This document shows, piece by piece, positions 1 to 64,000 of a stretch of 64,000 nucleotides of DNA. Source of the DNA: Verrucomicrobiia bacterium (GTDB lineage Bacteria > Patescibacteriota > Saccharimonadia > Saccharimonadales > JAGQNK01); contig DATHJY010000003.1 in assembly GCA_035489575.1 (NCBI GenBank), positions 53,800 to 117,799 of the forward strand, given 5' to 3'. The position numbers were made by a program, and so were the translations under genes. Under the pieces are notes generated by a model, which worked only from the letters and a program-made list of their open reading frames with translations, was not told where the DNA came from and searched no databases. Numbering within the stretch: position 1 is the first letter of the stretch; each line of letters starts with the position of its first letter.

Positions 1-65
1 CCGATGAGCCACTTAATCTCGCCGCTCGTCCAGTCGGTTGATGCGGCTGCTGCCAGGATGGACAT
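1..65 (-). CDS. partial CDS (N-terminus only), hypothetical protein
   Basis: minus-strand ATG at 63-65 preceded by aggagc SD; reads MSILAAAASTDWTSGEIKWLIG and runs off the window edge. Confidence 0.3.
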   Translation of the reverse strand, partial: MSILAAAASTDWTSGEIKWLI

Positions 66-156
66 GTACTCACGCTCCTAGAGTTCGGGGGTGAACCGGA
101 GATGGAATAAGTATATTATGGCATATTGATTATAATTTTACAATACCCTGGTATGA

Positions 157-822
157 TTGACCTCGAGTATGCATACCCTTTTACGCGGCACTGACGACAA
201 AGAAATAGAACAAGCCCTCGACGCCAGCTGGGATCAAGTGCCTGCCGGCAGCACGGTGTGGAGGCTGGACGTGGCGCACCACGGTGACGCTGATGCGCCC
301 TCTTATCGTGCTTGGCAACAGGGGGATCGGCACCTGGCCGCACATATATTGCTGGCCGGCATTGGTCTACCGCACGACCCAGACGTACAGGCAGAACGGC
401 ACCAGCCGATGATCGACTTACTGGGCAGTATGCGCGCGTTTATAGACAAAGGTGGCAGATTAGAGCGCGTGGTGGTGATTGATCCTGCCGACCGCGAAGA
501 CCCCCTAGGGGGATTGGCCTGGCGCCACGAGCTGCTGTGGCCGCTGATTTATATGCCCCGGGGTGAAAGGGTCTGGCAGTTGTCGCACCAGGCGTGCAAA
601 GAGGCGGGTGTCGTTGTACCTGATTACGATGTTAATGATTTTACGGCTACAATGTTCGAGACTTATTACGAAGAACCTCGTCGGCGCGTGTTCTACGATC
701 TGGACCACCCAGAAGACCTGGGGCGTATACAGGCTGCATGGCAGCTTCGGGCTGTGGTCACCGAACTGATCAGGAGTGGCGCTGGTGTCGAACTGGAGCC
801 TCTGGACGAGTCCCTCTGGTAA
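157..822 (+). CDS. hypothetical protein
   Basis: 221-aa ORF (TTG start at 157, alternative ATG at 169); GC-rich; no recognisable motif. Confidence 0.45.
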   Translation: MTSSMHTLLRGTDDKEIEQALDASWDQVPAGSTVWRLDVAHHGDADAPSYRAWQQGDRHLAAHILLAGIGLPHDPDVQAERHQPMIDLLGSMRAFIDKGGRLERVVVIDPADREDPLGGLAWRHELLWPLIYMPRGERVWQLSHQACKEAGVVVPDYDVNDFTATMFETYYEEPRRRVFYDLDHPEDLGRIQAAWQLRAVVTELIRSGAGVELEPLDESLW

Positions 823-954
823 CAACCACTGATCTCGAAACCTTCAAGAGCACTGGTTGTGGGCCTTTTTCTCTTGTTCTTGGTGGTCTCCCTAAAGGGA
901 GGACAAGAATGAGAAAGGTATAACGGCCCGAACCTTGTATAGCAGTGCTTGGCA

Positions 955-1464
955 CTACGTGCGGTGACAGTACTCGCTCGGCTTCACGCCGTCGTCGATG
1001 GCGCTCAACAAGGTGAGAGGGAGGCGCATGCCACCAGGCTCATCCTGGAAGAACGTCTTCGTCACGCCGTCGTCGTTGACGCGGTACTGGACACGGCAGT
1101 CGCCCTTCCAGTCCTCGGCGGTGAAGCTGAACTCGCCACCATTCCACCCTGAGGCGTAGACCTTGTCGATCTCGTAGTCGAGATCGTGGCTCTGCTCGTA
1201 CTCCTGGAGGAGCACTTGGTGCTCGTCTTCCTGGATGTCGCTCAGGCGGCCATCGTGCGTGACGGTCGGGGTCAGCAGACCGATGAAGAACCACACGAAG
1301 ATGGCGATGACCCATGCGGCCCAACGAGGAATGGCCTCGTAGTTCCGACGGTAGTCCTGGTAATGGGCGTAGCTCACCAGCGCGAGGCAAGCGAGCGGGA
1401 TGCCGACCATCAGGGCGATCTGCCATCCCTCGAAGGGGATGGAGCGCGTCACTGCAAGCATCAC
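955..1464 (-). CDS. hypothetical membrane protein
   Basis: 169-aa ORF with two N-terminal hydrophobic helices; GC-rich patch. Confidence 0.5.
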   Translation of the reverse strand: MMLAVTRSIPFEGWQIALMVGIPLACLALVSYAHYQDYRRNYEAIPRWAAWVIAIFVWFFIGLLTPTVTHDGRLSDIQEDEHQVLLQEYEQSHDLDYEIDKVYASGWNGGEFSFTAEDWKGDCRVQYRVNDDGVTKTFFQDEPGGMRLPLTLLSAIDDGVKPSEYCHRT

Positions 1465-1611
1465 AGTCTCCTAACTGCTGCTAGGGGTGTCTCATCGATT
1501 GAAGAAACTATATAATTATAGCATTTTTTATAATATAAGTCAACATCCCTCACCCCCGTTGCTAGCTTTTGTTACAGGGTAGGCTACTCGTCAGTCCATA
1601 TCAGGGGTGGT

Positions 1612-2841
1612 ATGATATATCAAATGATTGAAATCTTGGATCTTGTGGCCCGAGCCGGCGGTGGCGGTTCCAGCGGCGGCGGCGGTGGTGGCGTGGGAAT
1701 TGTTGTGCTGCCATTGATACTTTTTAGCATAGTGGCCTCTCGGTGGGTGCGCAAGAAGAGGATCAAGAAAGCCCGGTCCAAGCAAAAGGCTGCTTTGGCC
1801 AAAGATCCTACCTGGTCAGAAGAGGTTATACAGCAAACCGCTGGCAACATCTTTTACGCCTTCCAGAAGGACTGGAGTGATTTTAATACCGACAGCATGA
1901 AGGCCTATCTGACGCCCCGATATCATTATCACACTTCCCTCATGCTGAACGCACTGTGGCACATGAATCGTCGCAACGAGATGCGAGACGTCAACCTAAA
2001 AAGCGTGACGCTGTTTGACGTGCATGACAATGCCGACGATGAACTAGATCGCTTCACGGTCGAGATCAGGGCTTCGGCAACCGACAATTTACTAGATATG
2101 GCCACTGGCAAGCTGCTGCATGGTACTTTTCCGGCGTTCGAAGAATTGTGGCACTTTGAGCGAGAGGGCAAGACCTGGATGCTGGACTCGGTTACCCAGA
2201 TAAATAGAGACAGCCTGATTGTTAAATACGACCCAGTGATCGACAAGAAATACGCCGATTTTGCCAAAGCCAATAAGTTCTTTTATAACGCCGACTTTGG
2301 CTGGCTGCTGATGCCGCTGCACGGTATTTTGTTTAGCGATGCCAGCTATGGCCGGTCGGACCTGAACCATCATGTCATCGGACTGTATCACAACCTGATA
2401 GTGCAGTTTTTTGAATATACTCCGCTTATCCAAAAGCAGGCACAGTTGAAAGATCACTTCAGGCACTTGTACCAACCGCGAAATCCCATGGCAAACTACA
2501 CGGTGGCGCATACCACTCTCCCCAAGAGTTACGGCAATATACTAGTCGCCCGGCACAAGTCATCTGCATTTTTCAAGTTCTCCCCACAAGGGATGCACAA
2601 GATTACGCTGGAATGGCCCCAGTTCAATAAGCTGTTCGATGTCTATGCCACTGATATGGATAGGATCGCTAGTCTTGAACTGGTGCATCCAGCATTTATG
2701 GAGCAGCTGGTTGGCCTGTCTTTCAAGGTCAGTATCGAGGTGATTGGCACTGACTTGTATCTGTATTCTACCGATAAGTCCGCAGACTATCAGCAGATGC
2801 TGGATATTCTCAAAAAAGCTTTCAAAGAAATGAAGCTGTAG
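1612..2841 (+). CDS. membrane protein with Gly-rich linker and Tim44-like/DUF-type C-terminal domains
   Basis: 409 aa: poly-Gly run, TM helix (IVVLPLILFSIVA), basic stretch, then soluble domains; no catalytic motif recognised. Confidence 0.5.
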   Translation: MIYQMIEILDLVARAGGGGSSGGGGGGVGIVVLPLILFSIVASRWVRKKRIKKARSKQKAALAKDPTWSEEVIQQTAGNIFYAFQKDWSDFNTDSMKAYLTPRYHYHTSLMLNALWHMNRRNEMRDVNLKSVTLFDVHDNADDELDRFTVEIRASATDNLLDMATGKLLHGTFPAFEELWHFEREGKTWMLDSVTQINRDSLIVKYDPVIDKKYADFAKANKFFYNADFGWLLMPLHGILFSDASYGRSDLNHHVIGLYHNLIVQFFEYTPLIQKQAQLKDHFRHLYQPRNPMANYTVAHTTLPKSYGNILVARHKSSAFFKFSPQGMHKITLEWPQFNKLFDVYATDMDRIASLELVHPAFMEQLVGLSFKVSIEVIGTDLYLYSTDKSADYQQMLDILKKAFKEMKL

Positions 2842-2845
2842 CCGG

Positions 2846-3994
2846 TTAGTAAAAGGTTTTGTCAAAGCCGGCACCCTTCAGGGTGTTTTTGTCGACTGGC
2901 TTGGCACTGAGGGTGATGGCATCCTGGCTGGCAATCAGCTCGGTGGGACGGGCAGGTGGTTGGCGGTCCTTGCTCATGACATGAATGTGGCTGATCACCA
3001 GGCTGTCTCCCACTGGATAATAGAGATACCGGACGTAATCATTGAGCCTGTTATAGAACTCTGCCTGGTAGTACGGGCCAATTTTGCGGCAGGCAACGTA
3101 TCCCATGGAATTGCCGGGGGACGGACCACAGTTTGGCCCCATGAGCTGGTAGTCTGAGAGGCGCCCGACATGCATAGTGACACTTTGTTCGTGGTTTTTT
3201 TGGTAGCTAAAGTTGATAAGGCTGGGGTGGTCGGCGTTGAGGCCGTCGATCTCCATGTGAGGTGGTGGGCCCAGCCGTTCGTTAATTGTCCAGCCCGGAG
3301 GTAGCGATTGTGGTATGGCCGGCGTGAAGTCTAGTTTGGAATAAGCCTGGGCGTTTTTTTGGCTCAGGGTAACTTTGTCTATTCTGGACTGGCTGTTTAT
3401 TTGCTCGACACGTCTGGCATTGGGTAACAAGTATAATCGATCGCTGCCGGGCGTAACTTCTGTGAAACTATCAAAATATTTCTGCCCACTGCTGCCACCT
3501 GCTGCTTTGATGTACAAAAATGTATTGCCAATGGTCACAAAACTTTCGTCTGTCGTAGATGGCATGCGCCGGCTTATGGTGTACACCGGTGCGCCCTGTA
3601 GGGTGCCTTTTTGAGTGCACGCGGAGGGGTAGTATGGTGTGATATCGGCAATGTTGGGACAAGCCGATGCCTTGAGTAGTGGGCTGGCCGGAAGGGCTAC
3701 GATGATTGTCCAAGGGCCAAGGGGCTCATCTCGGTGGAGTACGAGCGTCTGGGCAGAGCTGTACATGAGTCCTCGGCCATATTTGGTGAATACTTGTTGC
3801 TTCTGAACCGGTACGCCAAACATAAAGCTTCTGTCATCTGAAAAGTGGGTGGCATCGGGCAGCCAGACCCGACTGGGGAGCCTGATAGCAAAGGTTGCCG
3901 CAACCAGCAGCAGTCCTAGCGTTATCCAGCTGAGGGTACGCAGTGCCTGGGTGTAGCGGGGGTTTCTTTTGGCGAAGCGTCGGATGGCATGCAT
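2846..3994 (-). CDS. hypothetical N-terminally anchored/secreted protein
   Basis: 382-aa ORF with N-terminal TM/signal (WITLGLLLVAATFAI). Confidence 0.5.
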   Translation of the reverse strand: MHAIRRFAKRNPRYTQALRTLSWITLGLLLVAATFAIRLPSRVWLPDATHFSDDRSFMFGVPVQKQQVFTKYGRGLMYSSAQTLVLHRDEPLGPWTIIVALPASPLLKASACPNIADITPYYPSACTQKGTLQGAPVYTISRRMPSTTDESFVTIGNTFLYIKAAGGSSGQKYFDSFTEVTPGSDRLYLLPNARRVEQINSQSRIDKVTLSQKNAQAYSKLDFTPAIPQSLPPGWTINERLGPPPHMEIDGLNADHPSLINFSYQKNHEQSVTMHVGRLSDYQLMGPNCGPSPGNSMGYVACRKIGPYYQAEFYNRLNDYVRYLYYPVGDSLVISHIHVMSKDRQPPARPTELIASQDAITLSAKPVDKNTLKGAGFDKTFY

Positions 3995-4166
3995 ACGCTC
4001 ATAATATCATTGAACCCATCTCATATCTCCCCTCCAGCCTCAAGCCTTGCTGTTGGCGTGCTTCGCCAGTTTTGCTTCGCAACGTATCTACGGATACGTC
4101 TTGTCGCAAGAACTGACAAATCACGCTCACCAGCAAGGCTTTCACTTAACAGACGGGAGATATGAG

Positions 4167-4748
4167 ATGGGTTCATTAGGCCATTTACTTGGTATAATGA
4201 CCGGCATGATCGATATTATATTTGAGTCCCATGCCACTACGCTTGATAACGAAAAAAAGATTGCCTCTGGGCATTTTGATGTTGCTTTGTCCAACATAGG
4301 CATAGAAAAAGCCAAGCAATTGGGCGAACGCCGCGCTGGCGAACATTTTGACGCCATCTTTTGCTCTGACTTGCAGCGGTCTTATAAGACAGCCGAGCTG
4401 GCTTTTGGCGATAAGTTTCCGATATTTCAAGACCGTCGACTTCGTGAATGTGACTACGGTGACTACGAGCATCGGCCCAGTTCTGAAATAGAAGCCGAGC
4501 GACCCAAACGCGTAACCCGACCATTCCCCCACGGCGAAAGCTACGAGCAGTGTGCCGAATATATGAAGACTTTCCTGGAAGAGGTGCTGGCCAAATACGA
4601 TGGTAAGCGAGTCATGGTTGTTGGGTCGCGGGCTACCCAATATGGCCTGGAGAGATGGGTGGACGGCAAAACCCTAGAGGAAATTGTTGCTGCGTCTTGG
4701 CAGTGGCAACCCGGCTGGACGTACAGGCTTGAAAAAATTAGCGCATAG
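4167..4748 (+). CDS. histidine phosphatase (phosphoglycerate mutase-like) family protein
   Basis: N-terminal IDIIFESHATT (RHG-like catalytic His motif variant) and overall PGAM-like layout; start uncertain (ATG 4167 with GGAG SD, or 4197/4206). Confidence 0.55.
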   Translation: MGSLGHLLGIMTGMIDIIFESHATTLDNEKKIASGHFDVALSNIGIEKAKQLGERRAGEHFDAIFCSDLQRSYKTAELAFGDKFPIFQDRRLRECDYGDYEHRPSSEIEAERPKRVTRPFPHGESYEQCAEYMKTFLEEVLAKYDGKRVMVVGSRATQYGLERWVDGKTLEEIVAASWQWQPGWTYRLEKISA

Positions 4749-4871
4749 AGTTGAACTTGATGTGGCAGCGAGAGCTCCGTGTACCCACACGCTCTCGCTG
4801 CCACATCCCGATTTTTATAGAATAAGAGGCTCCCGTCAGGAAGCTTTTTTTGTTGGAGTACAATAGCATGC

Positions 4872-6139
4872 ATGCAAGTGTTCGAGAATTTTGCCAGCGT
4901 ACATGCCTATTTGAATCAGCGGTTGCCTCAGGCATGGCCCAGCGGGCACGCTTATACACTAGATCGCATGCGTCAGCTTATGGACTATTTGGGCAATCCC
5001 CAGGATAGTTACAAGGCTATACATATAGCTGGTACCTCTGGAAAAACCTCGACAGCTTACTACGTAGCGTCGCTACTACGCCAGGCAGGATTCAAGGTGG
5101 GGCTGACGGTCCCCATGTAGATGAGATTAATGAGCGTGTACAAATAAACAACAAGCCCCTTAGCGAATCGCGATTTTGTAGCAGTTTCGGAAAATTTATA
5201 GAGAAGGTGGAGAAAAGTGACATCAAGCCCACCTATTTTGAGACACTGGTAGCATTTGCCTTCTGGCAGTTTAGCCAGTCAAAGGTAGACTATGCCGTGA
5301 TAGAGGTTGGTCTGGGCGGCTTGCTGGATGGCACTAACGTGATGCATCGGCAGGATAAGGTATGCGTTATTACCGACATAGACTACGATCACACCTCTAC
5401 CTTGGGCAAAACCCTGGAAGCTATTGCGGCTCAGAAGGCCGGCATTATCCAGCCGCACACCGCTGTCTTTTCATACGAGCAGAACGACGAGGTGATGGGG
5501 GTGCTGCGCGAGGCGTCCCGGCAGCAGCAAGCCGAGCTGCACGAAGTATGGCCACTCAAGGACACAGAACTACCCGAGAACCTGCCGCTGTTTCAGCGGC
5601 GCAATTGGTACTTGGCCTACTCTGTAGTTGAGTACTTAACGACGCGAGATAACTTCAAGGCGCTGGGTGAGGCTGGGCTGGAAAAGTCGACGCATGCTTA
5701 CATCCCTGCGCGAATGGAACAACAGGAACTAGCGGGTCATACGCTTATTATGGATGGCGCCCACAATCCGCAGAAGTTCCAGATGCTTATGAAGAGTGTT
5801 GCGCATGCTTACCCAGATGCTCCCCTGGCCTGTATGGTTAGCTTTGTGCGCACCAAGCAGGCCAAGGTGCGAGACAGCTTGCAGGCCTTGGTGCCGTATT
5901 GTTCGCACCTTATCATTACTAGCTTTGCCCAAGACAGCATGGGTAAGACGTCTATAGACCCACTAAAAATAGCAGAGCAGTGTGAAGAGCTCGGCTTTGA
6001 AAACTGGGAAATTATACATGACCCAATCCAGGCCTATAAAAAATTACTGAAACGTCCTGAACCTTTATTGCTTATAAGTGGTTCGTTCTTTTTGCTAAAC
6101 TACGTCAGACCCTACATAAAAAAGGAACAGCCAACATGA
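4872..6139 (+). CDS. folC: folylpolyglutamate synthase/dihydrofolate synthase FolC, interrupted by a frameshift in a C4 run (5111-5114)
   Basis: Mur-ligase P-loop HIAGTSGKTSTAYYVASLL in the 4872-5120 frame. The conserved continuation PHVDEINERVQINNKPLSE...DYDHTSTLGKTLEAIAAQKAGII is in a different frame from 5114 on. One extra C would fuse the two frames. Confidence 0.75.
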
Positions 6140-6609
6140 TCAGGTGTATTGCAGTAATGGATGAAAAACAAGGCATAGCTGATGATCATGGCATTCCCTG
6201 GCAAGGTAAGCTCCCGACTGATATCCGGTATTATCGCCGGAAGTCCAGGGGCGGCACGGTACTCATGGGTGAGGTCATGTATAACGAACTGACCCGGCCT
6301 ATGCCTGGCAGGCGGAATTTGGTGTTGGCGCTGGCGCCCACCTTGCGTCCTGGCTTTGAAAAAGTAAAAGACCTTGCGACATTGTTGCAAAACCCTCCTG
6401 AGAACTTCTGGGTACTCGGCGGTGCTAGCATTTTTGAACAGACTTTAGATGCGGCGGACGAGCTGTATCTGACCCAAATAGAGGGCGACTTTGGATGCAC
6501 TAAATTCTTCCCAGAATTTAAAGATACATTTGAACTGGCAGAAGAAAGCCAGCCCCAAATAGAGAGTGGTATTACCTTTCGCTTTCAGATCTGGAAAAGA
6601 AAGACCTAG
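6136..6609 (+). CDS. folA: dihydrofolate reductase
   Basis: MIRCIAVMDEKQGIADDHGIPWQGKLPTDIRYYRRKSRGGTVLMG... is a DHFR signature; ATGA overlap with the folC stop. Confidence 0.85.
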   Translation: MIRCIAVMDEKQGIADDHGIPWQGKLPTDIRYYRRKSRGGTVLMGEVMYNELTRPMPGRRNLVLALAPTLRPGFEKVKDLATLLQNPPENFWVLGGASIFEQTLDAADELYLTQIEGDFGCTKFFPEFKDTFELAEESQPQIESGITFRFQIWKRKT

Positions 6610-6839
6610 CTTTTTAGCGGGCGACCGTCGGCGTCTTGCAGGTTTTTGGTGGCGATCAAGATGACGTCTATAAGCCACCAAACACCGCAGCCTCCAAAGG
6701 TCAGAAGCTTGAGGATGCCTAGGCCGATATAGCCCATGTAAAAACGGTCAATTCCCAGCTGACCCACCAAAATAGACAGTAGTAGTGCTACCAGAAACTC
6801 TCGTTGTTCGCCTTGTGGTTTTTTTGTTGTTTGTGCCAT
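6606..6839 (-). CDS. TM2 domain-containing small membrane protein
   Basis: GIDRFYMGYIGLGILKLLTFGGCGVWWLIDVI matches the TM2 domain pattern. Confidence 0.65.
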   Translation of the reverse strand: MAQTTKKPQGEQREFLVALLLSILVGQLGIDRFYMGYIGLGILKLLTFGGCGVWWLIDVILIATKNLQDADGRPLKS

Positions 6840-6854
6840 GACTGGCTCTCCTTG

Positions 6855-7199
6855 TTATGTCTGTATATCGTTAGTGTATGATTTTTTGCCTAGTATTGTC
6901 GACTGCTTTATACGATAAATGTCCCCCGCTATGACAACCAGGCCCACAACACACACGGGGACAATCAAGAAATTGCGGTCTAGAGCAGCAGCCGGATGGC
7001 CATGGATAAGCAGCCAGTAGGCACGGGTTAGGCCAATAGAGGGCGCCCAGTCAAAGCCGAGCCTTTGCCACAAAGACAGGTTGGATAGCCAGGAAAAGGG
7101 CACAATGAAGACAATGGTAGTTGCTGCAAGCCATGCCAGCACCCGCCCCTGGGGCGTGCCGAGGGTAACGATCTGCCAGACAAGCTGCTTGGCGTGCAT
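6855..7199 (-). CDS. hypothetical membrane protein
   Basis: 114-aa ORF with multiple hydrophobic segments. Confidence 0.4.
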   Translation of the reverse strand: MHAKQLVWQIVTLGTPQGRVLAWLAATTIVFIVPFSWLSNLSLWQRLGFDWAPSIGLTRAYWLLIHGHPAAALDRNFLIVPVCVVGLVVIAGDIYRIKQSTILGKKSYTNDIQT

Positions 7200-7227
7200 A
7201 GGGTTATTGTACCGATTTGCAGGGAGC

Positions 7228-8133
7228 TTAAGAAACCGAAGCGGTTATAAGTTCGGGTGTGGGCCATTCGGCGAACCGAGGGTGGGTAGTGATGTAATTG
7301 CTGGCCTCTAGTAGACCTTCGAAGCTACCGCCATCTAGATATTTGCCCAGTACTCGGTGGACATAGAAGCTTTGGTCGGCAGCCAGAGCGGACTGAATGG
7401 CAAATGTCACGTAGTGCTCGGCAAGGCCACGGTTGCGCTGCATCTCTGCATCTATATGCTCCCAGATAGAGCCGCTAAGCAAGTAACGGCTGATGTTGGC
7501 AACCGGGTGCTCTGCTATGCGTTCTAGTGGTGGTTTTTCATCAAAGGCGCCCAGGTTGCCATACTGGTCTACCAACAGATTGCCGTATTTTGTGGCCTGT
7601 TCGCGGTCAACGGGCAAGCCCATAATGGCATGTTCGGTGCCTTTTTCTTTCCAGTCAGCAATGGCTAGGCTCAGTTCCGAGGTGCCGTTCTGGTGGTAGA
7701 CAAAATCGTCACCGCCCATGAGGGCAAAGTGCTTCTCGCCCTGCAGGCGCTCTCGGGCTAGGAACGGCGGGATGGCTGTTCCGTAGTTGTCTGGGGGTTG
7801 AATAACGTATTCGAACTCGATGCCGTAAGCACGGCGGCGTTCAATCTCTTGATCTATTTTGTCAGTTTTGCCAACTCGCAGGAGCTGTTGGCGAATAGTG
7901 GGTGAGATGTCTTGCCCAAAGTAATCCCTGAGCTGCTGTTCTCCGCGTTCGCTTGTCACAAAGATAACCCGGCTGAGCCCAGCCAGGACGCAGTCTTCTA
8001 CCATGTAGTCCACAAGCGGTCGACTCTCTGGACCAGCATAGACAGGCATCATGCACTTTTCTATGGCTGTAGTAACGGGAAATTCACGGGACCCGGCTCC
8101 GGCAACCGGTATAACGGCTGTTTCTATATTCAT
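7228..8133 (-). CDS. galU: UTP--glucose-1-phosphate uridylyltransferase-like nucleotidyltransferase
   Basis: N-terminal AVIPVAGAGSR nucleotidyl-transferase loop; YVIQPPDNYGTAIPPF...GGDDFV sugar-nucleotide pyrophosphorylase motifs. Confidence 0.65.
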   Translation of the reverse strand: MNIETAVIPVAGAGSREFPVTTAIEKCMMPVYAGPESRPLVDYMVEDCVLAGLSRVIFVTSERGEQQLRDYFGQDISPTIRQQLLRVGKTDKIDQEIERRRAYGIEFEYVIQPPDNYGTAIPPFLARERLQGEKHFALMGGDDFVYHQNGTSELSLAIADWKEKGTEHAIMGLPVDREQATKYGNLLVDQYGNLGAFDEKPPLERIAEHPVANISRYLLSGSIWEHIDAEMQRNRGLAEHYVTFAIQSALAADQSFYVHRVLGKYLDGGSFEGLLEASNYITTHPRFAEWPTPELITASVS

Positions 8134-8195
8134 TGCCGTTTTATATCATAAAAAGCGCATAAATCAACGAGCTCACGCTTAAATCACCCAGAACC

Positions 8196-9335
8196 CTAGG
8201 TCTTTTGCTGTAAGGAAACCATAAACGAGGCAAGTCTGGTCAACCTTCTTAGTTGATGCTTTCTCATCCTTTTTTCTTTTATGTCTAGCGCAAGGTTTTC
8301 GTCGGCTTTGGTCAGGCGTTCTGCCTCCTCGTCAAAACCGTGTAGTTTCAAGAATTCAGCCTGGCTGCCACGATATAACTCCCGAAGGCCTGCTTGTTCG
8401 CCAGCACGCTTCATATGCTCAAAGTCCAGCGATACTGTGATATCCACGGCCCCTGGGAATAGATAGGCGTTTTCAATGCCATTCTTACTGATCGGATATA
8501 TCCGGGGAGCATACTTGGCAGGGTCTGCGACCCCATCTTCAATACCGTAATCTATGGTGAGTACGTGTCCACTCTTCATGACGCTGCTAAGGCTCTTTTG
8601 CCAGCGAGCTACCATGGGGCGTGTGGTGAATTCGGCGCCATCGGGAACGTCGTCTATGCTAACGGTGCCAGCTACGGCAAGCGAAAGCTCTCCTTCGACC
8701 TGTATAAATTCTCCTTCGTCATTCTGGGAGACATATATTTCTAGTAAAATATCTCCGCGACGAATAACGCGATGTGCTGGAAAAGCATCGGGCAGTTCAT
8801 TGGAAAGGAAAAAAGCGTTATCTACATGAAAAGGCAGGGCATCTGCCGAGGCATTGACCCACCGTACGGGCATATCCTGGAGTGATTGTTGCTGTCTTGC
8901 TATAAGGCCCGGTGATCGCTCTATTATTGTATAGCGGGTGCGCTCGTAGAGCATGGGATAAGCCTGTTCAAGCTTGGTTAGTATATCTTTGGCTAGCTTA
9001 CCGTTGCCGGCACCCATCTCTATGATGTCGAATGGTTCAGGCCGGCCACTGGCCTCCCATGTCTTATGAACTGCGTTGGCTACGCTGAACCCAAACGCCT
9101 CGTGCATCTCGGGGCATGTAGTAAAGTCCGCCCCAGGGCCTATATCTACTCGTCCCGAGGAGTAATACCCATGCTCGGAATACAGTGAAACGTCTGTAAA
9201 CTCGGCAAAGGTTATCCTGTTGTCGGGGCTGTCCTGTATGCGCTGACTTAGTAACTCCACCACCTCAGGAATTGGCTGTAGTTTTTCGGTAGCAGCAAAA
9301 GGATCGGGGGACTGATCTTCACAAACCTCTATCAT
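8196..9335 (-). CDS. SAM-dependent methyltransferase, MidA/NDUFAF7 (DUF185) family
   Basis: GPGADFTTCPEMHEAFGFSVANAV...IIEMGAGNGKLAKD is characteristic of the MidA family. Confidence 0.6.
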   Translation of the reverse strand: MIEVCEDQSPDPFAATEKLQPIPEVVELLSQRIQDSPDNRITFAEFTDVSLYSEHGYYSSGRVDIGPGADFTTCPEMHEAFGFSVANAVHKTWEASGRPEPFDIIEMGAGNGKLAKDILTKLEQAYPMLYERTRYTIIERSPGLIARQQQSLQDMPVRWVNASADALPFHVDNAFFLSNELPDAFPAHRVIRRGDILLEIYVSQNDEGEFIQVEGELSLAVAGTVSIDDVPDGAEFTTRPMVARWQKSLSSVMKSGHVLTIDYGIEDGVADPAKYAPRIYPISKNGIENAYLFPGAVDITVSLDFEHMKRAGEQAGLRELYRGSQAEFLKLHGFDEEAERLTKADENLALDIKEKRMRKHQLRRLTRLASFMVSLQQKT

Positions 9336-9404
9336 TTTTAGTTTTATAACATATTTTGTATTTTTTCACAACAATTATGTGATCAGAGATAGCTAAGTGG
9401 GTAA

Positions 9405-10156
9405 CTAGGCCTTGTGTACCAGGACGCTCACATCGTCCTGGGCATTGTGGGAAAAGGCCAAGTATCCCAGTGACTTCACGACGTTGGCAGCCGGGCTACC
9501 GTCGAATAAAGCAGCAATTTCCTCGGGCTGCACGCTGGACTTTTCGTCATGTTCCCACTCATCCAGCCCGTCAGTAAATAGCGCAATATAGTCGTCAGGT
9601 AATAATGGCACCTTTTTAAAGATCAGTGCTTCGTTTACGGCTTTTCTATTACCTAGGCCCGCATGAGAGAAAGCGCCAAGCCACGTTGCCTCCTTTGGCA
9701 ACTGGAATCGAATGCGGCCATCATTCACCACCAATAGGCTGCAGTCGCCATAGCTTGTGACTGAAAGCTGACTGTTGGCTACCGCGACTGCGATAAATGC
9801 AGCTTCGGGGGTGAGGTCTGTCGGGGTGTCTGCTTGTTCGCTTCCATAGCGTTCGAATAGAGCTGTCTGGAGGCGTGTTACCTTTGTCACGGCTTCGCTT
9901 CTGGCATGTGGGTTTTCTTCTGTGCCCAAAAATCAACAATGTGCTGTGCGGCCCCGTCTCCCCAGTGTCCGTCTGCGATACATGCGTTCAGGCTATTCTG
10001 CTCTGGCCACACCCCTAGACGATCTTCGTTTTCATGGCCAGTAGGGCCGCGCCGATTGAAAAATATGCTGTTTTTTCGTCTGGCGTGATTATATGTTTTT
10101 CCCAAGAACCAGCTTCTGTTCCCATAGCTGTAGTATACCTTCTGAGGCACGACCAT
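9405..10156 (-). CDS. PP2C-family Ser/Thr phosphatase, interrupted by a frameshift near 9905-9925
   Basis: N-part (9887-10156) has the ADGHWGDGAAQ metal-binding motif. C-part (9405-9929) has the GDCSLLVVNDGRI/...DDVSVLV PP2C motifs. The two frames are offset by 1 nt in an A/T-run region (gatttttgggcacagaagaaaaccc). Confidence 0.6.
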
Positions 10157-10220
10157 TTTGCTAAGGCGGCCTTGATGTAACAGATGTAATCTGTTAATAT
10201 AGCGGAGTTTAAGCAAACGT

Positions 10221-10297
10221 GGGCCAGTAGCTCAGCTGGTTAGAGCACCTGCCTCTTAAGCAGGGTGTCGAGGGTTCAAGTCCCTCCTGGCCCTCCA
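10221..10297 (+). tRNA. tRNA-Lys (anticodon CTT), CCA encoded
   Basis: cloverleaf: acceptor gggccag/ctggccc, D-arm gctc..gagc, anticodon stem cctgc/gcagg with loop ctCTTaa, T-arm gaggg-ttcaagt-ccctc, then tcca. Confidence 0.9.
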
Positions 10298-10301
10298 GAT
10301 A

Positions 10302-10331
10302 AAAAGACCTACCGAAGCGTAGGTCTTTTTA
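10302..10331 (+). terminator. rho-independent terminator after tRNA-Lys
   Basis: agacctac-cgaagc-gtaggtct hairpin followed by ttttt. Confidence 0.6.
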
Positions 10332-10467
10332 TCTGGTTGATTATCGAGAGACTTGAACCCGGGAGGGTGAGGACAGCCCGGTGGCTGTCCGAATTTTCCA
10401 TGCTTGGCCTCACACAAAAATGCTTGAAGTAGCGAGTCCCACTGAGGGCTCGGCGCTCCAAAACACT

Positions 10468-11559
10468 CTAAACTGGTCGACTCTCCGCAGGAACCTCCAG
10501 GCTTTCCGGCTTGCCGTTTCTGTTCAAGATCATGCCGGCTTGCTGCAGGAAAAATGCGCCAGGGAGACATCTGAGCTCGTTCATAGGCAGATCCGGATAC
10601 CAGGTACGCATCATTTCTAGCACGTGAGTAGTACCGGTTTCTAGGCGGATACCAAGCGCAGCAGACCAACCCAAAATAGTAGCGGTCTGGACACGCGCCC
10701 AAAAATTAATGAGCTCCAGGTCTACTTCGCTGCCCGTTTGTTCGTGATATGCTGTCGCAGCGCTCTTAACGGCTTCTCCCAAACCTAGCGCCGCCAGATG
10801 TCGGAGCTCTCGCTCTGGACTGCTCGGCTGGGTAGCCCCAAAGTCGATGACGCCGACAGGCACGTAGCACGGCTGATCGACGGAGCCGCTAGTGGTAAAA
10901 GTTAAATTGTTCGGACGCAGATCGCTATGACCAATAATCGGTCGAGGTTCCACGCCGTCAGGAAAATAGGCCAAGTGTTCTTGGGTCAGATCTTCCACGA
11001 TGCCAGCGAGCCTAGGGACGCCCATTTGCTGCAAAAAATCGGCGTTCATACTCAATCGGTAAAGCCTCTCTGTTCTGTCAGCAAATAGCAAAGGCTCGTC
11101 ACCGACGAGCTCGAAAAACTTGCCTGGGGTGATTGTTTGAGCCAACCACGCGACAAAGCTACCGATTTTGGTACCGAGCTCTTGCTGCGCCACTGGATCA
11201 AGCTGGTAGTAGCGGTTCAGCTGATCCGCGGTAACCACATCGCCCTCCACATAAGTCGATACCACAAAACCCGTACCGTCATCGTCCGTGTCGGTTTCGA
11301 TGAACTGTGGCACATGCAGAGGCGGCTCGCACGCTGCGCTGTCGAGTTCGTCGAGCATCATGGCTTCATGCCATGAGTGATGCCGCCCTCTGTCTTTATC
11401 GCGCAGCAACTTTACTACTACGCGCTCGCCGTCCCGCTGGCCAAAATGAACCGCCCCGTACGCCCCGCTAGCATCAGAGGGTTGGTCGAAAGACACCCCA
11501 AACCACGACTCCAGATACGCGATATGTGCTGCTTCGGAAGCCATGCCTGTAGTCATCAA
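10468..11559 (-). CDS. aminoglycoside/choline-kinase-like phosphotransferase (APH) family protein
   Basis: Brenner-type catalytic loop HSDLRPNNLTF and VIDFGAT (DFG-like) motif; kinase-like N-lobe VVVKLLRD. Confidence 0.6.
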   Translation of the reverse strand: MMTTGMASEAAHIAYLESWFGVSFDQPSDASGAYGAVHFGQRDGERVVVKLLRDKDRGRHHSWHEAMMLDELDSAACEPPLHVPQFIETDTDDDGTGFVVSTYVEGDVVTADQLNRYYQLDPVAQQELGTKIGSFVAWLAQTITPGKFFELVGDEPLLFADRTERLYRLSMNADFLQQMGVPRLAGIVEDLTQEHLAYFPDGVEPRPIIGHSDLRPNNLTFTTSGSVDQPCYVPVGVIDFGATQPSSPERELRHLAALGLGEAVKSAATAYHEQTGSEVDLELINFWARVQTATILGWSAALGIRLETGTTHVLEMMRTWYPDLPMNELRCLPGAFFLQQAGMILNRNGKPESLEVPAESRPV

Positions 11560-11655
11560 CCCAGAGCCATTTTCATTTCTCTATTCTAGCAACTACAACG
11601 GTGGCGACACGGTAATCATATTCGGCTTCATCGATACCCATGGTCAGCTGTACTA

Positions 11656-12192
11656 GTGTTTTTCGCGTCTAAGCTTCGCAACCTCTCGTACATAGAGGTA
11701 AACTTCGATAGAAGGTGTTCCACCTACGGGCAACTTGGCCCTCCATTCAAAAAGCTCACTCGTAAAAGTGGGCTTTTTGAATGTTATGATTTAGATATGC
11801 ATAAAGCACAAGTTGATACGCTAGACCTACGGCAAGCCATCGAAGCATCGTGGCAACTCGATTCGGCTTATGAACATATAGAAGAAAGGGGCAACCCATC
11901 CCTGGGGCAGTGCCATGTTACGGCACTTGTCGTACATCACTACTATCCAGAAACCAGGATTGTTGAAGGCGAAGTGCAAACCGGCAAAGGTTTAGAAAAA
12001 CATTTCTGGAATATGTTCCACATAGATGGTCACGACTTGCACCTCGATTGGACTTGGCAGCAATTCCCACACGGTTCAACGATTAAAAGTTGGAAAGTGC
12101 GTGCAAAAGACGACATAAATAATAGTCAAGATACTACTGATAGATTCAAACGACTATTGCGCAGAGTTAAGTATGAGCTAAGTAAACTTTAG
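11656..12192 (+). CDS. hypothetical protein
   Basis: 178-aa ORF (GTG start; internal ATG at 11797 possible); His/Trp-rich conserved-looking core; no known motif. Confidence 0.4.
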   Translation: MFFASKLRNLSYIEVNFDRRCSTYGQLGPPFKKLTRKSGLFECYDLDMHKAQVDTLDLRQAIEASWQLDSAYEHIEERGNPSLGQCHVTALVVHHYYPETRIVEGEVQTGKGLEKHFWNMFHIDGHDLHLDWTWQQFPHGSTIKSWKVRAKDDINNSQDTTDRFKRLLRRVKYELSKL

Positions 12193-12210
12193 TTTTTAGC
12201 AGCGCTCACT

Positions 12211-12252
12211 TTGACATTAAGTACTACCAGGTGTACTATATAAAGTACTATG
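12211..12252 (+). promoter_or_regulatory. sigma70-like promoter (TTGACA-17-TACTAT) with triple GTACTA operator repeats (12-bp spacing) for yefM-yoeB module 1
   Basis: TTGACA 12211-16, -10 TACTAT 12234-39; GTACTA at 12221, 12233, 12245 overlapping the -10 and ATG; resembles the E. coli yefM TGTACA operator. Confidence 0.5.
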
Positions 12253-12504
12253 AATGTTACATCTATCTCCAAGTTTCGTAAGGATACTAAGGGTTATTTT
12301 GATAAGGTCATTGATGACAAAGACGTTCTTCTTATAACGCGCAACGATGGCCAGACGGTTGTTGTAATGTCTTTAGATGAATACAACTCTAAGGCCGAGA
12401 CCGATTACCTAAACAGCAGCCCTGATAACCGAAAACATCTGGAGAAATCCATTGCCTCACTGCACGCGGGCAAGACTGAAAAGCACCACTTAGTAGAAGA
12501 ATAG
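12250..12504 (+). CDS. yefM: Phd/YefM-family antitoxin
   Basis: 84 aa; SISKFRKDTKGYFDKV...ETDYL YefM signature; ends 1 nt before yoeB. Confidence 0.8.
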   Translation: MNVTSISKFRKDTKGYFDKVIDDKDVLLITRNDGQTVVVMSLDEYNSKAETDYLNSSPDNRKHLEKSIASLHAGKTEKHHLVEE

Positions 12505-12505
12505 C

Positions 12506-12766
12506 ATGGCTCGTATTATAGCTTTTACCCCAGAAGGGTGGGACGACTACCAATTTTGGATGAATCAAGACAGAAAAACCCTCAGAAAGTTACATAAACT
12601 TATTGCCGACACGCAAAGGGACCCGTTCAATGGTCTAGGCAAGCCAGAACCTCTCAAAGAAAACTACGCAGGGTTTTGGTCGCGCCGCATAGATGAAAAG
12701 AATAGATTCGTTTACGCAGTTACAGAGAAAGAAATACAGATCATCAGCTGCAGGTTTCATTATTAG
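12506..12766 (+). CDS. yoeB: YoeB/Txe-family toxin (ribosome-dependent mRNA interferase)
   Basis: 86 aa; WDDYQFW...RDPFNGLGKPEPLK...SRRIDEKNRFVY...CRFHY is a canonical YoeB. Confidence 0.8.
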   Translation: MARIIAFTPEGWDDYQFWMNQDRKTLRKLHKLIADTQRDPFNGLGKPEPLKENYAGFWSRRIDEKNRFVYAVTEKEIQIISCRFHY

Positions 12767-13040
12767 CAGGTATGAAGTTGATCCTGACAATATCTATGAT
12801 GGCCGTCCAGGATAGGAGCCGGCTTTTCCCATGGTTGTTATTCATCTGACGTGAACACAGAATACGCCTAAACATCTTTCTCCTCCAAGTCTGCGAGGTA
12901 GACTTTGCCGTTATGATACTCCATGCCGAGGTCAACCAATCTGGCATATAATAAGATTAAATCTTCAATGAGATCGTCGATAGGCTGGGGTTTCAAAAAA
13001 GTATATGGTGCCAAGAAAAGAACTGAAAGACTTCAGTTCT

Positions 13041-13178
13041 GGGGACTTGAACGGGCATGCCCTGTGGGCATTCCCCGCCCTTGGTTTTTGAGCTGTGCTC
13101 AAAAATGCCCGTATGCAAAAGTAATTTTCTTATGCCGGGCAGGGCAAGTCCCTCCTGGCACTCCAATTCGGTTATGCT
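13041..13178 (+). repeat. ~135-bp repeat copy A with terminal inverted repeats; 3' end mimics the tRNA-Lys 3' end (att-like / MITE-like)
   Basis: ~80% identical to 15934-16066; 5' ggggacttgaac is the inverse of 3' gcaagtccctcc; 3' end gcagggcaagtccctcctggcactcca vs tRNA gcaggg..ttcaagtccctcctggccctcca (15/15 core). Confidence 0.6.
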
Positions 13179-13183
13179 TAAAA

Positions 13184-13209
13184 CAGAGGTAATTTGCCTC
13201 TGTTTTTTG
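13184..13209 (+). terminator. intrinsic terminator hairpin (cagagg-taatttg-cctctg + T6)
   Basis: perfect 6-bp stem plus T-run; 25/26 identical to a second copy at 21286-21311. Confidence 0.55.
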
Positions 13210-13222
13210 ATACACTTTTACT

Positions 13223-13750
13223 ATGAAATTGATTTTTATCTATGGACCGCCTGCTTCAGGAAAGTTAACCGTTGCAGAAAAGTTGTCAGAAGCTACCGGC
13301 ATACCACTTTTTCATAATCATCTTTCCAGAGATATTGTTAAAGATATATATAGGGATGAGCTTGGAAAGCGTTATGACTTAGTAGATAAAATTAGATTCG
13401 ACGTACTAGAGTACTGTGCAAAGAATAATACTGACTTGATTTTCACTTATGTTTACGGAGGATCCTTTGACGACAATAATGTAAGAGATTTCATTAACAT
13501 AATCGAAACTAATAGAGGCAAGGTTTTGTTCGTGGAGTTAACAGCAAACGTAGAAGATTTAATAGATAGAGTTGATAATGATTCTAGAAAAAGATTCAAA
13601 AAACTTACCGATAAAGAAATAATGGCGAAGCTATCAGAGGATATGTCTAAATTCTCAATTCCGTACGTAGAGTCTCTAAAGATCAACACTTCTGACTTAA
13701 GTTCTGAAGAGGCGGCAAGCCTAATTGCCAATGAACTACGATTGGTGTAG
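13223..13750 (+). CDS. P-loop NTPase / small-molecule kinase-like protein (AAA_33 / chloramphenicol-phosphotransferase-like fold)
   Basis: Walker A YGPPASGKLTV at N-terminus; 175 aa; strongly AT-rich codon usage unlike neighbours. Confidence 0.6.
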   Translation: MKLIFIYGPPASGKLTVAEKLSEATGIPLFHNHLSRDIVKDIYRDELGKRYDLVDKIRFDVLEYCAKNNTDLIFTYVYGGSFDDNNVRDFINIIETNRGKVLFVELTANVEDLIDRVDNDSRKRFKKLTDKEIMAKLSEDMSKFSIPYVESLKINTSDLSSEEAASLIANELRLV

Positions 13751-13864
13751 CTCTTCGTTGAAACTTGGTTGCAATAAGCTCTACGGCGGCCCTCCATACA
13801 AAGAACGTCGATCTTTTCGCTACCGGTGGGCGTTTTTTGTTTGATAAAATAATCTAGCGGATCT

Positions 13865-14686
13865 TTATTTTGATTCGATCTTTTCTATCACGGCAATACA
13901 ATCCAACTGTTGAATTAGGCCATGCTTACTTCTAATGAAGCCTAGGGCAGCTTGTTGGATGACTACTGGAATATCTGGCCACTGTTTATTGAGGTAGAAT
14001 TCTACAATTGATTCCGTATCTTCAGGGTTACTGTCAATGGGGATCTTTAACTCAGACTCACTGACATGTCGGGTAATCCTTAACTTGTTAATATTTGGAA
14101 GTGCGGACACAACGTCATCAATAGTCATGGCCGAGAAGCTCTTATCAGAAAGAAGTGGTTTAAATTTCATTTTAAACATGTACGCATCGTCCTTATCACG
14201 AAGAACAATAATAAGTCGCCCCTGGGGTTTGAGAAGAGACAGCATCTTTTCTAATTGCTGGGGCCATGAGGAGCGGGGAATATGGTAGAAAAGATGGGCG
14301 GCGATTATTGCATCAAACTTTTCGTTGCTCGAGAAGTTATCGAGATCAGAAGGAGCAATCGTCACGTTAGCTCCTGGAAGAATGACATCAAATCGGCCTT
14401 TTAGTTGTCTGACTAGGTCGGTGCTTGGTTCAACCAGAGTGAGGCGAATATCTTCCACATTCTCCATCCGAGATAACGCAAGACTAAGATATTCACCATT
14501 GCCCGCGCCGAGGTCTAAGATATTAGATTCACTACCAAGGGCTTGCAAAACGTTAGAGAGTTGCTTGGCTGACATTTCTTTTTGGTTTGTATATCTCAAG
14601 AAGGTCTCAAAAGGTGATTCGTTTTTCTTGTTCTTATATTCAAAGCCACTCGATTGTTTACTTACAGTCATAGACTGATTATACAT
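13865..14686 (-). CDS. class I SAM-dependent methyltransferase
   Basis: motif I ILDLGAGNGEYL, acidic motif II (LTLVEP), motif post-I; no DNA-MTase motifs; AT-rich. Confidence 0.7.
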   Translation of the reverse strand: MYNQSMTVSKQSSGFEYKNKKNESPFETFLRYTNQKEMSAKQLSNVLQALGSESNILDLGAGNGEYLSLALSRMENVEDIRLTLVEPSTDLVRQLKGRFDVILPGANVTIAPSDLDNFSSNEKFDAIIAAHLFYHIPRSSWPQQLEKMLSLLKPQGRLIIVLRDKDDAYMFKMKFKPLLSDKSFSAMTIDDVVSALPNINKLRITRHVSESELKIPIDSNPEDTESIVEFYLNKQWPDIPVVIQQAALGFIRSKHGLIQQLDCIAVIEKIESK

Positions 14687-14706
14687 CGCTTCTCATGTCC
14701 CCCGGG

Positions 14707-14760
14707 TTGACGTACGTGAATAGTGTGTGTACAATATTGCGTACAAGGAGTTGTACAATG
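14707..14760 (+). promoter_or_regulatory. promoter (TTGACG-17-TACAAT) with triple (T)GTACA operator repeats for yefM-yoeB module 2
   Basis: TTGACG 14707-12, TACAAT 14730-35, SD aaggag 14745-50; TGTACA/GTACA at 14728, 14741, 14752 (12-bp spacing). Confidence 0.5.
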
Positions 14761-15012
14761 AAAATAGCATCCATCTCGAAGTTTCGGAAAGACATAAAGC
14801 GCTATGTTGACGAAGTCGACCAAGATCAAGAGCCGTTAGTGGTAACACGCGGGGATAATGTTTCCGTCGTTGTGATACCTCTCAACACTTTTAACTCCTA
14901 CTCAGAAACTGACTACCTACTGCGCAGTCCAGCCAATGCCCGTCGCTTGCTAAAATCAGTGGAGAGCGCCCGTGCAGGCACTGTCGAGGCTCACGAACTC
15001 ATCGAGGAATAG
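14758..15012 (+). CDS. yefM: Phd/YefM-family antitoxin (second copy)
   Basis: MKIASISKFRKDIKRYVDEV...ETDYLL; the 14695 track ORF is an upstream extension; ATG 14758 has an SD. Confidence 0.8.
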   Translation: MKIASISKFRKDIKRYVDEVDQDQEPLVVTRGDNVSVVVIPLNTFNSYSETDYLLRSPANARRLLKSVESARAGTVEAHELIEE

Positions 15013-15015
15013 CCG

Positions 15016-15276
15016 ATGAGCCGAAGACTTACTTTCACAGCTCAAGCCTGGGAAGACTACCTTTATTGGCAAGGGCACGATAAACAGCTGCTAAAAAAGC
15101 TTAACCAACTACTAAAAGATTGTCAGCGAGACCCGTTGGCTGGGATTGGCAAACCCGAACCGTTGAAAGGCGATCTGTCAGGTGCATGGTCCCGCAGAAT
15201 CAATGATGAGCATCGTCTAGTGTATATCGTTGCCGACGAAGAAATAAGAGTCTCCTCCTGCCGCTACCATTATTGA
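15016..15276 (+). CDS. yoeB: YoeB/Txe-family toxin (second copy)
   Basis: WEDYLYWQ...RDPLAGIGKPEPLK...SRRINDEHRLVY...CRYHY. Confidence 0.8.
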   Translation: MSRRLTFTAQAWEDYLYWQGHDKQLLKKLNQLLKDCQRDPLAGIGKPEPLKGDLSGAWSRRINDEHRLVYIVADEEIRVSSCRYHY

Positions 15277-15354
15277 GGCGCGAATCTTAGTTGCGATAGC
15301 GTCTACTATGGCCCTCCAAAACAAGAGCTCCCTTCCCGGAGTTCTTTTTTTGCT

Positions 15355-15930
15355 ATGATAATAGAAATGCATGCCGATATTTTTAGGTGGTTTGCCGCGG
15401 TCGCTTTTTTAGGCTATTGGTCTACGGTCACGTTTTTATTAGCTCATTGGCCACGCAATAGATCAAAAAGCCTTAGTGACCATATCGCCACAGGAAAGAA
15501 ACAAATCAACCTGCTTCTTATCGTAGTGACAATAGAAACTTCTTTGTATGCCCTCTACTTTTATAATTGGTTCATTCCTACTTTTGGCATGTCGGCAATT
15601 TTCACATGTTTGATTACGATTGCTCTCATAACTCATTTAGCGACATTCGTGTTTCCAAGCACTCAGGGTAGGGTCAAAAGGACGCACTGGCTTGTGTCGT
15701 ACATAACAGCGCTTCTATTTATTCCATCTGCGTTATTACTAATTGCGCAATCAAACATACCACTAGCTGGGAGGTCGGCCGTAGTTGCTGCATTAATAAC
15801 TATGGTAGGCATTTCTTTGGGGCTATATGCGACATCACTTTTTCGCAGACACATACTCATTGTCCATTGCACATATATTTTTTCACTGCAGCTAGCTGTA
15901 GTATTTATATCGTTTTTAGAAGTGTCGTGA
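15355..15930 (+). CDS. hypothetical polytopic membrane protein
   Basis: 191 aa, ~5 hydrophobic helices. Confidence 0.45.
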   Translation: MIIEMHADIFRWFAAVAFLGYWSTVTFLLAHWPRNRSKSLSDHIATGKKQINLLLIVVTIETSLYALYFYNWFIPTFGMSAIFTCLITIALITHLATFVFPSTQGRVKRTHWLVSYITALLFIPSALLLIAQSNIPLAGRSAVVAALITMVGISLGLYATSLFRRHILIVHCTYIFSLQLAVVFISFLEVS

Positions 15931-15933
15931 TCG

Positions 15934-16066
15934 GGACTTGACCGGGAAGATCTTGTGGCTGTTTCCCGCCGTTGGCTTTGAGCTGTGCTCAAAAATGCCT
16001 GTATGCGAAAGCATTTTTCTTTCGCCAGGCAGGTCAAGTCCCTCCTGGCTCCCCAAAGAAAATACA
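15934..16066 (+). repeat. ~135-bp repeat copy B with an 11-bp terminal inverted repeat and tRNA-Lys-like 3' end
   Basis: 5' gggacttgacc / 3' ggtcaagtccc (perfect 11-bp TIR); 3' ggcaggtcaagtccctcctggc shares the 15-nt core with tRNA-Lys; ~80% identical to copy A. Confidence 0.6.
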
Positions 16067-16117
16067 CCTGCATGTCCGGTATTCTCTTTATTAAGCAATA
16101 GTATCAGAGGTATTTCT

Positions 16118-16156
16118 GCGAGCTGGGAACAAAATGGGTGTTTGTTCCCAGCTCGC
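16118..16156. terminator. 16-bp perfect hairpin between convergent genes (bidirectional terminator candidate)
   Basis: gcgagctgggaacaaa-atgggtg-tttgttcccagctcgc. Confidence 0.45.
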
Positions 16157-16179
16157 TGGTATGGCTTTCTTTCGTGGGG

Positions 16180-16785
16180 CTAGCTGGCGAGACCGTTGCG
16201 AACGCTCTCTAACACTTCCTCGGGTGACAGGTTGGACGTGTCGATGACTGTGGAATTGAACCACTCACGGCTCAATGTGATGAGTTCGTGCTCCATTGCC
16301 ATGAAGAGGTCTGGGTCGGTGAGGATGAGCAGGTCTTCGGTGGAACTCCAGGGAGCTTCGCGAAGCCGTGCGTTCAGCCGTGCCTTTCGGCTCTCGACGC
16401 TCGCGGTGAAAACGAACGAGGCGTCGAACTGCGGGTGCAGAGGGAGGTATGACTCAAGCAGTTTCATCAGACCGGTGGTGCCACGCACGCGGTGGATGGC
16501 GAGGGAGCGCAGCAGGATCGTTGATTCCTGGATCGTGTTGACCTCGGGCTTGTTGAAGGCCCTGATGTCTCCCAAGATGGCCGCGGCGTACATCACGCCC
16601 AGTACTTCGGGGTCGAACGCCTCCCGACGTCGCAGCGAGTCGGCGAAGTGGTAGATGGCGTTGTTGGGTCCCAGGGCGTTCCGGCGAACCTCCCAGGGTG
16701 AACTCTCGCGGGCAAAGCTGGCAGCGACGGTGGTCTTGCCAGCCAGATCCATGCCCTCCACGTGGACGTAACGAGGGATCATGAT
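16180..16785 (-). CDS. thymidylate kinase-like (dTMP/nucleotide kinase family) protein
   Basis: P-loop VEGMDLAGKTT (cf. IEGxDGxGKxT) with an LID/NMP-like region; GC-rich; likely start MIPRYV at 16785 (track ORF extends to 16899). Confidence 0.5.
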   Translation of the reverse strand: MMIPRYVHVEGMDLAGKTTVAASFARESSPWEVRRNALGPNNAIYHFADSLRRREAFDPEVLGVMYAAAILGDIRAFNKPEVNTIQESTILLRSLAIHRVRGTTGLMKLLESYLPLHPQFDASFVFTASVESRKARLNARLREAPWSSTEDLLILTDPDLFMAMEHELITLSREWFNSTVIDTSNLSPEEVLESVRNGLAS

Positions 16786-16989
16786 CCTCTTTTCTCGGTT
16801 TTCAATCAGCCGTGCGGCTACCAACTTGACAAACAAAGCCAATGACGGGATTATACGCAACAAATAGGTTTGACGCAATGGACGAAATATGTATTGCATA
16901 TGATATCTTACCCCTGTATACTGTGCCGGAACGATCCAAGATGGGTGGCTCGTTTTTTTGGACCTTCACAACCGAATTTGGAGGCTTAT

Positions 16990-18552
16990 GTGTCAGGCGG
17001 TATCGCCCTGGTAACCCCCTTCACCAAGTCCCATCGCACCGCCGAAGAGACTTTGGCGCTGGGGTACCTCGCTGCCGTTTTGCGTCATGCCGGACATGAT
17101 GTCTCTGTCGTTGATGGCTGGCTCGAAGCGCTCACCCTCGAAGAACTCGTCGATCGCATCGGCGCTGATGGACCCCCGGCCCTGGTCGGGATGTCCTGCT
17201 ATCAGTCCAACCTGCATCAGGCTGAACAAGTCGTACAGGCCCTCCGGGCTCGCTACGGCGATATCCCCGTGATCTGTGGCGGCTACGGCCCCACGTTCCA
17301 CGCGGAGTTCTTCCTGAAGGCCGGTTTCACCGTCGCTGTCATCGGCGAAGGCGAACACATCATCGTCCGTCTGGCGGAAGCGCTTATGAACGGGACCGAC
17401 CTCGGTTCCATTCCGAGCATTGCCTTCCTCAAGGATGGCCAGATGATGGAGACACTGCGGGCGGAACCGATCGTGGATCTGGACGAGATACCTTTCCCGT
17501 CCAGAGACACGGTGGGGCACGCCATTACGCGACGGAACTTCGTCCATGTCTGTACTTCACGCGGCTGTGAGGCGCACTGCAGCTTCTGTTCCATCTTCGC
17601 CTTCGCGGCCGGTGGATCCAGCAAGCTGCGTTGGCGTCACCGTGGTATCACGAACATCGTTGATGAACTCGAAGTCTTGCACCGCGAGTTCGGTGTGAGC
17701 GCCTTCAAGATCGTCGACGACAGCTTCATCGAACCGCCACGTGACGAAGCGTGGGCCGAAGCGTTCCGGGACGAGATCCTGGGCCGCGGGCTCACCATTC
17801 GGTTCCGTACTCAGGTGCGTGCCGACCGGCTCACTCCGGACATTGTCCGGGCACTCAGTGAAGCCGGTTGGTTCTCGACTGCGGTCGGCATCGAAAACGC
17901 GGCGCCAACCGCCCTCCGCCGGATGCGCAAGTTGGCATCCCCGGAAGACAACGAGGTAGCCCTCCAGCTCCTCGAAGCGCACGGCGTCTACGTCCAGATG
18001 GGCATGATCCTGTTCGACCCGGACACTACTCTGGACGAACTGGAGATCAACTTGGGGTTCCTGCGGCGCAACCGCTGGCCCTTCACTAAGGGGATCTTCA
18101 CCGAGATGTACGCCGCCGAAGGCACGCCGTTCACTGGACGGCTCGGCCGACGCGGACTGCTCGTCACGGCGAACGCCCAGAACTACAGCTATGAGGTTCA
18201 GGACCCGACGGTCCGGCGAGTGTATGAGATGCTCAAGTCCTGGCACCGTGCTCACAGCACGGTCTATGACTGGGTGATCGACTCACTCACCGCACCCAAG
18301 GTTTTGCCTGACGTTGCTTTTCGCGGGGCGCATGCTCTGTGTCGCCAGCTTCAGGCTATGGATCTTCGGTTTCTCGAGACTGTGCTCAGTCGTGTCTCGG
18401 AGGCTGCAATCCCCAGCGAAGACAGTGAGTTCGTAGCAGAATGGATTCGCACCGCGGAATCGTTCTACGTCGGCATCGAGGAAGCAATTGCTCGTCTCTA
18501 TGCAGACATCGGACTCCGGTACGAAGCTGTTCCCAACCCGTTCCTCACGTAG
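16990..18552 (+). CDS. B12-binding domain radical SAM protein (class B radical SAM, methyltransferase-like)
   Basis: N-terminal B12-binding Rossmann region (IALVTPF...LGYLAAVLRHAGHDVSVVDGW...ICGGYGPTF). CxxxCxxC in CTSRGCEAHCSFC. GC-rich. Start modelled at GTG 16990 after ggagg. Confidence 0.75.
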   Translation: MSGGIALVTPFTKSHRTAEETLALGYLAAVLRHAGHDVSVVDGWLEALTLEELVDRIGADGPPALVGMSCYQSNLHQAEQVVQALRARYGDIPVICGGYGPTFHAEFFLKAGFTVAVIGEGEHIIVRLAEALMNGTDLGSIPSIAFLKDGQMMETLRAEPIVDLDEIPFPSRDTVGHAITRRNFVHVCTSRGCEAHCSFCSIFAFAAGGSSKLRWRHRGITNIVDELEVLHREFGVSAFKIVDDSFIEPPRDEAWAEAFRDEILGRGLTIRFRTQVRADRLTPDIVRALSEAGWFSTAVGIENAAPTALRRMRKLASPEDNEVALQLLEAHGVYVQMGMILFDPDTTLDELEINLGFLRRNRWPFTKGIFTEMYAAEGTPFTGRLGRRGLLVTANAQNYSYEVQDPTVRRVYEMLKSWHRAHSTVYDWVIDSLTAPKVLPDVAFRGAHALCRQLQAMDLRFLETVLSRVSEAAIPSEDSEFVAEWIRTAESFYVGIEEAIARLYADIGLRYEAVPNPFLT

Positions 18553-18572
18553 GACCCGACAGAGGAGATGCA

Positions 18573-19751
18573 GTGACAGATACCACCAGCACGCCGGTCG
18601 TGCTCTCGCCCCGAGGCGGCATTCCGCCCCAGATCGAGAACATCGGCTGGACGCTCGGCAATGCGTGTCCCTACCGGTGCCCGCACTGCTACTCCACCAT
18701 CGTCCGTACCGCCAGTCTGAACATGACGACGGCTCACGTCGATCGTGTGGTCAGTGAGCTGGCGAGCATCGGCGTCCGTACCGTCAATCTGGGTGGCAAC
18801 GAGCCGCTCTACACCAGCGGTCCGAACGCCAAGGACACGGTGCTGCCGCACATCATCAAGTCGCTGTATGGCGCCGGCATCGTCGTGGGTCTCACCACGG
18901 CCGGCATCACCATGCAGTACATGTACAAGCATCACCGTGACGCGGTGGAGTTGCTCAACGACTGCGACATCAGCCTCGACAGCCCGTTCCCGGAGGAGCA
19001 CAACCGCAACCGCGGTGCCGCTCTCTACCCTCGGGCGCTTGATGCGATCCGCATCTGTCGCGAGCTCGGCATCGACCGCACTATCGTCATGTGCGGCATG
19101 AACTGGAACCTGTCGGAGAGTCACCTCAAGGCGCTCGTCCAAGCGGCGCGCGAGCAGGAGACCTTCATTAGGATCAACTTCATGAAGCCGACCGAATCGC
19201 AGCACATGGATCTAGTGCCAAGCCCGGCGGATTTCTACGCCGCGTGTGAGTACCTGTTCCGTCACTGCGACATCATCGAAATGGGCGAACCACTTGGTTC
19301 GGCTATATCCGGTGCGAAGTCCCGTGGCTGCCCTTGTGGCACGAAGTCGTTCCGGATCCACTCGATGACCGCCGACGGCAAGCTGCCGGTCAGCCCGTGC
19401 GTCTACGCCCACCAGTACAAGGTGGGAGACCTCCTGACTGACAGCCTCTACGACATCGTGCGCACCCCGGAGTTCCAGGCGTTCCGCCAGCGGCGACACG
19501 ACCCGGATTCCATCGCGGAATGCCATGGCTGTGAGTACGTCGAGGAGTGCCGGGGCGGCTGCGCCGCGCGTGCCTACCTGTGGCGGGAGTTCACGGAAGG
19601 TGGCGGTTCGATCGTGACCGATCGTGACCCCTACTGCCTCAAGGACTTCGGAGACTCCGGTCTCACGCCGCCGGCCAACATGGTCATGCAGGACAAGGTG
19701 CTCGTTCACCGCGACTACCTCTGCACGGTCATCGGGAAGCCGAAGGACTAA
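18573..19751 (+). CDS. radical SAM / SPASM-domain protein (peptide- or cofactor-modifying maturase-like)
   Basis: N-terminal CPYRCPHCY (CxxxCxxC); C-terminal Cys-rich SPASM region CHGCEYVEECRGGCAARAY plus CPCG...SPC; GTG start 18573 with gaggag SD; 21-nt gap after the upstream rSAM. Confidence 0.75.
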   Translation: MTDTTSTPVVLSPRGGIPPQIENIGWTLGNACPYRCPHCYSTIVRTASLNMTTAHVDRVVSELASIGVRTVNLGGNEPLYTSGPNAKDTVLPHIIKSLYGAGIVVGLTTAGITMQYMYKHHRDAVELLNDCDISLDSPFPEEHNRNRGAALYPRALDAIRICRELGIDRTIVMCGMNWNLSESHLKALVQAAREQETFIRINFMKPTESQHMDLVPSPADFYAACEYLFRHCDIIEMGEPLGSAISGAKSRGCPCGTKSFRIHSMTADGKLPVSPCVYAHQYKVGDLLTDSLYDIVRTPEFQAFRQRRHDPDSIAECHGCEYVEECRGGCAARAYLWREFTEGGGSIVTDRDPYCLKDFGDSGLTPPANMVMQDKVLVHRDYLCTVIGKPKD

Positions 19752-19839
19752 CCCCAACCCATCACTGTAGGGGCCGAGAAAGCCTCAAGCCGACTCGGCC
19801 CCTACCTCAACCTTTTATTCTCTGCTACCATATCTCCTT

Positions 19840-20202
19840 ATGACACATTCTCATCATCTCGCCCAAGCCTTGGGCTTTATAGGCAAAAAAGTAACCGTCG
19901 AGGTGGACCGGCCATTGTATTCGGAGCATCCCAAGCACGGCTTTGTGTATGAACTAAATTATGGCTTTGTACCCGGGACCGAATCTGGCGACGGGGAAGA
20001 ACTAGACGTGTATATTATGGGGATCGATAAACCAGTCGAGGCATTTGAAGGTACGTGCGTGGCCGTGGTCCACCGTACCAACGACAACGATGACAAGCTT
20101 GTTGTGGTACCCAATGGCGCTGGTGTGCCGAGTGACGCGGATATCCGAGCAGCAACGCACTTTCAGGAACAATTCTTCCAGTCGAAAATCTTTTTTACCT
20201 GA
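19840..20202 (+). CDS. inorganic pyrophosphatase-like protein (short)
   Basis: HPKHGFVYELNYGFVPGTESGDGEELDVYIMG resembles the PPase YPxNYGFIPxT..DGDPLDV core; only 120 aa. Confidence 0.45.
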   Translation: MTHSHHLAQALGFIGKKVTVEVDRPLYSEHPKHGFVYELNYGFVPGTESGDGEELDVYIMGIDKPVEAFEGTCVAVVHRTNDNDDKLVVVPNGAGVPSDADIRAATHFQEQFFQSKIFFT

Positions 20203-20548
20203 CAATTAGAACGATATTCGTCAGGATCACCCAACAAATCGAAAAAACAGAAGTTCATAACTGAGCATAGTGCTGGTAATTTCCCCCAGTACTTCATGCT
20301 GGTGCCTGAAGCATTGTCACCGGAAGAGCTCCGACCTTATATCTATGCAAGATCCTTGCGTACACAATCTCAATTAACGAACATGTTGACGAACGATTGA
20401 CTAAGCTTGGATAGCAAACAGCCTGATACAGGTTGAGGGGGTACTGGCAAAGTTCATAATTTTGCCCTGATAGTTCCACTGTGTCCAAATCAGCACCCCT
20501 CGCTAGGGGTTTGCGTATCTAAACGAGAAGTTTTACTATATCTCCACT

Positions 20549-21217
20549 GTGATAACTGTTAATCAGCCTTTTTATAGCCTTGAGCCATTAACCACTTACC
20601 TTGGGGCGTTAGAGCAAGTCACCGAGCATCCGACTGAAGCTAGTATTGCGGAGCTTGATGTTGCCGATAAGGCACTTACCGATCGAGCGGTGCTTTTCCC
20701 GAAGCAGCAGTATGTCCATCAAGAGGGGTACCGTACGTTCGGTTTCAAGCCCTGTACGATATCAGATGGCGTAGAAGCACTTGCTCGTTTAGCATTACAC
20801 GAGCCGGGCAGCTCGGGCTACTCTGAGGAATATGGTCGAGTGTTTCCTTCGGGAGCGAGCCCTAATAGTGATACTGCAACTGAAGAGAACCGTCGCAGTC
20901 AGGCCAGAGGAGCTCTGATTACGCTCGGAGGTAAACTTGCTGTCTCAGGAGCTTTTATTGAACATGAGATAGAGCCAGCGTATACGGCTATCAGTGAATC
21001 CCTCGGTGCTATTGGCAAAAGTGATGAAGATTTTAAGAAATTTGGGCTACATAGAATAAGCCACCATTTGTTCAAAGAGTGTGTTTATATGCGACAAAGT
21101 GGCACATATCAAAACCCCATCGGTAACAAAGAGGCAAGGAAAAATATAGACATTGCCTGGGGTGTCGTTGGTCGCCCATACGGTGTATTCACGAAACTTA
21201 TTGCAGCAGTATCATAA
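20549..21217 (+). CDS. hypothetical protein
   Basis: 222-aa ORF, no motif recognised. Confidence 0.4.
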   Translation: MITVNQPFYSLEPLTTYLGALEQVTEHPTEASIAELDVADKALTDRAVLFPKQQYVHQEGYRTFGFKPCTISDGVEALARLALHEPGSSGYSEEYGRVFPSGASPNSDTATEENRRSQARGALITLGGKLAVSGAFIEHEIEPAYTAISESLGAIGKSDEDFKKFGLHRISHHLFKECVYMRQSGTYQNPIGNKEARKNIDIAWGVVGRPYGVFTKLIAAVS

Positions 21218-21285
21218 ATCTATAAAGCCCGGTTGCCTTTACGTCGAGAGGCAGCCAAAAACATGAAACCTCTGTCGCGGGATGG

Positions 21286-21311
21286 CAGAGGTAAGTTGCC
21301 TCTGTTTTTTG
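21286..21311 (+). terminator. intrinsic terminator hairpin, near-identical copy of 13184-13209
   Basis: cagagg-taagttg-cctctg + T6. Confidence 0.5.
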
Positions 21312-21324
21312 TTATAGTAAGCAC

Positions 21325-22317
21325 ATGAATACAAAACCAACCGTTACCTTACTTATGACACCAGGGCTGGAGGATACTCTCTTTAATAAGCAGGCAAGAG
21401 CTGACCTGGAAGAACACTGTACGGTAGTTGACTGGTCTCCTGCTCAAGGTCAACCCTATACGGACAGCGATATTTTGCTGGCAAGCTGGGGCTGTCCAAA
21501 GTTCGATGCAGAGTTCTTGGAGGCTATGCCTAGTCTTGGGATGGTTGCTTACGCCGCTGGCACTGTGAAGAAGATTGTTTCCGATGAGTTCTGGAATCGT
21601 GATATAAAGATCACCTCCGCAGCAGCGGCGAACGCAGTTGCAGTCGCTGAATATACCGTAGCGGCGATGGTGATCATGGCAAAAAATATGCGACATGGCT
21701 CAGAACAGTATAAAAATGATGATAAAGAAAAGTTTCTCACACTCCGTGATATGCCGAGAGGTTTCAACGGTCTGAATATTGGCTTGGTGGGTGCTTCACA
21801 TGTTGGTCGAGAAGTCATCAGGTTACTCAAGTCATACAACGTCAAGATTGCCGTTTACGACCCATACCTAGCTAACGAAGAAGCTGATGCATTAGGCGTT
21901 ACGAAAATGGAGCTTAACGAACTAATGACTTGGTCTGATGTCGTCAGTGTTCATGCTCCAAAGCTACCTGAAACCCACCATCTCATTGGTCGGGAACAGC
22001 TGCTACTTATGCAGGGTGGCAGCTTCTTTATAAACACCGCTCGGGGCACAATCGTGGACTATGATGCCCTGGCCGAGATAACGCCCCAGAAAAATATTGA
22101 AGTAGTTTTGGACGTAACAGATCCTGATGAACCATTGATTGAAGACAGCCCCCTCCGAAAACTATCCAATGTCATGATTACGCCACATATTGCAGGGTCT
22201 CGTGGCAATGAACAGCAGCTAATGGGAACGCTGGCTGTTGAGGAAATTATTCGATATGTAACATCTCAGTCGCTCAAGCATGGTGTATTGCAGAGCGAAT
22301 TAAGCCACATTGGTTAG
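21325..22317 (+). CDS. D-isomer-specific 2-hydroxyacid dehydrogenase family (NAD-binding)
   Basis: GLVGASHVGREV (GxGxxG), catalytic-domain layout, FINTARGTIVD. Confidence 0.75.
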   Translation: MNTKPTVTLLMTPGLEDTLFNKQARADLEEHCTVVDWSPAQGQPYTDSDILLASWGCPKFDAEFLEAMPSLGMVAYAAGTVKKIVSDEFWNRDIKITSAAAANAVAVAEYTVAAMVIMAKNMRHGSEQYKNDDKEKFLTLRDMPRGFNGLNIGLVGASHVGREVIRLLKSYNVKIAVYDPYLANEEADALGVTKMELNELMTWSDVVSVHAPKLPETHHLIGREQLLLMQGGSFFINTARGTIVDYDALAEITPQKNIEVVLDVTDPDEPLIEDSPLRKLSNVMITPHIAGSRGNEQQLMGTLAVEEIIRYVTSQSLKHGVLQSELSHIG

Positions 22318-22331
22318 CTGCAGGGCAGCGC

Positions 22332-22859
22332 TCAAATTTTGCTGGCAATAATCTTTTTGAGCTCTTGGCTTCTTTGTTGTCGATCCATGCCTAGTGCCCA
22401 TTTCCAGGCTTTTTCATAGTATTCGGCATCTGCTAGTTCACGCTCCATGGCCGAATTTGCAAATGATTCATCCTTCAAGTCGCACCATGCGTCATAAAGA
22501 AAAAGATAAATGCGGCAGTGCTCGGCATACTTTGCGTCTTTGCGGTCGGAGTCTACCCCCACCCCGTTACCCCCTAGTAGCCGATGGGATAGCTCGTGTG
22601 AGAGCACTGCCAACTTCTCGTTATCTGTTCGATAGTCAGAGCCTACCCTCATGGGTTTGCCGGTCATGCCCGAGTTATTTACTGACCCCGCTACTACTAC
22701 GGCTGTGATTTCGGGCTGCTGGAAGCTCAGGCCCGTAAGCTCCTCTAGCTTGGCTTGGACATGGCTGCCATGTGCTTGCCAGCACTTTTGGTAGCCGTAC
22801 AAGGCAAGCGTGAGCTCAAATACATTTTCATCCTCAGGAGTGAACTCAAGTTTTAACAT
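22332..22859 (-). CDS. hypothetical protein with HExxH-like motif
   Basis: 175 aa; SHELSHRLLGG; putative metallopeptidase-like. Confidence 0.4.
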   Translation of the reverse strand: MLKLEFTPEDENVFELTLALYGYQKCWQAHGSHVQAKLEELTGLSFQQPEITAVVVAGSVNNSGMTGKPMRVGSDYRTDNEKLAVLSHELSHRLLGGNGVGVDSDRKDAKYAEHCRIYLFLYDAWCDLKDESFANSAMERELADAEYYEKAWKWALGMDRQQRSQELKKIIASKI

Positions 22860-22943
22860 AACAACCTATTCTATAATTTTAGTTCCGATTACGTCTACGC
22901 CACTTTCATCCGACCTCAAAACTGCTTCTGGTATACTCCTGGG

Positions 22944-23378
22944 ATGATGTATGAGATAGCCCAAGGTGTCGTGTTCCGGCGACACGAAACAGGAATTGAT
23001 TTTTTGGTGCTCAAACGTGCTCCTGAAGACGGAGGATTTTGGCAAGCAATTACCGGTACTATCGAGGACGGCGAGCTTGCTCTAGAAACGTTGGAGCGAG
23101 AGCTTATGGAAGAGGCTGGCATAAGCGAAGCTATACATATAAGTGACATGCTTGAAGAATACTTTTGGGAAATACCAGAACAGAACATGAAAGGCAAGGA
23201 CCACGTATATGCGGTTGAGGTAGCGGTAGATATGGAAGTGGTACTTGACCCTACGGAACATACCGAGTTCCGCTGGCTCCCACTTGCCGATGCCCTGGAG
23301 CTGCTTAGGTACGACGGCAACAAAAAGACTATGCAGCTCGTTTCAGACTATGCAGCCAGACGAGCGATGATGCCATGA
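22944..23378 (+). CDS. NUDIX hydrolase
   Basis: Nudix box GGFWQAITGTIEDGELALETLERELMEEAGI. Confidence 0.7.
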   Translation: MMYEIAQGVVFRRHETGIDFLVLKRAPEDGGFWQAITGTIEDGELALETLERELMEEAGISEAIHISDMLEEYFWEIPEQNMKGKDHVYAVEVAVDMEVVLDPTEHTEFRWLPLADALELLRYDGNKKTMQLVSDYAARRAMMP

Positions 23379-23872
23379 AGAAGATTTTGGTTACGGGCAA
23401 CGCTGGCTCGGGTAAGTCGACGCTGGGCAAAAGCTTGGCGGCATTTTCGGGCTTGCCCTATTTCGGGATGGACCAAATTGTCTGGAAGGAGAACTGGCAA
23501 AGGGCGTCAAAGGAAGAGGAGCAGAAAAAGGTTGCCGAGCTTGTCGCTCGGGAGGCTTGGATTATCGACGGTGTCTCGTACGAGGTAATGGCAGCAGCGG
23601 ACACGATAGTCTTTCTGGACATGCCTAGAAGCGTTTGCTTTTGGCGAGCGGCCAAGCGCAATCGAAAGTATTTGTTTGCGTCTCGTCCAGGGCTGCCGGC
23701 TAGTTGCCCTGAAATTCTTATTGTCCCCAAGCTCATTAAAATTATTTGGCGATTCCCTAAAAGAGTACGGCCAAATATTTTGGCAGAAAAAGACAGAAGA
23801 GGTACTGACTTTATCCATATCCGATCAGACAGGGATTTAAAGAAATATTTAGCCCAAAACAGCAAAGAATAG
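23375..23872 (+). CDS. P-loop NTPase, adenylate-kinase/topology-modulation-protein-like
   Basis: Walker A TGNAGSGKSTLGK; WIIDGVSYEV motif; 4-nt overlap with the NUDIX stop. Confidence 0.6.
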   Translation: MKKILVTGNAGSGKSTLGKSLAAFSGLPYFGMDQIVWKENWQRASKEEEQKKVAELVAREAWIIDGVSYEVMAAADTIVFLDMPRSVCFWRAAKRNRKYLFASRPGLPASCPEILIVPKLIKIIWRFPKRVRPNILAEKDRRGTDFIHIRSDRDLKKYLAQNSKE

Positions 23873-24115
23873 GTGTGTTTGCGGGTTGTCGAGCGGCAAT
23901 GATAGTTTCAGCAGACTTTTAATATGTCTTTCACAATTGTTGCGGCTGTTCGGTGCAGACTCTACAATGAAATTGCTTATGCGATTCAAATCAAAGACAA
24001 CCAAGGGTTACACCGTCTACGCCGTGAGTGGGGTCAACTCTATCTCGTTCGCAGTTGACGCCGCCATGGCAGCCAGCCCAAAAACTTGGACAGGAGCTCT
24101 CAGCCAATTGAAATC

Positions 24116-25543
24116 ATGGTGCAGACTGAGCCCCTGTATAGCCCGGATGACCAGCATGACGTATTTTTTAACCGCGGCGTAGCCAGCAGCCAGGCCTTTG
24201 CCCGGCAATTCAGTAATGAGACGCCGGATAAAATAGAAGACCCAGGCAAAAAGAAGGCGGTCCTGAACTGGTTGGCCCGTGACCTCAAGCGGGCATTTGT
24301 TGCCTTCATAGAGCAAGCCCAAAAGGGCGATACGGTGCTGGGCTGTTTTTATGAGTTCCGGTACGAAGAGATCGCAGTGGCGTTTAAAAAAGCTATCGAC
24401 CGAGGGGTGAAAGCTCGTATAATTATTGACGCCAAACCCAACAAGCTGGACTTTCCAAGGGCCGAGAACCTGGCGCTTATCAAGAAAGTCGGTATACCTA
24501 AAAAGCACATTATTTACCGCGAGGCCAATCCCAACAACATTCAACACAACAAGTTTATGGTGCTCTTAAGGGGATCGGAGCAGACTCCAGCTGCCGTGTG
24601 GACTGGCTCTACCAATGTGTCGGAGGGCGGATTGTTCGGCCAGACTAACGTGGGCCACTGGGTGCGCAACGAGAAAACTGCTCGCCAGTTTCGAGACTAT
24701 TGGCAGCTGCTGAGCACAGACCCGGGTGGGAAGGCCACGGATGATCGAGTACAGAAGATTGCCCACAACCGGGCCTTCAAGAAAGCTGTGGTTGCCTTGC
24801 AGAAAGACATTGCTGCGGATGACCTGGACGGCATTCAGACTGGTATTACTCCACTATTTAGCCCACGTACTACTGACGCCATGCTGAATACCTACGCTCA
24901 GTTGCTGGACAGCGCCAGCAGCTACGCCGGTATCACACTGGCCTTTGGGGTAAATGATGTCTTTAAGCAGCAGCTGGCCGACAACACCGCCAAAGATCAA
25001 CTAACCTTCATGCTACTAGAAAAACGTGACCAGCCACAGCCGGGCAGTACCAAAAAGTTTACCTCTCTGACGGCTGGCAACAATACTTACCAGGCGTTCG
25101 GGTCATACATAAAAGACCCGCTGTACCAATGGACCAAAGAGGTCAATACGCAGTTGCTGCAACTCAACCAGCACGTCCTGTACATTCATTCCAAGTTCAT
25201 GCTAATTGATCCACTCGGTGACGACCCGATTGTCGTCACTGGATCGGCCAACTTCAGTACTGCCTCGACCACCGCCAATGACGAAAACATGCTGATTATC
25301 AAGGGCAACAAAAGGGTGGCAGATATCTACTTTACCGAATTTAACCGTTTGTTTAATCACTACTATTTCCGCTCTGTCTATGAGACTCAGCAGGGCAAAA
25401 ACGATAAAGCGCCATCGTCTAAGCCGCCAGATCCAAACCAGAATAGCCTATTCCTGCTGCCCAACGACAACTGGCTTGCGAAATACAAAAAAGGTACGTT
25501 GCGAAACAAGCGTGTCCAGGTTTTTCGTAACGCGCAGGTGTAA
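24116..25543 (+). CDS. phospholipase D-family (HKD) protein
   Basis: two HKD motifs: HNKFMVLL...GSTNVSEGG and HSKFMLIDP...GSANFSTAS; start uncertain (TTG 24086/ATG 24116; possible upstream extension in another frame from 23962). Confidence 0.65.
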   Translation: MVQTEPLYSPDDQHDVFFNRGVASSQAFARQFSNETPDKIEDPGKKKAVLNWLARDLKRAFVAFIEQAQKGDTVLGCFYEFRYEEIAVAFKKAIDRGVKARIIIDAKPNKLDFPRAENLALIKKVGIPKKHIIYREANPNNIQHNKFMVLLRGSEQTPAAVWTGSTNVSEGGLFGQTNVGHWVRNEKTARQFRDYWQLLSTDPGGKATDDRVQKIAHNRAFKKAVVALQKDIAADDLDGIQTGITPLFSPRTTDAMLNTYAQLLDSASSYAGITLAFGVNDVFKQQLADNTAKDQLTFMLLEKRDQPQPGSTKKFTSLTAGNNTYQAFGSYIKDPLYQWTKEVNTQLLQLNQHVLYIHSKFMLIDPLGDDPIVVTGSANFSTASTTANDENMLIIKGNKRVADIYFTEFNRLFNHYYFRSVYETQQGKNDKAPSSKPPDPNQNSLFLLPNDNWLAKYKKGTLRNKRVQVFRNAQV

Positions 25544-25656
25544 CTAGGACATATCCACGGCACTGCTGCGGGCTGGGTGCGTACTTGAAAGAATATATAG
25601 AGAACTATTGAGCATCGCTTTAGTTGTGGTAGCGACTACGATATACTTTTTATCAC

Positions 25657-26592
25657 ATGGCAAGACGATCATTACTGCAAGCTGGTTTCTCTGTCGTTGA
25701 GCTACTCATTGGGTTGCTCATAATTGGCGCCATTGGTTTTGCGGGCTGGTTGTTCTTTGACCGCCAACAGCCAACACCTGCTACTACTCAGCCTGATACC
25801 GCGGCCCAATTAGGCGCTGAGGTCCTAGTGGATATTGGTAAAAGGGTAACTAGCAAGTACGACTACCTGGCGGCAGACTCTTCTTGGGTGGCACAAATGG
25901 GTTCTGGGGCTGCTCTGCAGCCAGATGGGTATAAGTTTCGGGTGAATAGTGAGTCTTTCCCCTCGCTACACATTAGCTACAAAGCTAACGCGGCGTCCGA
26001 TGCGCCTTTGCTGCCACAAACCTTGGACCCGGCTGTTCAGCTGGCCATGGAAAACGCCGGATACTATCGAGCCTCTGGCGAATACGATCTTGTAAGCACC
26101 CAGTCTACTTCGGACCTAAAATACAGCTCGTACTCCACTGACGAGTCCACGTGCTTATACATACAGGACACCCAAAGAGCTGCTACCATTAGCTGCTTTA
26201 CCAAAGACGAACTGAAGCAAGCCGCCGTGACCGCCAGCCCTTATATAACGAGCTACTTGGACGCTCAGCCTCACCTAGTTGCTAATCAGCTTACCTTTGG
26301 TCCTGTTACCATAAAGAGCCAAACCAAGTCGGGCGTTATTGGAGCAAGCGAGACGGCTGGATACGACATAGCCGAAGCAGTGATTGCAGTAGATGGCAGC
26401 AAAAAGTTGGTGTTGTACTACAGCCAGCAGGGCGGACCGTGGAAATACATCGCGCAGGCAGATGATGAGTATGGCTTTAGGTGCCAAGTCTTTATGGCAA
26501 ACGAGGACGTCCGGAAGGCTCTGCATGGTCAGGTGTGCTTGGGCGACACTGGACACGTGCGTCTGGATTCTACGCGTCGTGCGCTGCAGTAG
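25657..26592 (+). CDS. type IV pilin-like (prepilin N-terminal cleavage/methylation domain) protein
   Basis: N-terminus MARRSLLQAGFSVVELLIGLLIIGAIG = class III signal G-F-S-x-x-E plus a hydrophobic helix. Confidence 0.55.
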   Translation: MARRSLLQAGFSVVELLIGLLIIGAIGFAGWLFFDRQQPTPATTQPDTAAQLGAEVLVDIGKRVTSKYDYLAADSSWVAQMGSGAALQPDGYKFRVNSESFPSLHISYKANAASDAPLLPQTLDPAVQLAMENAGYYRASGEYDLVSTQSTSDLKYSSYSTDESTCLYIQDTQRAATISCFTKDELKQAAVTASPYITSYLDAQPHLVANQLTFGPVTIKSQTKSGVIGASETAGYDIAEAVIAVDGSKKLVLYYSQQGGPWKYIAQADDEYGFRCQVFMANEDVRKALHGQVCLGDTGHVRLDSTRRALQ

Positions 26593-26601
26593 GGACGTTC
26601 A

Positions 26602-27120
26602 GTGAAGGTTATATTTGTTGGTCACCCGGGCTCGGGCAAGACATATGCTGCGGACTTGTTAAGCAAAAAAGGGCATCTGAAGAAAATTGATATTGATAGT
26701 CTTTTTGATGAACATCCCTTGCATTTTTTCTTAAGAAATTCTTATAAAAAAGCTTTGCATGCGTTGCTAAAAAACGAAAACGAATGGGTTATTGATGGCT
26801 ATCATGGGCACCGGATGCCCGATAGTATTTGGACGGATTCAGATGTTATTGTGTTTTTAAATTTGCCAAAAGTTGAGCTAAAACAAAATGTATTTAACCG
26901 TTATAGAAATAAAAAGAGTGATAAAGATTTCTCGCACTGGCAGTCTACTTTTGTTAATGTACTGAAAAATCTAGGGCAGATTTATTTGCTAGACAAGCCG
27001 TTGGCCCGGAATGTCAGCAGAATAAGATCACTCACCCAAAACGATGGTAGGCTGGTGGAGCTAAGATCCAGACAGGATCTGGATGAGTTTATTGATACTT
27101 TGGTTCGCGAAAATAAGTGA
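26602..27120 (+). CDS. P-loop NTPase, adenylate-kinase/topology-modulation-like
   Basis: Walker A VGHPGSGKTYAADLL; WVIDGYHG. Confidence 0.55.
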   Translation: MKVIFVGHPGSGKTYAADLLSKKGHLKKIDIDSLFDEHPLHFFLRNSYKKALHALLKNENEWVIDGYHGHRMPDSIWTDSDVIVFLNLPKVELKQNVFNRYRNKKSDKDFSHWQSTFVNVLKNLGQIYLLDKPLARNVSRIRSLTQNDGRLVELRSRQDLDEFIDTLVRENK

Positions 27121-27167
27121 GCAGTATTGGAGCGGTGTGAGGTAGGGCGGGGGGCTGGCGCTTGTAC

Positions 27168-27207
27168 GGCCATCCGGAGTGACTTGATGCCGTTGCTCCG
27201 GATGGCC
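27168..27207. terminator. 12-bp hairpin between convergent genes
   Basis: ggccatccggag-N16-ctccggatggcc. Confidence 0.45.
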
Positions 27208-27214
27208 GTTTGCG

Positions 27215-27637
27215 CTACATGGTGAACTCGTTCCAGGACATGAGGTTGTACCTGATCATGCCGACGTAGGGGACGAGCTGGTTGTCGCTGTCGATCCAGG
27301 CCCGGACGTAGCGCGTCGCTCCGTCTTCTTGGACGAGGTTGATGAGCTCGTACTTGTAGCCGGCGGCAGCCAGATGGGCGGCGGCGGTGACGAGGTTCGC
27401 CAGGTTGTCGGGGTAGTAGAGAGAGATCTTCTGGCCGATCTCACTGGCTGCCTCTCGTTTCCGCTTGCTCAGAAACCACTGCTTCCTAAAGTCCCACAGG
27501 TGGTTGCGGGCTTCCTGCCCGAACCGCATGAGGAAGTCGAGGGAGCGGTAGAAGACATCCGTGTTGCGTGCGACGTCTTCGGGCACGGTGGCCAGGGTCG
27601 CTACCCGCGGGATCTCGGGTGGGGTCCAGGTGCTCAA
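27215..27637 (-). CDS. hypothetical protein (GC-rich)
   Basis: 140-aa ORF, GC-rich codon usage, no motif. Confidence 0.4.
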   Translation of the reverse strand: MSTWTPPEIPRVATLATVPEDVARNTDVFYRSLDFLMRFGQEARNHLWDFRKQWFLSKRKREAASEIGQKISLYYPDNLANLVTAAAHLAAAGYKYELINLVQEDGATRYVRAWIDSDNQLVPYVGMIRYNLMSWNEFTM

Positions 27638-27751
27638 GGTGACTCCAATACTGCCAAAGGACGAGACGGGAATATCTCTTGCAATATTATGCTGTTATAT
27701 GTGAATTACGTCAATAATCTTCCCTGGGAGCACTCTGTTATGATTTAGGGA

Positions 27752-28402
27752 GTGAAGATCTATAAATATACCACCAAAGAGCACGCCGTACGTTTGGCCC
27801 GGTATGGCAGTTTTCGGATTGGCACACTTTATGAGTACCGGAGCACCGAGCATAGAGGCGGCATAGCTGACCCTGAAGAGGGTACAAAAACAATCCAAGG
27901 GACTATCACCGAGTACTTCGCGTCGGGTAGTGACATTCCGACTAACCTCGCCGACCTCGGCATTATCAAGGTCGATGGCGCATCTTCTAACATAACGCTG
28001 AATGACTTTAGCTTTAGGTCTTCCGTCAGCTCGGGTGATGCGTATATATGGTGTGGTTCGCTCGAGAATTCCTTGGATGTACAGCGACAATTTGAAGGAG
28101 CAGAAAGCTGTGTTGAAATATTTAACGCAAAAGGCTTCTTTGACACCCTAGACGCACTCATGCGTGATGCATACAACGTGCGGTACAAGGGCCTGCATAT
28201 AGTTGCATACAAAGAGCGGCAGGAGGAGTGGCAGAGGGAAGGCCTGGGTGTGCATCCAGGGCTTATCAAGGCACCGGCCTTTGGCGGGCAAAAAGAGATT
28301 CGGGCCATCTGGGAACCTATCCCTGGCACCACCATTGCACCCATCACGGGCCAGAATAAACGGCTTGCTGATTGCTGCAGGCTAGTGAGGGTCAGGCGTT
28401 AG
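27752..28402 (+). CDS. hypothetical protein
   Basis: 216-aa ORF. Confidence 0.4.
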   Translation: MKIYKYTTKEHAVRLARYGSFRIGTLYEYRSTEHRGGIADPEEGTKTIQGTITEYFASGSDIPTNLADLGIIKVDGASSNITLNDFSFRSSVSSGDAYIWCGSLENSLDVQRQFEGAESCVEIFNAKGFFDTLDALMRDAYNVRYKGLHIVAYKERQEEWQREGLGVHPGLIKAPAFGGQKEIRAIWEPIPGTTIAPITGQNKRLADCCRLVRVRR

Positions 28403-28421
28403 AAGCCCCACTATTTTTTAC

Positions 28422-30107
28422 TTAGCGGATGGTGACGCAGTTGACGCTGGAGCGCTCGTCATCGTCTTGCTGCATGCGTAAGGTTTTTTCGTCTGTGAAT
28501 TGCTGAGCGTTGATAGTAATTTTGGCGGGCATTTGCCACAAGTGCGCTAGTGACTCGTAGAGATTACACGTTTGCTGGCTGCTGAAGGTAAACTCGTCCG
28601 CAGCAGTGATGGTAAAACCAGCGTCACCATTCATCCAGACACGGTCCTGGGGAAAGCCGGGGGTTATGCCTGTGATACTTAGTGTGCGGGTGTCTGGCGT
28701 TGGGCTGGGGTCTTGCGGGGAGCCTTCTGTATTCAGCAGCACGTGCTTGGCGTGTACATGAGACAGAAACAGGTTGGCGTCTTTTTTTGTTACCACGGTC
28801 AGATTTTCTTGGTGTAACTCTTTTTCAGAACGAAACGCAGCGTTTTCGTGCACGGTTACCTTTTGGAGCTGTGGTCCCCGGACCGTGACCGAGACATCTT
28901 GGTTATCGATACAGAACCAGTCGCAGCCTTTGCTTCGGATATCAGAGACATTTACGGACAGTGTACTGTTCTGCAGGTCTGTTTTGACCGAGTCTTCTTT
29001 TGCCTCACCGATAACGCGGATATCTACTGAGGGGGTGGCGGCATATTCGTAGTAAACGGCCGCCTGGTCACCACTGACTTCTAGTGTCTGAAAGTCACCT
29101 ACCTGGCGAGTTACGGTTTTGTGGGCCGCCTCATATCGGTCATGAATGCGAGGGCCAAACTTGGCGCCCAGTCCGACGCTCACCGCAGCGCCGACGATAA
29201 AGACAGTCCCCAGCGCAGCCGAAACCCAGAGGGGTAGGGGCCACTTTTTGCGCAAGAAAGCCACGCCAGATCCCAGCAACAGCACCAAGGCGCTGAGCGC
29301 TACGGCCATGACCAATATCACTAGAGCTGTTTCTCCGGCACCAATTGGAAAGATACGACCCGCACTCAACAACCGTTCTGGGCTGGTCAGTACATATGTA
29401 CCGGCACCTATAGTCCAGATAATCGCAATCAAGGATATAACGGTCAGGAAGGTACCAATGGCGTATCGCGCCAATTTGACCAAAGCCCGAAACATTTCGG
29501 ACAAGGCCTGGCCTATTCGATTACCAGCTTGTTTGGCGTCGTGCTCGAAGTCTTGGCTGGACACATAGTCGGTCAGGGCTTCGATAGTTACGGGCTTGCC
29601 CTTCATCTGCAAGAAGTCGCTATTGGTCTTTGCCTTTGGGACAAGCAACCAGAGCAGGGCATAAATCATGAACCCGCTACCACCGGCAAAAGTCAGTGCA
29701 GCGAATGCGGCGCGGAAAATCCAGGCATCGATACCAAAGTATGTGCCCAGGCCCGACGCTACTCCGCCCAAGATTTGGTCGCGCGGATCGCGCAACAAGC
29801 GGCGCGATGGATAGTCCTCGGCCTGGTGCTTTTTGGAAGGCTTTTCGTCGTCGTCCTCGAAATCGCTCGGGCTGCCCAGCTGCTCTTTTAAAAACTCTAC
29901 GTCTTTGGCTACGACCACTTTGTCGGCGGTGACACCTCGTTCGGTTAGCAGTTCTGCCATGCGCAGCTCGACTTCTTCTAGCACCTCTTCGTGCTTTGGG
30001 CCTACATGTCTTTTGATGGCGTCTAGGTAGTGCCGCAGTTGCTTGTGTGCGTCTATGGCAATGGTAAATGCCGTGCGACCTAGATGAATTTTGGTTATTT
30101 CGTTCAT
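28422..30107 (-). CDS. PspC-domain membrane protein
   Basis: LLRDPRDQILGGVASGLGTYFGIDAWIFRAAFAALTFAGGSGFMIYALLWLLVP is a PspC domain; multiple TM helices; co-oriented with and overlapping PadR. Confidence 0.6.
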   Translation of the reverse strand: MNEITKIHLGRTAFTIAIDAHKQLRHYLDAIKRHVGPKHEEVLEEVELRMAELLTERGVTADKVVVAKDVEFLKEQLGSPSDFEDDDEKPSKKHQAEDYPSRRLLRDPRDQILGGVASGLGTYFGIDAWIFRAAFAALTFAGGSGFMIYALLWLLVPKAKTNSDFLQMKGKPVTIEALTDYVSSQDFEHDAKQAGNRIGQALSEMFRALVKLARYAIGTFLTVISLIAIIWTIGAGTYVLTSPERLLSAGRIFPIGAGETALVILVMAVALSALVLLLGSGVAFLRKKWPLPLWVSAALGTVFIVGAAVSVGLGAKFGPRIHDRYEAAHKTVTRQVGDFQTLEVSGDQAAVYYEYAATPSVDIRVIGEAKEDSVKTDLQNSTLSVNVSDIRSKGCDWFCIDNQDVSVTVRGPQLQKVTVHENAAFRSEKELHQENLTVVTKKDANLFLSHVHAKHVLLNTEGSPQDPSPTPDTRTLSITGITPGFPQDRVWMNGDAGFTITAADEFTFSSQQTCNLYESLAHLWQMPAKITINAQQFTDEKTLRMQQDDDERSSVNCVTIR

Positions 30108-30451
30108 AGGAATCCTTTCTCCAGTTTGTTTATTGAAGTTATCAGGCTTTTATACGATTGTTTGAGTTCCTTCAGCATGTCGTGGCCTTTGTTGGTCAGC
30201 CAATAGTATTTGCGCGGCGGGCCTTGTTCGGACTCTTGCCATTCGTAGCCCAGCAACTCCTCGCGCGCTAGCCGATTGAGCAGGGGGTAGAGGGTGCCTT
30301 CTACTACGATAAGTTCTGCCTGGCGAAGGGCTTTGATGATATCAGAACTGTACACCTTGCCGTCTTTGCAAAGCAGGAGCACACAGTAGACCAACATGCC
30401 TTTGCGCATTTGGCTGTCCGTTTGACTGGTGAGGTCGGTAGTTTCATTCAT
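30104..30451 (-). CDS. PadR-family transcriptional regulator
   Basis: wHTH: IIKALRQAELIVVEGTLYPLLNRLAREELL...PPRKYYWLTNKG. Confidence 0.75.
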   Translation of the reverse strand: MNETTDLTSQTDSQMRKGMLVYCVLLLCKDGKVYSSDIIKALRQAELIVVEGTLYPLLNRLAREELLGYEWQESEQGPPRKYYWLTNKGHDMLKELKQSYKSLITSINKLEKGFL

Positions 30452-30549
30452 ACGGTACTATGTTATACAAGGTACTATAAAAAGTCAACCACCCGGACTT
30501 GTCACGTTAATCGGCCGAATAGTGGAGGAGTTTTTGCTATAGTGAGCGC

Positions 30550-31194
30550 ATGAATACGCTCTATCTACTTGGTGGACCCCCGCGGACTGCAAAGACCACT
30601 ATCATGACTGGCTTGATAGCTAAAAGAAAAATCCAGTTTGTCGCTGCTGATGCCGTAGAGCATGGGCTGCGAAACGTCTTAACGGGCCAGCCACACCAGA
30701 TGTTGCGGGACATCGAGTTCACTGGCAGCGCAGAGCATAAAGCTTCGTTCACGGGTGGGGGCGAACGGAAACCTTTTGCCAACAGTGGTAAGGAATCAGA
30801 GCTGACGCTTCAGGCGGTTGTGGGTATGTTTGATTACTATCGTCGTAACAAAGAGTCTGTGGCGTTTGAGGGTTCGTTGTTTACGCCTGAGTGGGTGGCT
30901 GACTTCAAGCTGTCAGGTTTCCAGATTCGGGCGGCCTTTGTTGGTTACACAAATCCGTCGCATGCAGACTCGGTTATTGCTCATGCTAAAGAAAATCCCC
31001 ATGACTGGATAAACGAATGGCTGAAAAAAGAGGGCGACGAAACCGGTGTTCGGAAGTGGGTGGCCAAGCAGGTTGAAGAGTGCGCGCGCCTGAAGTCAGA
31101 AGCCGACAAGCGCGGGTATCCATTCTTTGACATTTCCAGCATGCCCTTCGACGCATACATAGACTCTGTCCGAGCCTACCTGCTTGAAGTCTGA
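30550..31194 (+). CDS. P-loop NTPase-like protein
   Basis: N-terminal LGGPPRTAKTTIM Walker-A-like loop. Confidence 0.45.
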   Translation: MNTLYLLGGPPRTAKTTIMTGLIAKRKIQFVAADAVEHGLRNVLTGQPHQMLRDIEFTGSAEHKASFTGGGERKPFANSGKESELTLQAVVGMFDYYRRNKESVAFEGSLFTPEWVADFKLSGFQIRAAFVGYTNPSHADSVIAHAKENPHDWINEWLKKEGDETGVRKWVAKQVEECARLKSEADKRGYPFFDISSMPFDAYIDSVRAYLLEV

Positions 31195-31269
31195 CTTTGG
31201 CATACTGCCGCTATTTGTTCTCGGATATGCAACTCCTAGGAGCTTGTAGAGGACTTTCCCGTCAGAGAA

Positions 31270-33018
31270 TTATTTGTCGTGGAAGATGCGCAGGCTGTGA
31301 TCGTCGCCGGGGTCTACCTCGGCATCTTTATGAGGTTTTTTAGGGTGCTCTTCTGGGTGGGGTTTTGCCGGCTCGGCTTCGGGCGCCTTGTGGTGTTCGG
31401 CTGGTTTTGGTTCCGGCTTGGGTTCGGTGGGTGGAGTGTGGTGCTCGACGGGAGGTGTGGGCTGCACAATTGGCGGCGGGCTTGCGTAGTGCGCGGGGCT
31501 GAACATGTCTTCGGGCTCATCTGGTTTGGGCTGATCGGACTTGTGATACTTGGCGTCCAAGTCTTGGCGGACCAGTTCGGGCAATGTGGGAGTGTGCGCG
31601 GGCGATGCAGACGAGTGGGGCGTGGGGGCGGTGGGATAGGAGGGTGAGGGCAAGATTCGCCGCCTACTTCTACGCCGGAAGATCACTAGCGCTGCTGCGC
31701 CAACACCGCCAAACAGCAGGATTGGCAGGACTATCTTCCATGGGTTTAGCTTTTTGTCTCCTGATGCGCTGGACTTTGACTCAGAGGCTGGTTTGAGGTC
31801 GATGGTAACCAGTTGGGGCGCAGCTTCTTCGGCGCCAGGAAGGGCGATCTCTGCCGATATGTCGGTGGTCAGGTCGTCTTTTGTGGCCCTGATAGACACT
31901 GCGCCTTCGGGGACGATCAACTGAGCAATGCCCGCGTCGTCGGTAGATGCATCGACTGTATCGGTCTGAACGCTGGCTCCCAGAACTGGCTGACCTTGAG
32001 TGTCGACTACTTTGACACGAATACTTATGCCTTTGGTAGAGAACTTACCATCCAGTGTAACTGGTCCGGCACCGTCGTCGCTGGTGATACGCACGGCATA
32101 TTCCGTGCCGGCACGAATGACATCGCCCTGCACGACTAACCGGTGGGTAGTCGTTTTGGCCTGATCGACAACATCGTACGGCATATTCTTGTCGGTGTAT
32201 CCATAGTTGACCTTGCCGCTGGCTGGCTTGTTGGTCTCCCAGTTGAGGACGGCCGAACGATATCCAACCTCCGTGATGGAGAAGTTGGATATTTTGAGGT
32301 TAGAGGCCGAGGGGGCTGACTCGGTCTGGGGCACCGTAGCCGTGGGCGTTGTGGAAGGCGCTGGTCGTGATGAGGAGGGACGGGGTGTGGGAGAGGGGGC
32401 GGGGGAAGGTTTTGGTGCTGGAGCGGGTGCGGGCGTTGGTGCTGGCGAGGGCGTCGGTGCGGGGGGTGGCGGGGCTGGTGCGGGCGGTGTAACAAAGGTG
32501 TAGTCACCCCGGCCGGTGGTAAAGGAGATACTGTTGTTGGGATAATTGACCATATAGCAACTCGCTAAGGGTGTAATACCAAATGTGCCCGTCCTTCTTG
32601 CTCTGAAAGTAATAGTTGCGTAGTGAAAATCACCTGCCGTCGAGACGTTTCGGGTGCTTTGCATTTTGATAGTGCCCGTGCCGGTAGTGCTGGGTGTATG
32701 TTGTGTTGCGGCGTTTTGGTTGGGAAAGTCGGTGCCACGCTGGATGCTCAGCACCTGCAAACCCACACCGTTATAGTTCATATCTACAAAGGCGGCGTTA
32801 ATAGCGCTGGTTGACCTGACCCGTACCTGCACAGAAAATGTCTCGCCCACATTCCTGGTGCCCGTGGTCGGCGAGATATAAATATATCCAGCGGCAGCTT
32901 GGGCTTGAATGAGGAAGTAGCTGCCTATAGCCATGAAGGAAACAACGGTAATAATGGCCAGCCGCTGCCTAAAGCGCCCTAGTTTGATTTTCTGTATGTG
33001 TGTTTTGTATCTATTCAT
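31270..33018 (-). CDS. cell-surface protein with Pro-rich linkers, FN3-like domain and single TM anchor
   Basis: signal/TM at N-terminus; (PAPxP)n low-complexity; NWETNKPASGKVNYGYT FN3-like; TM ILLFGGVGAAALVIF then RRRSRRR; Pro-rich cytoplasmic tail. Confidence 0.5.
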   Translation of the reverse strand: MNRYKTHIQKIKLGRFRQRLAIITVVSFMAIGSYFLIQAQAAAGYIYISPTTGTRNVGETFSVQVRVRSTSAINAAFVDMNYNGVGLQVLSIQRGTDFPNQNAATQHTPSTTGTGTIKMQSTRNVSTAGDFHYATITFRARRTGTFGITPLASCYMVNYPNNSISFTTGRGDYTFVTPPAPAPPPPAPTPSPAPTPAPAPAPKPSPAPSPTPRPSSSRPAPSTTPTATVPQTESAPSASNLKISNFSITEVGYRSAVLNWETNKPASGKVNYGYTDKNMPYDVVDQAKTTTHRLVVQGDVIRAGTEYAVRITSDDGAGPVTLDGKFSTKGISIRVKVVDTQGQPVLGASVQTDTVDASTDDAGIAQLIVPEGAVSIRATKDDLTTDISAEIALPGAEEAAPQLVTIDLKPASESKSSASGDKKLNPWKIVLPILLFGGVGAAALVIFRRRSRRRILPSPSYPTAPTPHSSASPAHTPTLPELVRQDLDAKYHKSDQPKPDEPEDMFSPAHYASPPPIVQPTPPVEHHTPPTEPKPEPKPAEHHKAPEAEPAKPHPEEHPKKPHKDAEVDPGDDHSLRIFHDK

Positions 33019-33288
33019 TGGCGAAAGCTCTCTTGGTAGTTTACAGAAAGAGTCTGCACCTATCTACCTTTCGCTCTGCTTTCAACCGGCCATGACCGGC
33101 CTGTAAGCAGTTAACGACGGGGCAGAGCAGTTACGATATCGTCCAGATAGGCTGCTAGCTTGAGGGCTTTTGAGCCGACTTCGCGGCTAACCGCAGGAGC
33201 TAGCCGCTCTGAGTTGTCATCCTGCGCTGCATCTACTAAAGATCCCAGCGTTTCAAATCCGTTATTGTAATGCTCTTTTTGCTCATGC

Positions 33289-34215
33289 TTGCATCCGGAA
33301 GGATATCAGGCATTATTAATTTCTATGTGGCCCGAGCGTAATGGAGGTAAGGAAAACGGAGAAAAGATAGCGGCAACAGCTGTCGAGACATACTTGCAAT
33401 TTGCCCAAACCACCCCGCCTCGCACTGAATTGCAAAGACTGATTGGGGGCATGCGACAGGATATAAGTGATCGCTATGTGGGTATGGTTTGTAGCGGCGC
33501 TTATCTTGACCTAGCTTTGCACCCCGACACGCCCAGTGAAGAAGCGCTGGGACTTGTAGATCAGGCTTTTGAAGAATTCCACGGCTTAGACTCTGATGAC
33601 TGGGAAAAGGCGTCGCCCGAAGAGTTGTCTTATCTATACCGGACATCTCTGTACGAGGCGTATGCATCAAAGTACAAAAAGACTTTGATAGGAGATGCGC
33701 TCAATCTGGCAGACGAAATAGATCTGTACAATCGGTTTCTGTACCTTGCTCATACCATGGTAGACCCTGCACCGTATCTGACCGAGGGGGCAGAGGTGCG
33801 TGGTGTGCAATTTGAGGCAAGCGTGCACTTACTGAACGCACGGTTCAATGTACGGCATCGCGGGATGCTTCAATCGGCCTGGCCCAGCCTGCCCCGCGAA
33901 GACGACCCACACGACTTCAAGCGCGCTAGCACGGCTTGGGATATTGCCGTTAGTACCGTTGATTTTATGGATCAGTCAGAGCGCAAACTTGTCCAGCTGA
34001 AGGCAGTCAAAGACAGCAGCAGATATGACCCAGCCATAACGGTCATTGTGGGCAAGACGCATTTATACACGCAGAATAGCGAAGATATTCTAAGAACAGC
34101 AATACAAGAATCCTACCCCAGCTCTGAAACGCATCGTACGCAAGCCGAAGCAAAAATGAATATGCACGAGCGTTACTTAATGGAACGATTGGGCTGGCAG
34201 TTCACGGATGACTAA
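33289..34215 (+). CDS. hypothetical protein
   Basis: 308-aa ORF (TTG 33289; ATG 33325 alternative). Confidence 0.4.
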   Translation: MHPEGYQALLISMWPERNGGKENGEKIAATAVETYLQFAQTTPPRTELQRLIGGMRQDISDRYVGMVCSGAYLDLALHPDTPSEEALGLVDQAFEEFHGLDSDDWEKASPEELSYLYRTSLYEAYASKYKKTLIGDALNLADEIDLYNRFLYLAHTMVDPAPYLTEGAEVRGVQFEASVHLLNARFNVRHRGMLQSAWPSLPREDDPHDFKRASTAWDIAVSTVDFMDQSERKLVQLKAVKDSSRYDPAITVIVGKTHLYTQNSEDILRTAIQESYPSSETHRTQAEAKMNMHERYLMERLGWQFTDD

Positions 34216-35150
34216 GCTGCTATTTTTAGAAACTTTCGGCCAGCGGCCATGTTGATACCTTGCTGCATGCCGGCCACTAGCAGGTGTGGTGCCAAGTTTC
34301 TGTTGGCAATATCTTGCTGTATTTCGGCTCGTGCTTGTTCGATCTCTTCGTCGGTTTGGGCGCGGATGGTCTGGTGCAGGTCGTTTTTTGCCAAGCTGTC
34401 AGCGACAAAGAAAATACCCATTTCGCGTACCATATCTGGGTACAGGCTGGCGATTTCCTGTGCCATGTCCTCGAATTCCTCGGACTCTGTAAAGGCGATG
34501 GTGTAGCCAAGCTCGCTGTCCTTGGCTTTGTCACGTAGCTTGCCAAGCTCGTAGTGCAGTTGGGCGCACTGGGCCACGTACTCTATTTGGTCTTCTGTCA
34601 TGCCAAATTTGGCAAAGCGATCCTTCCAGGCCCGGACAATGTTACCAGACTCGGCCTCGTGACCAGCAAAAGTAAACATGGGGTTGCCGTCAGCGTCATC
34701 GCCTCTGTATTGTCGCTTGGCGAACTTACCGTAGTCGTGGGTAGGGGCGGCAATCCTCAGCAAGTCCCACTTGGACATGCTGTCTATAGATTCATCGGCC
34801 AGACCTAGTTTGCTACCTCCGGTATCGGGGCCAAACCACTCCTCGGACTCAAGGAGGCCTGGGACGATGTCGTCAAGATATTTACCAGTCATTAGGGTGT
34901 GTCGTATGATGCCCCACTGATGCCATTTGGAATGCATTTCTGTAGCGTTGGGGTTTTCGGCAAACTGGTCCCGGTGCGGGTCGTCCGGGTTTTCATAGCG
35001 TTCACTGTTAACAAGTTCGTTGGCCCATTCAGGTAGCCTCTTTTGCAATTCCAGTACGATCTCGTCCGGGCTTAGTTCGGGATTGCCCAAGCTCTCCTGC
35101 GGGGCAGGTTGGTGTGACATATCTGGTTGGGGCGCCGAGTCTGTGTTCAT
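34212..35150 (-). CDS. HD-domain phosphohydrolase-like protein
   Basis: H...HD motif (HQWGIIRHT...AAPTHDYGKF). Confidence 0.45.
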   Translation of the reverse strand: MNTDSAPQPDMSHQPAPQESLGNPELSPDEIVLELQKRLPEWANELVNSERYENPDDPHRDQFAENPNATEMHSKWHQWGIIRHTLMTGKYLDDIVPGLLESEEWFGPDTGGSKLGLADESIDSMSKWDLLRIAAPTHDYGKFAKRQYRGDDADGNPMFTFAGHEAESGNIVRAWKDRFAKFGMTEDQIEYVAQCAQLHYELGKLRDKAKDSELGYTIAFTESEEFEDMAQEIASLYPDMVREMGIFFVADSLAKNDLHQTIRAQTDEEIEQARAEIQQDIANRNLAPHLLVAGMQQGINMAAGRKFLKIAA

Positions 35151-35370
35151 GCGACTAGCTTAGCATAGCTATTGACATTTTGCTTACTATTTGTTATTAT
35201 ACTTTTAACCTAAGATTTCTCTTTTTGGCAAATTTATCATAAAACTATCGGTTTCCCTCTGGAAATCACCACAACCACACCATCTTTTTATAAGTCGCTG
35301 CCCGTAAACCTCTTTTAGAACGGCAGCCAAATGAAACAACTATAACCAATAAAATTTAAAGGAAATATAT

Positions 35371-37317
35371 ATGAATATATCTACTAACAAAACTCGTGGC
35401 GCAGCCATCCGGGCGCAAAGACGCAACCAAGACGACGCCCAGCGAGTGATAGATCAGTATGCGGCTGCTGGCCAAAAGCCTGGCAAGCGAGCCAATGTTG
35501 TCACTGACACTTTTGACAAACTCAAGGTCACTTTTTTGGGTGGACTATACGACGTGGGCGAGAAAAACATGGCCGTTATCGAGTACCAGAACGACGCAAT
35601 TGTATTGGACTGTGGCATCAATTTGAGCGTTGATCTGCCCGGTATCAACTACGAGGTCAACGACATGGCGTACTTGGAAACTATCAAGCATAAACTAAAG
35701 GCCTATGTCATCACCCACGGGCACCTAGATCACATAGGTGGACTCCGGCATACGGTGCCAAAATATCCTGCACCTATTTATGGGTCACGATATACCATTG
35801 GCGTGATCGAAAAGACTTTCCAGGACGAGATTACAGAAACTGACTTTGTGCCAGAGTTTGTCACCATAGACATTGATGCGCACGAGCGTATCAAGATGGG
35901 CGCGTTTTTCGTGGAGTTCATCCGCGTTACGCACGCTATTCCTGATCCCGCGGCGGTCTGCATTGATACGCCGGTTGGGCGGATTGTTGCCACCGGCGAC
36001 TTCCGGCTGGATCCAGAGCCACTAGACAATCGGCCAAGCGACAAAGCTCGCCTGAAAGAGTTGGGTGACCAAGGCGTTCTGTTGCTGATGAGCGATAGTA
36101 GCTATGCGGATGTTGAAGGTCGTACCCCCACAGAGCACACACTGCAAAAGAGTTTTCATGACGTTATCACAAATGCCACAGGGCGCATTTTTGTGGCAGT
36201 CTTTTCCAGTAATATCAACCGCACTCAAATGATTATCGATGCCGCCGTAGCTGCTGGGCGTAAGGTAGCGTTGGATGGCCGCAGCATGATTGCTTATGCC
36301 GAGATTGCTGTGCGCCAAGGGATCTTAAAAGTTCCAAAAGGCACCATTGTATCCATGCAGCAGGCCAGCACCATCCCGGCAGACCAGTTGCTGGTGATGT
36401 GCACGGGTGGGCAGGGCGAACCAAACGCTGCACTGCAGCGCATGAGCGAGGGCCAGCACAAGTACGTTAACCTGAACCAAGGCGACACGGTCCTCATCAG
36501 CTCGTCACCAATACCCGGCAACGAAGTGTCTTATGATCACATCAGCAATCGGCTCAGCAAAAAAGGCGTGCACTTGTTTCGTCACCCAACCCACCAACTG
36601 GACGGCTGCGGTCCGCTGCACGTGTCTGGGCATGCCAAACGCGACGAATTGCGAGAGATGCTGCAGCTGGTTCGGCCCAAGTTCTTTATCCCTGTGCATG
36701 CCGGTACCTTGCGACGAACCTATCATGCCGAGTTGGGTGTGCAGGAGGGTATTCCGCGCCGGAATGTTTTCCTACCGGACAATGGCGACAGCTTATTGTT
36801 TACGGCTCAGACTGGTGAGCCCGGTGGGCAAGTGCCACATGGCAGTTTGTTGGTCGACCAGACTGGCTCTATCGTCAGTGGCATTGTCGTGAAAGACCGT
36901 CTGATGCTGAGTGAAGAAGGTATCTTGGCGGTTGTCCTAACCATAGACAAGAAATCCGGCAAGCTGCTAACCAGCCCCGATATCATTAGTCGTGGTTTTA
37001 TAGCCATGCGCGATAACGAGGAGCTCATGAATAGTTTTAGAGATGAACTGCGTCGGGCGGTCCAGCAGCGTTTCAAGCGAATTGACCTGGACCGTTTCAA
37101 ACTAGAAATGAAGGACCTCATTGCCCATTTTTGGTTTGAGCAAACCGGCCGCACGCCCATTGCCATTCCGGTAGTTAACGTTATCAGTGGCAAGGCATCA
37201 GCCCAAACTAGTCACGCAAGCGCCAAACAAAAACCTGGTGAAGATTTGGTGGCACTGGAACAAAAGCGTTTCCAAGAAATGCGTGCCCGCCTGCTGGGCC
37301 AAGACCAAAGAGACTAA
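35371..37317 (+). CDS. rnj: ribonuclease J
   Basis: metallo-beta-lactamase motif VITHGHLDHIGG, beta-CASP and C-terminal domain, HVSGHAKRDEL; 648 aa; ~170-nt 5' UTR after TTGACA-17-TATTAT. Confidence 0.85.
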   Translation: MNISTNKTRGAAIRAQRRNQDDAQRVIDQYAAAGQKPGKRANVVTDTFDKLKVTFLGGLYDVGEKNMAVIEYQNDAIVLDCGINLSVDLPGINYEVNDMAYLETIKHKLKAYVITHGHLDHIGGLRHTVPKYPAPIYGSRYTIGVIEKTFQDEITETDFVPEFVTIDIDAHERIKMGAFFVEFIRVTHAIPDPAAVCIDTPVGRIVATGDFRLDPEPLDNRPSDKARLKELGDQGVLLLMSDSSYADVEGRTPTEHTLQKSFHDVITNATGRIFVAVFSSNINRTQMIIDAAVAAGRKVALDGRSMIAYAEIAVRQGILKVPKGTIVSMQQASTIPADQLLVMCTGGQGEPNAALQRMSEGQHKYVNLNQGDTVLISSSPIPGNEVSYDHISNRLSKKGVHLFRHPTHQLDGCGPLHVSGHAKRDELREMLQLVRPKFFIPVHAGTLRRTYHAELGVQEGIPRRNVFLPDNGDSLLFTAQTGEPGGQVPHGSLLVDQTGSIVSGIVVKDRLMLSEEGILAVVLTIDKKSGKLLTSPDIISRGFIAMRDNEELMNSFRDELRRAVQQRFKRIDLDRFKLEMKDLIAHFWFEQTGRTPIAIPVVNVISGKASAQTSHASAKQKPGEDLVALEQKRFQEMRARLLGQDQRD

Positions 37318-39269
37318 TACATCACAACGTCGCTGGCTTTGACATATGCCTGGCGGTGACCGTAAGTGATGGGTAGGTACTTCTCGGTGCCCATGGTAAT
37401 AGTGCCATCACCCGGGGTGCTGCGGTCAAAGGCCAATACATGGAAGTAGTCGTTGGGCACCTTTGGCTCATAGACGACGTAGGATTGACCGGCTGGAATA
37501 GTGTATTGCAGGGGCACAATAGTTTGCACTGGAGCGTGTGTGGTATTGTAGGCGCCAGGCTCGGGCAGGGGTCTTCCGTAGACCGGCACAGAACTTGCTC
37601 CGTTTTTTGCTTTTACAAGTTTTGAACGGCCCGGTAGCGCGGTTTTGCTGGGTCCGGATGGGTTGTAGAACCAGCCTTTTTGGCCGTTAAACCAGATAGC
37701 TGTCCAGTCGCCGCTCCTTCCAGCAACAGCAAAGTGCTGACCGTGCGTGGCTTTGGCGCTCCAATCTTCGGCTTTGGTCGTGCCTGCCGTGCCGTCAGGA
37801 TGCAAGCCGGCGTCAGTCAGTAAGTCAGCGGTTGGGCTGGGCTCTTTACGCAAGTACACAAAATTAGCAGATTGGCTTGGTAGCGGGGTGCACGTGGTGC
37901 CTGTGCAGGTGGTGATTGGTGGTTTGTTGGTAGTAAAGTTTGGGGCGATGGTAACTACGTCGCTGCTACCTGGCGCTGCGGATGTGTGTGTTCCGAGTAG
38001 CTCCATGTAATGGTTCCAGTCCCAGAAAGGGCCTGGGTCCCAATGTGCACCGGCTACTCGCTCGGGTGTGGGGGCGTGATATTGACTGTGCCCAACAATA
38101 TGTTCGCGGTCCAACGGTACGTTATACTTCTCGGCCAGATAGCGGACAAGTTTGGCAGACGAGCGGTACATAGCCTCGGTGTACCAGGCGGCACCCTCGG
38201 TTGCAATGCCCTCATGCTCAACGCCAATAGAATGCATGTTGACATACCAGTTGCCAGCATGCCAGGCAACATCTTCATTTTTGACCATTTGCGTTACTTC
38301 ACCATCAGAGGACCGAATCACATAATGAGCCGCTACGTATGATGCCGGGTCACGGAACCAGTCTATGGCGCTTTGATACGAGCCTTCGGTATCATGAATG
38401 ACAATATATTTGACCTTCATATCGTTCGGACGGTGGGCTTGGTCATAGTTGCCGTAGTCAACGGGGTCATTTGGGTTGTTCTGTGCAAACCGAGCCGGTA
38501 CGAATTTGCAAATGATGGTACGGGGACATTCTGTCTGGTTTTGCTGCTGGTTGGTGTGGCGGCCAGATCGGGGTAAGCGTAACCGCTCTACTCGTGATCG
38601 GTTTGGTCTAACTGGTCTGCCCGGCATGCTGACCGACTGACCATCCTCGGTGTGGCGGGCAGCGCCATTTTGTACTGTGTTATATACGTCATTGGCGAAG
38701 TCCTCGGCGCTTTCTTGGTCGGGCGAATCGGCTATTTTGGCAACTGCGCCATACCACTCGTCAACGTGTGTAGGCTCTTGTCCGTCGTTAGTTTCACGGC
38801 CGTATTTGGCCAATATGGCTGCCCCACCTCTTATGTTTTGGCGGTCATCATGCTTCAGTGTTTCGACAGAGACTTGCAGTTGGGCAGCTGCCTCGTCCAG
38901 GGTGTGTTTTCTTGAAGAGTGTCTGTTTTGTCTGGGGCGGTGCGGATCACCACGGCCGTCCTCTGACTCGGCTTCTGAAGTCAAGTGCATCAGGCCATAG
39001 CCACCACTGGCGCTGGGCCTGCCTTTGTGATTTTCCCAGCGTGTTTGGTTATATGAAACGGCCATTAAGATTTCTTGAGGCACGCCAAACTCTGTGCTAG
39101 CCACCGCAAAGTCTTGTTGTGTGTTTTGATTGGCAGCCGATGCTACTCCAGAAAGAGGGAGTGATACCGTAGCAAGCACTGCAGCAAACAAACTCGCTTC
39201 TTTGACACATCTTTTAAAGGTTAAGCGCATACAGGATCCTTGATTAAGTTTCTTTACTTTACTAAACAA
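37314..39269 (-). CDS. secreted N-acetylmuramoyl-L-alanine amidase (Amidase_2/PGRP domain) protein
   Basis: signal peptide; YIVIHDTEGS...AAHYVIRSSDGEVTQMV...AWHAG...HSIGVEHEG. Confidence 0.65.
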   Translation of the reverse strand: MFSKVKKLNQGSCMRLTFKRCVKEASLFAAVLATVSLPLSGVASAANQNTQQDFAVASTEFGVPQEILMAVSYNQTRWENHKGRPSASGGYGLMHLTSEAESEDGRGDPHRPRQNRHSSRKHTLDEAAAQLQVSVETLKHDDRQNIRGGAAILAKYGRETNDGQEPTHVDEWYGAVAKIADSPDQESAEDFANDVYNTVQNGAARHTEDGQSVSMPGRPVRPNRSRVERLRLPRSGRHTNQQQNQTECPRTIICKFVPARFAQNNPNDPVDYGNYDQAHRPNDMKVKYIVIHDTEGSYQSAIDWFRDPASYVAAHYVIRSSDGEVTQMVKNEDVAWHAGNWYVNMHSIGVEHEGIATEGAAWYTEAMYRSSAKLVRYLAEKYNVPLDREHIVGHSQYHAPTPERVAGAHWDPGPFWDWNHYMELLGTHTSAAPGSSDVVTIAPNFTTNKPPITTCTGTTCTPLPSQSANFVYLRKEPSPTADLLTDAGLHPDGTAGTTKAEDWSAKATHGQHFAVAGRSGDWTAIWFNGQKGWFYNPSGPSKTALPGRSKLVKAKNGASSVPVYGRPLPEPGAYNTTHAPVQTIVPLQYTIPAGQSYVVYEPKVPNDYFHVLAFDRSTPGDGTITMGTEKYLPITYGHRQAYVKASDVVMY

Positions 39270-39441
39270 AACTTAGGGTAAGTATGAGCTTTTTCACAGA
39301 CGTAAATGGGATCTGGCGCTCGTTTAATAATCTTTGAAGAAGTGCCCTATAATATCATAGTCGTTACATAAGATTCTTTACAGCGCGTTTTGGCATAGTT
39401 TTATAAGCTAGTATTGCCACCTAACCGAAAGGAGGCAAAAC

Positions 39442-39561
39442 ATGGCAGAAAAAAGCAAACGTGGGTTGGCTAGCGCTGATGCGGCAACCCGAAAAGCAGT
39501 CGCCAGCAAAGGTGGCAAAGCCAGTCGTGGCGGTGGCCGTCGCAAGGTCACCATCCCTTAA
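39442..39561 (+). CDS. small KGG-repeat stress-protein-like peptide (YciG/YmdF-like), 39 aa
   Basis: strong SD aaggagg 7 nt upstream; MAEKSKRGLASADAATRKAVASKGGKASRGGGRRKVTIP; followed by a terminator; not in the ORF track (<60 aa). Confidence 0.5.
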   Translation: MAEKSKRGLASADAATRKAVASKGGKASRGGGRRKVTIP

Positions 39562-39604
39562 CGGTGCCCAAAAAAGCACGAACAAAAAGAGACATGTGAC
39601 CCTA

Positions 39605-39633
39605 AGAGCCTCCCATCCCCGGAGGCTCTTTGG
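39605..39633 (+). terminator. intrinsic terminator
   Basis: agagcctcc-catcccc-ggaggctct + tttgg. Confidence 0.55.
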
Positions 39634-40008
39634 CTATACTAGTAAGCTTTGTATGGTAAGCGCCAGTTGCTTGGGCGATAGGGTAGACTTGAGGATATTT
39701 TCGGACACTCCCAAAGCTATCATTTGGTCCAGTTTCTGTTGATCAGATAGGTTGCTAAAAGCAATAACTTTAACACTTGGAAAATTCTTGGTGAGCTTTG
39801 CGAGGGTTAGGAATGTCACTCCATCCATTTCGGGCATGAGGATGTCTAGCAGAATAAGGTCGGGCTGAAAAGTTTTGAGCTGCTTGAGCGCCAGCCGGCC
39901 ATTGGTGGCCGTTGCCACTTCATAACCTTCCTGCGTCAGGATTTGGCAATACGCCTCGCGCAAGATTTGTTCGTCCTCGACAACCAGTATTTTATACTTA
40001 GTTCCCAT
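39634..40008 (-). CDS. receiver-only response regulator (CheY-like)
   Basis: ILVVEDEQ...DLILLDILMPEMDG...K; 124 aa, no output domain; 11-nt overlap with upstream HK. Confidence 0.75.
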   Translation of the reverse strand: MGTKYKILVVEDEQILREAYCQILTQEGYEVATATNGRLALKQLKTFQPDLILLDILMPEMDGVTFLTLAKLTKNFPSVKVIAFSNLSDQQKLDQMIALGVSENILKSTLSPKQLALTIQSLLV

Positions 40009-42112
40009 CTCCTGTGTGCTTGCCTTGAGGGATTTTTATGGTAAATGTCGACCCTTTATGCAGCCTTGAAGTAACGTCAATGCTGCCATGGTGGAGACTC
40101 ACGATCTTCTCCGCCCAGTATAATCCCAAACCGGTACCGCCGACTAGTGTAGATAACGAATTGCTGACGCGTGAGAACTTTTGAAACAAGCGAGGGATAT
40201 CTTTTTGGGCAATACCTACGCCTTCGTCCGTAACGCTGATAGTAACGTGGTCTTTGTTTTTCTTCAGCTGCACCATGATTTTCTTGCCCTCGGGCGAGTA
40301 TTTGCCGGCATTGTCTATCAAGTTCTCTAGGACCATGCGCATGCGTTCGGGGTCTATAGACGCTGGCACTTTTTTACGCACGTGCCTAAAGCTGACGCCT
40401 TGTTTCTTTTGCTTGAACTTGTCGGCTTGCTCGTCGATGATGTCGTCTATCATGTCCACCAGGTCGACCTTTTGCTTGCGCAGGGCGACCTTGCCGGCGT
40501 CTATGTGTGCCACCTTGAGTAAGTCGTCGATGATATTCAGCTGGCGTTCGTTGCTTTCATAGGCGGTATGTAGCATCTTCATCTGAGGCTTGCTGAGCGG
40601 CCCCCCATACCCCTCTAGCAGCATGCCGATGTACTGCTTGACCCCCGTAGCCGGTGTACGTAGCTGGTGCGATGCCAGCGAAATAAACTCGTCCTTGGAG
40701 TTGTTTAGTGTCACCAACTGGTACTGCTGTTCGCGTAATTTTTGGTTGACCTCCTCCAGCTCCTCTTTGCTTTTCTTGGTGTTTTTGACCTCTTGTATGT
40801 CGGTCATGGAGCCAATAAATCCCAAGAACTCGCCCTCGGGTGAATAGCGCGGAGTGCCATTGGCCAGCATCCAATGGTAGGTGCCATCGTGGTGGTGCAG
40901 GCGATATTCCAGACTGTAGGAGGCGCGCTCATCAAAAGCTTGGTTATAGGTTTTTAGATTGCGCTCGTAGTCGTCTGGGTGGATGCCTTTGGTCCAGCCG
41001 CTCCCCAGCTCTTCGGGGAGGGTGTGGCCGGTAAAATCCAGCCACGGTTTATTAAAATAGGTGCGTTGTTTGTCTGGCCCGGCCATCCAGATCAGTACTG
41101 GAGCTGTGTCGGCCATCATTCGAAAACGTTGCTCGCTCTCGTGCAGGGCTATCTCGTATCGCTTGCGTTTGTCTATGAGCATGCTGGTGCCCACCATGCG
41201 CACGGCCCGGCCGTTTTCTAGGTAGGCCCGGCCCTGGCCCATCACCCAATGCTCAGTGCCATTGGGCCACAACACCCGGTGTTCAAAGCTGTAGCTGCTG
41301 CCGTCGCTGAGGGATTTGTCTATGAATGATTGCACGCGTTGGCGGTCGTCAGGGTGAACGATTTGTTTGTAGAGCGCATAGGTGACAACATCCTTGGCCT
41401 TCAGGCCAAAGATACGCTTGAGCTCGTTGGTCCAGGTCAGCTTGTCGTTGGCGATATCCCATTCCCACATGCCGGTTTGCGAAGCGGCTAGGGATAGTTC
41501 TAGGCGTTCCTGGCTGGCGTGCAATGCCCGTAGAGCAACGCGTTGCTCGGTGATGTTCTGTTGTGTTCCCCAGGCATGTACCAAATGGTCGTCTCGCACC
41601 ATACCTACCAGACTATTCCGGAAGTATTTATCGTTACCCTTGGTGTCGTGCTCGTGTGACTCGGCACCGGAGAGGTTGTAGCCGTTGGCGATAAAAGCTT
41701 TGAGGTATTCGATGTTTTTTGGGTCGTCTTGTATCAGCAGGTCACCCAGCCGGGCGCCCACAATATCTTCGACCGCTTTTAGCCCATACATGCGGGCCAT
41801 GGCTTCGTTGGCCTCAGCCAAGTAGGCGTACTTGTACATCAGCTCGATTTGCCGAGTGGGCGATAGCCTTATAGAAATAGGCTTTTCGACCTCGACCCGC
41901 CAGATACCTTCGTTACTGTTATGAATAAAGGCCTGGTAACGTTCTTCGCTGGCGCGCAAGCGATTCTCGATAGTGTGTGTGCTATCGACTGGTTCAGTGC
42001 CTTTGGCCGTCTCCTGACCTGTTTTGGCTTTCACAGTTTTATTATAACGCTGTAAATCTGCGTGAAAATATAAGATCGCATACAGTAGACGTTTCGTCTT
42101 GGCAGAACTCAC
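39998..42112 (-). CDS. PAS-domain sensor histidine kinase
   Basis: several PAS/PAC-like segments, H-box SHQLRTPATGV, N/G-boxes LIDNAGKYS, GGTGLGLYWAEKIV. Confidence 0.8.
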   Translation of the reverse strand: MSSAKTKRLLYAILYFHADLQRYNKTVKAKTGQETAKGTEPVDSTHTIENRLRASEERYQAFIHNSNEGIWRVEVEKPISIRLSPTRQIELMYKYAYLAEANEAMARMYGLKAVEDIVGARLGDLLIQDDPKNIEYLKAFIANGYNLSGAESHEHDTKGNDKYFRNSLVGMVRDDHLVHAWGTQQNITEQRVALRALHASQERLELSLAASQTGMWEWDIANDKLTWTNELKRIFGLKAKDVVTYALYKQIVHPDDRQRVQSFIDKSLSDGSSYSFEHRVLWPNGTEHWVMGQGRAYLENGRAVRMVGTSMLIDKRKRYEIALHESEQRFRMMADTAPVLIWMAGPDKQRTYFNKPWLDFTGHTLPEELGSGWTKGIHPDDYERNLKTYNQAFDERASYSLEYRLHHHDGTYHWMLANGTPRYSPEGEFLGFIGSMTDIQEVKNTKKSKEELEEVNQKLREQQYQLVTLNNSKDEFISLASHQLRTPATGVKQYIGMLLEGYGGPLSKPQMKMLHTAYESNERQLNIIDDLLKVAHIDAGKVALRKQKVDLVDMIDDIIDEQADKFKQKKQGVSFRHVRKKVPASIDPERMRMVLENLIDNAGKYSPEGKKIMVQLKKNKDHVTISVTDEGVGIAQKDIPRLFQKFSRVSNSLSTLVGGTGLGLYWAEKIVSLHHGSIDVTSRLHKGSTFTIKIPQGKHTGDGN

Positions 42113-42241
42113 CTGAGGTGAGTTCTAGACTCGTCAGCACAAGCAAAACTTGTGGACGTCTATCTGTATGCCGGTGGGCGGGGGGTGAGTGTGCCCTCCG
42201 GCATACAGATGGTGCAGACGTATAGAGAGGATGTGGCTGGG

Positions 42242-42925
42242 TTAGCCGACGGGTGTGCTGGCGACTGCCTGCATGACGGCTTCGTGCCGCTGCAGCCTGC
42301 CGTATTCGGCCGTGGTCTCCGTGACCCATCCATCGTTGCGGATGCGGGCGAGGGTGGTGGTCAGGTCGAACCCGAACATGCCATCGCGGTTGGTCACGTC
42401 GACCTTCAGCATCTTGCTCAGCATGGTGAGTGCTCGGATGTTGCCGGCGGTCTTGATCTGCAGCCAGTCGGGTACGAAGAAGAAGCCGTCACGCATCTCG
42501 TCGTTGTACCCCGCGGCTCGCGGGTGGGACAGACGGACGTGACCTTGGGCGCGCAGCTCGGGCTTGGTGTCACGGGGACCGGTCAGGGTCGTGACGAGGG
42601 TCTGTCGCAGTATGCGCTGCTTCTCGAGCTCTCGCGATAGCTTGACGATGTCACCTCGCTTGACCATGCTACAGGCCTCGCACATGAGGTCGTCCTGGCT
42701 CAACCGCTCCTTGACCACGTCGAACGTGGGCTCGTCGCCGATGATCCAGGCCCGGTACACGTGGTTGCCCTTGCAGAGGCGGCAGGGGGCGAAGACCCGG
42801 AGGATGTCGTCGTAGGATCGGTCCGTCACCTCGAGCTTGATGATGTAATCGCCGTAGCGGAAGCCCGAGTCGGTCGTGACCGACTCGTCGAGGGTCAGGC
42901 CGAAGGCGGTGGTGGGGTGGGTCAT
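42242..42925 (-). CDS. hypothetical protein with CxxC...CxxC zinc-ribbon (GC-rich)
   Basis: CRLCKG...CEAC; likely start MTHPTT at 42925. Confidence 0.4.
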   Translation of the reverse strand: MTHPTTAFGLTLDESVTTDSGFRYGDYIIKLEVTDRSYDDILRVFAPCRLCKGNHVYRAWIIGDEPTFDVVKERLSQDDLMCEACSMVKRGDIVKLSRELEKQRILRQTLVTTLTGPRDTKPELRAQGHVRLSHPRAAGYNDEMRDGFFFVPDWLQIKTAGNIRALTMLSKMLKVDVTNRDGMFGFDLTTTLARIRNDGWVTETTAEYGRLQRHEAVMQAVASTPVG

Positions 42926-42952
42926 GGGTAGTGCTCCAGTCTCTCTGGTGTT

Positions 42953-43005
42953 TCGAATGCGAATAGCAGGACACAACATCCGGTGATGTCCTGTTACTCG
43001 CATTC
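42953..43005. promoter_or_regulatory. ~20-bp imperfect palindrome in divergent promoter/5'UTR region
   Basis: cgaatgcgaatagcaggaca-N13-tgtcctgttactcgcattcg, 25 nt upstream of the minus-strand start. Confidence 0.35.
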
Positions 43006-43193
43006 GTGCCAGCGTGGAATACTACGTCTCTCTAAACGTGCGTGAGTTGCCCGTGAGGGCAATCATATAATTTATAACATTTTTGTTTATAAAAAGCAAT
43101 AGATCTTCAGTATGACAAACAGGGGTGATTGGTGTGCCTAGCGCGACGCTGCAATTAGTCAAGAGGTAGCTTTTCTGCTAGGATGTACCCCAT

Positions 43194-44000
43194 ATGAAGC
43201 TACTAAACGGCAAGGAACTCGCTGATTTTATTAAGCAGCGCCAGGCCCAGCAGGTGCGTGCACTGCGTCAGGCCTCTGGCGTGGTACCCAAGCTGGCTAT
43301 TATTCAGTGCATAGATGACCCCGTTATTGATACGTACGTTCGGCTCAAAAAACGCTACGGCGCAGACATCCTAGTAGAAGTAGAGCATCACAAAATAGAG
43401 CAATCAGAAATTGCAAATCTGTTGCAACAACTGAATAAAGACGACACCGTTCATGGCGTTATCGTTCAGTTGCCGCTAGTAGACCCTGCTCAGACTGACG
43501 AGATCGTAAACTTGGTGGCGCCAGAAAAAGACGTAGACGCCCTTGGCAAAGAGGCCAAGTTTGACCCAGCCACACCCATGGCAATACTGTGGCTACTGGC
43601 CGGCTATAACGTAGACCTGAAAGGCAAACACATCTTGCTGATTGGTCGTGGCAAGCTGGTGGGCGCACCATTGGAGCGCATGCTGTTATCTGCTGACCAA
43701 GATGTAGAAGTCATTGATCGCGAAACTACTGACCTGTCTGCTCACACAAAGGGTGCAGACGTTATCATCACCGCCACCGGCAGCCCTGCCATTTTGTATC
43801 CCGACATGATCAAAGAAGGGGCAGTAGTGGTAGACGCAGGTGTTGCCTCAGAATCTGGCAAAACTGTCGGCGACCTAGCAGCAGAAGTCTACAACCGCGA
43901 CGACCTGACCATCACCCCCTCAAAGGGTGGTGTAGGACCTCTCACCGTCTGCGCCCTCTTTGATAATGTCATCCGCGCCGCTCGCCGCACAACAGAGTAG
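43194..44000 (+). CDS. folD: bifunctional methylenetetrahydrofolate dehydrogenase/cyclohydrolase
   Basis: characteristic FolD sequence incl. VIVQLPL, GRGKLVGAPL, DVIITATGSP, VVDAGV. Confidence 0.85.
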   Translation: MKLLNGKELADFIKQRQAQQVRALRQASGVVPKLAIIQCIDDPVIDTYVRLKKRYGADILVEVEHHKIEQSEIANLLQQLNKDDTVHGVIVQLPLVDPAQTDEIVNLVAPEKDVDALGKEAKFDPATPMAILWLLAGYNVDLKGKHILLIGRGKLVGAPLERMLLSADQDVEVIDRETTDLSAHTKGADVIITATGSPAILYPDMIKEGAVVVDAGVASESGKTVGDLAAEVYNRDDLTITPSKGGVGPLTVCALFDNVIRAARRTTE

Positions 44001-44118
44001 AAATATTGACTTTTTCACTATAAATTATAAAGTATATTGGTCTTCGTAGTTTTCTCTTGGAGGCACCTTAAGGCATCTTATCTTTGTTTACCCCGAACGT
44101 CATGAAAGGACGTGAATC

Positions 44119-44916
44119 GTGAGTAATGCAGTTTCGAACGATCTGCTGGAGTGGATCGCCCAGGGCCATTTCAGCCCGCGTGTGCGCGAGGCTGTGGATG
44201 ACATCCTCAACCCTGTCGCTGGTACCAGCTGGTACACAGAGTTGGAGCAATCTGTCGGACCCGGTGGTGCGCTCAGGCAACTGAAGGAGTGGGTGGATGC
44301 CATGCGCATCGATGAGATCAGTAGCTCCATGGAAAGCATCGCTGCAGGCATCATGCATCTGGCTGCCTCTGACACCGCCAGCGATCTGCCCAACACGGGT
44401 CCCATCGAGGTGGTTACTGCCGATAGCGGCAGTCTCTTCCCCGGGATGGTGGACTGTGCCAGCGACGCAAAGATGGTCGTCGTCCTCAACCCCAGCACTC
44501 CCCGCTGTCCGTGCAAGCCGCCCGTTCACGCGGACGTGTTCAGTCCCAAGGCACCCCTTGGCCTGAGGGCGATCACCCTCAGCTGTCACCCCGCCACACC
44601 GACGCGCAATCGCCTCTGTCTGGTGCTGCAGCCGCCGGGTGCCGACCCCGCCACGTACAATCTTGTCGAGTTCGACATGGCGGGGATCATGACCGTTCAG
44701 GCAGTCAAGCCCTTCCTGTTGGCCGGCGGCCCTTTCCAGGCCGCCATGGGCGTGCTTCCCTTCGACCAGGTCTGGGCGGCGAGCGCAAACGACCTCAGCA
44801 GGGATCCAGACCGTGCCTTGGGCGCTGGTTGTAGCGAGCTGCTACGGCAGAAGGTGCCCTTCCTGGGGATGTACCTCACCGCTCTGGCCAATCTGCTGAA
44901 CAACCACGAACACTGA
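44119..44916 (+). CDS. hypothetical protein (GC-rich)
   Basis: 265-aa ORF, GC-rich; followed by a 14-bp hairpin at 44929-44974. Confidence 0.4.
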   Translation: MSNAVSNDLLEWIAQGHFSPRVREAVDDILNPVAGTSWYTELEQSVGPGGALRQLKEWVDAMRIDEISSSMESIAAGIMHLAASDTASDLPNTGPIEVVTADSGSLFPGMVDCASDAKMVVVLNPSTPRCPCKPPVHADVFSPKAPLGLRAITLSCHPATPTRNRLCLVLQPPGADPATYNLVEFDMAGIMTVQAVKPFLLAGGPFQAAMGVLPFDQVWAASANDLSRDPDRALGAGCSELLRQKVPFLGMYLTALANLLNNHEH

Positions 44917-45199
44917 AGAAGATGCCACCTCGTGGGAGCACCAGCAATATGAGCACTTCGCTCGCTGGTGCTCCCACTACTTCATTCCTATGCATGCGTA
45001 ACTATTAAAAACTTTATAAATGCCTTTAACTCCATGCGTATTTTTGACTACAACTAGTGGTCAATTTTCCAGATGTGAAAATGCTTAAGCTGATTAAGTA
45101 ATATATTTAGCTTGTTGGAATTCTCTCATAGCACTTAGATGCCTGGCATTATATAAGGACTGGTAGATCTACGCTTCATAAATCTAAGGGGGAAATGCA

Positions 45200-45412
45200 A
45201 TGAGCGACACAAGTTCTGTGCCAGCTGTTGCTAGTGCCAAAGCGGTGACAACCCGCAAGAACTCCTACTGGTGGATTGTGGCTATTGTAGCCATAGTCGC
45301 TGTAGCCGTTATTGCCGGTATCTGCATTGTGCGAGGTATGCGCTTTTCCGGCCAGTTTGTTGTCGGCAGCAAATCTTGGTACGGTAGCAAGGTGTATGTC
45401 GGCTGCCAATAG
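45200..45412 (+). CDS. small single-pass membrane protein (70 aa) heading an ABC exporter operon
   Basis: SD aagggggaaa; polar N-term, TM IVAIVAIVAVAVIAGICIV, C-tail ...SKSWYGSKVYVGCQ. Confidence 0.4.
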   Translation: MSDTSSVPAVASAKAVTTRKNSYWWIVAIVAIVAVAVIAGICIVRGMRFSGQFVVGSKSWYGSKVYVGCQ

Positions 45413-45427
45413 GCACTAAAAGGTAAC

Positions 45428-46222
45428 ATGAGGAAAAACATGCCCACTACTCGGAGTAAACAAGCAATTCGGATCGATAAAGTAAGTATCGTATATGGCC
45501 AGAATACGGCCGTAGACAACGTATCTTTTTCGGTACGGACGGGTAGTGTGCATGCCCTCATTGGACCAAACGGAAGTGGCAAGAGCAGCATTATCCATGC
45601 GGTCATGGGAATCAATCCTCTCCACGCTGGCCAAATTGAGGTTGCTGGCACATCTGTGTATGGCGATGGGACAAGTCTGGCAGCCTTGCGGCGTGAGTTT
45701 GGTATCGTTCCCGACGAGGACGACCTGATTGAACCGTTGACCGGGCACGAATATGCCCGTCTTTCGGCAGCGCTTTACGGCTTGGACTCTGATCAGGCAC
45801 ATGCAAGAATCCAGGAACTGGGTGAGCTATTTGAGCTAAAGGCTCTAGATGATCGTATTGGTTCGTACTCGCATGGCATGCGCAAGAAGCTGGCATTTAT
45901 TGCAGCCATGGTCGCCAAACCAGCTCTCTATATTATTGATGAGCCTACCAACGGCTTGGACCCAGACATGATCTTGCTGATCAAAGAAATCATCTTGTCT
46001 CTCAAGAGAAACGGCAAGAGCGTTTTGCTAGCTACACATAATCTGGATTTTGCCCAAGACATTGCTGACGACATTACGATGATTCGGTCTAAGCGTATAG
46101 CCAGCGGCAGCGTGAAAGAAGTTTTGCAAAAGGCCAAAGCAAAGACACTCGAAGAGGCTTATTTAAAGTTAAGCGGTGGGCAGAAAAAGCATGAAGCAAT
46201 CGAATCCTATATTGTTGATTAG
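45428..46222 (+). CDS. ABC transporter ATP-binding protein
   Basis: Walker A GPNGSGKSS, signature YSHGMRKKL, Walker B LYIIDEP, H-loop. Confidence 0.8.
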   Translation: MRKNMPTTRSKQAIRIDKVSIVYGQNTAVDNVSFSVRTGSVHALIGPNGSGKSSIIHAVMGINPLHAGQIEVAGTSVYGDGTSLAALRREFGIVPDEDDLIEPLTGHEYARLSAALYGLDSDQAHARIQELGELFELKALDDRIGSYSHGMRKKLAFIAAMVAKPALYIIDEPTNGLDPDMILLIKEIILSLKRNGKSVLLATHNLDFAQDIADDITMIRSKRIASGSVKEVLQKAKAKTLEEAYLKLSGGQKKHEAIESYIVD

Positions 46223-47696
46223 CGCTACGCTGCTAAAAGTATGGCGGCGCAAAGCAGTTGGTCTGGTGGCGGGTAAGCCGCACATGGTTGCCATGTTGCT
46301 ACCAATCGTGGCCCTCTACGGTTTCTTTGCCTGGCAGATACGTCAGCTCCTAGTGCCTTTTTCGGGCATGGTGGCAGGTGATAGCGAGCAGGCCGGGCTG
46401 GTGGTGCTGGTGGCGGGACTTACCTTTGGGGTGGCCGTTTCTTCTACTTGGTTTTTGGCTAGACAGACTATTGCGGTAAATGTGCCGTCTACACTCCAGT
46501 CCTTGCCCTTCATGAGTCGTACTTGGCTCCGGGCTCAGTCTCTGCTGTTTGTTGGTGCTATCTGGTTACTTAACAGCCTGGTGGCATTACCACTCTTCGT
46601 AGCTCTTGGGCAACAGCAGGGGATGCAGTTGGGCTGGTGGTTGCTATTTGCCGAACTGACGCTGCTTATGTACGTAACGGTTGGGCTACTGCTGTACTTA
46701 TTAGTAGAGCGCGTGATTCATGTAGAGCGCTTACGAAAGCTGGCGGGTGGGCTGAGTAGTCTGCATACCATTGGGCAAGTTGGGCTGGTGGTTCTGGTTG
46801 GGTACGGCCGGCTCTTTAGCAGCGGGGCTTTGAACCGCATCAATATAGGACTGGAGACTAGCTACTTCACGGATATGATTCGTGATGGCGGTTTAGGGAT
46901 ACTGCTTCCATTTGGTGCTGTGCTGCTATGCACCGCCCTAGGTGCTGTGACCATCGACGCTATCAGTAGGGGCTTTACCTCATCGGTAGTAGAGCATCAT
47001 GCCTCACGGCCTTTATCTGCCCGATTGCTGCCGGTGCCAAAAAGCAAAACAGGAACATTGCTGGTTATGGCCTGGCGAATTATTTTGAGTGACAAAGAGA
47101 TATCTATGCCAAATTTGCTGATCATTGGCATTGTGCTGGCCGCCGCATTCGGAGTAAGGGCAGAAGCGTTGTCGGTCACGGCGGGTCTAATCCTCTATTC
47201 GATATATAATGTGCTGTTCCTGCTGCTCTTTTCTAGCTGGGCCCTCTCGGTCCGTGGTCGGCTGGGGACGAGCCGCGCGGTTGTCTATGGTCTGCCAGTT
47301 GACCCAAAGATTTTTATTCGGACCCTTGGGGTTATGACCCTGGGTTCAATCCTTGCCCTGTACGCAATCGTGGAGCTGGCTTTGTTTGCGGTGATGGGCG
47401 ATGTCACGGGCGAGAGTTTGGGAAATATCGGCAAGAATGCGCTGACACTGGCAGCGGTTGCTTCTCTGACTTTTATGCTTGGTGTTATGAGCTATGCGGG
47501 CCAAAAGAACAGGCTCAATCAGGTGCCAGTGGCTGTTGGCTTTGCGGTAACGAACATTTTGGGATTGGCTCTGCTGGCGTGGCTTAGTGGAAAATATGGC
47601 ATGCCCGGTTTAGCCGTGGCCGCTTGTGCCTGTGTTATGGCTAGCGTTATTTTTGCAACTAGTTACGAAAGGGAACACATCCTCGATGAGGTCTGA
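46191..47696 (+). CDS. ABC-2-type polytopic permease
   Basis: ~500 aa, ≥10 hydrophobic helices, overlaps ATPase stop. Confidence 0.6.
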   Translation: MKQSNPILLISATLLKVWRRKAVGLVAGKPHMVAMLLPIVALYGFFAWQIRQLLVPFSGMVAGDSEQAGLVVLVAGLTFGVAVSSTWFLARQTIAVNVPSTLQSLPFMSRTWLRAQSLLFVGAIWLLNSLVALPLFVALGQQQGMQLGWWLLFAELTLLMYVTVGLLLYLLVERVIHVERLRKLAGGLSSLHTIGQVGLVVLVGYGRLFSSGALNRINIGLETSYFTDMIRDGGLGILLPFGAVLLCTALGAVTIDAISRGFTSSVVEHHASRPLSARLLPVPKSKTGTLLVMAWRIILSDKEISMPNLLIIGIVLAAAFGVRAEALSVTAGLILYSIYNVLFLLLFSSWALSVRGRLGTSRAVVYGLPVDPKIFIRTLGVMTLGSILALYAIVELALFAVMGDVTGESLGNIGKNALTLAAVASLTFMLGVMSYAGQKNRLNQVPVAVGFAVTNILGLALLAWLSGKYGMPGLAVAACACVMASVIFATSYEREHILDEV

Positions 47697-48177
47697 TGTG
47701 CTGTTTGCTGCCGCCTTTGCGCTTGCTCACACGTTGCTGGCTATCCTGTGGTTTGATATTTTGTCAGGTTCAGCGCTACTTGTTGTGGGTCTAGCTAGCG
47801 TGATTGTCTACGGAGTTCTGCTGGCCTATGTCCATGAGGGTGCTCACTTTGTGGCTGCAAAGTTGGCTGGTGCCCAGGATGTGAAACTGCATGCTAGTAC
47901 AAAAGGTTTTAGCGTGACGTACGCACTACATGACTTTCCCCTAAGGCTCTTGGCAATCAGTCTGGCAGGCCCATTGAGTGGTGTGGTGTATGGAACTCTG
48001 GGACTCATTGCCGCCGGCAGCTGGCAGCAAGCTCATCCTGTGTGGGCTACTTGGGTGGCTATGATATCGATCATAGCCTGCTTGCAGGCGGTGCTACTGT
48101 TGCCATTTGTAGCAGATGGCAACATGTTTTGGACCAGCTTGTGGAATATTATAATGAGAAAGAAGGGAACATCGTGA
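47686..48177 (+). CDS. M50/site-2-protease-like intramembrane metalloprotease (minimal)
   Basis: HEGAHFVAAKLAG (HExxH in TM helix) and LLPFVADGNMFW (LDG-like); overlaps permease stop. Confidence 0.45.
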   Translation: MRSDVLFAAAFALAHTLLAILWFDILSGSALLVVGLASVIVYGVLLAYVHEGAHFVAAKLAGAQDVKLHASTKGFSVTYALHDFPLRLLAISLAGPLSGVVYGTLGLIAAGSWQQAHPVWATWVAMISIIACLQAVLLLPFVADGNMFWTSLWNIIMRKKGTS

Positions 48178-48191
48178 AACAAAATAAAGCA

Positions 48192-48455
48192 ATGTCTTGG
48201 AGCGCAACAGCGTTTATCGCATCGTTCAGTAGTATACTTTTTGCTCCAATGACGTATCTGATTGTTGTTGGCAAAAGCAATAATCATCTGAATCCGAGTA
48301 TTGGACCAGTCGAACTCTTTTCTGTAGATTCACAAAGCTCTGGAAGTTTTTCGTTGTCCTACGGACTGGGCGCATTGCTTGTCCCTGCTGTGTTTAGCTT
48401 GCTTGTGTGGGGTGTCTTGCAGGTTCTTGCAAGCAGAAAACAAGCTTCTAAGTAG
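48192..48455 (+). CDS. small membrane protein
   Basis: MSWSATAFIASF...; two TM helices; track ORF 48042 upstream part overlaps the previous gene out of frame. Confidence 0.35.
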   Translation: MSWSATAFIASFSSILFAPMTYLIVVGKSNNHLNPSIGPVELFSVDSQSSGSFSLSYGLGALLVPAVFSLLVWGVLQVLASRKQASK

Positions 48456-48637
48456 TCCGTTTTTCGTCCTTTGGGCCTTGTCGGAGTTTTACTCCCAATG
48501 GGTCCGGGACTCGTCAGCACAAACGCACATTTGTGGAAACGGTATAACAATGGAGGGTGTGGCGGGGTGTGTTGCGGCGGCGCGCATAAAGTACCTGAGC
48601 GGTACACCACACCCATCTGGGCTTGTTGGTCGTGATC

Positions 48638-49186
48638 TCACTGGGGCAGCAGAGCCTTGAAGGCGCCTTCCTTCCGGTTTTGGACCTTGTGCTTGATGAG
48701 CTTTCGGACCAGCCAGTAGGTGACTAGGAGCAGGAGCCCCAGCTTGCTGCAGAGGGACCACAGTTGGAACGCTTCTTGCTGCAGGGGCAGGTGTGTCATG
48801 CCGACGGCAGTCCACGCTTTCTGCATGAGTAGGTCGGCGTTGCCGAGGACGATGGTCAGGAGCTGCTGCATCAGGATGACGTCCAGGAGCTTGATGAGCA
48901 AGAACACGAAGGGGGCCATCATGGTGGTAGCCATGGCCACGTCGACGGTGGTGCCTTCCACCTTGCTTGGGGTTCGATGAGCCTGCAGGTACTTGGTCTC
49001 GGCGGCGTCCAGGACGGACAGGTGGCCGAGCCAGAAGATCACCGCGCAGATGGCAGTAAACACGATCCAGCCAACCACGGCGGGCAGGCTGAGGAGTGCG
49101 AGTACCAAGGCAAGTCCTCCATTGTTAAGGGTGACACGAGTTGTCACGCTTATGATTATACCATATTTGATAAGTATTTTACACAA
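48638..49186 (-). CDS. hypothetical membrane protein (GC-rich)
   Basis: multiple TM helices. Confidence 0.4.
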   Translation of the reverse strand: MCKILIKYGIIISVTTRVTLNNGGLALVLALLSLPAVVGWIVFTAICAVIFWLGHLSVLDAAETKYLQAHRTPSKVEGTTVDVAMATTMMAPFVFLLIKLLDVILMQQLLTIVLGNADLLMQKAWTAVGMTHLPLQQEAFQLWSLCSKLGLLLLVTYWLVRKLIKHKVQNRKEGAFKALLPQ

Positions 49187-49363
49187 CTAGATGGTGTAAT
49201 AGTTGTTTTTGGGGTCTGCAACAGCGTGCATAAACCTACGGGTGATACAGGCTAGTTTGCAAATATATCAGGGAATCCAAAAATCTGTGCGCGCTTTTGT
49301 GTGCGAGGACAAGGGCATGCTTCGCTGTCTTGGTATGGCGGTATTCGTCTCGTCCGATGGCGG

Positions 49364-50650
49364 TTATACTTGGGAGATAGCCAGTCGTAGCATGTCTTCG
49401 GGCATGCGGCTGGGGTAGATGGTTTTGTAGTCGTAGTTGGGCGGCAGCTCGTAATGATACTTGAGCAAGTCTGGATAGACGGTTTGCGCCATGGTCATGG
49501 CGGCCCGCGATTCTTTGACTTCGCCCACGCACTCTAGTGGTTTTTCGCCGGCAATGCCCAGCAGCTGTTCGTAGGTAGGTTCTAGCTTGGGGTCGTGCAG
49601 CAGGTTTTTGCCACTCCACAATTTTTCTAGATCCGCGCGGGGGATGAACGGTGTGAGCATGAGGAAGATAAAGGCACACTTTGGACATTCACCACACCAC
49701 GACATGCGGTCACTGGTGTGTATGTAGGCGCGGTTACAGCTGCTAAAAACATCTTTGTATTTCTCGAAACTCAGGCGCGCAAAGAACTCGGCAATGCGGA
49801 GCTCACTAAAGGGACGCAGCAGAGAGTAGTAGCGAATGCTATCACCAAAAAAAAGAGTCAGCACTGCTTGAAAATCCTGTTCGAATTCCTCGGATTTTGA
49901 GTACTGATGGTTGATGGCTACACCTTGATAGTGCAGAGTTGGCTCGTTGGCAGATTGCTCATTGGCCATAACCACGTCTCTTTTACCAGTCAGGATGGCT
50001 ACGACAGTACCCACACAGGCAAAGATAGCGGATATGGGAATATGACCGTTCAGGGCATCTTTTTCTTTAAGCTCCATAATTTGCTTGTCCCACTGACGCT
50101 CTACCCATTTGTGGGGCAGCCCAATACGTTCGACTAATGGTGTAAGCTGCGGGCGATGATTGACACTCCAGGTGGCTAAGTCAGAATGCTTAGGACGTAG
50201 TAGTTCTATGGCTACCAGGGAGTCTTTCCCGCCGCCTACGCTCGCGAGTGGGCCGGTGCCGGTATGGTGTGCTTCCTTGATAACGTTCGTGGTTATTGGA
50301 AAGGTGACCGGTGTGCGGGGGTCTAGTTGGTTTTCATACCAGAATTCACCCAAACCACGTTGATAGGTCTTAGAGAAAAAGCTGGCGAGCGGCCTATCCA
50401 GCTGACCACGGCGCACAACAATTTCTGAAGGAATATACATTTTGTAGTAAGAGACGCCGGCCATAAAAAACAGCAGCTGAAAGGCGCGGTCTAGGGTTGC
50501 TTGGTTGTACTGCGCAAAATCAAAGTCGAACTTGTAGGTTTCGGTCAGCTTGAGGGCATCATCAAAAGCATATTGGAGCTTTAGTATTTTGGTGTTTTCG
50601 TCAAACTGGTAGTCTTCAAAGATGAATTGATTGTATTTGTTGGGTCTCAT
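49364..50650 (-). CDS. PP-loop (SGGxDS) ATP-pyrophosphatase superfamily protein with C-terminal CxxC
   Basis: LASVGGGKDSLVAIELL; CGECPKC; 4-nt overlap with murD stop. Confidence 0.45.
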   Translation of the reverse strand: MRPNKYNQFIFEDYQFDENTKILKLQYAFDDALKLTETYKFDFDFAQYNQATLDRAFQLLFFMAGVSYYKMYIPSEIVVRRGQLDRPLASFFSKTYQRGLGEFWYENQLDPRTPVTFPITTNVIKEAHHTGTGPLASVGGGKDSLVAIELLRPKHSDLATWSVNHRPQLTPLVERIGLPHKWVERQWDKQIMELKEKDALNGHIPISAIFACVGTVVAILTGKRDVVMANEQSANEPTLHYQGVAINHQYSKSEEFEQDFQAVLTLFFGDSIRYYSLLRPFSELRIAEFFARLSFEKYKDVFSSCNRAYIHTSDRMSWCGECPKCAFIFLMLTPFIPRADLEKLWSGKNLLHDPKLEPTYEQLLGIAGEKPLECVGEVKESRAAMTMAQTVYPDLLKYHYELPPNYDYKTIYPSRMPEDMLRLAISQV

Positions 50651-51975
50651 AGGGCGTTCACTGCTTCTTTGTACTGGATGCCTCGGTCCTCGAAGTTCTT
50701 GAACATATCAAAACTGGCAAAACCTGGTGACAGCACTACCTTGTCGCCGGGATGAGCAGCGGACTTGGCGTGATCGACAACATTTTTCATGGCGGCGTCT
50801 TGCAGTACGTCGTAATTGGTAAAACCATGCACGGACAAGGCTTTTTCTATATGAGGGGCTGATTGGCCGATGATAATAACCCGCCGTAGGTCCTCTTGGT
50901 GTTTGACGATACCACGAGCTAGTTCGCCCAGATCCAGCCCGCGGTCAAAGCCGCCAATAAGCATGACTTTGCTGCCAACAATTGCGTCCATGGCCGCTAC
51001 AGTAGCTGGGGGTGCGGATGCAAAAGAGTCGTTGTAATAAGTTACGCCGTCTACCTCACGGACGCGCTCCAGGCGGTGGGGTAGGCCAGCCAGACCGGCA
51101 ATGGCCTTACGAATAGCTGGCACGTCTTGGGTGATATTCCATACAGCGGTGACGGCAGCGCAGACATTTTGCCAGTTGTGTTTGCCCAAGAGTTTGATGT
51201 CTGATATGTCACAAATTTTGTGGTGGTCTATCATGACGTACTCTTCGCCTTCGGCGTTGTCGGTCACGTAGGCACCCGGGTCGGCCATGAAGGGCATGAT
51301 ACTGCCGGCGGTAGATTCTGCTATAGCTTGGGAATAGTGGTTGTTGGCGTAATAAATGGCAATGTCTTGTTCTGCCTGGTGGACAAATAGCTGGCGTTTA
51401 GCCTCTACATATTCGTCTATGTCGGCATGCCAGTTGAGGTGTTCGGGCTCGATTAGCAGGCAGACGGCAATATGGGGTGACGATTTGAGATCTATCAGCT
51501 GGAAGTTGGCTAGCTCTAGTACCACCCAATCATCTGGCTTGATACCGTCCTTTAGCATGTCCAATGGTGGTATGCCAATATTACCGCCCAGATGTACTCG
51601 GTGGCCGGCTGCTTCTAGCATCCGGGCAATAAGGATACAGGTAGTGCCTTTACCCTTTGTGCCGGTGACGCCAATGATATTGCGGGTGGGACAGACCTCG
51701 AGGAATTCGTTGGTATTGGTCCAGATTTTTTCTAGGATATCCGGTGCATCGGGATTTGCCTCTTGGATTTGCCGAGGATGAATAACGGGGGTGCGAATAA
51801 TTAGATCGTATTGGTCCAACTTTTCCAGGTATTCTGGCCCCAACTGTTTTTTTGCACCAGGCGGGATGTGCTTTTTGGTGTCAATATCGCAAATAGTAAT
51901 ATCGTTTTCGGGTTTGCCCCAATAGTCGTAGGCCGACTTGCCCTGTCCTTCAAAGCCCAAGATAGCTATCTTCAT
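50647..51975 (-). CDS. murD: UDP-N-acetylmuramoylalanine--D-glutamate ligase
   Basis: GVTGTKGKGTT P-loop, GGNIGIPPLD, C-terminal LSPGFASFDMFKNFEDRG is the typical MurD end. Confidence 0.8.
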   Translation of the reverse strand: MKIAILGFEGQGKSAYDYWGKPENDITICDIDTKKHIPPGAKKQLGPEYLEKLDQYDLIIRTPVIHPRQIQEANPDAPDILEKIWTNTNEFLEVCPTRNIIGVTGTKGKGTTCILIARMLEAAGHRVHLGGNIGIPPLDMLKDGIKPDDWVVLELANFQLIDLKSSPHIAVCLLIEPEHLNWHADIDEYVEAKRQLFVHQAEQDIAIYYANNHYSQAIAESTAGSIMPFMADPGAYVTDNAEGEEYVMIDHHKICDISDIKLLGKHNWQNVCAAVTAVWNITQDVPAIRKAIAGLAGLPHRLERVREVDGVTYYNDSFASAPPATVAAMDAIVGSKVMLIGGFDRGLDLGELARGIVKHQEDLRRVIIIGQSAPHIEKALSVHGFTNYDVLQDAAMKNVVDHAKSAAHPGDKVVLSPGFASFDMFKNFEDRGIQYKEAVNAL

Positions 51976-51996
51976 AGGGTCTATTGTATCAAGAAT

Positions 51997-52503
51997 CTAG
52001 CTGTCCTCTTTGACTTGCTTTCGAAAAGCAAAACGGTAGCTTCCATACTGACTGATAGCAGCCGCAATCACTATGAAGAGCTGAAACTGTAGAAAGGTTG
52101 GAAGATTACTGGTCAGTGTGGGGTCGGGCCCCTCTGGTGAAGCTGTAAGGCTTACGATCGTAATGAATAAAACAACAAGGATCAGGAGAAAGACCCAGGG
52201 TAGTACTTTGAGTCGTAGCTGTTTTCTGAATATAAACAAGACAAATGGCTGTACCAGGAGGGCAAAATACTGTAGCGCTGCCAGAAGAGACCACAGGGGA
52301 TTGTAGTAGGACGGCAGCTGCCGGTAGCTTGGATCTTTTAGCGCGAACATGTTTTGTTCGTACTCAACACGGAATTTGCCCAGAACGACAATAAGTATAA
52401 AACCCAAGACCATCAACCCTGTGAGTACAAGCAGCCCCTTGAGCGCTTGTCTAAGAAAATCGGACTGACTTGTGGTGGGTGAATTACTTTCCATGGCGAC
52501 CAT
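51997..52503 (-). CDS. hypothetical membrane protein
   Basis: 168 aa, 4-5 TM. Confidence 0.4.
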   Translation of the reverse strand: MVAMESNSPTTSQSDFLRQALKGLLVLTGLMVLGFILIVVLGKFRVEYEQNMFALKDPSYRQLPSYYNPLWSLLAALQYFALLVQPFVLFIFRKQLRLKVLPWVFLLILVVLFITIVSLTASPEGPDPTLTSNLPTFLQFQLFIVIAAAISQYGSYRFAFRKQVKEDS

Positions 52504-52525
52504 GCACTAGAGGATTCAACGCTTA

Positions 52526-52888
52526 TCAGGAGCCAAGAAAGCTGATAGATAGATCGCTTATCCAGTCGGCCAGAGGTTTCAGGATGATCAGCTGTATGCC
52601 AAACAAGATGAGTAATATGTTGGTGGTGCGATTGAAAACCTGTTTTTTATCCTTCACAAATAGCAAAAGGATGGGAAGCATGATCAAGGTTGCTACCGAG
52701 AGTACGACCCATACAAGCGCTAGGGGCTCGGCGGCGCTCACCAGCCAGCCATCCTGTTTGTCTATGGTCAGATATGACACAAGCGTACCGATGATATAAA
52801 AGATAATTTGAAGTGACAGAACTACATTAAATGCCCACAAAAACTTCTTTGCAAACGGTTCAGAAAAATATTTCATTACTCTTAGCAA
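52526..52888 (-). CDS. hypothetical membrane protein
   Basis: 120 aa, 3-4 TM. Confidence 0.4.
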   Translation of the reverse strand: MLRVMKYFSEPFAKKFLWAFNVVLSLQIIFYIIGTLVSYLTIDKQDGWLVSAAEPLALVWVVLSVATLIMLPILLLFVKDKKQVFNRTTNILLILFGIQLIILKPLADWISDLSISFLGS

Positions 52889-53069
52889 AGCACACGATTT
52901 GCCCTACTTCAATCAAAATGTCGACAAAGGCGAAGATATCGACTTTTCGGATATACTTTTTCTTGTAAAATAATTTCTGCTATTGAACATTTCCAGATTG
53001 TTAGAGGTGTTATACCAAAGCTGAGGCATCCCCTGCTTCAGGATCCGCCGCAAATCCGAGGAGTCCCCC

Positions 53070-54092
53070 GTGCGAAAGTACATCGTCGGTCTACTGACCG
53101 TTGTGTGCATGACCATCGGCATGCTGTGCATGCCGACCGCCCCCGCTGACGCTCAGGCGTCACAGACCTTTCGGATCGCTCGGACCGAGATCGGCATCCG
53201 CTTCCGGACCAACCCGAACGACTGGAACTCCGCTGCTGGCCCCGCTGGCTACGACGGTGACTGGGTGACGCTGCACTGCGTGCGCGAAGGCACCGCTGTC
53301 GGCCCCTACAACAACCGCATGTGGTACCAGGCCACGACTGCCACAGGGTCGGGCTGGCTCCCGGATCGGTACACCACCACGCCGATCAACGCCAACGAGT
53401 GGCTGCCCAACCTGTCCAAATGTGACCAGCCGGCTCCGGCTGCTGCGCCAACCCCGGCAAGCCAGTCGGTGTTCTTCTCGCCCAACGAGACCCCCGGTGG
53501 GCAGGACGGGCTGAACCCCGGAACGACCAACCTCAAGCTGTCGCAGTGGGCTGGCGGTGAAGGGTGTTCGGCTGACAACGTCATGTCCTCGGTCCCGGCC
53601 AACACGACCACCATCGCTGGCTGGAGTCGCGGGCGTATGGGTGTGGTCTACTTCCTGACAAAGGCTACGCCCCGGCAGATGCAGCAGCTGGACACCATCG
53701 TCCTCTTCGATCCAGGCAGCGCCCGCAATTTCGAGGATCGCTGGGTCATCAGCTGGGATCCACACCAGGAGGCTTGCGATGACAATTACGACATCAATGG
53801 CTTGCTGGCCAACTGGCTGAAGTCTGAGCGCGAGAAGCGGTTGATCGTGGTAACTGGTCACGACAGTGAGATGTACGAGTTCGCCGGCCTTTGGGACCAC
53901 TATTTCGCTGGCATCTGGGCGTTGGACGATGACATCAGTGCGGCGCGTGCGCGCGTTTGCGACTACACCAACATGGACCACTACGTCCTGATGCGGCAGT
54001 TCGCTGGCATGGTGAAGAGCCCTCCAGACAGCTGCCCCCGTGGTGTCGGCAACCAGGACGCCGTCAAGGGCGCCCAGGGCTGGCACCCGTAG
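53070..54092 (+). CDS. secreted hypothetical protein (GC-rich)
   Basis: signal peptide LLTVVCMTIGMLCMPTAPADA; GC-rich. Confidence 0.5.
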   Translation: MRKYIVGLLTVVCMTIGMLCMPTAPADAQASQTFRIARTEIGIRFRTNPNDWNSAAGPAGYDGDWVTLHCVREGTAVGPYNNRMWYQATTATGSGWLPDRYTTTPINANEWLPNLSKCDQPAPAAAPTPASQSVFFSPNETPGGQDGLNPGTTNLKLSQWAGGEGCSADNVMSSVPANTTTIAGWSRGRMGVVYFLTKATPRQMQQLDTIVLFDPGSARNFEDRWVISWDPHQEACDDNYDINGLLANWLKSEREKRLIVVTGHDSEMYEFAGLWDHYFAGIWALDDDISAARARVCDYTNMDHYVLMRQFAGMVKSPPDSCPRGVGNQDAVKGAQGWHP

Positions 54093-54185
54093 TTCAATAG
54101 CAACCTTGCCGGAGGGCAGCGTGTTCGAGCGTTTTTCGCTCCTCGCACTGCTCCTCCGGCCCTACCATTTATAAAATATTCCACA

Positions 54186-54283
54186 CATGAAGAAAGACCC
54201 GTCAAGCGCAGAACCCTGGTAAGGGTATCGGTGCTGAAGAATCTTTCTCCAGTACGTGCATTTGACGAGTCTTGTTGCTCGTT
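54186..54283. repeat. conserved ~100-nt structured element, copy 1 (3' of membrane-protein paralog)
   Basis: catgaagaaagacccgtcaagcgcag...gtgctgaagaa.tctttctcc...ttgacgag.cttgttgctcgt; interleaved complementary blocks agaaagac/gtctttct and cgtcaagc/gcttgacg. Confidence 0.5.
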
Positions 54284-54293
54284 CTTTGTTGGG

Positions 54294-54782
54294 CTAGCCC
54301 TGGGGCTGGGGTGGGAAGGGGTCGAGGCGCCAGATGCACCACTCCAGGAAGTGCGCGTAGGCGTAGCCTCCAGCCAGCATGATCGGCAGGGCCCAGGGAA
54401 GGACCAAGAACATGCCCAAGCTGGCAGGCACGACCACCCCGAGGCCCAGCACGAGTGCGCCGAACGTGGCGACCTGGTGCTTTGTGGGTAGGAGCAGGCA
54501 GCCAAGGGCCAGCGAGAAGACCACCACGGAGACGACTCCACCTAGCAGCAGGAAGCTGACAGAGAGGCGTTCACCAGGCAGCTTGGTTCCAAGGCACACG
54601 GTACCCAGGAAGAGGGGCCACTGCAGGGCAGCCAGGACTCTGGTCAGACGCAGCCGGATGGGACCCCAGCCGGTTGTCTGGCTCTTCAGCCATTGCTCTC
54701 GCTGAGCATCTACCTGAGCGGCATCAACTGCCTTGATGGCTGCGTCCGTAGTCACGGATGCGGAAGTGTCTTGAGGGGTCAA
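54294..54782 (-). CDS. small polytopic membrane protein, paralog 1 of 3
   Basis: TM helices; C-terminal ...LDPFPPQPQG shared with paralog 3 (...LDPYPPALQ). Confidence 0.5.
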   Translation of the reverse strand: MTPQDTSASVTTDAAIKAVDAAQVDAQREQWLKSQTTGWGPIRLRLTRVLAALQWPLFLGTVCLGTKLPGERLSVSFLLLGGVVSVVVFSLALGCLLLPTKHQVATFGALVLGLGVVVPASLGMFLVLPWALPIMLAGGYAYAHFLEWCIWRLDPFPPQPQG

Positions 54783-54836
54783 AAGAGAGACTCCAGGGGT
54801 TAGATACGAGCAAGGACATACAACCTGTTACGACAG

Positions 54837-54871
54837 ATCGTAGGACATATATTATAATATTTTTCCACATA
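54837..54871 (-). promoter_or_regulatory. conserved promoter motif (TTATAATATATnTnnTACGAT) upstream of paralog 1
   Basis: shared with 55593-55620 and 57245-57272, each ~60-85 nt upstream of a paralog start. Confidence 0.4.
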
Positions 54872-54881
54872 AATTACAAGG

Positions 54882-54977
54882 CATGAAGAAAGGCTCGTCA
54901 AACGTGGGATACCCTGTAGGGGCGCCAGGTGTGAAGAGACTTTCTTCACTCACGTCTGACAAGCCTTGATGCTCGTC
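54882..54977. repeat. conserved structured element, copy 2
   Basis: catgaagaaaggctcgtcaaacg...gtgaagagactttcttc...tgacaagccttgatgctcgtc. Confidence 0.45.
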
Positions 54978-54995
54978 GTACTGGGCGGATGTTCG

Positions 54996-55541
54996 TTAGA
55001 CCGGCCGGGTGGGTCGGCGGTTGAGGAGCGCCATGGGGATGTGGGCGTGCAGCACCATGAAGATGATGCCGAGGTAGCCCATGATGATGCCGGTGAGCAC
55101 CGGATAGTCACTGCCCGCCGGACCGTCGAAGGCTGCGTTGATCAGCAGGACGGGAACGACAGACGAAACCACGGTGGCCGCGCCAACGTAGAGCAGTCCA
55201 CGGTGGTGGGCGGGACGCCACAGGACGGCGCACGACAGGCCGATGGCCACAATCCTGACGATCAGGAAGGCGGCGGTGGGCAGCGTGTGCGTCGAGGCCT
55301 GCGACGAATCGTCGGGCAAGTTGGGCAGAGCCCATGCGGCCGTAGCGAACCACTGTACGAAGCCGGCCGGAACCAGCCACAGCATCCGGGCGTCGTATGA
55401 CTCCCATTGGGCCATGCGCTGCCGGTGCTCCTCGTCCCGATGGGCTTGCTCGCGGCGAGCGGCAGCCTCGGCGAGGGAGGGTTGAGTGGTCTTGCCAGCG
55501 CCGGTGATGAGCAGCGATAGTACGGTGTCAAGAAAGGGCAT
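54996..55541 (-). CDS. small polytopic membrane protein, paralog 2 of 3
   Basis: 181 aa; similar architecture. Confidence 0.45.
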   Translation of the reverse strand: MPFLDTVLSLLITGAGKTTQPSLAEAAARREQAHRDEEHRQRMAQWESYDARMLWLVPAGFVQWFATAAWALPNLPDDSSQASTHTLPTAAFLIVRIVAIGLSCAVLWRPAHHRGLLYVGAATVVSSVVPVLLINAAFDGPAGSDYPVLTGIIMGYLGIIFMVLHAHIPMALLNRRPTRPV

Positions 55542-55592
55542 GGTATCTCCAGGGGGTGGGTGAGTACGAACGAGAACGTACGATCTGCCGAA

Positions 55593-55620
55593 GACTAATC
55601 GTAATAGATATATTATAACA
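55593..55620 (-). promoter_or_regulatory. conserved promoter motif upstream of paralog 2
   Basis: aatcgtaatagatatattataaca. Confidence 0.4.
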
Positions 55621-55636
55621 CAAAAAATTACTTAAT

Positions 55637-56557
55637 TCAATCTCTTGTCAGGAGGGAGTCCAGCAAGGCGCCACCTCCCCCCAGCAAAATATGCGGGTCG
55701 GTTGGTCCTTGTTTGTGGACAAAGCGTGTTTCTGGCACGTGCCCCGCCAAGGGAGTGTCCGAGGCCATGAGCTCATCGACGGCAGTTCTGTAAGCATCTT
55801 CGTCCAGCTTGAGCCCGTGTCCGGTCGTATCCCAGCTGATGATAAGTACCTGGGCAGTGGAAGCTCGACCAAGTCTGCCTGCCATCAGCGCCAACTGGTG
55901 GGGATCAATCTCTGACGGCGTATCTGGTGTCTGCTCTGGCGCTTGTTCTACTGCGGGCTTATCGGGCAGTTGTGGCCAGTCCGGGTGAGCAATGTCGTGG
56001 AAGGGCGCCGGAAGGTCGATAGCCCTCCAGGATTTGTTGATCCTGTGTACTGCACCACCGGTCAAATTCCTCCTGCCTAAATCGATTCCAGCAACGGCAT
56101 CGGCACTGGGATTGTAGGCTGCCGCCGCATGGGCTACGAGGGTGTTGTAGTGGACCACTTCATACAGGGGTCTATACTGGAATAAACGGTCAAACTCCTC
56201 TCCTTGGGCGCGGATTCCGCTGACGATATTGATCGGATCTTCTATGTCATGCACATGTGGCGTGTCCCGCAGCCAATTTGGCGCCGCCGCGCCGTCATAG
56301 ACGCCTCTACGACGTATATTCCCGTGCAGCGCAACTACGGTGGATCCGGTGCCTTTTTGGCGCCCTTCCTGCAAGGTGTGAGCTAAGAACCTGTAAAAGT
56401 TCTCTAGATCGTATGGCACATCTGTAAATTCGTAGGCTTCGGCAGAGGCCTCGCCCCGGAGTCTGGTGGTAGTTTCGCCTACCAAAGCACCATTATCGCT
56501 GTCGATTGCCACTACCAGATCACGTCCGACCACCACGGGGGCTCGTTCGTCTGCCAT
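55637..56557 (-). CDS. hypothetical protein (possibly metallophosphoesterase-like)
   Basis: 306 aa, GC-rich; weak LHGN motif only. Confidence 0.35.
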   Translation of the reverse strand: MADERAPVVVGRDLVVAIDSDNGALVGETTTRLRGEASAEAYEFTDVPYDLENFYRFLAHTLQEGRQKGTGSTVVALHGNIRRRGVYDGAAAPNWLRDTPHVHDIEDPINIVSGIRAQGEEFDRLFQYRPLYEVVHYNTLVAHAAAAYNPSADAVAGIDLGRRNLTGGAVHRINKSWRAIDLPAPFHDIAHPDWPQLPDKPAVEQAPEQTPDTPSEIDPHQLALMAGRLGRASTAQVLIISWDTTGHGLKLDEDAYRTAVDELMASDTPLAGHVPETRFVHKQGPTDPHILLGGGGALLDSLLTRD

Positions 56558-56623
56558 AGCTTGACCCTCTTTTAGTACTTAATAGTATAAATCGCCTGAG
56601 AATCAAATTCAAAGCTTGGGCCA

Positions 56624-56723
56624 CATGAAGAAAGACCCGTCAAGCGCAGAAAACCCAGTAAAGGGCATCGGTGCTGAAGAAGTCTTTCTCCAGTGTCTGT
56701 GCTTGACGAGCCTTGTTGCTCGT
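56624..56723. repeat. conserved structured element, copy 3
   Basis: ~85% identical to copy 1 with non-triplet indels. Confidence 0.5.
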
Positions 56724-56737
56724 CTCTGTTGGTGTGG

Positions 56738-57187
56738 CTATTGCAGTGCGGGCGGGTAAGGGTCCAGGCAGGACAGCGCCAGCCTGAGGCTGATGGCGTA
56801 GGCGGCGCAGCCCAGGACCGTCAGTGGCAGTGGGCTGTCGAGCTGGTAGCCCGCATAGAGCGGCCCGAAGGTGCCGAATACGAGAATGGCTGCCAGGAAC
56901 AGGGTCCGCTGCTTCGTGCTGCCTGAACTGGGCAGGAGACACATGGTGGCGATCATTACTCCACTGCTGGTGATCGCGCCAATCAGCCAGGGGCCGATGG
57001 GGAGCACTGGATGCTCGTGGAGCTTGGTGGCCATGAGGTTGAAGTAGATATCCCACTGCAGGACGGCCAGGATGGAAAGCACGATCACAGCGAGTCGCTG
57101 GTCATGTTGACGCTTCTCCCATGCCTCTCGCTTGGCCATCAGCTTGGTGACGTCGGCATCAGGGGTGGTCGGTGATTGGAGGTTCAT
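56738..57187 (-). CDS. small polytopic membrane protein, paralog 3 of 3
   Basis: ATG MNLQSPTT with SD cgggag (track ORF extends to GTG 57229). Confidence 0.5.
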   Translation of the reverse strand: MNLQSPTTPDADVTKLMAKREAWEKRQHDQRLAVIVLSILAVLQWDIYFNLMATKLHEHPVLPIGPWLIGAITSSGVMIATMCLLPSSGSTKQRTLFLAAILVFGTFGPLYAGYQLDSPLPLTVLGCAAYAISLRLALSCLDPYPPALQ

Positions 57188-57244
57188 TGAAAACTCCCGG
57201 TAGACGAGCAAGAACGTACAATTTGTCACATCACGCGTGAAGTA

Positions 57245-57272
57245 CCAAATCGTAAGATGTATACTATAAAAC
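57245..57272 (-). promoter_or_regulatory. conserved promoter motif upstream of paralog 3
   Basis: aatcgtaagatgtatactataaaac. Confidence 0.4.
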
Positions 57273-57297
57273 TTTTACGGCTATATATCAATTGCTT

Positions 57298-57675
57298 CTA
57301 GGTTGCCAGCTCGGCTTTGACCATCTCGGCCACCTGGCGGGGTGTCATCTCTGCTTTTACGATAAAACGGCGGACGTTGAGTTCTTTGATAATGTCGGGT
57401 GCTTCTTGTTCGCCCATGTTGGTCAAAACAATAACTTTGATGTTCTTGCCCCAGTCGGTGCCACGAAGTTTTTGTAGCATCTCGTCGCCGTTCATTTCGG
57501 GCATCATCAGGTCTAGAAGAATAATGTCGGGCTTCAGGTGTTCTGCTAGGGCTAGGCCGCGCCTGCCGTTATCAGCGGTCTCTACCTGATAGCCTTCGGC
57601 CTCAAACTTGATGCGATACATCTGGGCAATGGCTTGGTCGTCCTCGATGATCGCGATCTTTATATGAGAGCTCAT
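57298..57675 (-). CDS. receiver-only response regulator
   Basis: IAIIEDDQ...DIILLDLMMPEMNG...; 125 aa. Confidence 0.75.
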   Translation of the reverse strand: MSSHIKIAIIEDDQAIAQMYRIKFEAEGYQVETADNGRRGLALAEHLKPDIILLDLMMPEMNGDEMLQKLRGTDWGKNIKVIVLTNMGEQEAPDIIKELNVRRFIVKAEMTPRQVAEMVKAELAT

Positions 57676-57740
57676 ATATCCATCCTACACCTTTTTAGAG
57701 CCTATCTCCACGCCCTCTTGTAAAGAAGCGTGCAGATGAC

Positions 57741-58124
57741 TCACCGCTTAGTGCCCAAGATTTCGTCGACGACTTCGCATACCTGGGTAGGGGTGTAGTG
57801 GGCTTTTACGATATAGCGATCGACATTCAGCAATCGCAGCGTATGAGGGGCTTCGTCTTTGCTGAGGTTGGTTAGAATAATAACCTTTATCCTGCTGCCC
57901 CAGTCGGTGGCACGCATCTTCTGCAACATTTGATCACCGTTCATTTCGGGCATCATAAGATCTAGCAAAATCAAGTCAGGAGTAAAAGACTCAACGAGTG
58001 CCAAGCCTTGCTTTCCATCGTGGGCGGTCATGACCTTGTACCCACAATTTTCCAACTTGAAAGCATACATAGCAGCTATCGCTGGATCATCTTCTATAAC
58101 GGCAATTTTGTGGAGCGATGACAT
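57741..58124 (-). CDS. receiver-only response regulator (tandem paralog)
   Basis: IAVIEDDP...DLILLDLMMPEMNG...; ~60% identical to neighbour. Confidence 0.75.
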   Translation of the reverse strand: MSSLHKIAVIEDDPAIAAMYAFKLENCGYKVMTAHDGKQGLALVESFTPDLILLDLMMPEMNGDQMLQKMRATDWGSRIKVIILTNLSKDEAPHTLRLLNVDRYIVKAHYTPTQVCEVVDEILGTKR

Positions 58125-58267
58125 TTTTAGAATATTTTACGCCTTGAACTATTACATTAGTATAAACACAAACCTACACAATGCTGCAAGAAAAACTGCT
58201 AAAGATAATTCCGGCCTCTATTTTTGACATACAGGAGTATTATTGATTTATATAACAAGAAGTATCC

Positions 58268-59203
58268 ATGAAGACCGACGCCCATGCCTTTAAGACGTTT
58301 CCGGAGTTTTCTAAGCTGACCTTAGCAGATCGAGAGCTATATGAAGAGCTGATTGCTCAGTATCCTCCCATTGATGAGATAACTTTTCCGATTTTAATGA
58401 CATGGTGGAGTGATTTGGGTGATTGTATGGTGGCGCTACTGAATGGCAATCTCGTAATCTGTTATTGGAGGCCCGGAGACGAAAAAAACTCTGGATTATG
58501 TCTTGTGGGCAACAAGCTCATTGATGAGTCAATGGCAACGATATTTGATTGGCTACGTGCCCAGGGAGAGTTGATGCATCTGGTTCATGTGCCAGAATTT
58601 GTGGTAAGTAGCATGAAATACCCCGAGATGTATACGTTTACCTCTGAAAGAGGCTATGACGAATGCATTGTCTCTGTAAAAACTCTCTGCTCCCTTAGCA
58701 AGATGATACAGTATCGTCGCTGGAAAATCCGCAGATTCAAATCTGAGGTGAATGACGAACGCGTGGTTCTTAAAAATCTGGACCTAGATTCTGACCAAAA
58801 TCAAGAGCTGTTACTGGAGGCAATGGATCGTTGGAAAATCAAAGGTCGCCTGAATGTGATTAACAAACGAGAGGAGGAGATTCTGAAGGTGTGTATTAGG
58901 CAAGCCTCAGACTTCGGATACGAGAATGTGTGTCTATTTATAGATGGTGAGCTGCATAGTTTTCTTTTGTACCAACTGACCACGGATCCTGACTATGTCA
59001 TCGTAGATTATTCTCGCTATAGCTACGCAGCCCCTCATCTTTTTGAGTTTGCAGTTTATGAGTATGCTCAGTATCTGAGGGACTTGGATATTACTTATGC
59101 AAATATAGTGCTTGATATGGACGTTCCTATTTTACGTACGGTGAAACTCGCGCTTGGGCCCCGCAATTTCTTTAGGAAGTACACAGTTCAGCCTAAGCAA
59201 TGA
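58268..59203 (+). CDS. hypothetical protein, possibly DUF2156 (MprF C-terminal-like) fold
   Basis: 311 aa; weak resemblance only. Confidence 0.3.
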   Translation: MKTDAHAFKTFPEFSKLTLADRELYEELIAQYPPIDEITFPILMTWWSDLGDCMVALLNGNLVICYWRPGDEKNSGLCLVGNKLIDESMATIFDWLRAQGELMHLVHVPEFVVSSMKYPEMYTFTSERGYDECIVSVKTLCSLSKMIQYRRWKIRRFKSEVNDERVVLKNLDLDSDQNQELLLEAMDRWKIKGRLNVINKREEEILKVCIRQASDFGYENVCLFIDGELHSFLLYQLTTDPDYVIVDYSRYSYAAPHLFEFAVYEYAQYLRDLDITYANIVLDMDVPILRTVKLALGPRNFFRKYTVQPKQ

Positions 59204-59397
59204 TCTTTTAATTAAATATTTAGGTAATTTTAACTAAATATTTTCTACTGGATCCGGCGAAGGGATAGAGGTCTAAAAATAAAAAACTATTAACTAAACC
59301 ACGATCAACATATCCGTTAATAGTAAAATTTTCACTTCGCGTTGACTTTTTTTGTGGTATTTGTTGCAATAGTGCTAAGTTCGTTAGTAGATAAAAC

Positions 59398-59429
59398 GGC
59401 ACCAGCTCCTGAGGGGCTGGTGCCTTTTG
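59398..59429 (+). terminator. intrinsic terminator (possibly ending a ~55-nt sRNA from a TTGACT-17-TGCAAT promoter at 59342)
   Basis: ggcaccagc-tcctgaggg-gctggtgcc + ttttgc. Confidence 0.5.
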
Positions 59430-59451
59430 CATCTTTCAGGACACATTAAAA

Positions 59452-59480
59452 TTGACAAGAGTGCATAATAGTGCTATAAT
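59452..59480 (+). promoter_or_regulatory. perfect consensus sigma70 promoter TTGACA-17-TATAAT
   Basis: TTGACA 59452-57, 17-nt spacer, TATAAT 59475-80; SD gaaaggtgg; ATG 59514. Confidence 0.6.
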
Positions 59481-59513
59481 TAATAAATACTTTTAATCTT
59501 GAAAGGTGGAAGT

Positions 59514-60284
59514 ATGACTGAAGCAGAACTATGGCTGACCCAGGAGACAGATGATCTCTTATCACGCCCTGATGCTAACCTTACTTCACGGGTATTTGAT
59601 GCTGGTGAAGGTGCTGAAACCTTTGACGACAAAACTGCGACTGCGCCAGAAACAGTGATTACTTATAATACAGAAGAAGATTCGCCTAACTCACTCCTAG
59701 GCCGTGCTGCCGAGTGGGCCAAGAAGCATGCCGGAACTATTAAATGGGCTGGTGCAGGTGCTTTGGCGCTTGCCAGTGGCGCTCTGACGTTTATGAATAA
59801 TGGCTTTCAGGAGCTCAGGGAGCAGGTTGTAGAAACGCTGCCCTGGGCTGTAGCTGCGGGTGCTGCAACGGAAGTAGCTTTTGTAGCTGGCGGCGCAATG
59901 ATGCTGACTGCGGCTGGCATGAAAGTTGGAGGAAATGTTCTGAAGATCAGAAAGAAAACAACTGAGCTGCAGGAACAAATGGCTGAAGGTGAGACGTCGA
60001 GTCGACCCTTGCGAGAGAGCATGCTTTTCCGTGCTGGTTTTGTTATAAACACGGCTGGTGCGCTTGGCACCGCTGCTGTTGTAGCGGCCGGTGGCGCAAC
60101 CTTGCCAAGTGAATCATGGCCGGGTGTTGCTGGGCTGGTAGCCCTAGATGTCGCCAGTACCTTTGGGTTGCGCGCAGCTATTCTAAGAGCAGCCGGTGGC
60201 TGGCGTGCCGAGAGTACCGATACCGACACTGAAGAGTCGGTTGCAGCAGTAATCCCACCACTTGAAGATGCAGAGGTGGCGTAA
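59514..60284 (+). CDS. Ala/Gly-rich membrane protein, hypothetical
   Basis: 256 aa with AG-rich hydrophobic segments. Confidence 0.45.
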   Translation: MTEAELWLTQETDDLLSRPDANLTSRVFDAGEGAETFDDKTATAPETVITYNTEEDSPNSLLGRAAEWAKKHAGTIKWAGAGALALASGALTFMNNGFQELREQVVETLPWAVAAGAATEVAFVAGGAMMLTAAGMKVGGNVLKIRKKTTELQEQMAEGETSSRPLRESMLFRAGFVINTAGALGTAAVVAAGGATLPSESWPGVAGLVALDVASTFGLRAAILRAAGGWRAESTDTDTEESVAAVIPPLEDAEVA

Positions 60285-60286
60285 TT

Positions 60287-61333
60287 ATGGCCATTGAGTT
60301 TACACGAGAAACCGGCGAAGACAACAATCGTGTTGGCGAACGGCAGCCGCAGGAAGAGTTCGTTACCGACTCGGCCGAGTGGATGGGAAGTGCCGAGACC
60401 CCTATGCTTGACGTCACGGACGTCCGTGGCTTGGTGGAGGCGGCTTTTGAAGCACCAGACATATTTGTGATATCAGATGCTATTGCTCCCAAAAGTGCAG
60501 CAGCACCGACAGACACAACTGCCGCTCGTGAACAGCGCGAAGCTATCCGTGGCCCCGGCAAGACGCACATTCGTCGTGCGGAAGAAAAGGACCTGGACCG
60601 CTTGGCCGAGGTAGACCTGATGATGTTTGACAGCGCTTATGGCGAAGAGCCGCCATCGCACGCCGAAGTGCGGGACATGCTTGCCCGAAGGCTCGAGAAC
60701 ATTAAGGAAGGCGGCACTATGCTGGTCTGCGAAGTTGACGGCGAGATAAACGCTTTCTCTACTTATTTTAGAACTAACAAACCTTGGGAAGACTTTACGT
60801 CCTGGGAGCATTCAACCAAAAACGGAACACTAGACGGCATAGTAGAGCCGGATGGAAAGTATTTGTATGCTGTTAACATGACCGTAACCCCCCGCGGTTC
60901 TGAAGTTCGGGCTATGCAAAAAGTGTTGGCCAACCTCTTCTCTTCTGCAATGAAAGAAGGGATCGAATATGGCTATTTTGTGAGCCGAGTGCCTCAGCTT
61001 ACCAAATGGCTAGCTGACAATGGTATTGACTACAATACAACCGATCCTGAGCAGCTTGACGCTCTGGCAGAGCAATATGTCGGCACTACTAAGGAGAGTA
61101 AGAAAGGCAAAGAAGAAGCGTACGACTACGAACTGAGAACATATGACCGTGCCGGTTTCGAACGAGGCAAATTAGTAAAGGGTGGGTTTAGTGACGCCGA
61201 GTCGCTGAACTACGGGGTTGCGTTCAAGGTTGATGTTCCGTTGGCCGGTAAGCCCAAATCCGTAAGGTGGCTTGCCGCTACCGGCCTGTCATTGGCTGCT
61301 CGGTCTACCAAGATTGCTGCAAAACTCTTCTAG
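60287..61333 (+). CDS. hypothetical protein (central GNAT-like region possible)
   Basis: 348-aa ORF 2 nt after previous stop. Confidence 0.4.
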   Translation: MAIEFTRETGEDNNRVGERQPQEEFVTDSAEWMGSAETPMLDVTDVRGLVEAAFEAPDIFVISDAIAPKSAAAPTDTTAAREQREAIRGPGKTHIRRAEEKDLDRLAEVDLMMFDSAYGEEPPSHAEVRDMLARRLENIKEGGTMLVCEVDGEINAFSTYFRTNKPWEDFTSWEHSTKNGTLDGIVEPDGKYLYAVNMTVTPRGSEVRAMQKVLANLFSSAMKEGIEYGYFVSRVPQLTKWLADNGIDYNTTDPEQLDALAEQYVGTTKESKKGKEEAYDYELRTYDRAGFERGKLVKGGFSDAESLNYGVAFKVDVPLAGKPKSVRWLAATGLSLAARSTKIAAKLF

Positions 61334-61356
61334 ACTAACTTCTAACCGGAGATCCT

Positions 61357-61992
61357 ATGACCACATCTACTATTTCCAGACAGACTGTACCTATCAACAC
61401 CGATCATCTGCACAGCGTTGAATTCTTCCACGTCTATACTGACGATGATATAGATGGCATTCAGACCAATAGCCTCGAGCAACTAGGGGCCCTCAAACAG
61501 ATGATGGGTTCCAAGGCGCAGCCGATTATCCTTATAGATAACTACAACCCTACGGCCCATACGCTGGGACCGGATGACATCTTTAGGTTTCTGGAGGAGC
61601 GCGAGGCGCTACCAGCCTATTGGGCCTACGAGGCCGACCTGGTCGCCAATGCCGGAGAGCTGCTGGACAACATAACAGATCGCCGTTTGGCAAAGAGCTA
61701 TCGTAGATATGTAGAAGCTCATGATAAGTTTCCATGCTCGCTCCTGACGGCTGCCTGGTATCTTACACGACTCGGTGCCTTGGATTCCCGGGGAGTAATA
61801 CGCAAGGTTCGGCTTGACGAACCAGAGTATGCTCCGGTTGATTCGCTTATTAATATTCTGCCCGAAATGTATCATGGGGTAGAAGAGCGGGCCTGCAAGA
61901 TCATTGTTGAGAGCGAGTATGCTCAGTTTGCCCCGAAGATCCGGTACATACTCTATCAAACAGAACAGTTTGAAAAGCCAAACGCTTATTAG
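61357..61992 (+). CDS. hypothetical protein
   Basis: 211-aa ORF. Confidence 0.4.
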   Translation: MTTSTISRQTVPINTDHLHSVEFFHVYTDDDIDGIQTNSLEQLGALKQMMGSKAQPIILIDNYNPTAHTLGPDDIFRFLEEREALPAYWAYEADLVANAGELLDNITDRRLAKSYRRYVEAHDKFPCSLLTAAWYLTRLGALDSRGVIRKVRLDEPEYAPVDSLINILPEMYHGVEERACKIIVESEYAQFAPKIRYILYQTEQFEKPNAY

Positions 61993-62029
61993 AGTGGTAA
62001 AACATAAGCACTCGACCTAGAATAGGAGT

Positions 62030-64000
62030 ATGTTCGCCACATTATTTGGGCTGATTATCTGTAGCTCGATAGCTGTCATGGTGGCCGGGTTATTGAGTTA
62101 TCTTCGTAATCCAGAAAAACTTCAGAACCGACTTTTTCTTGCCCTTAGTCTAAAGGTGGGGCTGTGGGCAATTTTTAACTTCCTTGGGAGTAATATCGTT
62201 GACCCAACGCTGACCCAGGTTTTTGTCTACCTGGACTTTATATTTGCGCTCTTGCTGGGCTGGTCCTTGCTGTCCTTTGTGGTAGTCACCACGTGGCAGC
62301 TTGAGGGTATGAAGATGTCTCGCGTGCTGTTATCCAGGCGTTTTGTTGTTGGCGCGGGGATCTTTAACACCTTGCTTATTGTGGGGCTTGCATCGGGCGC
62401 AATGATAGATGTGTCAGTTGCAATGAGTGAACTCGAGGTTCATATGAGTCCACTGTTTTTCTTGTATCTCGTTCCGCTGGTTGGATACTTGCTGGGTGCC
62501 TGTATCTTGCTAGTTCGTGGATACAGGGTTGCTCGCCACGCCGAGAGGCAGCAGCTAGGACTCATGGTGTTGGGTCTGGTCGTAACGGTTATAGCTAATC
62601 TGCTGAGCAACCTAGTGTTTCCGGAGCTTTTTGCCGAGCGATCTACCGTCGTGGCCCTTAATCTTGTGGGCTATCTGGGTTTGTTCTTCTTTGTGCTGTG
62701 CATATACCTGGCCATCACCATGCGTCAGCTCTTTGATATCCGACTGGTCCTAGCCCGAAGCGTCACATACGTGACATTGGTTGGCTTGATCGCTGCCTTT
62801 TATGCGGCGGTCTTGATTCTTATTGGGTATTTGTTCTTGGGGGGACAGGATTTGAACACCAGGACTCTTGCGACCAACATTGCGGTGACATTTGTGGTGG
62901 CAGTGACCTTTCCGTTTTTGCGAAAAGCCCTGTCTAGGGTGACCGACAGAATATTCTTTCGTGGAGCTTATGATGCGGAAATGTTTGTTGATCAAATGAA
63001 CGCTATTGCCACTGCAAACCTAGATATCAACCGACTACTCAGACAATCTACTCTGTTGTTCCATGACATGCTTAAATCTGCCCACTGTGTATTCCTGATC
63101 TTTGAGGAAAAGGACGGAATAAAGCATGTCATAGGTGAACAGAAAGCCAGTCTGGACTACCGCTCACTGGCCGAAGAGCTCAGGCCCGCATTGTATGCAA
63201 GGCGGTGTTTCACAAAAGACGAACTAGAAGACAGCAAGCTCAAATCAAAGCTGCAGCGAGCTGCTTCAGATGTCATCATGCCGCTGTATGCAAACAACGT
63301 TTTGGTAGGCTGCGGCTTGCTGGATATCAAGCAAGACGGGGCTGCTTATACACGTCAAGACATGCGCGTGCTGGATGTGGCAGCCGCCAGCTTGTCGATT
63401 GCTGTTCAGAACGCCTTGCGGTTTGAGGAGATTCAGAACTTCAACGTTACCCTGCAAGAGCAGATTGAGCGGGCGACGCATAAGCTGCAAAAGACTAACG
63501 AAAAGCTTCGGGCGTTGGACGAGACCAAAGATGACTTTATTAGTATGGCCTCGCACCAGCTACGTACACCGCTGACAAGCGTAAAGGGCTATCTGAGTAT
63601 GGTTATAGAGGGCGATGCCGGTAAGATAACCAGCAAACAAGAGAAGCTGCTCAACCAAGCTTTTGTCAGTAGCCAGCGCATGGTCTATCTGATTGCTGAC
63701 CTGCTGAACGTGTCACGCTTGCGCACTGGCAAGTTTGTCATAGAATCTACCGCCACTAATTTGGCTGACGTCATTGAAGGCGAGGTAGATCAGCTGGTAG
63801 AAGTGGCCGAGGGCCGGGAGCTGAAGCTGGCCTATACCAAGCCCAAAGATTTCCCGAGCCTTATGCTAGACGAGACAAAGATTCGCCAGGTGCTCATGAA
63901 CTTTATAGACAACGCCATTTACTACACTCCCGCCGGCGGGCATATAGAGGTCAAGCTGGAGGAAACGGCGGACAGTATCACGCTAAAAGTCGTAGACGAC
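62030..64000 (+). CDS. membrane-anchored sensor histidine kinase (partial, runs off window end)
   Basis: open frame with no stop from ATG 62030 (SD aggag) to 64000, absent from the ORF track because it has no stop. ~7 N-terminal TM helices, GAF-like middle. H-box MASHQLRTPLTSVKGYL, N-box MNFIDNAIYYTPAGGHIEV. Confidence 0.75.
   Translation, partial: MFATLFGLIICSSIAVMVAGLLSYLRNPEKLQNRLFLALSLKVGLWAIFNFLGSNIVDPTLTQVFVYLDFIFALLLGWSLLSFVVVTTWQLEGMKMSRVLLSRRFVVGAGIFNTLLIVGLASGAMIDVSVAMSELEVHMSPLFFLYLVPLVGYLLGACILLVRGYRVARHAERQQLGLMVLGLVVTVIANLLSNLVFPELFAERSTVVALNLVGYLGLFFFVLCIYLAITMRQLFDIRLVLARSVTYVTLVGLIAAFYAAVLILIGYLFLGGQDLNTRTLATNIAVTFVVAVTFPFLRKALSRVTDRIFFRGAYDAEMFVDQMNAIATANLDINRLLRQSTLLFHDMLKSAHCVFLIFEEKDGIKHVIGEQKASLDYRSLAEELRPALYARRCFTKDELEDSKLKSKLQRAASDVIMPLYANNVLVGCGLLDIKQDGAAYTRQDMRVLDVAAASLSIAVQNALRFEEIQNFNVTLQEQIERATHKLQKTNEKLRALDETKDDFISMASHQLRTPLTSVKGYLSMVIEGDAGKITSKQEKLLNQAFVSSQRMVYLIADLLNVSRLRTGKFVIESTATNLADVIEGEVDQLVEVAEGRELKLAYTKPKDFPSLMLDETKIRQVLMNFIDNAIYYTPAGGHIEVKLEETADSITLKVVDD

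Follow-up and report, generated by a model that had tools for sequence, protein, structure and literature searches.

A conserved, branched 3′ element behind tandem small membrane-protein genes of a soil Saccharibacteria genome

Each of three tandem small membrane-protein genes in a soil Saccharibacteria genome is followed by an element of about 100 nt that is real, under purifying selection and narrowly distributed. With moderate confidence, we read it as a cis-acting branched intrinsic terminator that would also stabilise the 3′ end, set in an expression module around fast-evolving ORFs. An earlier note on this DNA had offered three options for the element, namely a 3′UTR terminator or regulatory structure, an antisense sRNA or a recombination site. 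The first is the best supported of these, by the sense-strand fold, the link to one gene family and the location at unit ends.

The array and its cassettes

In the window (the whole 64,000-nt stretch of DNA that was analysed), the array sits in a variable island flanked by a response-regulator pair and murD/murL. The content of this hot spot varies among genomes whose response regulators share 85-93% identity. The three GC-rich ORFs lie in tandem on the minus strand, as first proposed, and public annotations include all three as proteins (P0001, P0122 and P0125). The features of the array, in order of transcription, are as follows.

57263 to 57291, minus strand: promoter of cassette 3, TTGATA-17-TATAGT, 10/12 consensus match
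57188 to 57262, minus strand: 5′UTR of cassette 3, with a TACGATTTG...CAAATTGTA hairpin adjoining the predicted transcription start; SD GGGAG
57204 to 57215, minus strand: conserved 5′UTR box GTTCTTGCTCGT of cassette 3
56738 to 57187, minus strand: membrane-protein ORF 3, 149 aa, about 4 predicted helices, C-terminus LDPYPPALQ
56624 to 56724, minus strand: 3′ element copy 3, 117 bits (CM search)
56584 to 56612, minus strand: promoter of the 306-aa gene, TTGAAT-17-TATACT, 12 nt downstream of element 3 and kept in contig L025
55637 to 56557, minus strand: gene for a 306-aa soluble protein, within the array
55612 to 55640, minus strand: promoter of cassette 2, TTGAAT-17-TATAAT, with TG ahead of the -10
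55542 to 55611, minus strand: 5′UTR of cassette 2, TACGAT...ATCGTA hairpin; SD GGAG
55566 to 55577, minus strand: 5′UTR box GTTCTCGTTCGT of cassette 2
54996 to 55541, minus strand: membrane-protein ORF 2, 181 aa
54882 to 54977, minus strand: 3′ element copy 2, 109 bits (CM search), 17-pair long stem
54851 to 54879, minus strand: promoter of cassette 1, TTGTAA-17-TATAAT, beginning 3 nt past element 2
54783 to 54850, minus strand: 5′UTR of cassette 1, TACGATC...GGTTGTA hairpin; SD GGAG
54806 to 54817, minus strand: 5′UTR box GTCCTTGCTCGT of cassette 1
54294 to 54782, minus strand: membrane-protein ORF 1, 162 aa, C-terminus LDPFPPQPQG
54186 to 54283, minus strand: 3′ element copy 1, last in the array, 113 bits (CM search), facing a convergent 340-aa gene

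The three proteins had been described as paralogues sharing a C-terminal LDP(F/Y)PP motif. Both statements hold for proteins 1 and 3, which match by BLASTP (E 6e-10, 32% over 145 aa), but protein 2 ends in ...LLNRRPTRPV and its paralogy is only marginal (E 0.024 over 32 aa). The common architecture does include protein 2, with a charged N-terminus, a QW motif and about four TM helices. Amino-acid identity among the three ORFs is 21-34%. ORF 1 starts with TTG, as does its orthologue in the related contig L025, and its orthologue P0123 is 70-72% identical with a dN/dS of 0.34. Cassette 2 is missing as a whole from L025. The 306-aa protein has a 303-aa orthologue there (dN/dS 0.11); its gene lacks a 3′ element of its own and ends with a stop codon that runs into the -35 box of cassette 2.

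Every cassette carries its own near-consensus sigma-70 promoter and a conserved 5′UTR. The shared upstream motif reported earlier, TTATAATATATNTNNTACGAT, was found three times against 0.02 expected. It shares positions with the -10 box of promoters of the form TTGxxx-17-TATAAT, in which 10/12 positions agree with the consensus. The promoter of cassette 3 begins 8 nt past the response-regulator stop, with no terminator between them.

Conservation, distribution and fold of the 3′ element

An nhmmer profile finds exactly three elements in the window (E 1e-36 to 1e-41), at the places first reported, and a 20-mer within them, TTGACGRGYCTTTCTTCATG, has 3 occurrences against 0.00 expected. They begin 11, 18 and 13 nt past the stop codons, and the conserved unit does not visibly reach into the ORF ends. 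The identity of copies 1 and 3 is 84%, and their alignment has 3 gap columns, in agreement with the earlier figure of about 85% with indels; copy 2 is 67-68% identical to either and belongs to a subtype with GAGCC before the tail, as in contig L014. When the paralogous cassettes 1 and 3 are compared, identity is 80-85% for the element and 35-55% for the ORF DNA. Between the window and its L025 orthologues, the element differs at about 16% of sites, with a dS of 0.53 and 1.6 for neighbouring genes. Short ORFs on either strand of the element vary in length and sequence among copies, confirming that conservation is at the nucleotide and not the peptide level.

No further copies were found in the window and about 12 kb of flanks (about 76 kb of genome searched). 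A dispersed intergenic repeat of the REP/BIME, Correia, BOX or MITE-like kind was considered and rejected, there being three copies, all linked to the family, in that length. Relatives of the element occur in four metagenome contigs. In three of them (L014, L025 and L026) the membrane ORF ahead of it is homologous or similar; in L027 it follows small ORFs that are likened to the family by size and layout alone. The element is absent from eight related contigs without the gene family and from the viral contigs searched. Among the sequences searched, it is linked exclusively to this gene family. The genes downstream vary (a 126-aa ORF, contig ends, murD). A 5′-leader attenuator or riboswitch was also rejected, since the element always stands behind a family ORF and the varying downstream genes have their own promoters. 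Rfam 15 gave no match at gathering score in the window except a tRNA-Lys, and chance matches only at E<=10 over 54100-57350; ARAGORN called no tRNA or tmRNA at the element region.

Could the element have no function of its own, as a leftover of recent tandem duplication or of gene conversion between neighbours? The copies adjoin, and copies 1, 3 and that of L025 are mutually equidistant (84-85% identity), which is compatible with some concerted evolution. However, the element is still 67-84% identical where the ORFs have diverged to 21-34% at the amino-acid level, it persists in other genomes behind ORFs that are just 23-37% identical, its divergence between orthologues is well below dS, and its stems change by compensatory substitutions. 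We consider such a leftover very unlikely. The ORF subtype tracks the element subtype (copy 2 with L014), indicating that the element is inherited with its ORF and is not a universal junction.

RNAalifold on six copies gives a fold on the sense strand made of P2, P3 and P4. P2 is a long G+C-rich stem of 14-17 bp that closes a three-way junction with the hairpins P3 and P4, and directly 3′ of it lies an invariant tail, YCUUUCUUCAUG. In copy 3 the parts are placed as follows.

56718 to 56724, minus strand: segment A, GACGAGC
56698 to 56714, minus strand: P2, 5′ strand
56674 to 56693, minus strand: P3 hairpin
56654 to 56665, minus strand: P4 hairpin
56632 to 56648, minus strand: P2, 3′ strand
ending at 56624, minus strand: tail, ...TCTTCATG

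Across the six copies, 90.5% of cells in this fold are paired. Both partners have changed in six pairs, where shuffles give 2.2 (0/500) and slid controls 0-3, although covariation statistics are thin because there are 6-7 copies from about 5 lineages. The P2/P3/P4 fold is present with compensatory changes, and every copy folds better than its shuffles (z -3.8 to -4.8). Two stretches, CTTTCTTCATG and TTGACG, are invariant across copies beyond what a terminator needs, which hints at a sequence-specific partner and speaks against the terminator reading.

The plus strand of the element is about as stably folded as the minus strand, and this would suit a plus-strand antisense sRNA gene, convergent with the ORF, overlapping its 3′ end and resembling a type I antitoxin. 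Hydrophobic membrane proteins behind strong promoters would fit the same arrangement. Plus-strand promoter-like sites face element 2 (54830-54858) and element 3 (56561-56588), and the plus-strand P1 hairpin of copy 1, followed by CTTTGTTGGG, is called terminator-like. These promoter matches, however, mirror the A+T-rich promoters of the next minus-strand gene and lie 24 and 36 nt from the elements; none is called for element 1, L014 and L026 have no convincing -10, and there is no antisense promoter at a conserved distance. The 14 G.U cells against 4 A.C cells in the alignment favour the sense strand. Proteins of 149-181 aa with about four helices are not peptides under 60 aa, and a dN/dS of 0.34 is what a normal protein under selection would show. 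The antisense option is less supported than the 3′UTR structure, and we find it distinctly improbable.

Transcript ends and alternative pairings

The elements stand at the ends of transcription units. At each such end, the element is the sole terminator-like structure, and the next promoter or a convergent gene follows; no other terminator-like structure was found from the response-regulator stop to promoter 3 or from the 306-aa stop to promoter 2. L027 contains a two-gene operon with nothing between its ORFs, in which the start of an element is present at the operon end only. Another L027 cassette has a short version with one stem, one inner hairpin and the tail GGGTCTTTATACAT (CM match E 1e-4), which looks like an ordinary terminator.

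From this placement and the fold, we suggest that transcription units would end at the element, which would serve as a branched intrinsic terminator whose U-tract is interrupted. After termination, it may shield the mRNA 3′ end from 3′-5′ exonucleases. With the strong sigma-70 promoter and the 5′-terminal hairpin, it would make up a conserved expression module, surrounding fast-evolving ORFs that come and go as whole cassettes. Of the first 9 nt of the tail UCUUUCUUCAU, 6 are U, with a C interrupting the U-tract. Some intrinsic terminators with imperfect U-tracts depend on NusA/NusG. A consensus terminator scan (loop 3-8 nt) does not call the element because the stem encloses a branched insert of about 50 nt; this and the interrupted tract speak against our reading. 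Canonical terminators with clean T-runs occur in the window (13184-13212) and, in L027, behind the response regulator, so that a simple hairpin would have been enough, which is a further point against it.

The interleaved complementary blocks that had been taken to suggest a pseudoknot or alternative hairpins are present in all copies. We read them as a conserved alternative pairing and not as an established pseudoknot; their covariation is not significant. GGAGAAAGR and YCTTTCTTC stay complementary in 6/6 copies (97% of cells paired). The complementarity of the tail to GGAGAAAGR spans 9-12 bp in all six and enters the MFE fold of two; it is incompatible with the full long stem and is therefore an alternative pairing. 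Segment A (GACGAGC) has a near-duplicate, A′ (GACGRGY), and both are complementary to segment B. A P1 hairpin (A:B) is possible in all copies, with 81% of cells paired. For P1 and the tail stem, covariation is not significant, as the 1 double change is matched by 159/500 shuffles. In the terminator and stabiliser reading, the U-rich tail may pair with the conserved GGAGAAAGR of P3 after refolding, so that the 3′ end would be buried.

The same pairings could instead form a bistable switch at the RNA 3′ end, in which two folds alternate and set read-through or mRNA fate. The terminator is fold Y, formed by B:A′ (P2), and fold X′ combines P1 (A:B) with a GGAGAAAGAC:GUCUUUCUUCA stem. The choice might be swayed by a ribosome that terminates translation 11-18 nt ahead of segment A or, alternatively, by pairing of the 5′UTR box TTGCTCGTC with segment A. 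The duplication of A and A′ and the capacity of P1 and the tail stem to form in all copies agree with this idea, and the MFE fold is X′ in copy 3 and L025 but Y in the remaining four, which places the two folds close in energy. The box and segment A share a 10-nt complementarity in cassette 3 (7/1000 shuffles), and in L027 both sides differ together (TTGCCCG / CGGGCAA). However, the 5′-3′ complementarity is not significant in 6/7 cassettes, with duplex energies no better than shuffles, and neither P1 nor the tail:GGAGAAAG pairing covaries significantly. The distance from stop codon to segment A is variable (overlapping in L014, 47 nt in L026, with A inside the ORF in L027), which speaks against a fixed ribosome-sensing geometry. 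A free CAAGCGC toehold should allow P2 to displace P1 quickly, and the downstream genes carry their own promoters. We regard a switch as unlikely. The chances are similarly low for a fuller two-state device, which would terminate via B:A′, refold to P1 and GGAGAAAGAC:GUCUUUCUUCA with the 3′ end buried, perhaps contact the 5′UTR box, and act as a portable module for hypervariable membrane proteins at the hot spot. If that were true, the ultra-small Saccharibacteria could swap or add membrane proteins between the response-regulator pair and murD.

Significance and comparison with known systems

The element belongs to a known kind of RNA, within which it is a new motif of modest importance. If our reading of a terminator and 3′-end stabiliser is right, it adds a structured RNA without an Rfam 15 match from the Candidate Phyla Radiation, where to our knowledge cis-regulatory RNA is almost unexplored. 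Its way of ending transcripts would also be unusual, in that the stem branches, the tail does not vary and a partner for the tail is built in. About seven copies are known, all from a narrow clade, and the practical reach is limited. The hot spot arrays hold strongly promoted, fast-evolving membrane-protein genes whose regulatory ends are better conserved than their coding sequences. Such a pattern is typical of surface-variation or immunity-type families and could bear on the dealings of these epibionts with hosts or competitors.

Like intrinsic terminators, above all those whose U-tracts are imperfect and that depend on NusA/NusG, the element combines a G+C-rich stem with an adjoining tract that is rich in U though interrupted, and it stands at a unit end with the next promoter close. 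It differs in the three-way junction closed by its stem, which holds two conserved inner hairpins (about 50 nt), in its invariant, C-interrupted tail (YCUUUCUUCAUG), and in having an upstream duplicate of the 3′ strand (segment A) and an inner segment complementary to the tail. We know of no sequence conservation of ordinary terminators between paralogues at 21-34% protein identity.

In type I toxin-antitoxin systems that overlap at the 3′ end, such as txpA/RatA and bsrG/SR4, the toxin is a hydrophobic peptide under about 60 aa. The array shares with them a strongly promoted membrane-protein gene and a conserved structure overlapping the 3′ end, but its proteins have 149-181 aa, no conserved antisense promoter was seen and its structure favours the sense strand. 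Pairing of 3′UTR and 5′UTR within one mRNA occurs in icaR of Staphylococcus aureus and hbs of Bacillus subtilis. Here, TTGCTCGTC is likewise complementary to GACGAGCAA in most cassettes, but over 6-10 nt, significantly in one cassette only, and without covering the SD.

Integron cassettes are promoterless and have their boundaries inside attC, whose R''/R' cores read RYYYAAC...GTTRRRY; attC sites are folded and can be branched. The likeness is that co-oriented small genes are each followed by an imperfect palindrome of about 100 nt, sometimes branched, and that content varies. It raises the question of whether the element works as DNA, as a folded single-strand recombination site of the attC kind, a transposon-end hairpin or a homology arm. 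The hot spot does vary in content among related genomes, L025 lacks the cassette 2 found here, and each cassette has an element at its 3′ end, which is also where attC is placed. However, the cassette 2 indel against L025, the sole cassette gain or loss that could be mapped, is bounded by an 11-nt promoter repeat, TTATAATATAT, and not by the element. The base of the stem is AAGRCTYGTCAA / TTGACGRGYCTT in all copies, without GTTRRRY, and no RYYYAAC/GTTRRRY core sites are found in the elements. Every cassette has a promoter, and ORF and element subtypes go together. Among the genes tested on both sides of the array (response regulators, an LPG_synthase_C protein, membrane or secreted proteins and murD/murL), none has an integrase or transposase domain. 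The earlier suggestion of a recombination site is not supported, and we give it only a very slight chance.

A parallel in layout comes from the tandem paralogue clusters reported by Tsuru and Kobayashi (2008, PMC2568036), where conservation lies in the region between ORFs and the centres of the ORFs are variable. In both cases strongly conserved segments between tandem paralogues flank divergent coding sequence, and copy number varies among strains. The array differs in that its conserved segments, which do not visibly reach into the ORF ends, consist of a promoter and 5′UTR together with a folded 3′UTR element bearing compensatory changes, in a Saccharibacteria host.

The array and its genomic setting

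The array (54186-57291, minus strand, 3.1 kb) holds three G+C-rich ORFs, each trailed by one copy of a folded 3' RNA motif of about 100 nt, the element. Promoter, 5'UTR, ORF and element together form a cassette.

Cassette ORFs and element copies in the window
54294-54782, minus strand, ORF 1, small membrane protein of 162 aa
54996-55541, minus strand, ORF 2, small membrane protein of 181 aa
56738-57187, minus strand, ORF 3, small membrane protein of 149 aa
54186-54283, minus strand, element copy 1
54882-54977, minus strand, element copy 2
56624-56724, minus strand, element copy 3

The element coordinates proposed in the earlier note proved exact, and each copy starts 11-18 nt past its ORF stop. 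ORFs 2 and 3 match public protein annotations, while ORF 1 has a 99%-identical public protein (database set P0001, P0122, P0125). Upstream of all three ORFs lies a near-consensus sigma-70 promoter, TTGxxx-17-TATAAT, matching at 10 of 12 positions. The upstream motif already pointed out, TTATAATATATNTNNTACGAT, occurs three times against 0.02 expected and overlaps the -10 box. A box-like match, GTTCTTGCTCAT, at 48894-48905 was set aside because it falls within an unrelated ORF. Promoter 3 begins 8 nt past the stop of a response-regulator gene, and the -35 box of promoter 2 is overlapped by the stop of a gene inside the array (55637-56557, minus strand). The latter encodes a 306-aa soluble protein of no detectable family. 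This gene is served by a promoter of its own yet lacks a terminator, and is therefore probably co-transcribed with the next cassette.

The membrane-protein family is tiny. An exhaustive HMMER profile search of 1.84 billion representatives recovered the three window proteins, protein 1 through P0123, the 70%-identical homologue that represents its cluster, and one new relative, P0124. Proteins 1 and 3 are clear homologues (E 6e-10), but the paralogy suggested for all three is marginal by sequence for protein 2 (E 0.024), which is alike in architecture. The LDP(F/Y)PP motif ascribed to the whole set is present in proteins 1 and 3 only. Pfam, NCBIfam and PHROGs returned nothing for the three membrane proteins, the 306-aa protein or a convergent 340-aa protein, and a PDB sequence search with the latter two gave no significant match. 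An AlphaFold model has four helices at low confidence (pLDDT 63). The 340-aa protein (53070-54092, plus strand) has a faint, non-significant SH3 similarity (residues ~76-108), a Pro/Ala linker and an uncharacterised C-terminal domain. Its gene is followed at 54109-54159 by a 51-nt G+C-rich hairpin (CCGGAGG...CCTCCGG) with a T-run on neither strand. Downstream of murL, an unrelated membrane-protein gene (48638-49186, minus strand) has a TATAAT promoter and then, near the -10 box, a hairpin (GTGACA...TGTCAC); such 5'-terminal hairpins may be common across the genome.

The array is flanked on one side by a single-domain response-regulator pair (57298-58124) and on the other by murD/murL (49364-51975). 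Hundreds of homologues match the regulator at 80-97% identity. Where a source name is given, it is Candidatus Saccharibacteria/Saccharimonadales for some and Limnocylindria for others, and the source MAG carries the database label Verrucomicrobiae; we take the organism to be a soil Saccharibacteria member. Its genome turns up again in SRR7026570 and ERZ27268085. The interval between the regulator pair and murD (51975-57298) is a hot spot. Among syntenic regions, it is empty in L029, where the regulator directly abuts murD, and filled with unrelated genes in L021-L024 and L028. The closest relative, a 27-kb contig of JGI sample 3300078620 whose regulator is 93% identical, has a PIN toxin pair there, together with five small ORFs in a row that end with P0124, the family member. 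A 46-nt repeat family (39821-39866, 57488-57533, 57937-57982) has two copies in the response-regulator genes and a third in an ORF at 39634-40008, and is probably conserved coding sequence (the MPEMNGDE region), not a separate element.

Elsewhere in the window, the 3' end of tRNA-Lys(CTT) recurs twice downstream (10221-10297, 13087-13172, 15977-16062), as part of two 80-nt direct repeats spaced ~2.9 kb from each other, with 88% identity. The arrangement resembles small islands integrated in tandem at the tRNA. ORFs tested in this region encode an APH-type kinase, YunG, an AAA_18 kinase and a methyltransferase, with no integrase seen among them; a related contig, L057, has YunG and then a PhdYeFM/YoeB toxin-antitoxin pair instead. 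Directly after the second repeat, a G+C-rich block (16870-19751; 60-62%, compared with ~50% genome-wide) carries adjoining genes for a B12-binding radical SAM protein and a radical SAM/SPASM protein, the kind of pair known from peptide-modification (RiPP) clusters.

Copies and relatives of the element

Searched with an nhmmer profile and, separately, with a covariance model, the window gave exactly three copies both times; the 20-mer TTGACGRGYCTTTCTTCATG occurs three times there against 0.00 expected. Identity between copies 1 and 3 is 84%, their alignment having three gap columns, and copy 2 matches either of them at 67-68%. Relatives on metagenome contigs were found through a pattern scan, in which L014 alone of 14 matches was genuine, and through look-ups of homologous proteins.

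Relatives of the element on metagenome contigs
L014, element behind a 170-aa membrane ORF that itself comes after the orthologous regulator
L025, element behind P0123; the contig starts with a partial copy, then an orthologue of the 306-aa gene
L026, element between P0124 and murD; its 5' region shares the TATAGTATATATATTACGAT...GTTCTTGCTCGT motifs
L027:11048-11125, short relative behind one cassette, with one stem, one inner hairpin and the tail GGGTCTTTATACAT
L027:12128-12161, first part of a full-type element (the contig ends), its first segments GACGAGCAACCAGGCTCGTCAA within the final codons of an ORF

In L027, a two-gene operon closes with an ORF whose end the full-type element overlaps. 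Scanning GTDB genomes for the exact pattern produced six matches, all short chance matches to an 18-20-nt pattern; viral contigs yielded 0 and 25, all chance by the covariance model. Neither cassettes nor element were found in L021-L024 and L028-L030, fetched via the conserved response regulator, and ~12 kb of further flank of the same genome held no additional copy. No Rfam family matched at the gathering score or at E<=10. Because the copies in L014, L025, L026 and L027 adjoin cassette ORFs while the GTDB, viral, Rfam and flank searches were negative, the element is specific to the membrane-protein gene family, and trails its genes irrespective of the gene downstream. The tie between element and family drawn in the earlier note extends to relatives.

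Fold of the element

Six copies were aligned with MAFFT without guidance; from this alignment RNAalifold gave a 17-bp stem, P2 (AAGRCTYGTCAA.../...TTGACGRGYCTT), closing a three-way junction that holds hairpins P3 and P4; 90.5% of cells are paired on this consensus. Across the six copies, six pairs changed on both sides, compared with 2.2 ± 1.0 in column shuffles (0/500) and 0-3 in slid controls. In L026, P4 keeps its pairing despite a wholly different sequence (CCC/GGG vs GCACT/AGTGC). G.U cells outnumber A.C cells (14 vs 4), indicating that the fold is better on the mRNA-sense strand; folding energies of both strands are similar. The tail after the stem, YCTTTCTTCATG, is invariant.

The interleaved complementary blocks, earlier read as a pseudoknot or alternative hairpins, are real and can pair in all copies, but the alternative fold is unproven and has no significant covariation. 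GGAGAAAGR, the P3 5' arm, could form 9-12 bp with the tail in every copy. Upstream, segment A (GACGAGC) duplicates the P2 3' strand and with the P2 5' strand can make a hairpin, P1. P1 and the tail pairing are incompatible with full P2, and jointly form an alternative nested fold that is the MFE for copy 3 and L025. Both pairings sit on nearly invariant columns with one double change, equalled in 159/500 shuffles, and are possible but unproven. A two-state RNA switch between these folds is a rival reading that we consider unlikely.

Several other candidates were rejected. The 5'UTR box TTGCTCGTC is complementary to segment A, significantly so in cassette 3 only, and a 5'UTR-3'UTR duplex is not significant as a general feature. 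A recoding signal or SECIS was discarded, since stop codons (TAG, TAA, TGA) and spacing vary and downstream frames are unconserved. Small peptides read from the conserved ATG would span 5-12 aa on the sense strand and 11-44 aa on the antisense strand; they are unrelated beyond the similarity imposed by DNA conservation, and in no case is there an SD sequence. For a ribozyme, riboswitch or tRNA-like RNA, neither Rfam nor ARAGORN gave a match.

Selection, proposed function and known systems

Between the paralogous cassettes 1 and 3, in 40-nt windows, identity is 35-55% in ORF DNA, 80-85% in the element and 45-65% in promoter/5'UTR. Against the L025 orthologues, dS is 0.53 for ORF 1 and 1.6 for the 306-aa gene, and dN/dS values of 0.34 and 0.11 respectively indicate genuine coding genes in both cases. 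In the element ~16% of sites differ, well under dS. That the copies are functionless remnants of duplication is distinctly improbable, as this is contradicted by an element more conserved than its ORF and diverging less than dS. Copy 2 and L014 share GAGCC ahead of the tail and weak protein similarity; since element subtype tracks ORF subtype, the element is inherited together with its ORF, and it is maintained by purifying selection.

Cassette 2 is missing entire (54866-55640: 5'UTR, ORF, element, spacer) from L025 (compared stretch L025:1003-1095). This absence could suggest that the element is itself a DNA recombination site, but the breakpoints lie in an 11-nt promoter repeat, TTATAATATAT, attC cores are absent, and the genes tested to both sides of the array include no integrase; we rate this reading lowest of those weighed. 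The junction instead points to gain or loss of cassette 2 by unequal recombination between promoters.

The 3.1-kb array holds no further terminator-like structure; every element therefore ends a single transcription unit. In L027 the element stands at the operon end, not behind every ORF, and the short variant is a plain stem plus TCTTTAT. On these grounds we rank first, at roughly even odds, a branched intrinsic terminator that is also a 3'-end stabiliser. Transcription would end at the branched stem, leaving transcripts that end in UCUUUCUUCAU; the element would also protect the 3' end, where the tail may pair back onto GGAGAAAGR. Against this, the U-tract is interrupted, canonical terminators exist elsewhere in these genomes, and the sequence invariance exceeds what a terminator needs. 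An antisense RNA, for its part, could start from plus-strand promoter-like sites (54830-54858 and 56561-56588) facing elements 2 and 3. However, these lie at unequal distances, element 1 has none, and they are mirror images of the A+T-rich promoters that serve the minus-strand genes next in line. We rate an antisense RNA as less probable than the switch.

The element does not belong with attC sites, type I toxin-antitoxin loci or any Rfam family, nor, over the window and ~12 kb of flank, with dispersed repeats. As described by Tsuru and Kobayashi (PMC2568036), a tandem paralogue cluster with a conserved inter-ORF unit resembles the array in having inter-ORF regions conserved around divergent tandem paralogues. 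Taken together, the sequences indicate an RNA motif that is new and confined to one lineage, its kind being known; it is real and selected, with a narrow distribution and a putative function. By analogy, it would work most like an intrinsic terminator or 3'UTR stabiliser, the closest systems in working, whose defining stem and position it shares, its own U-tract being broken.
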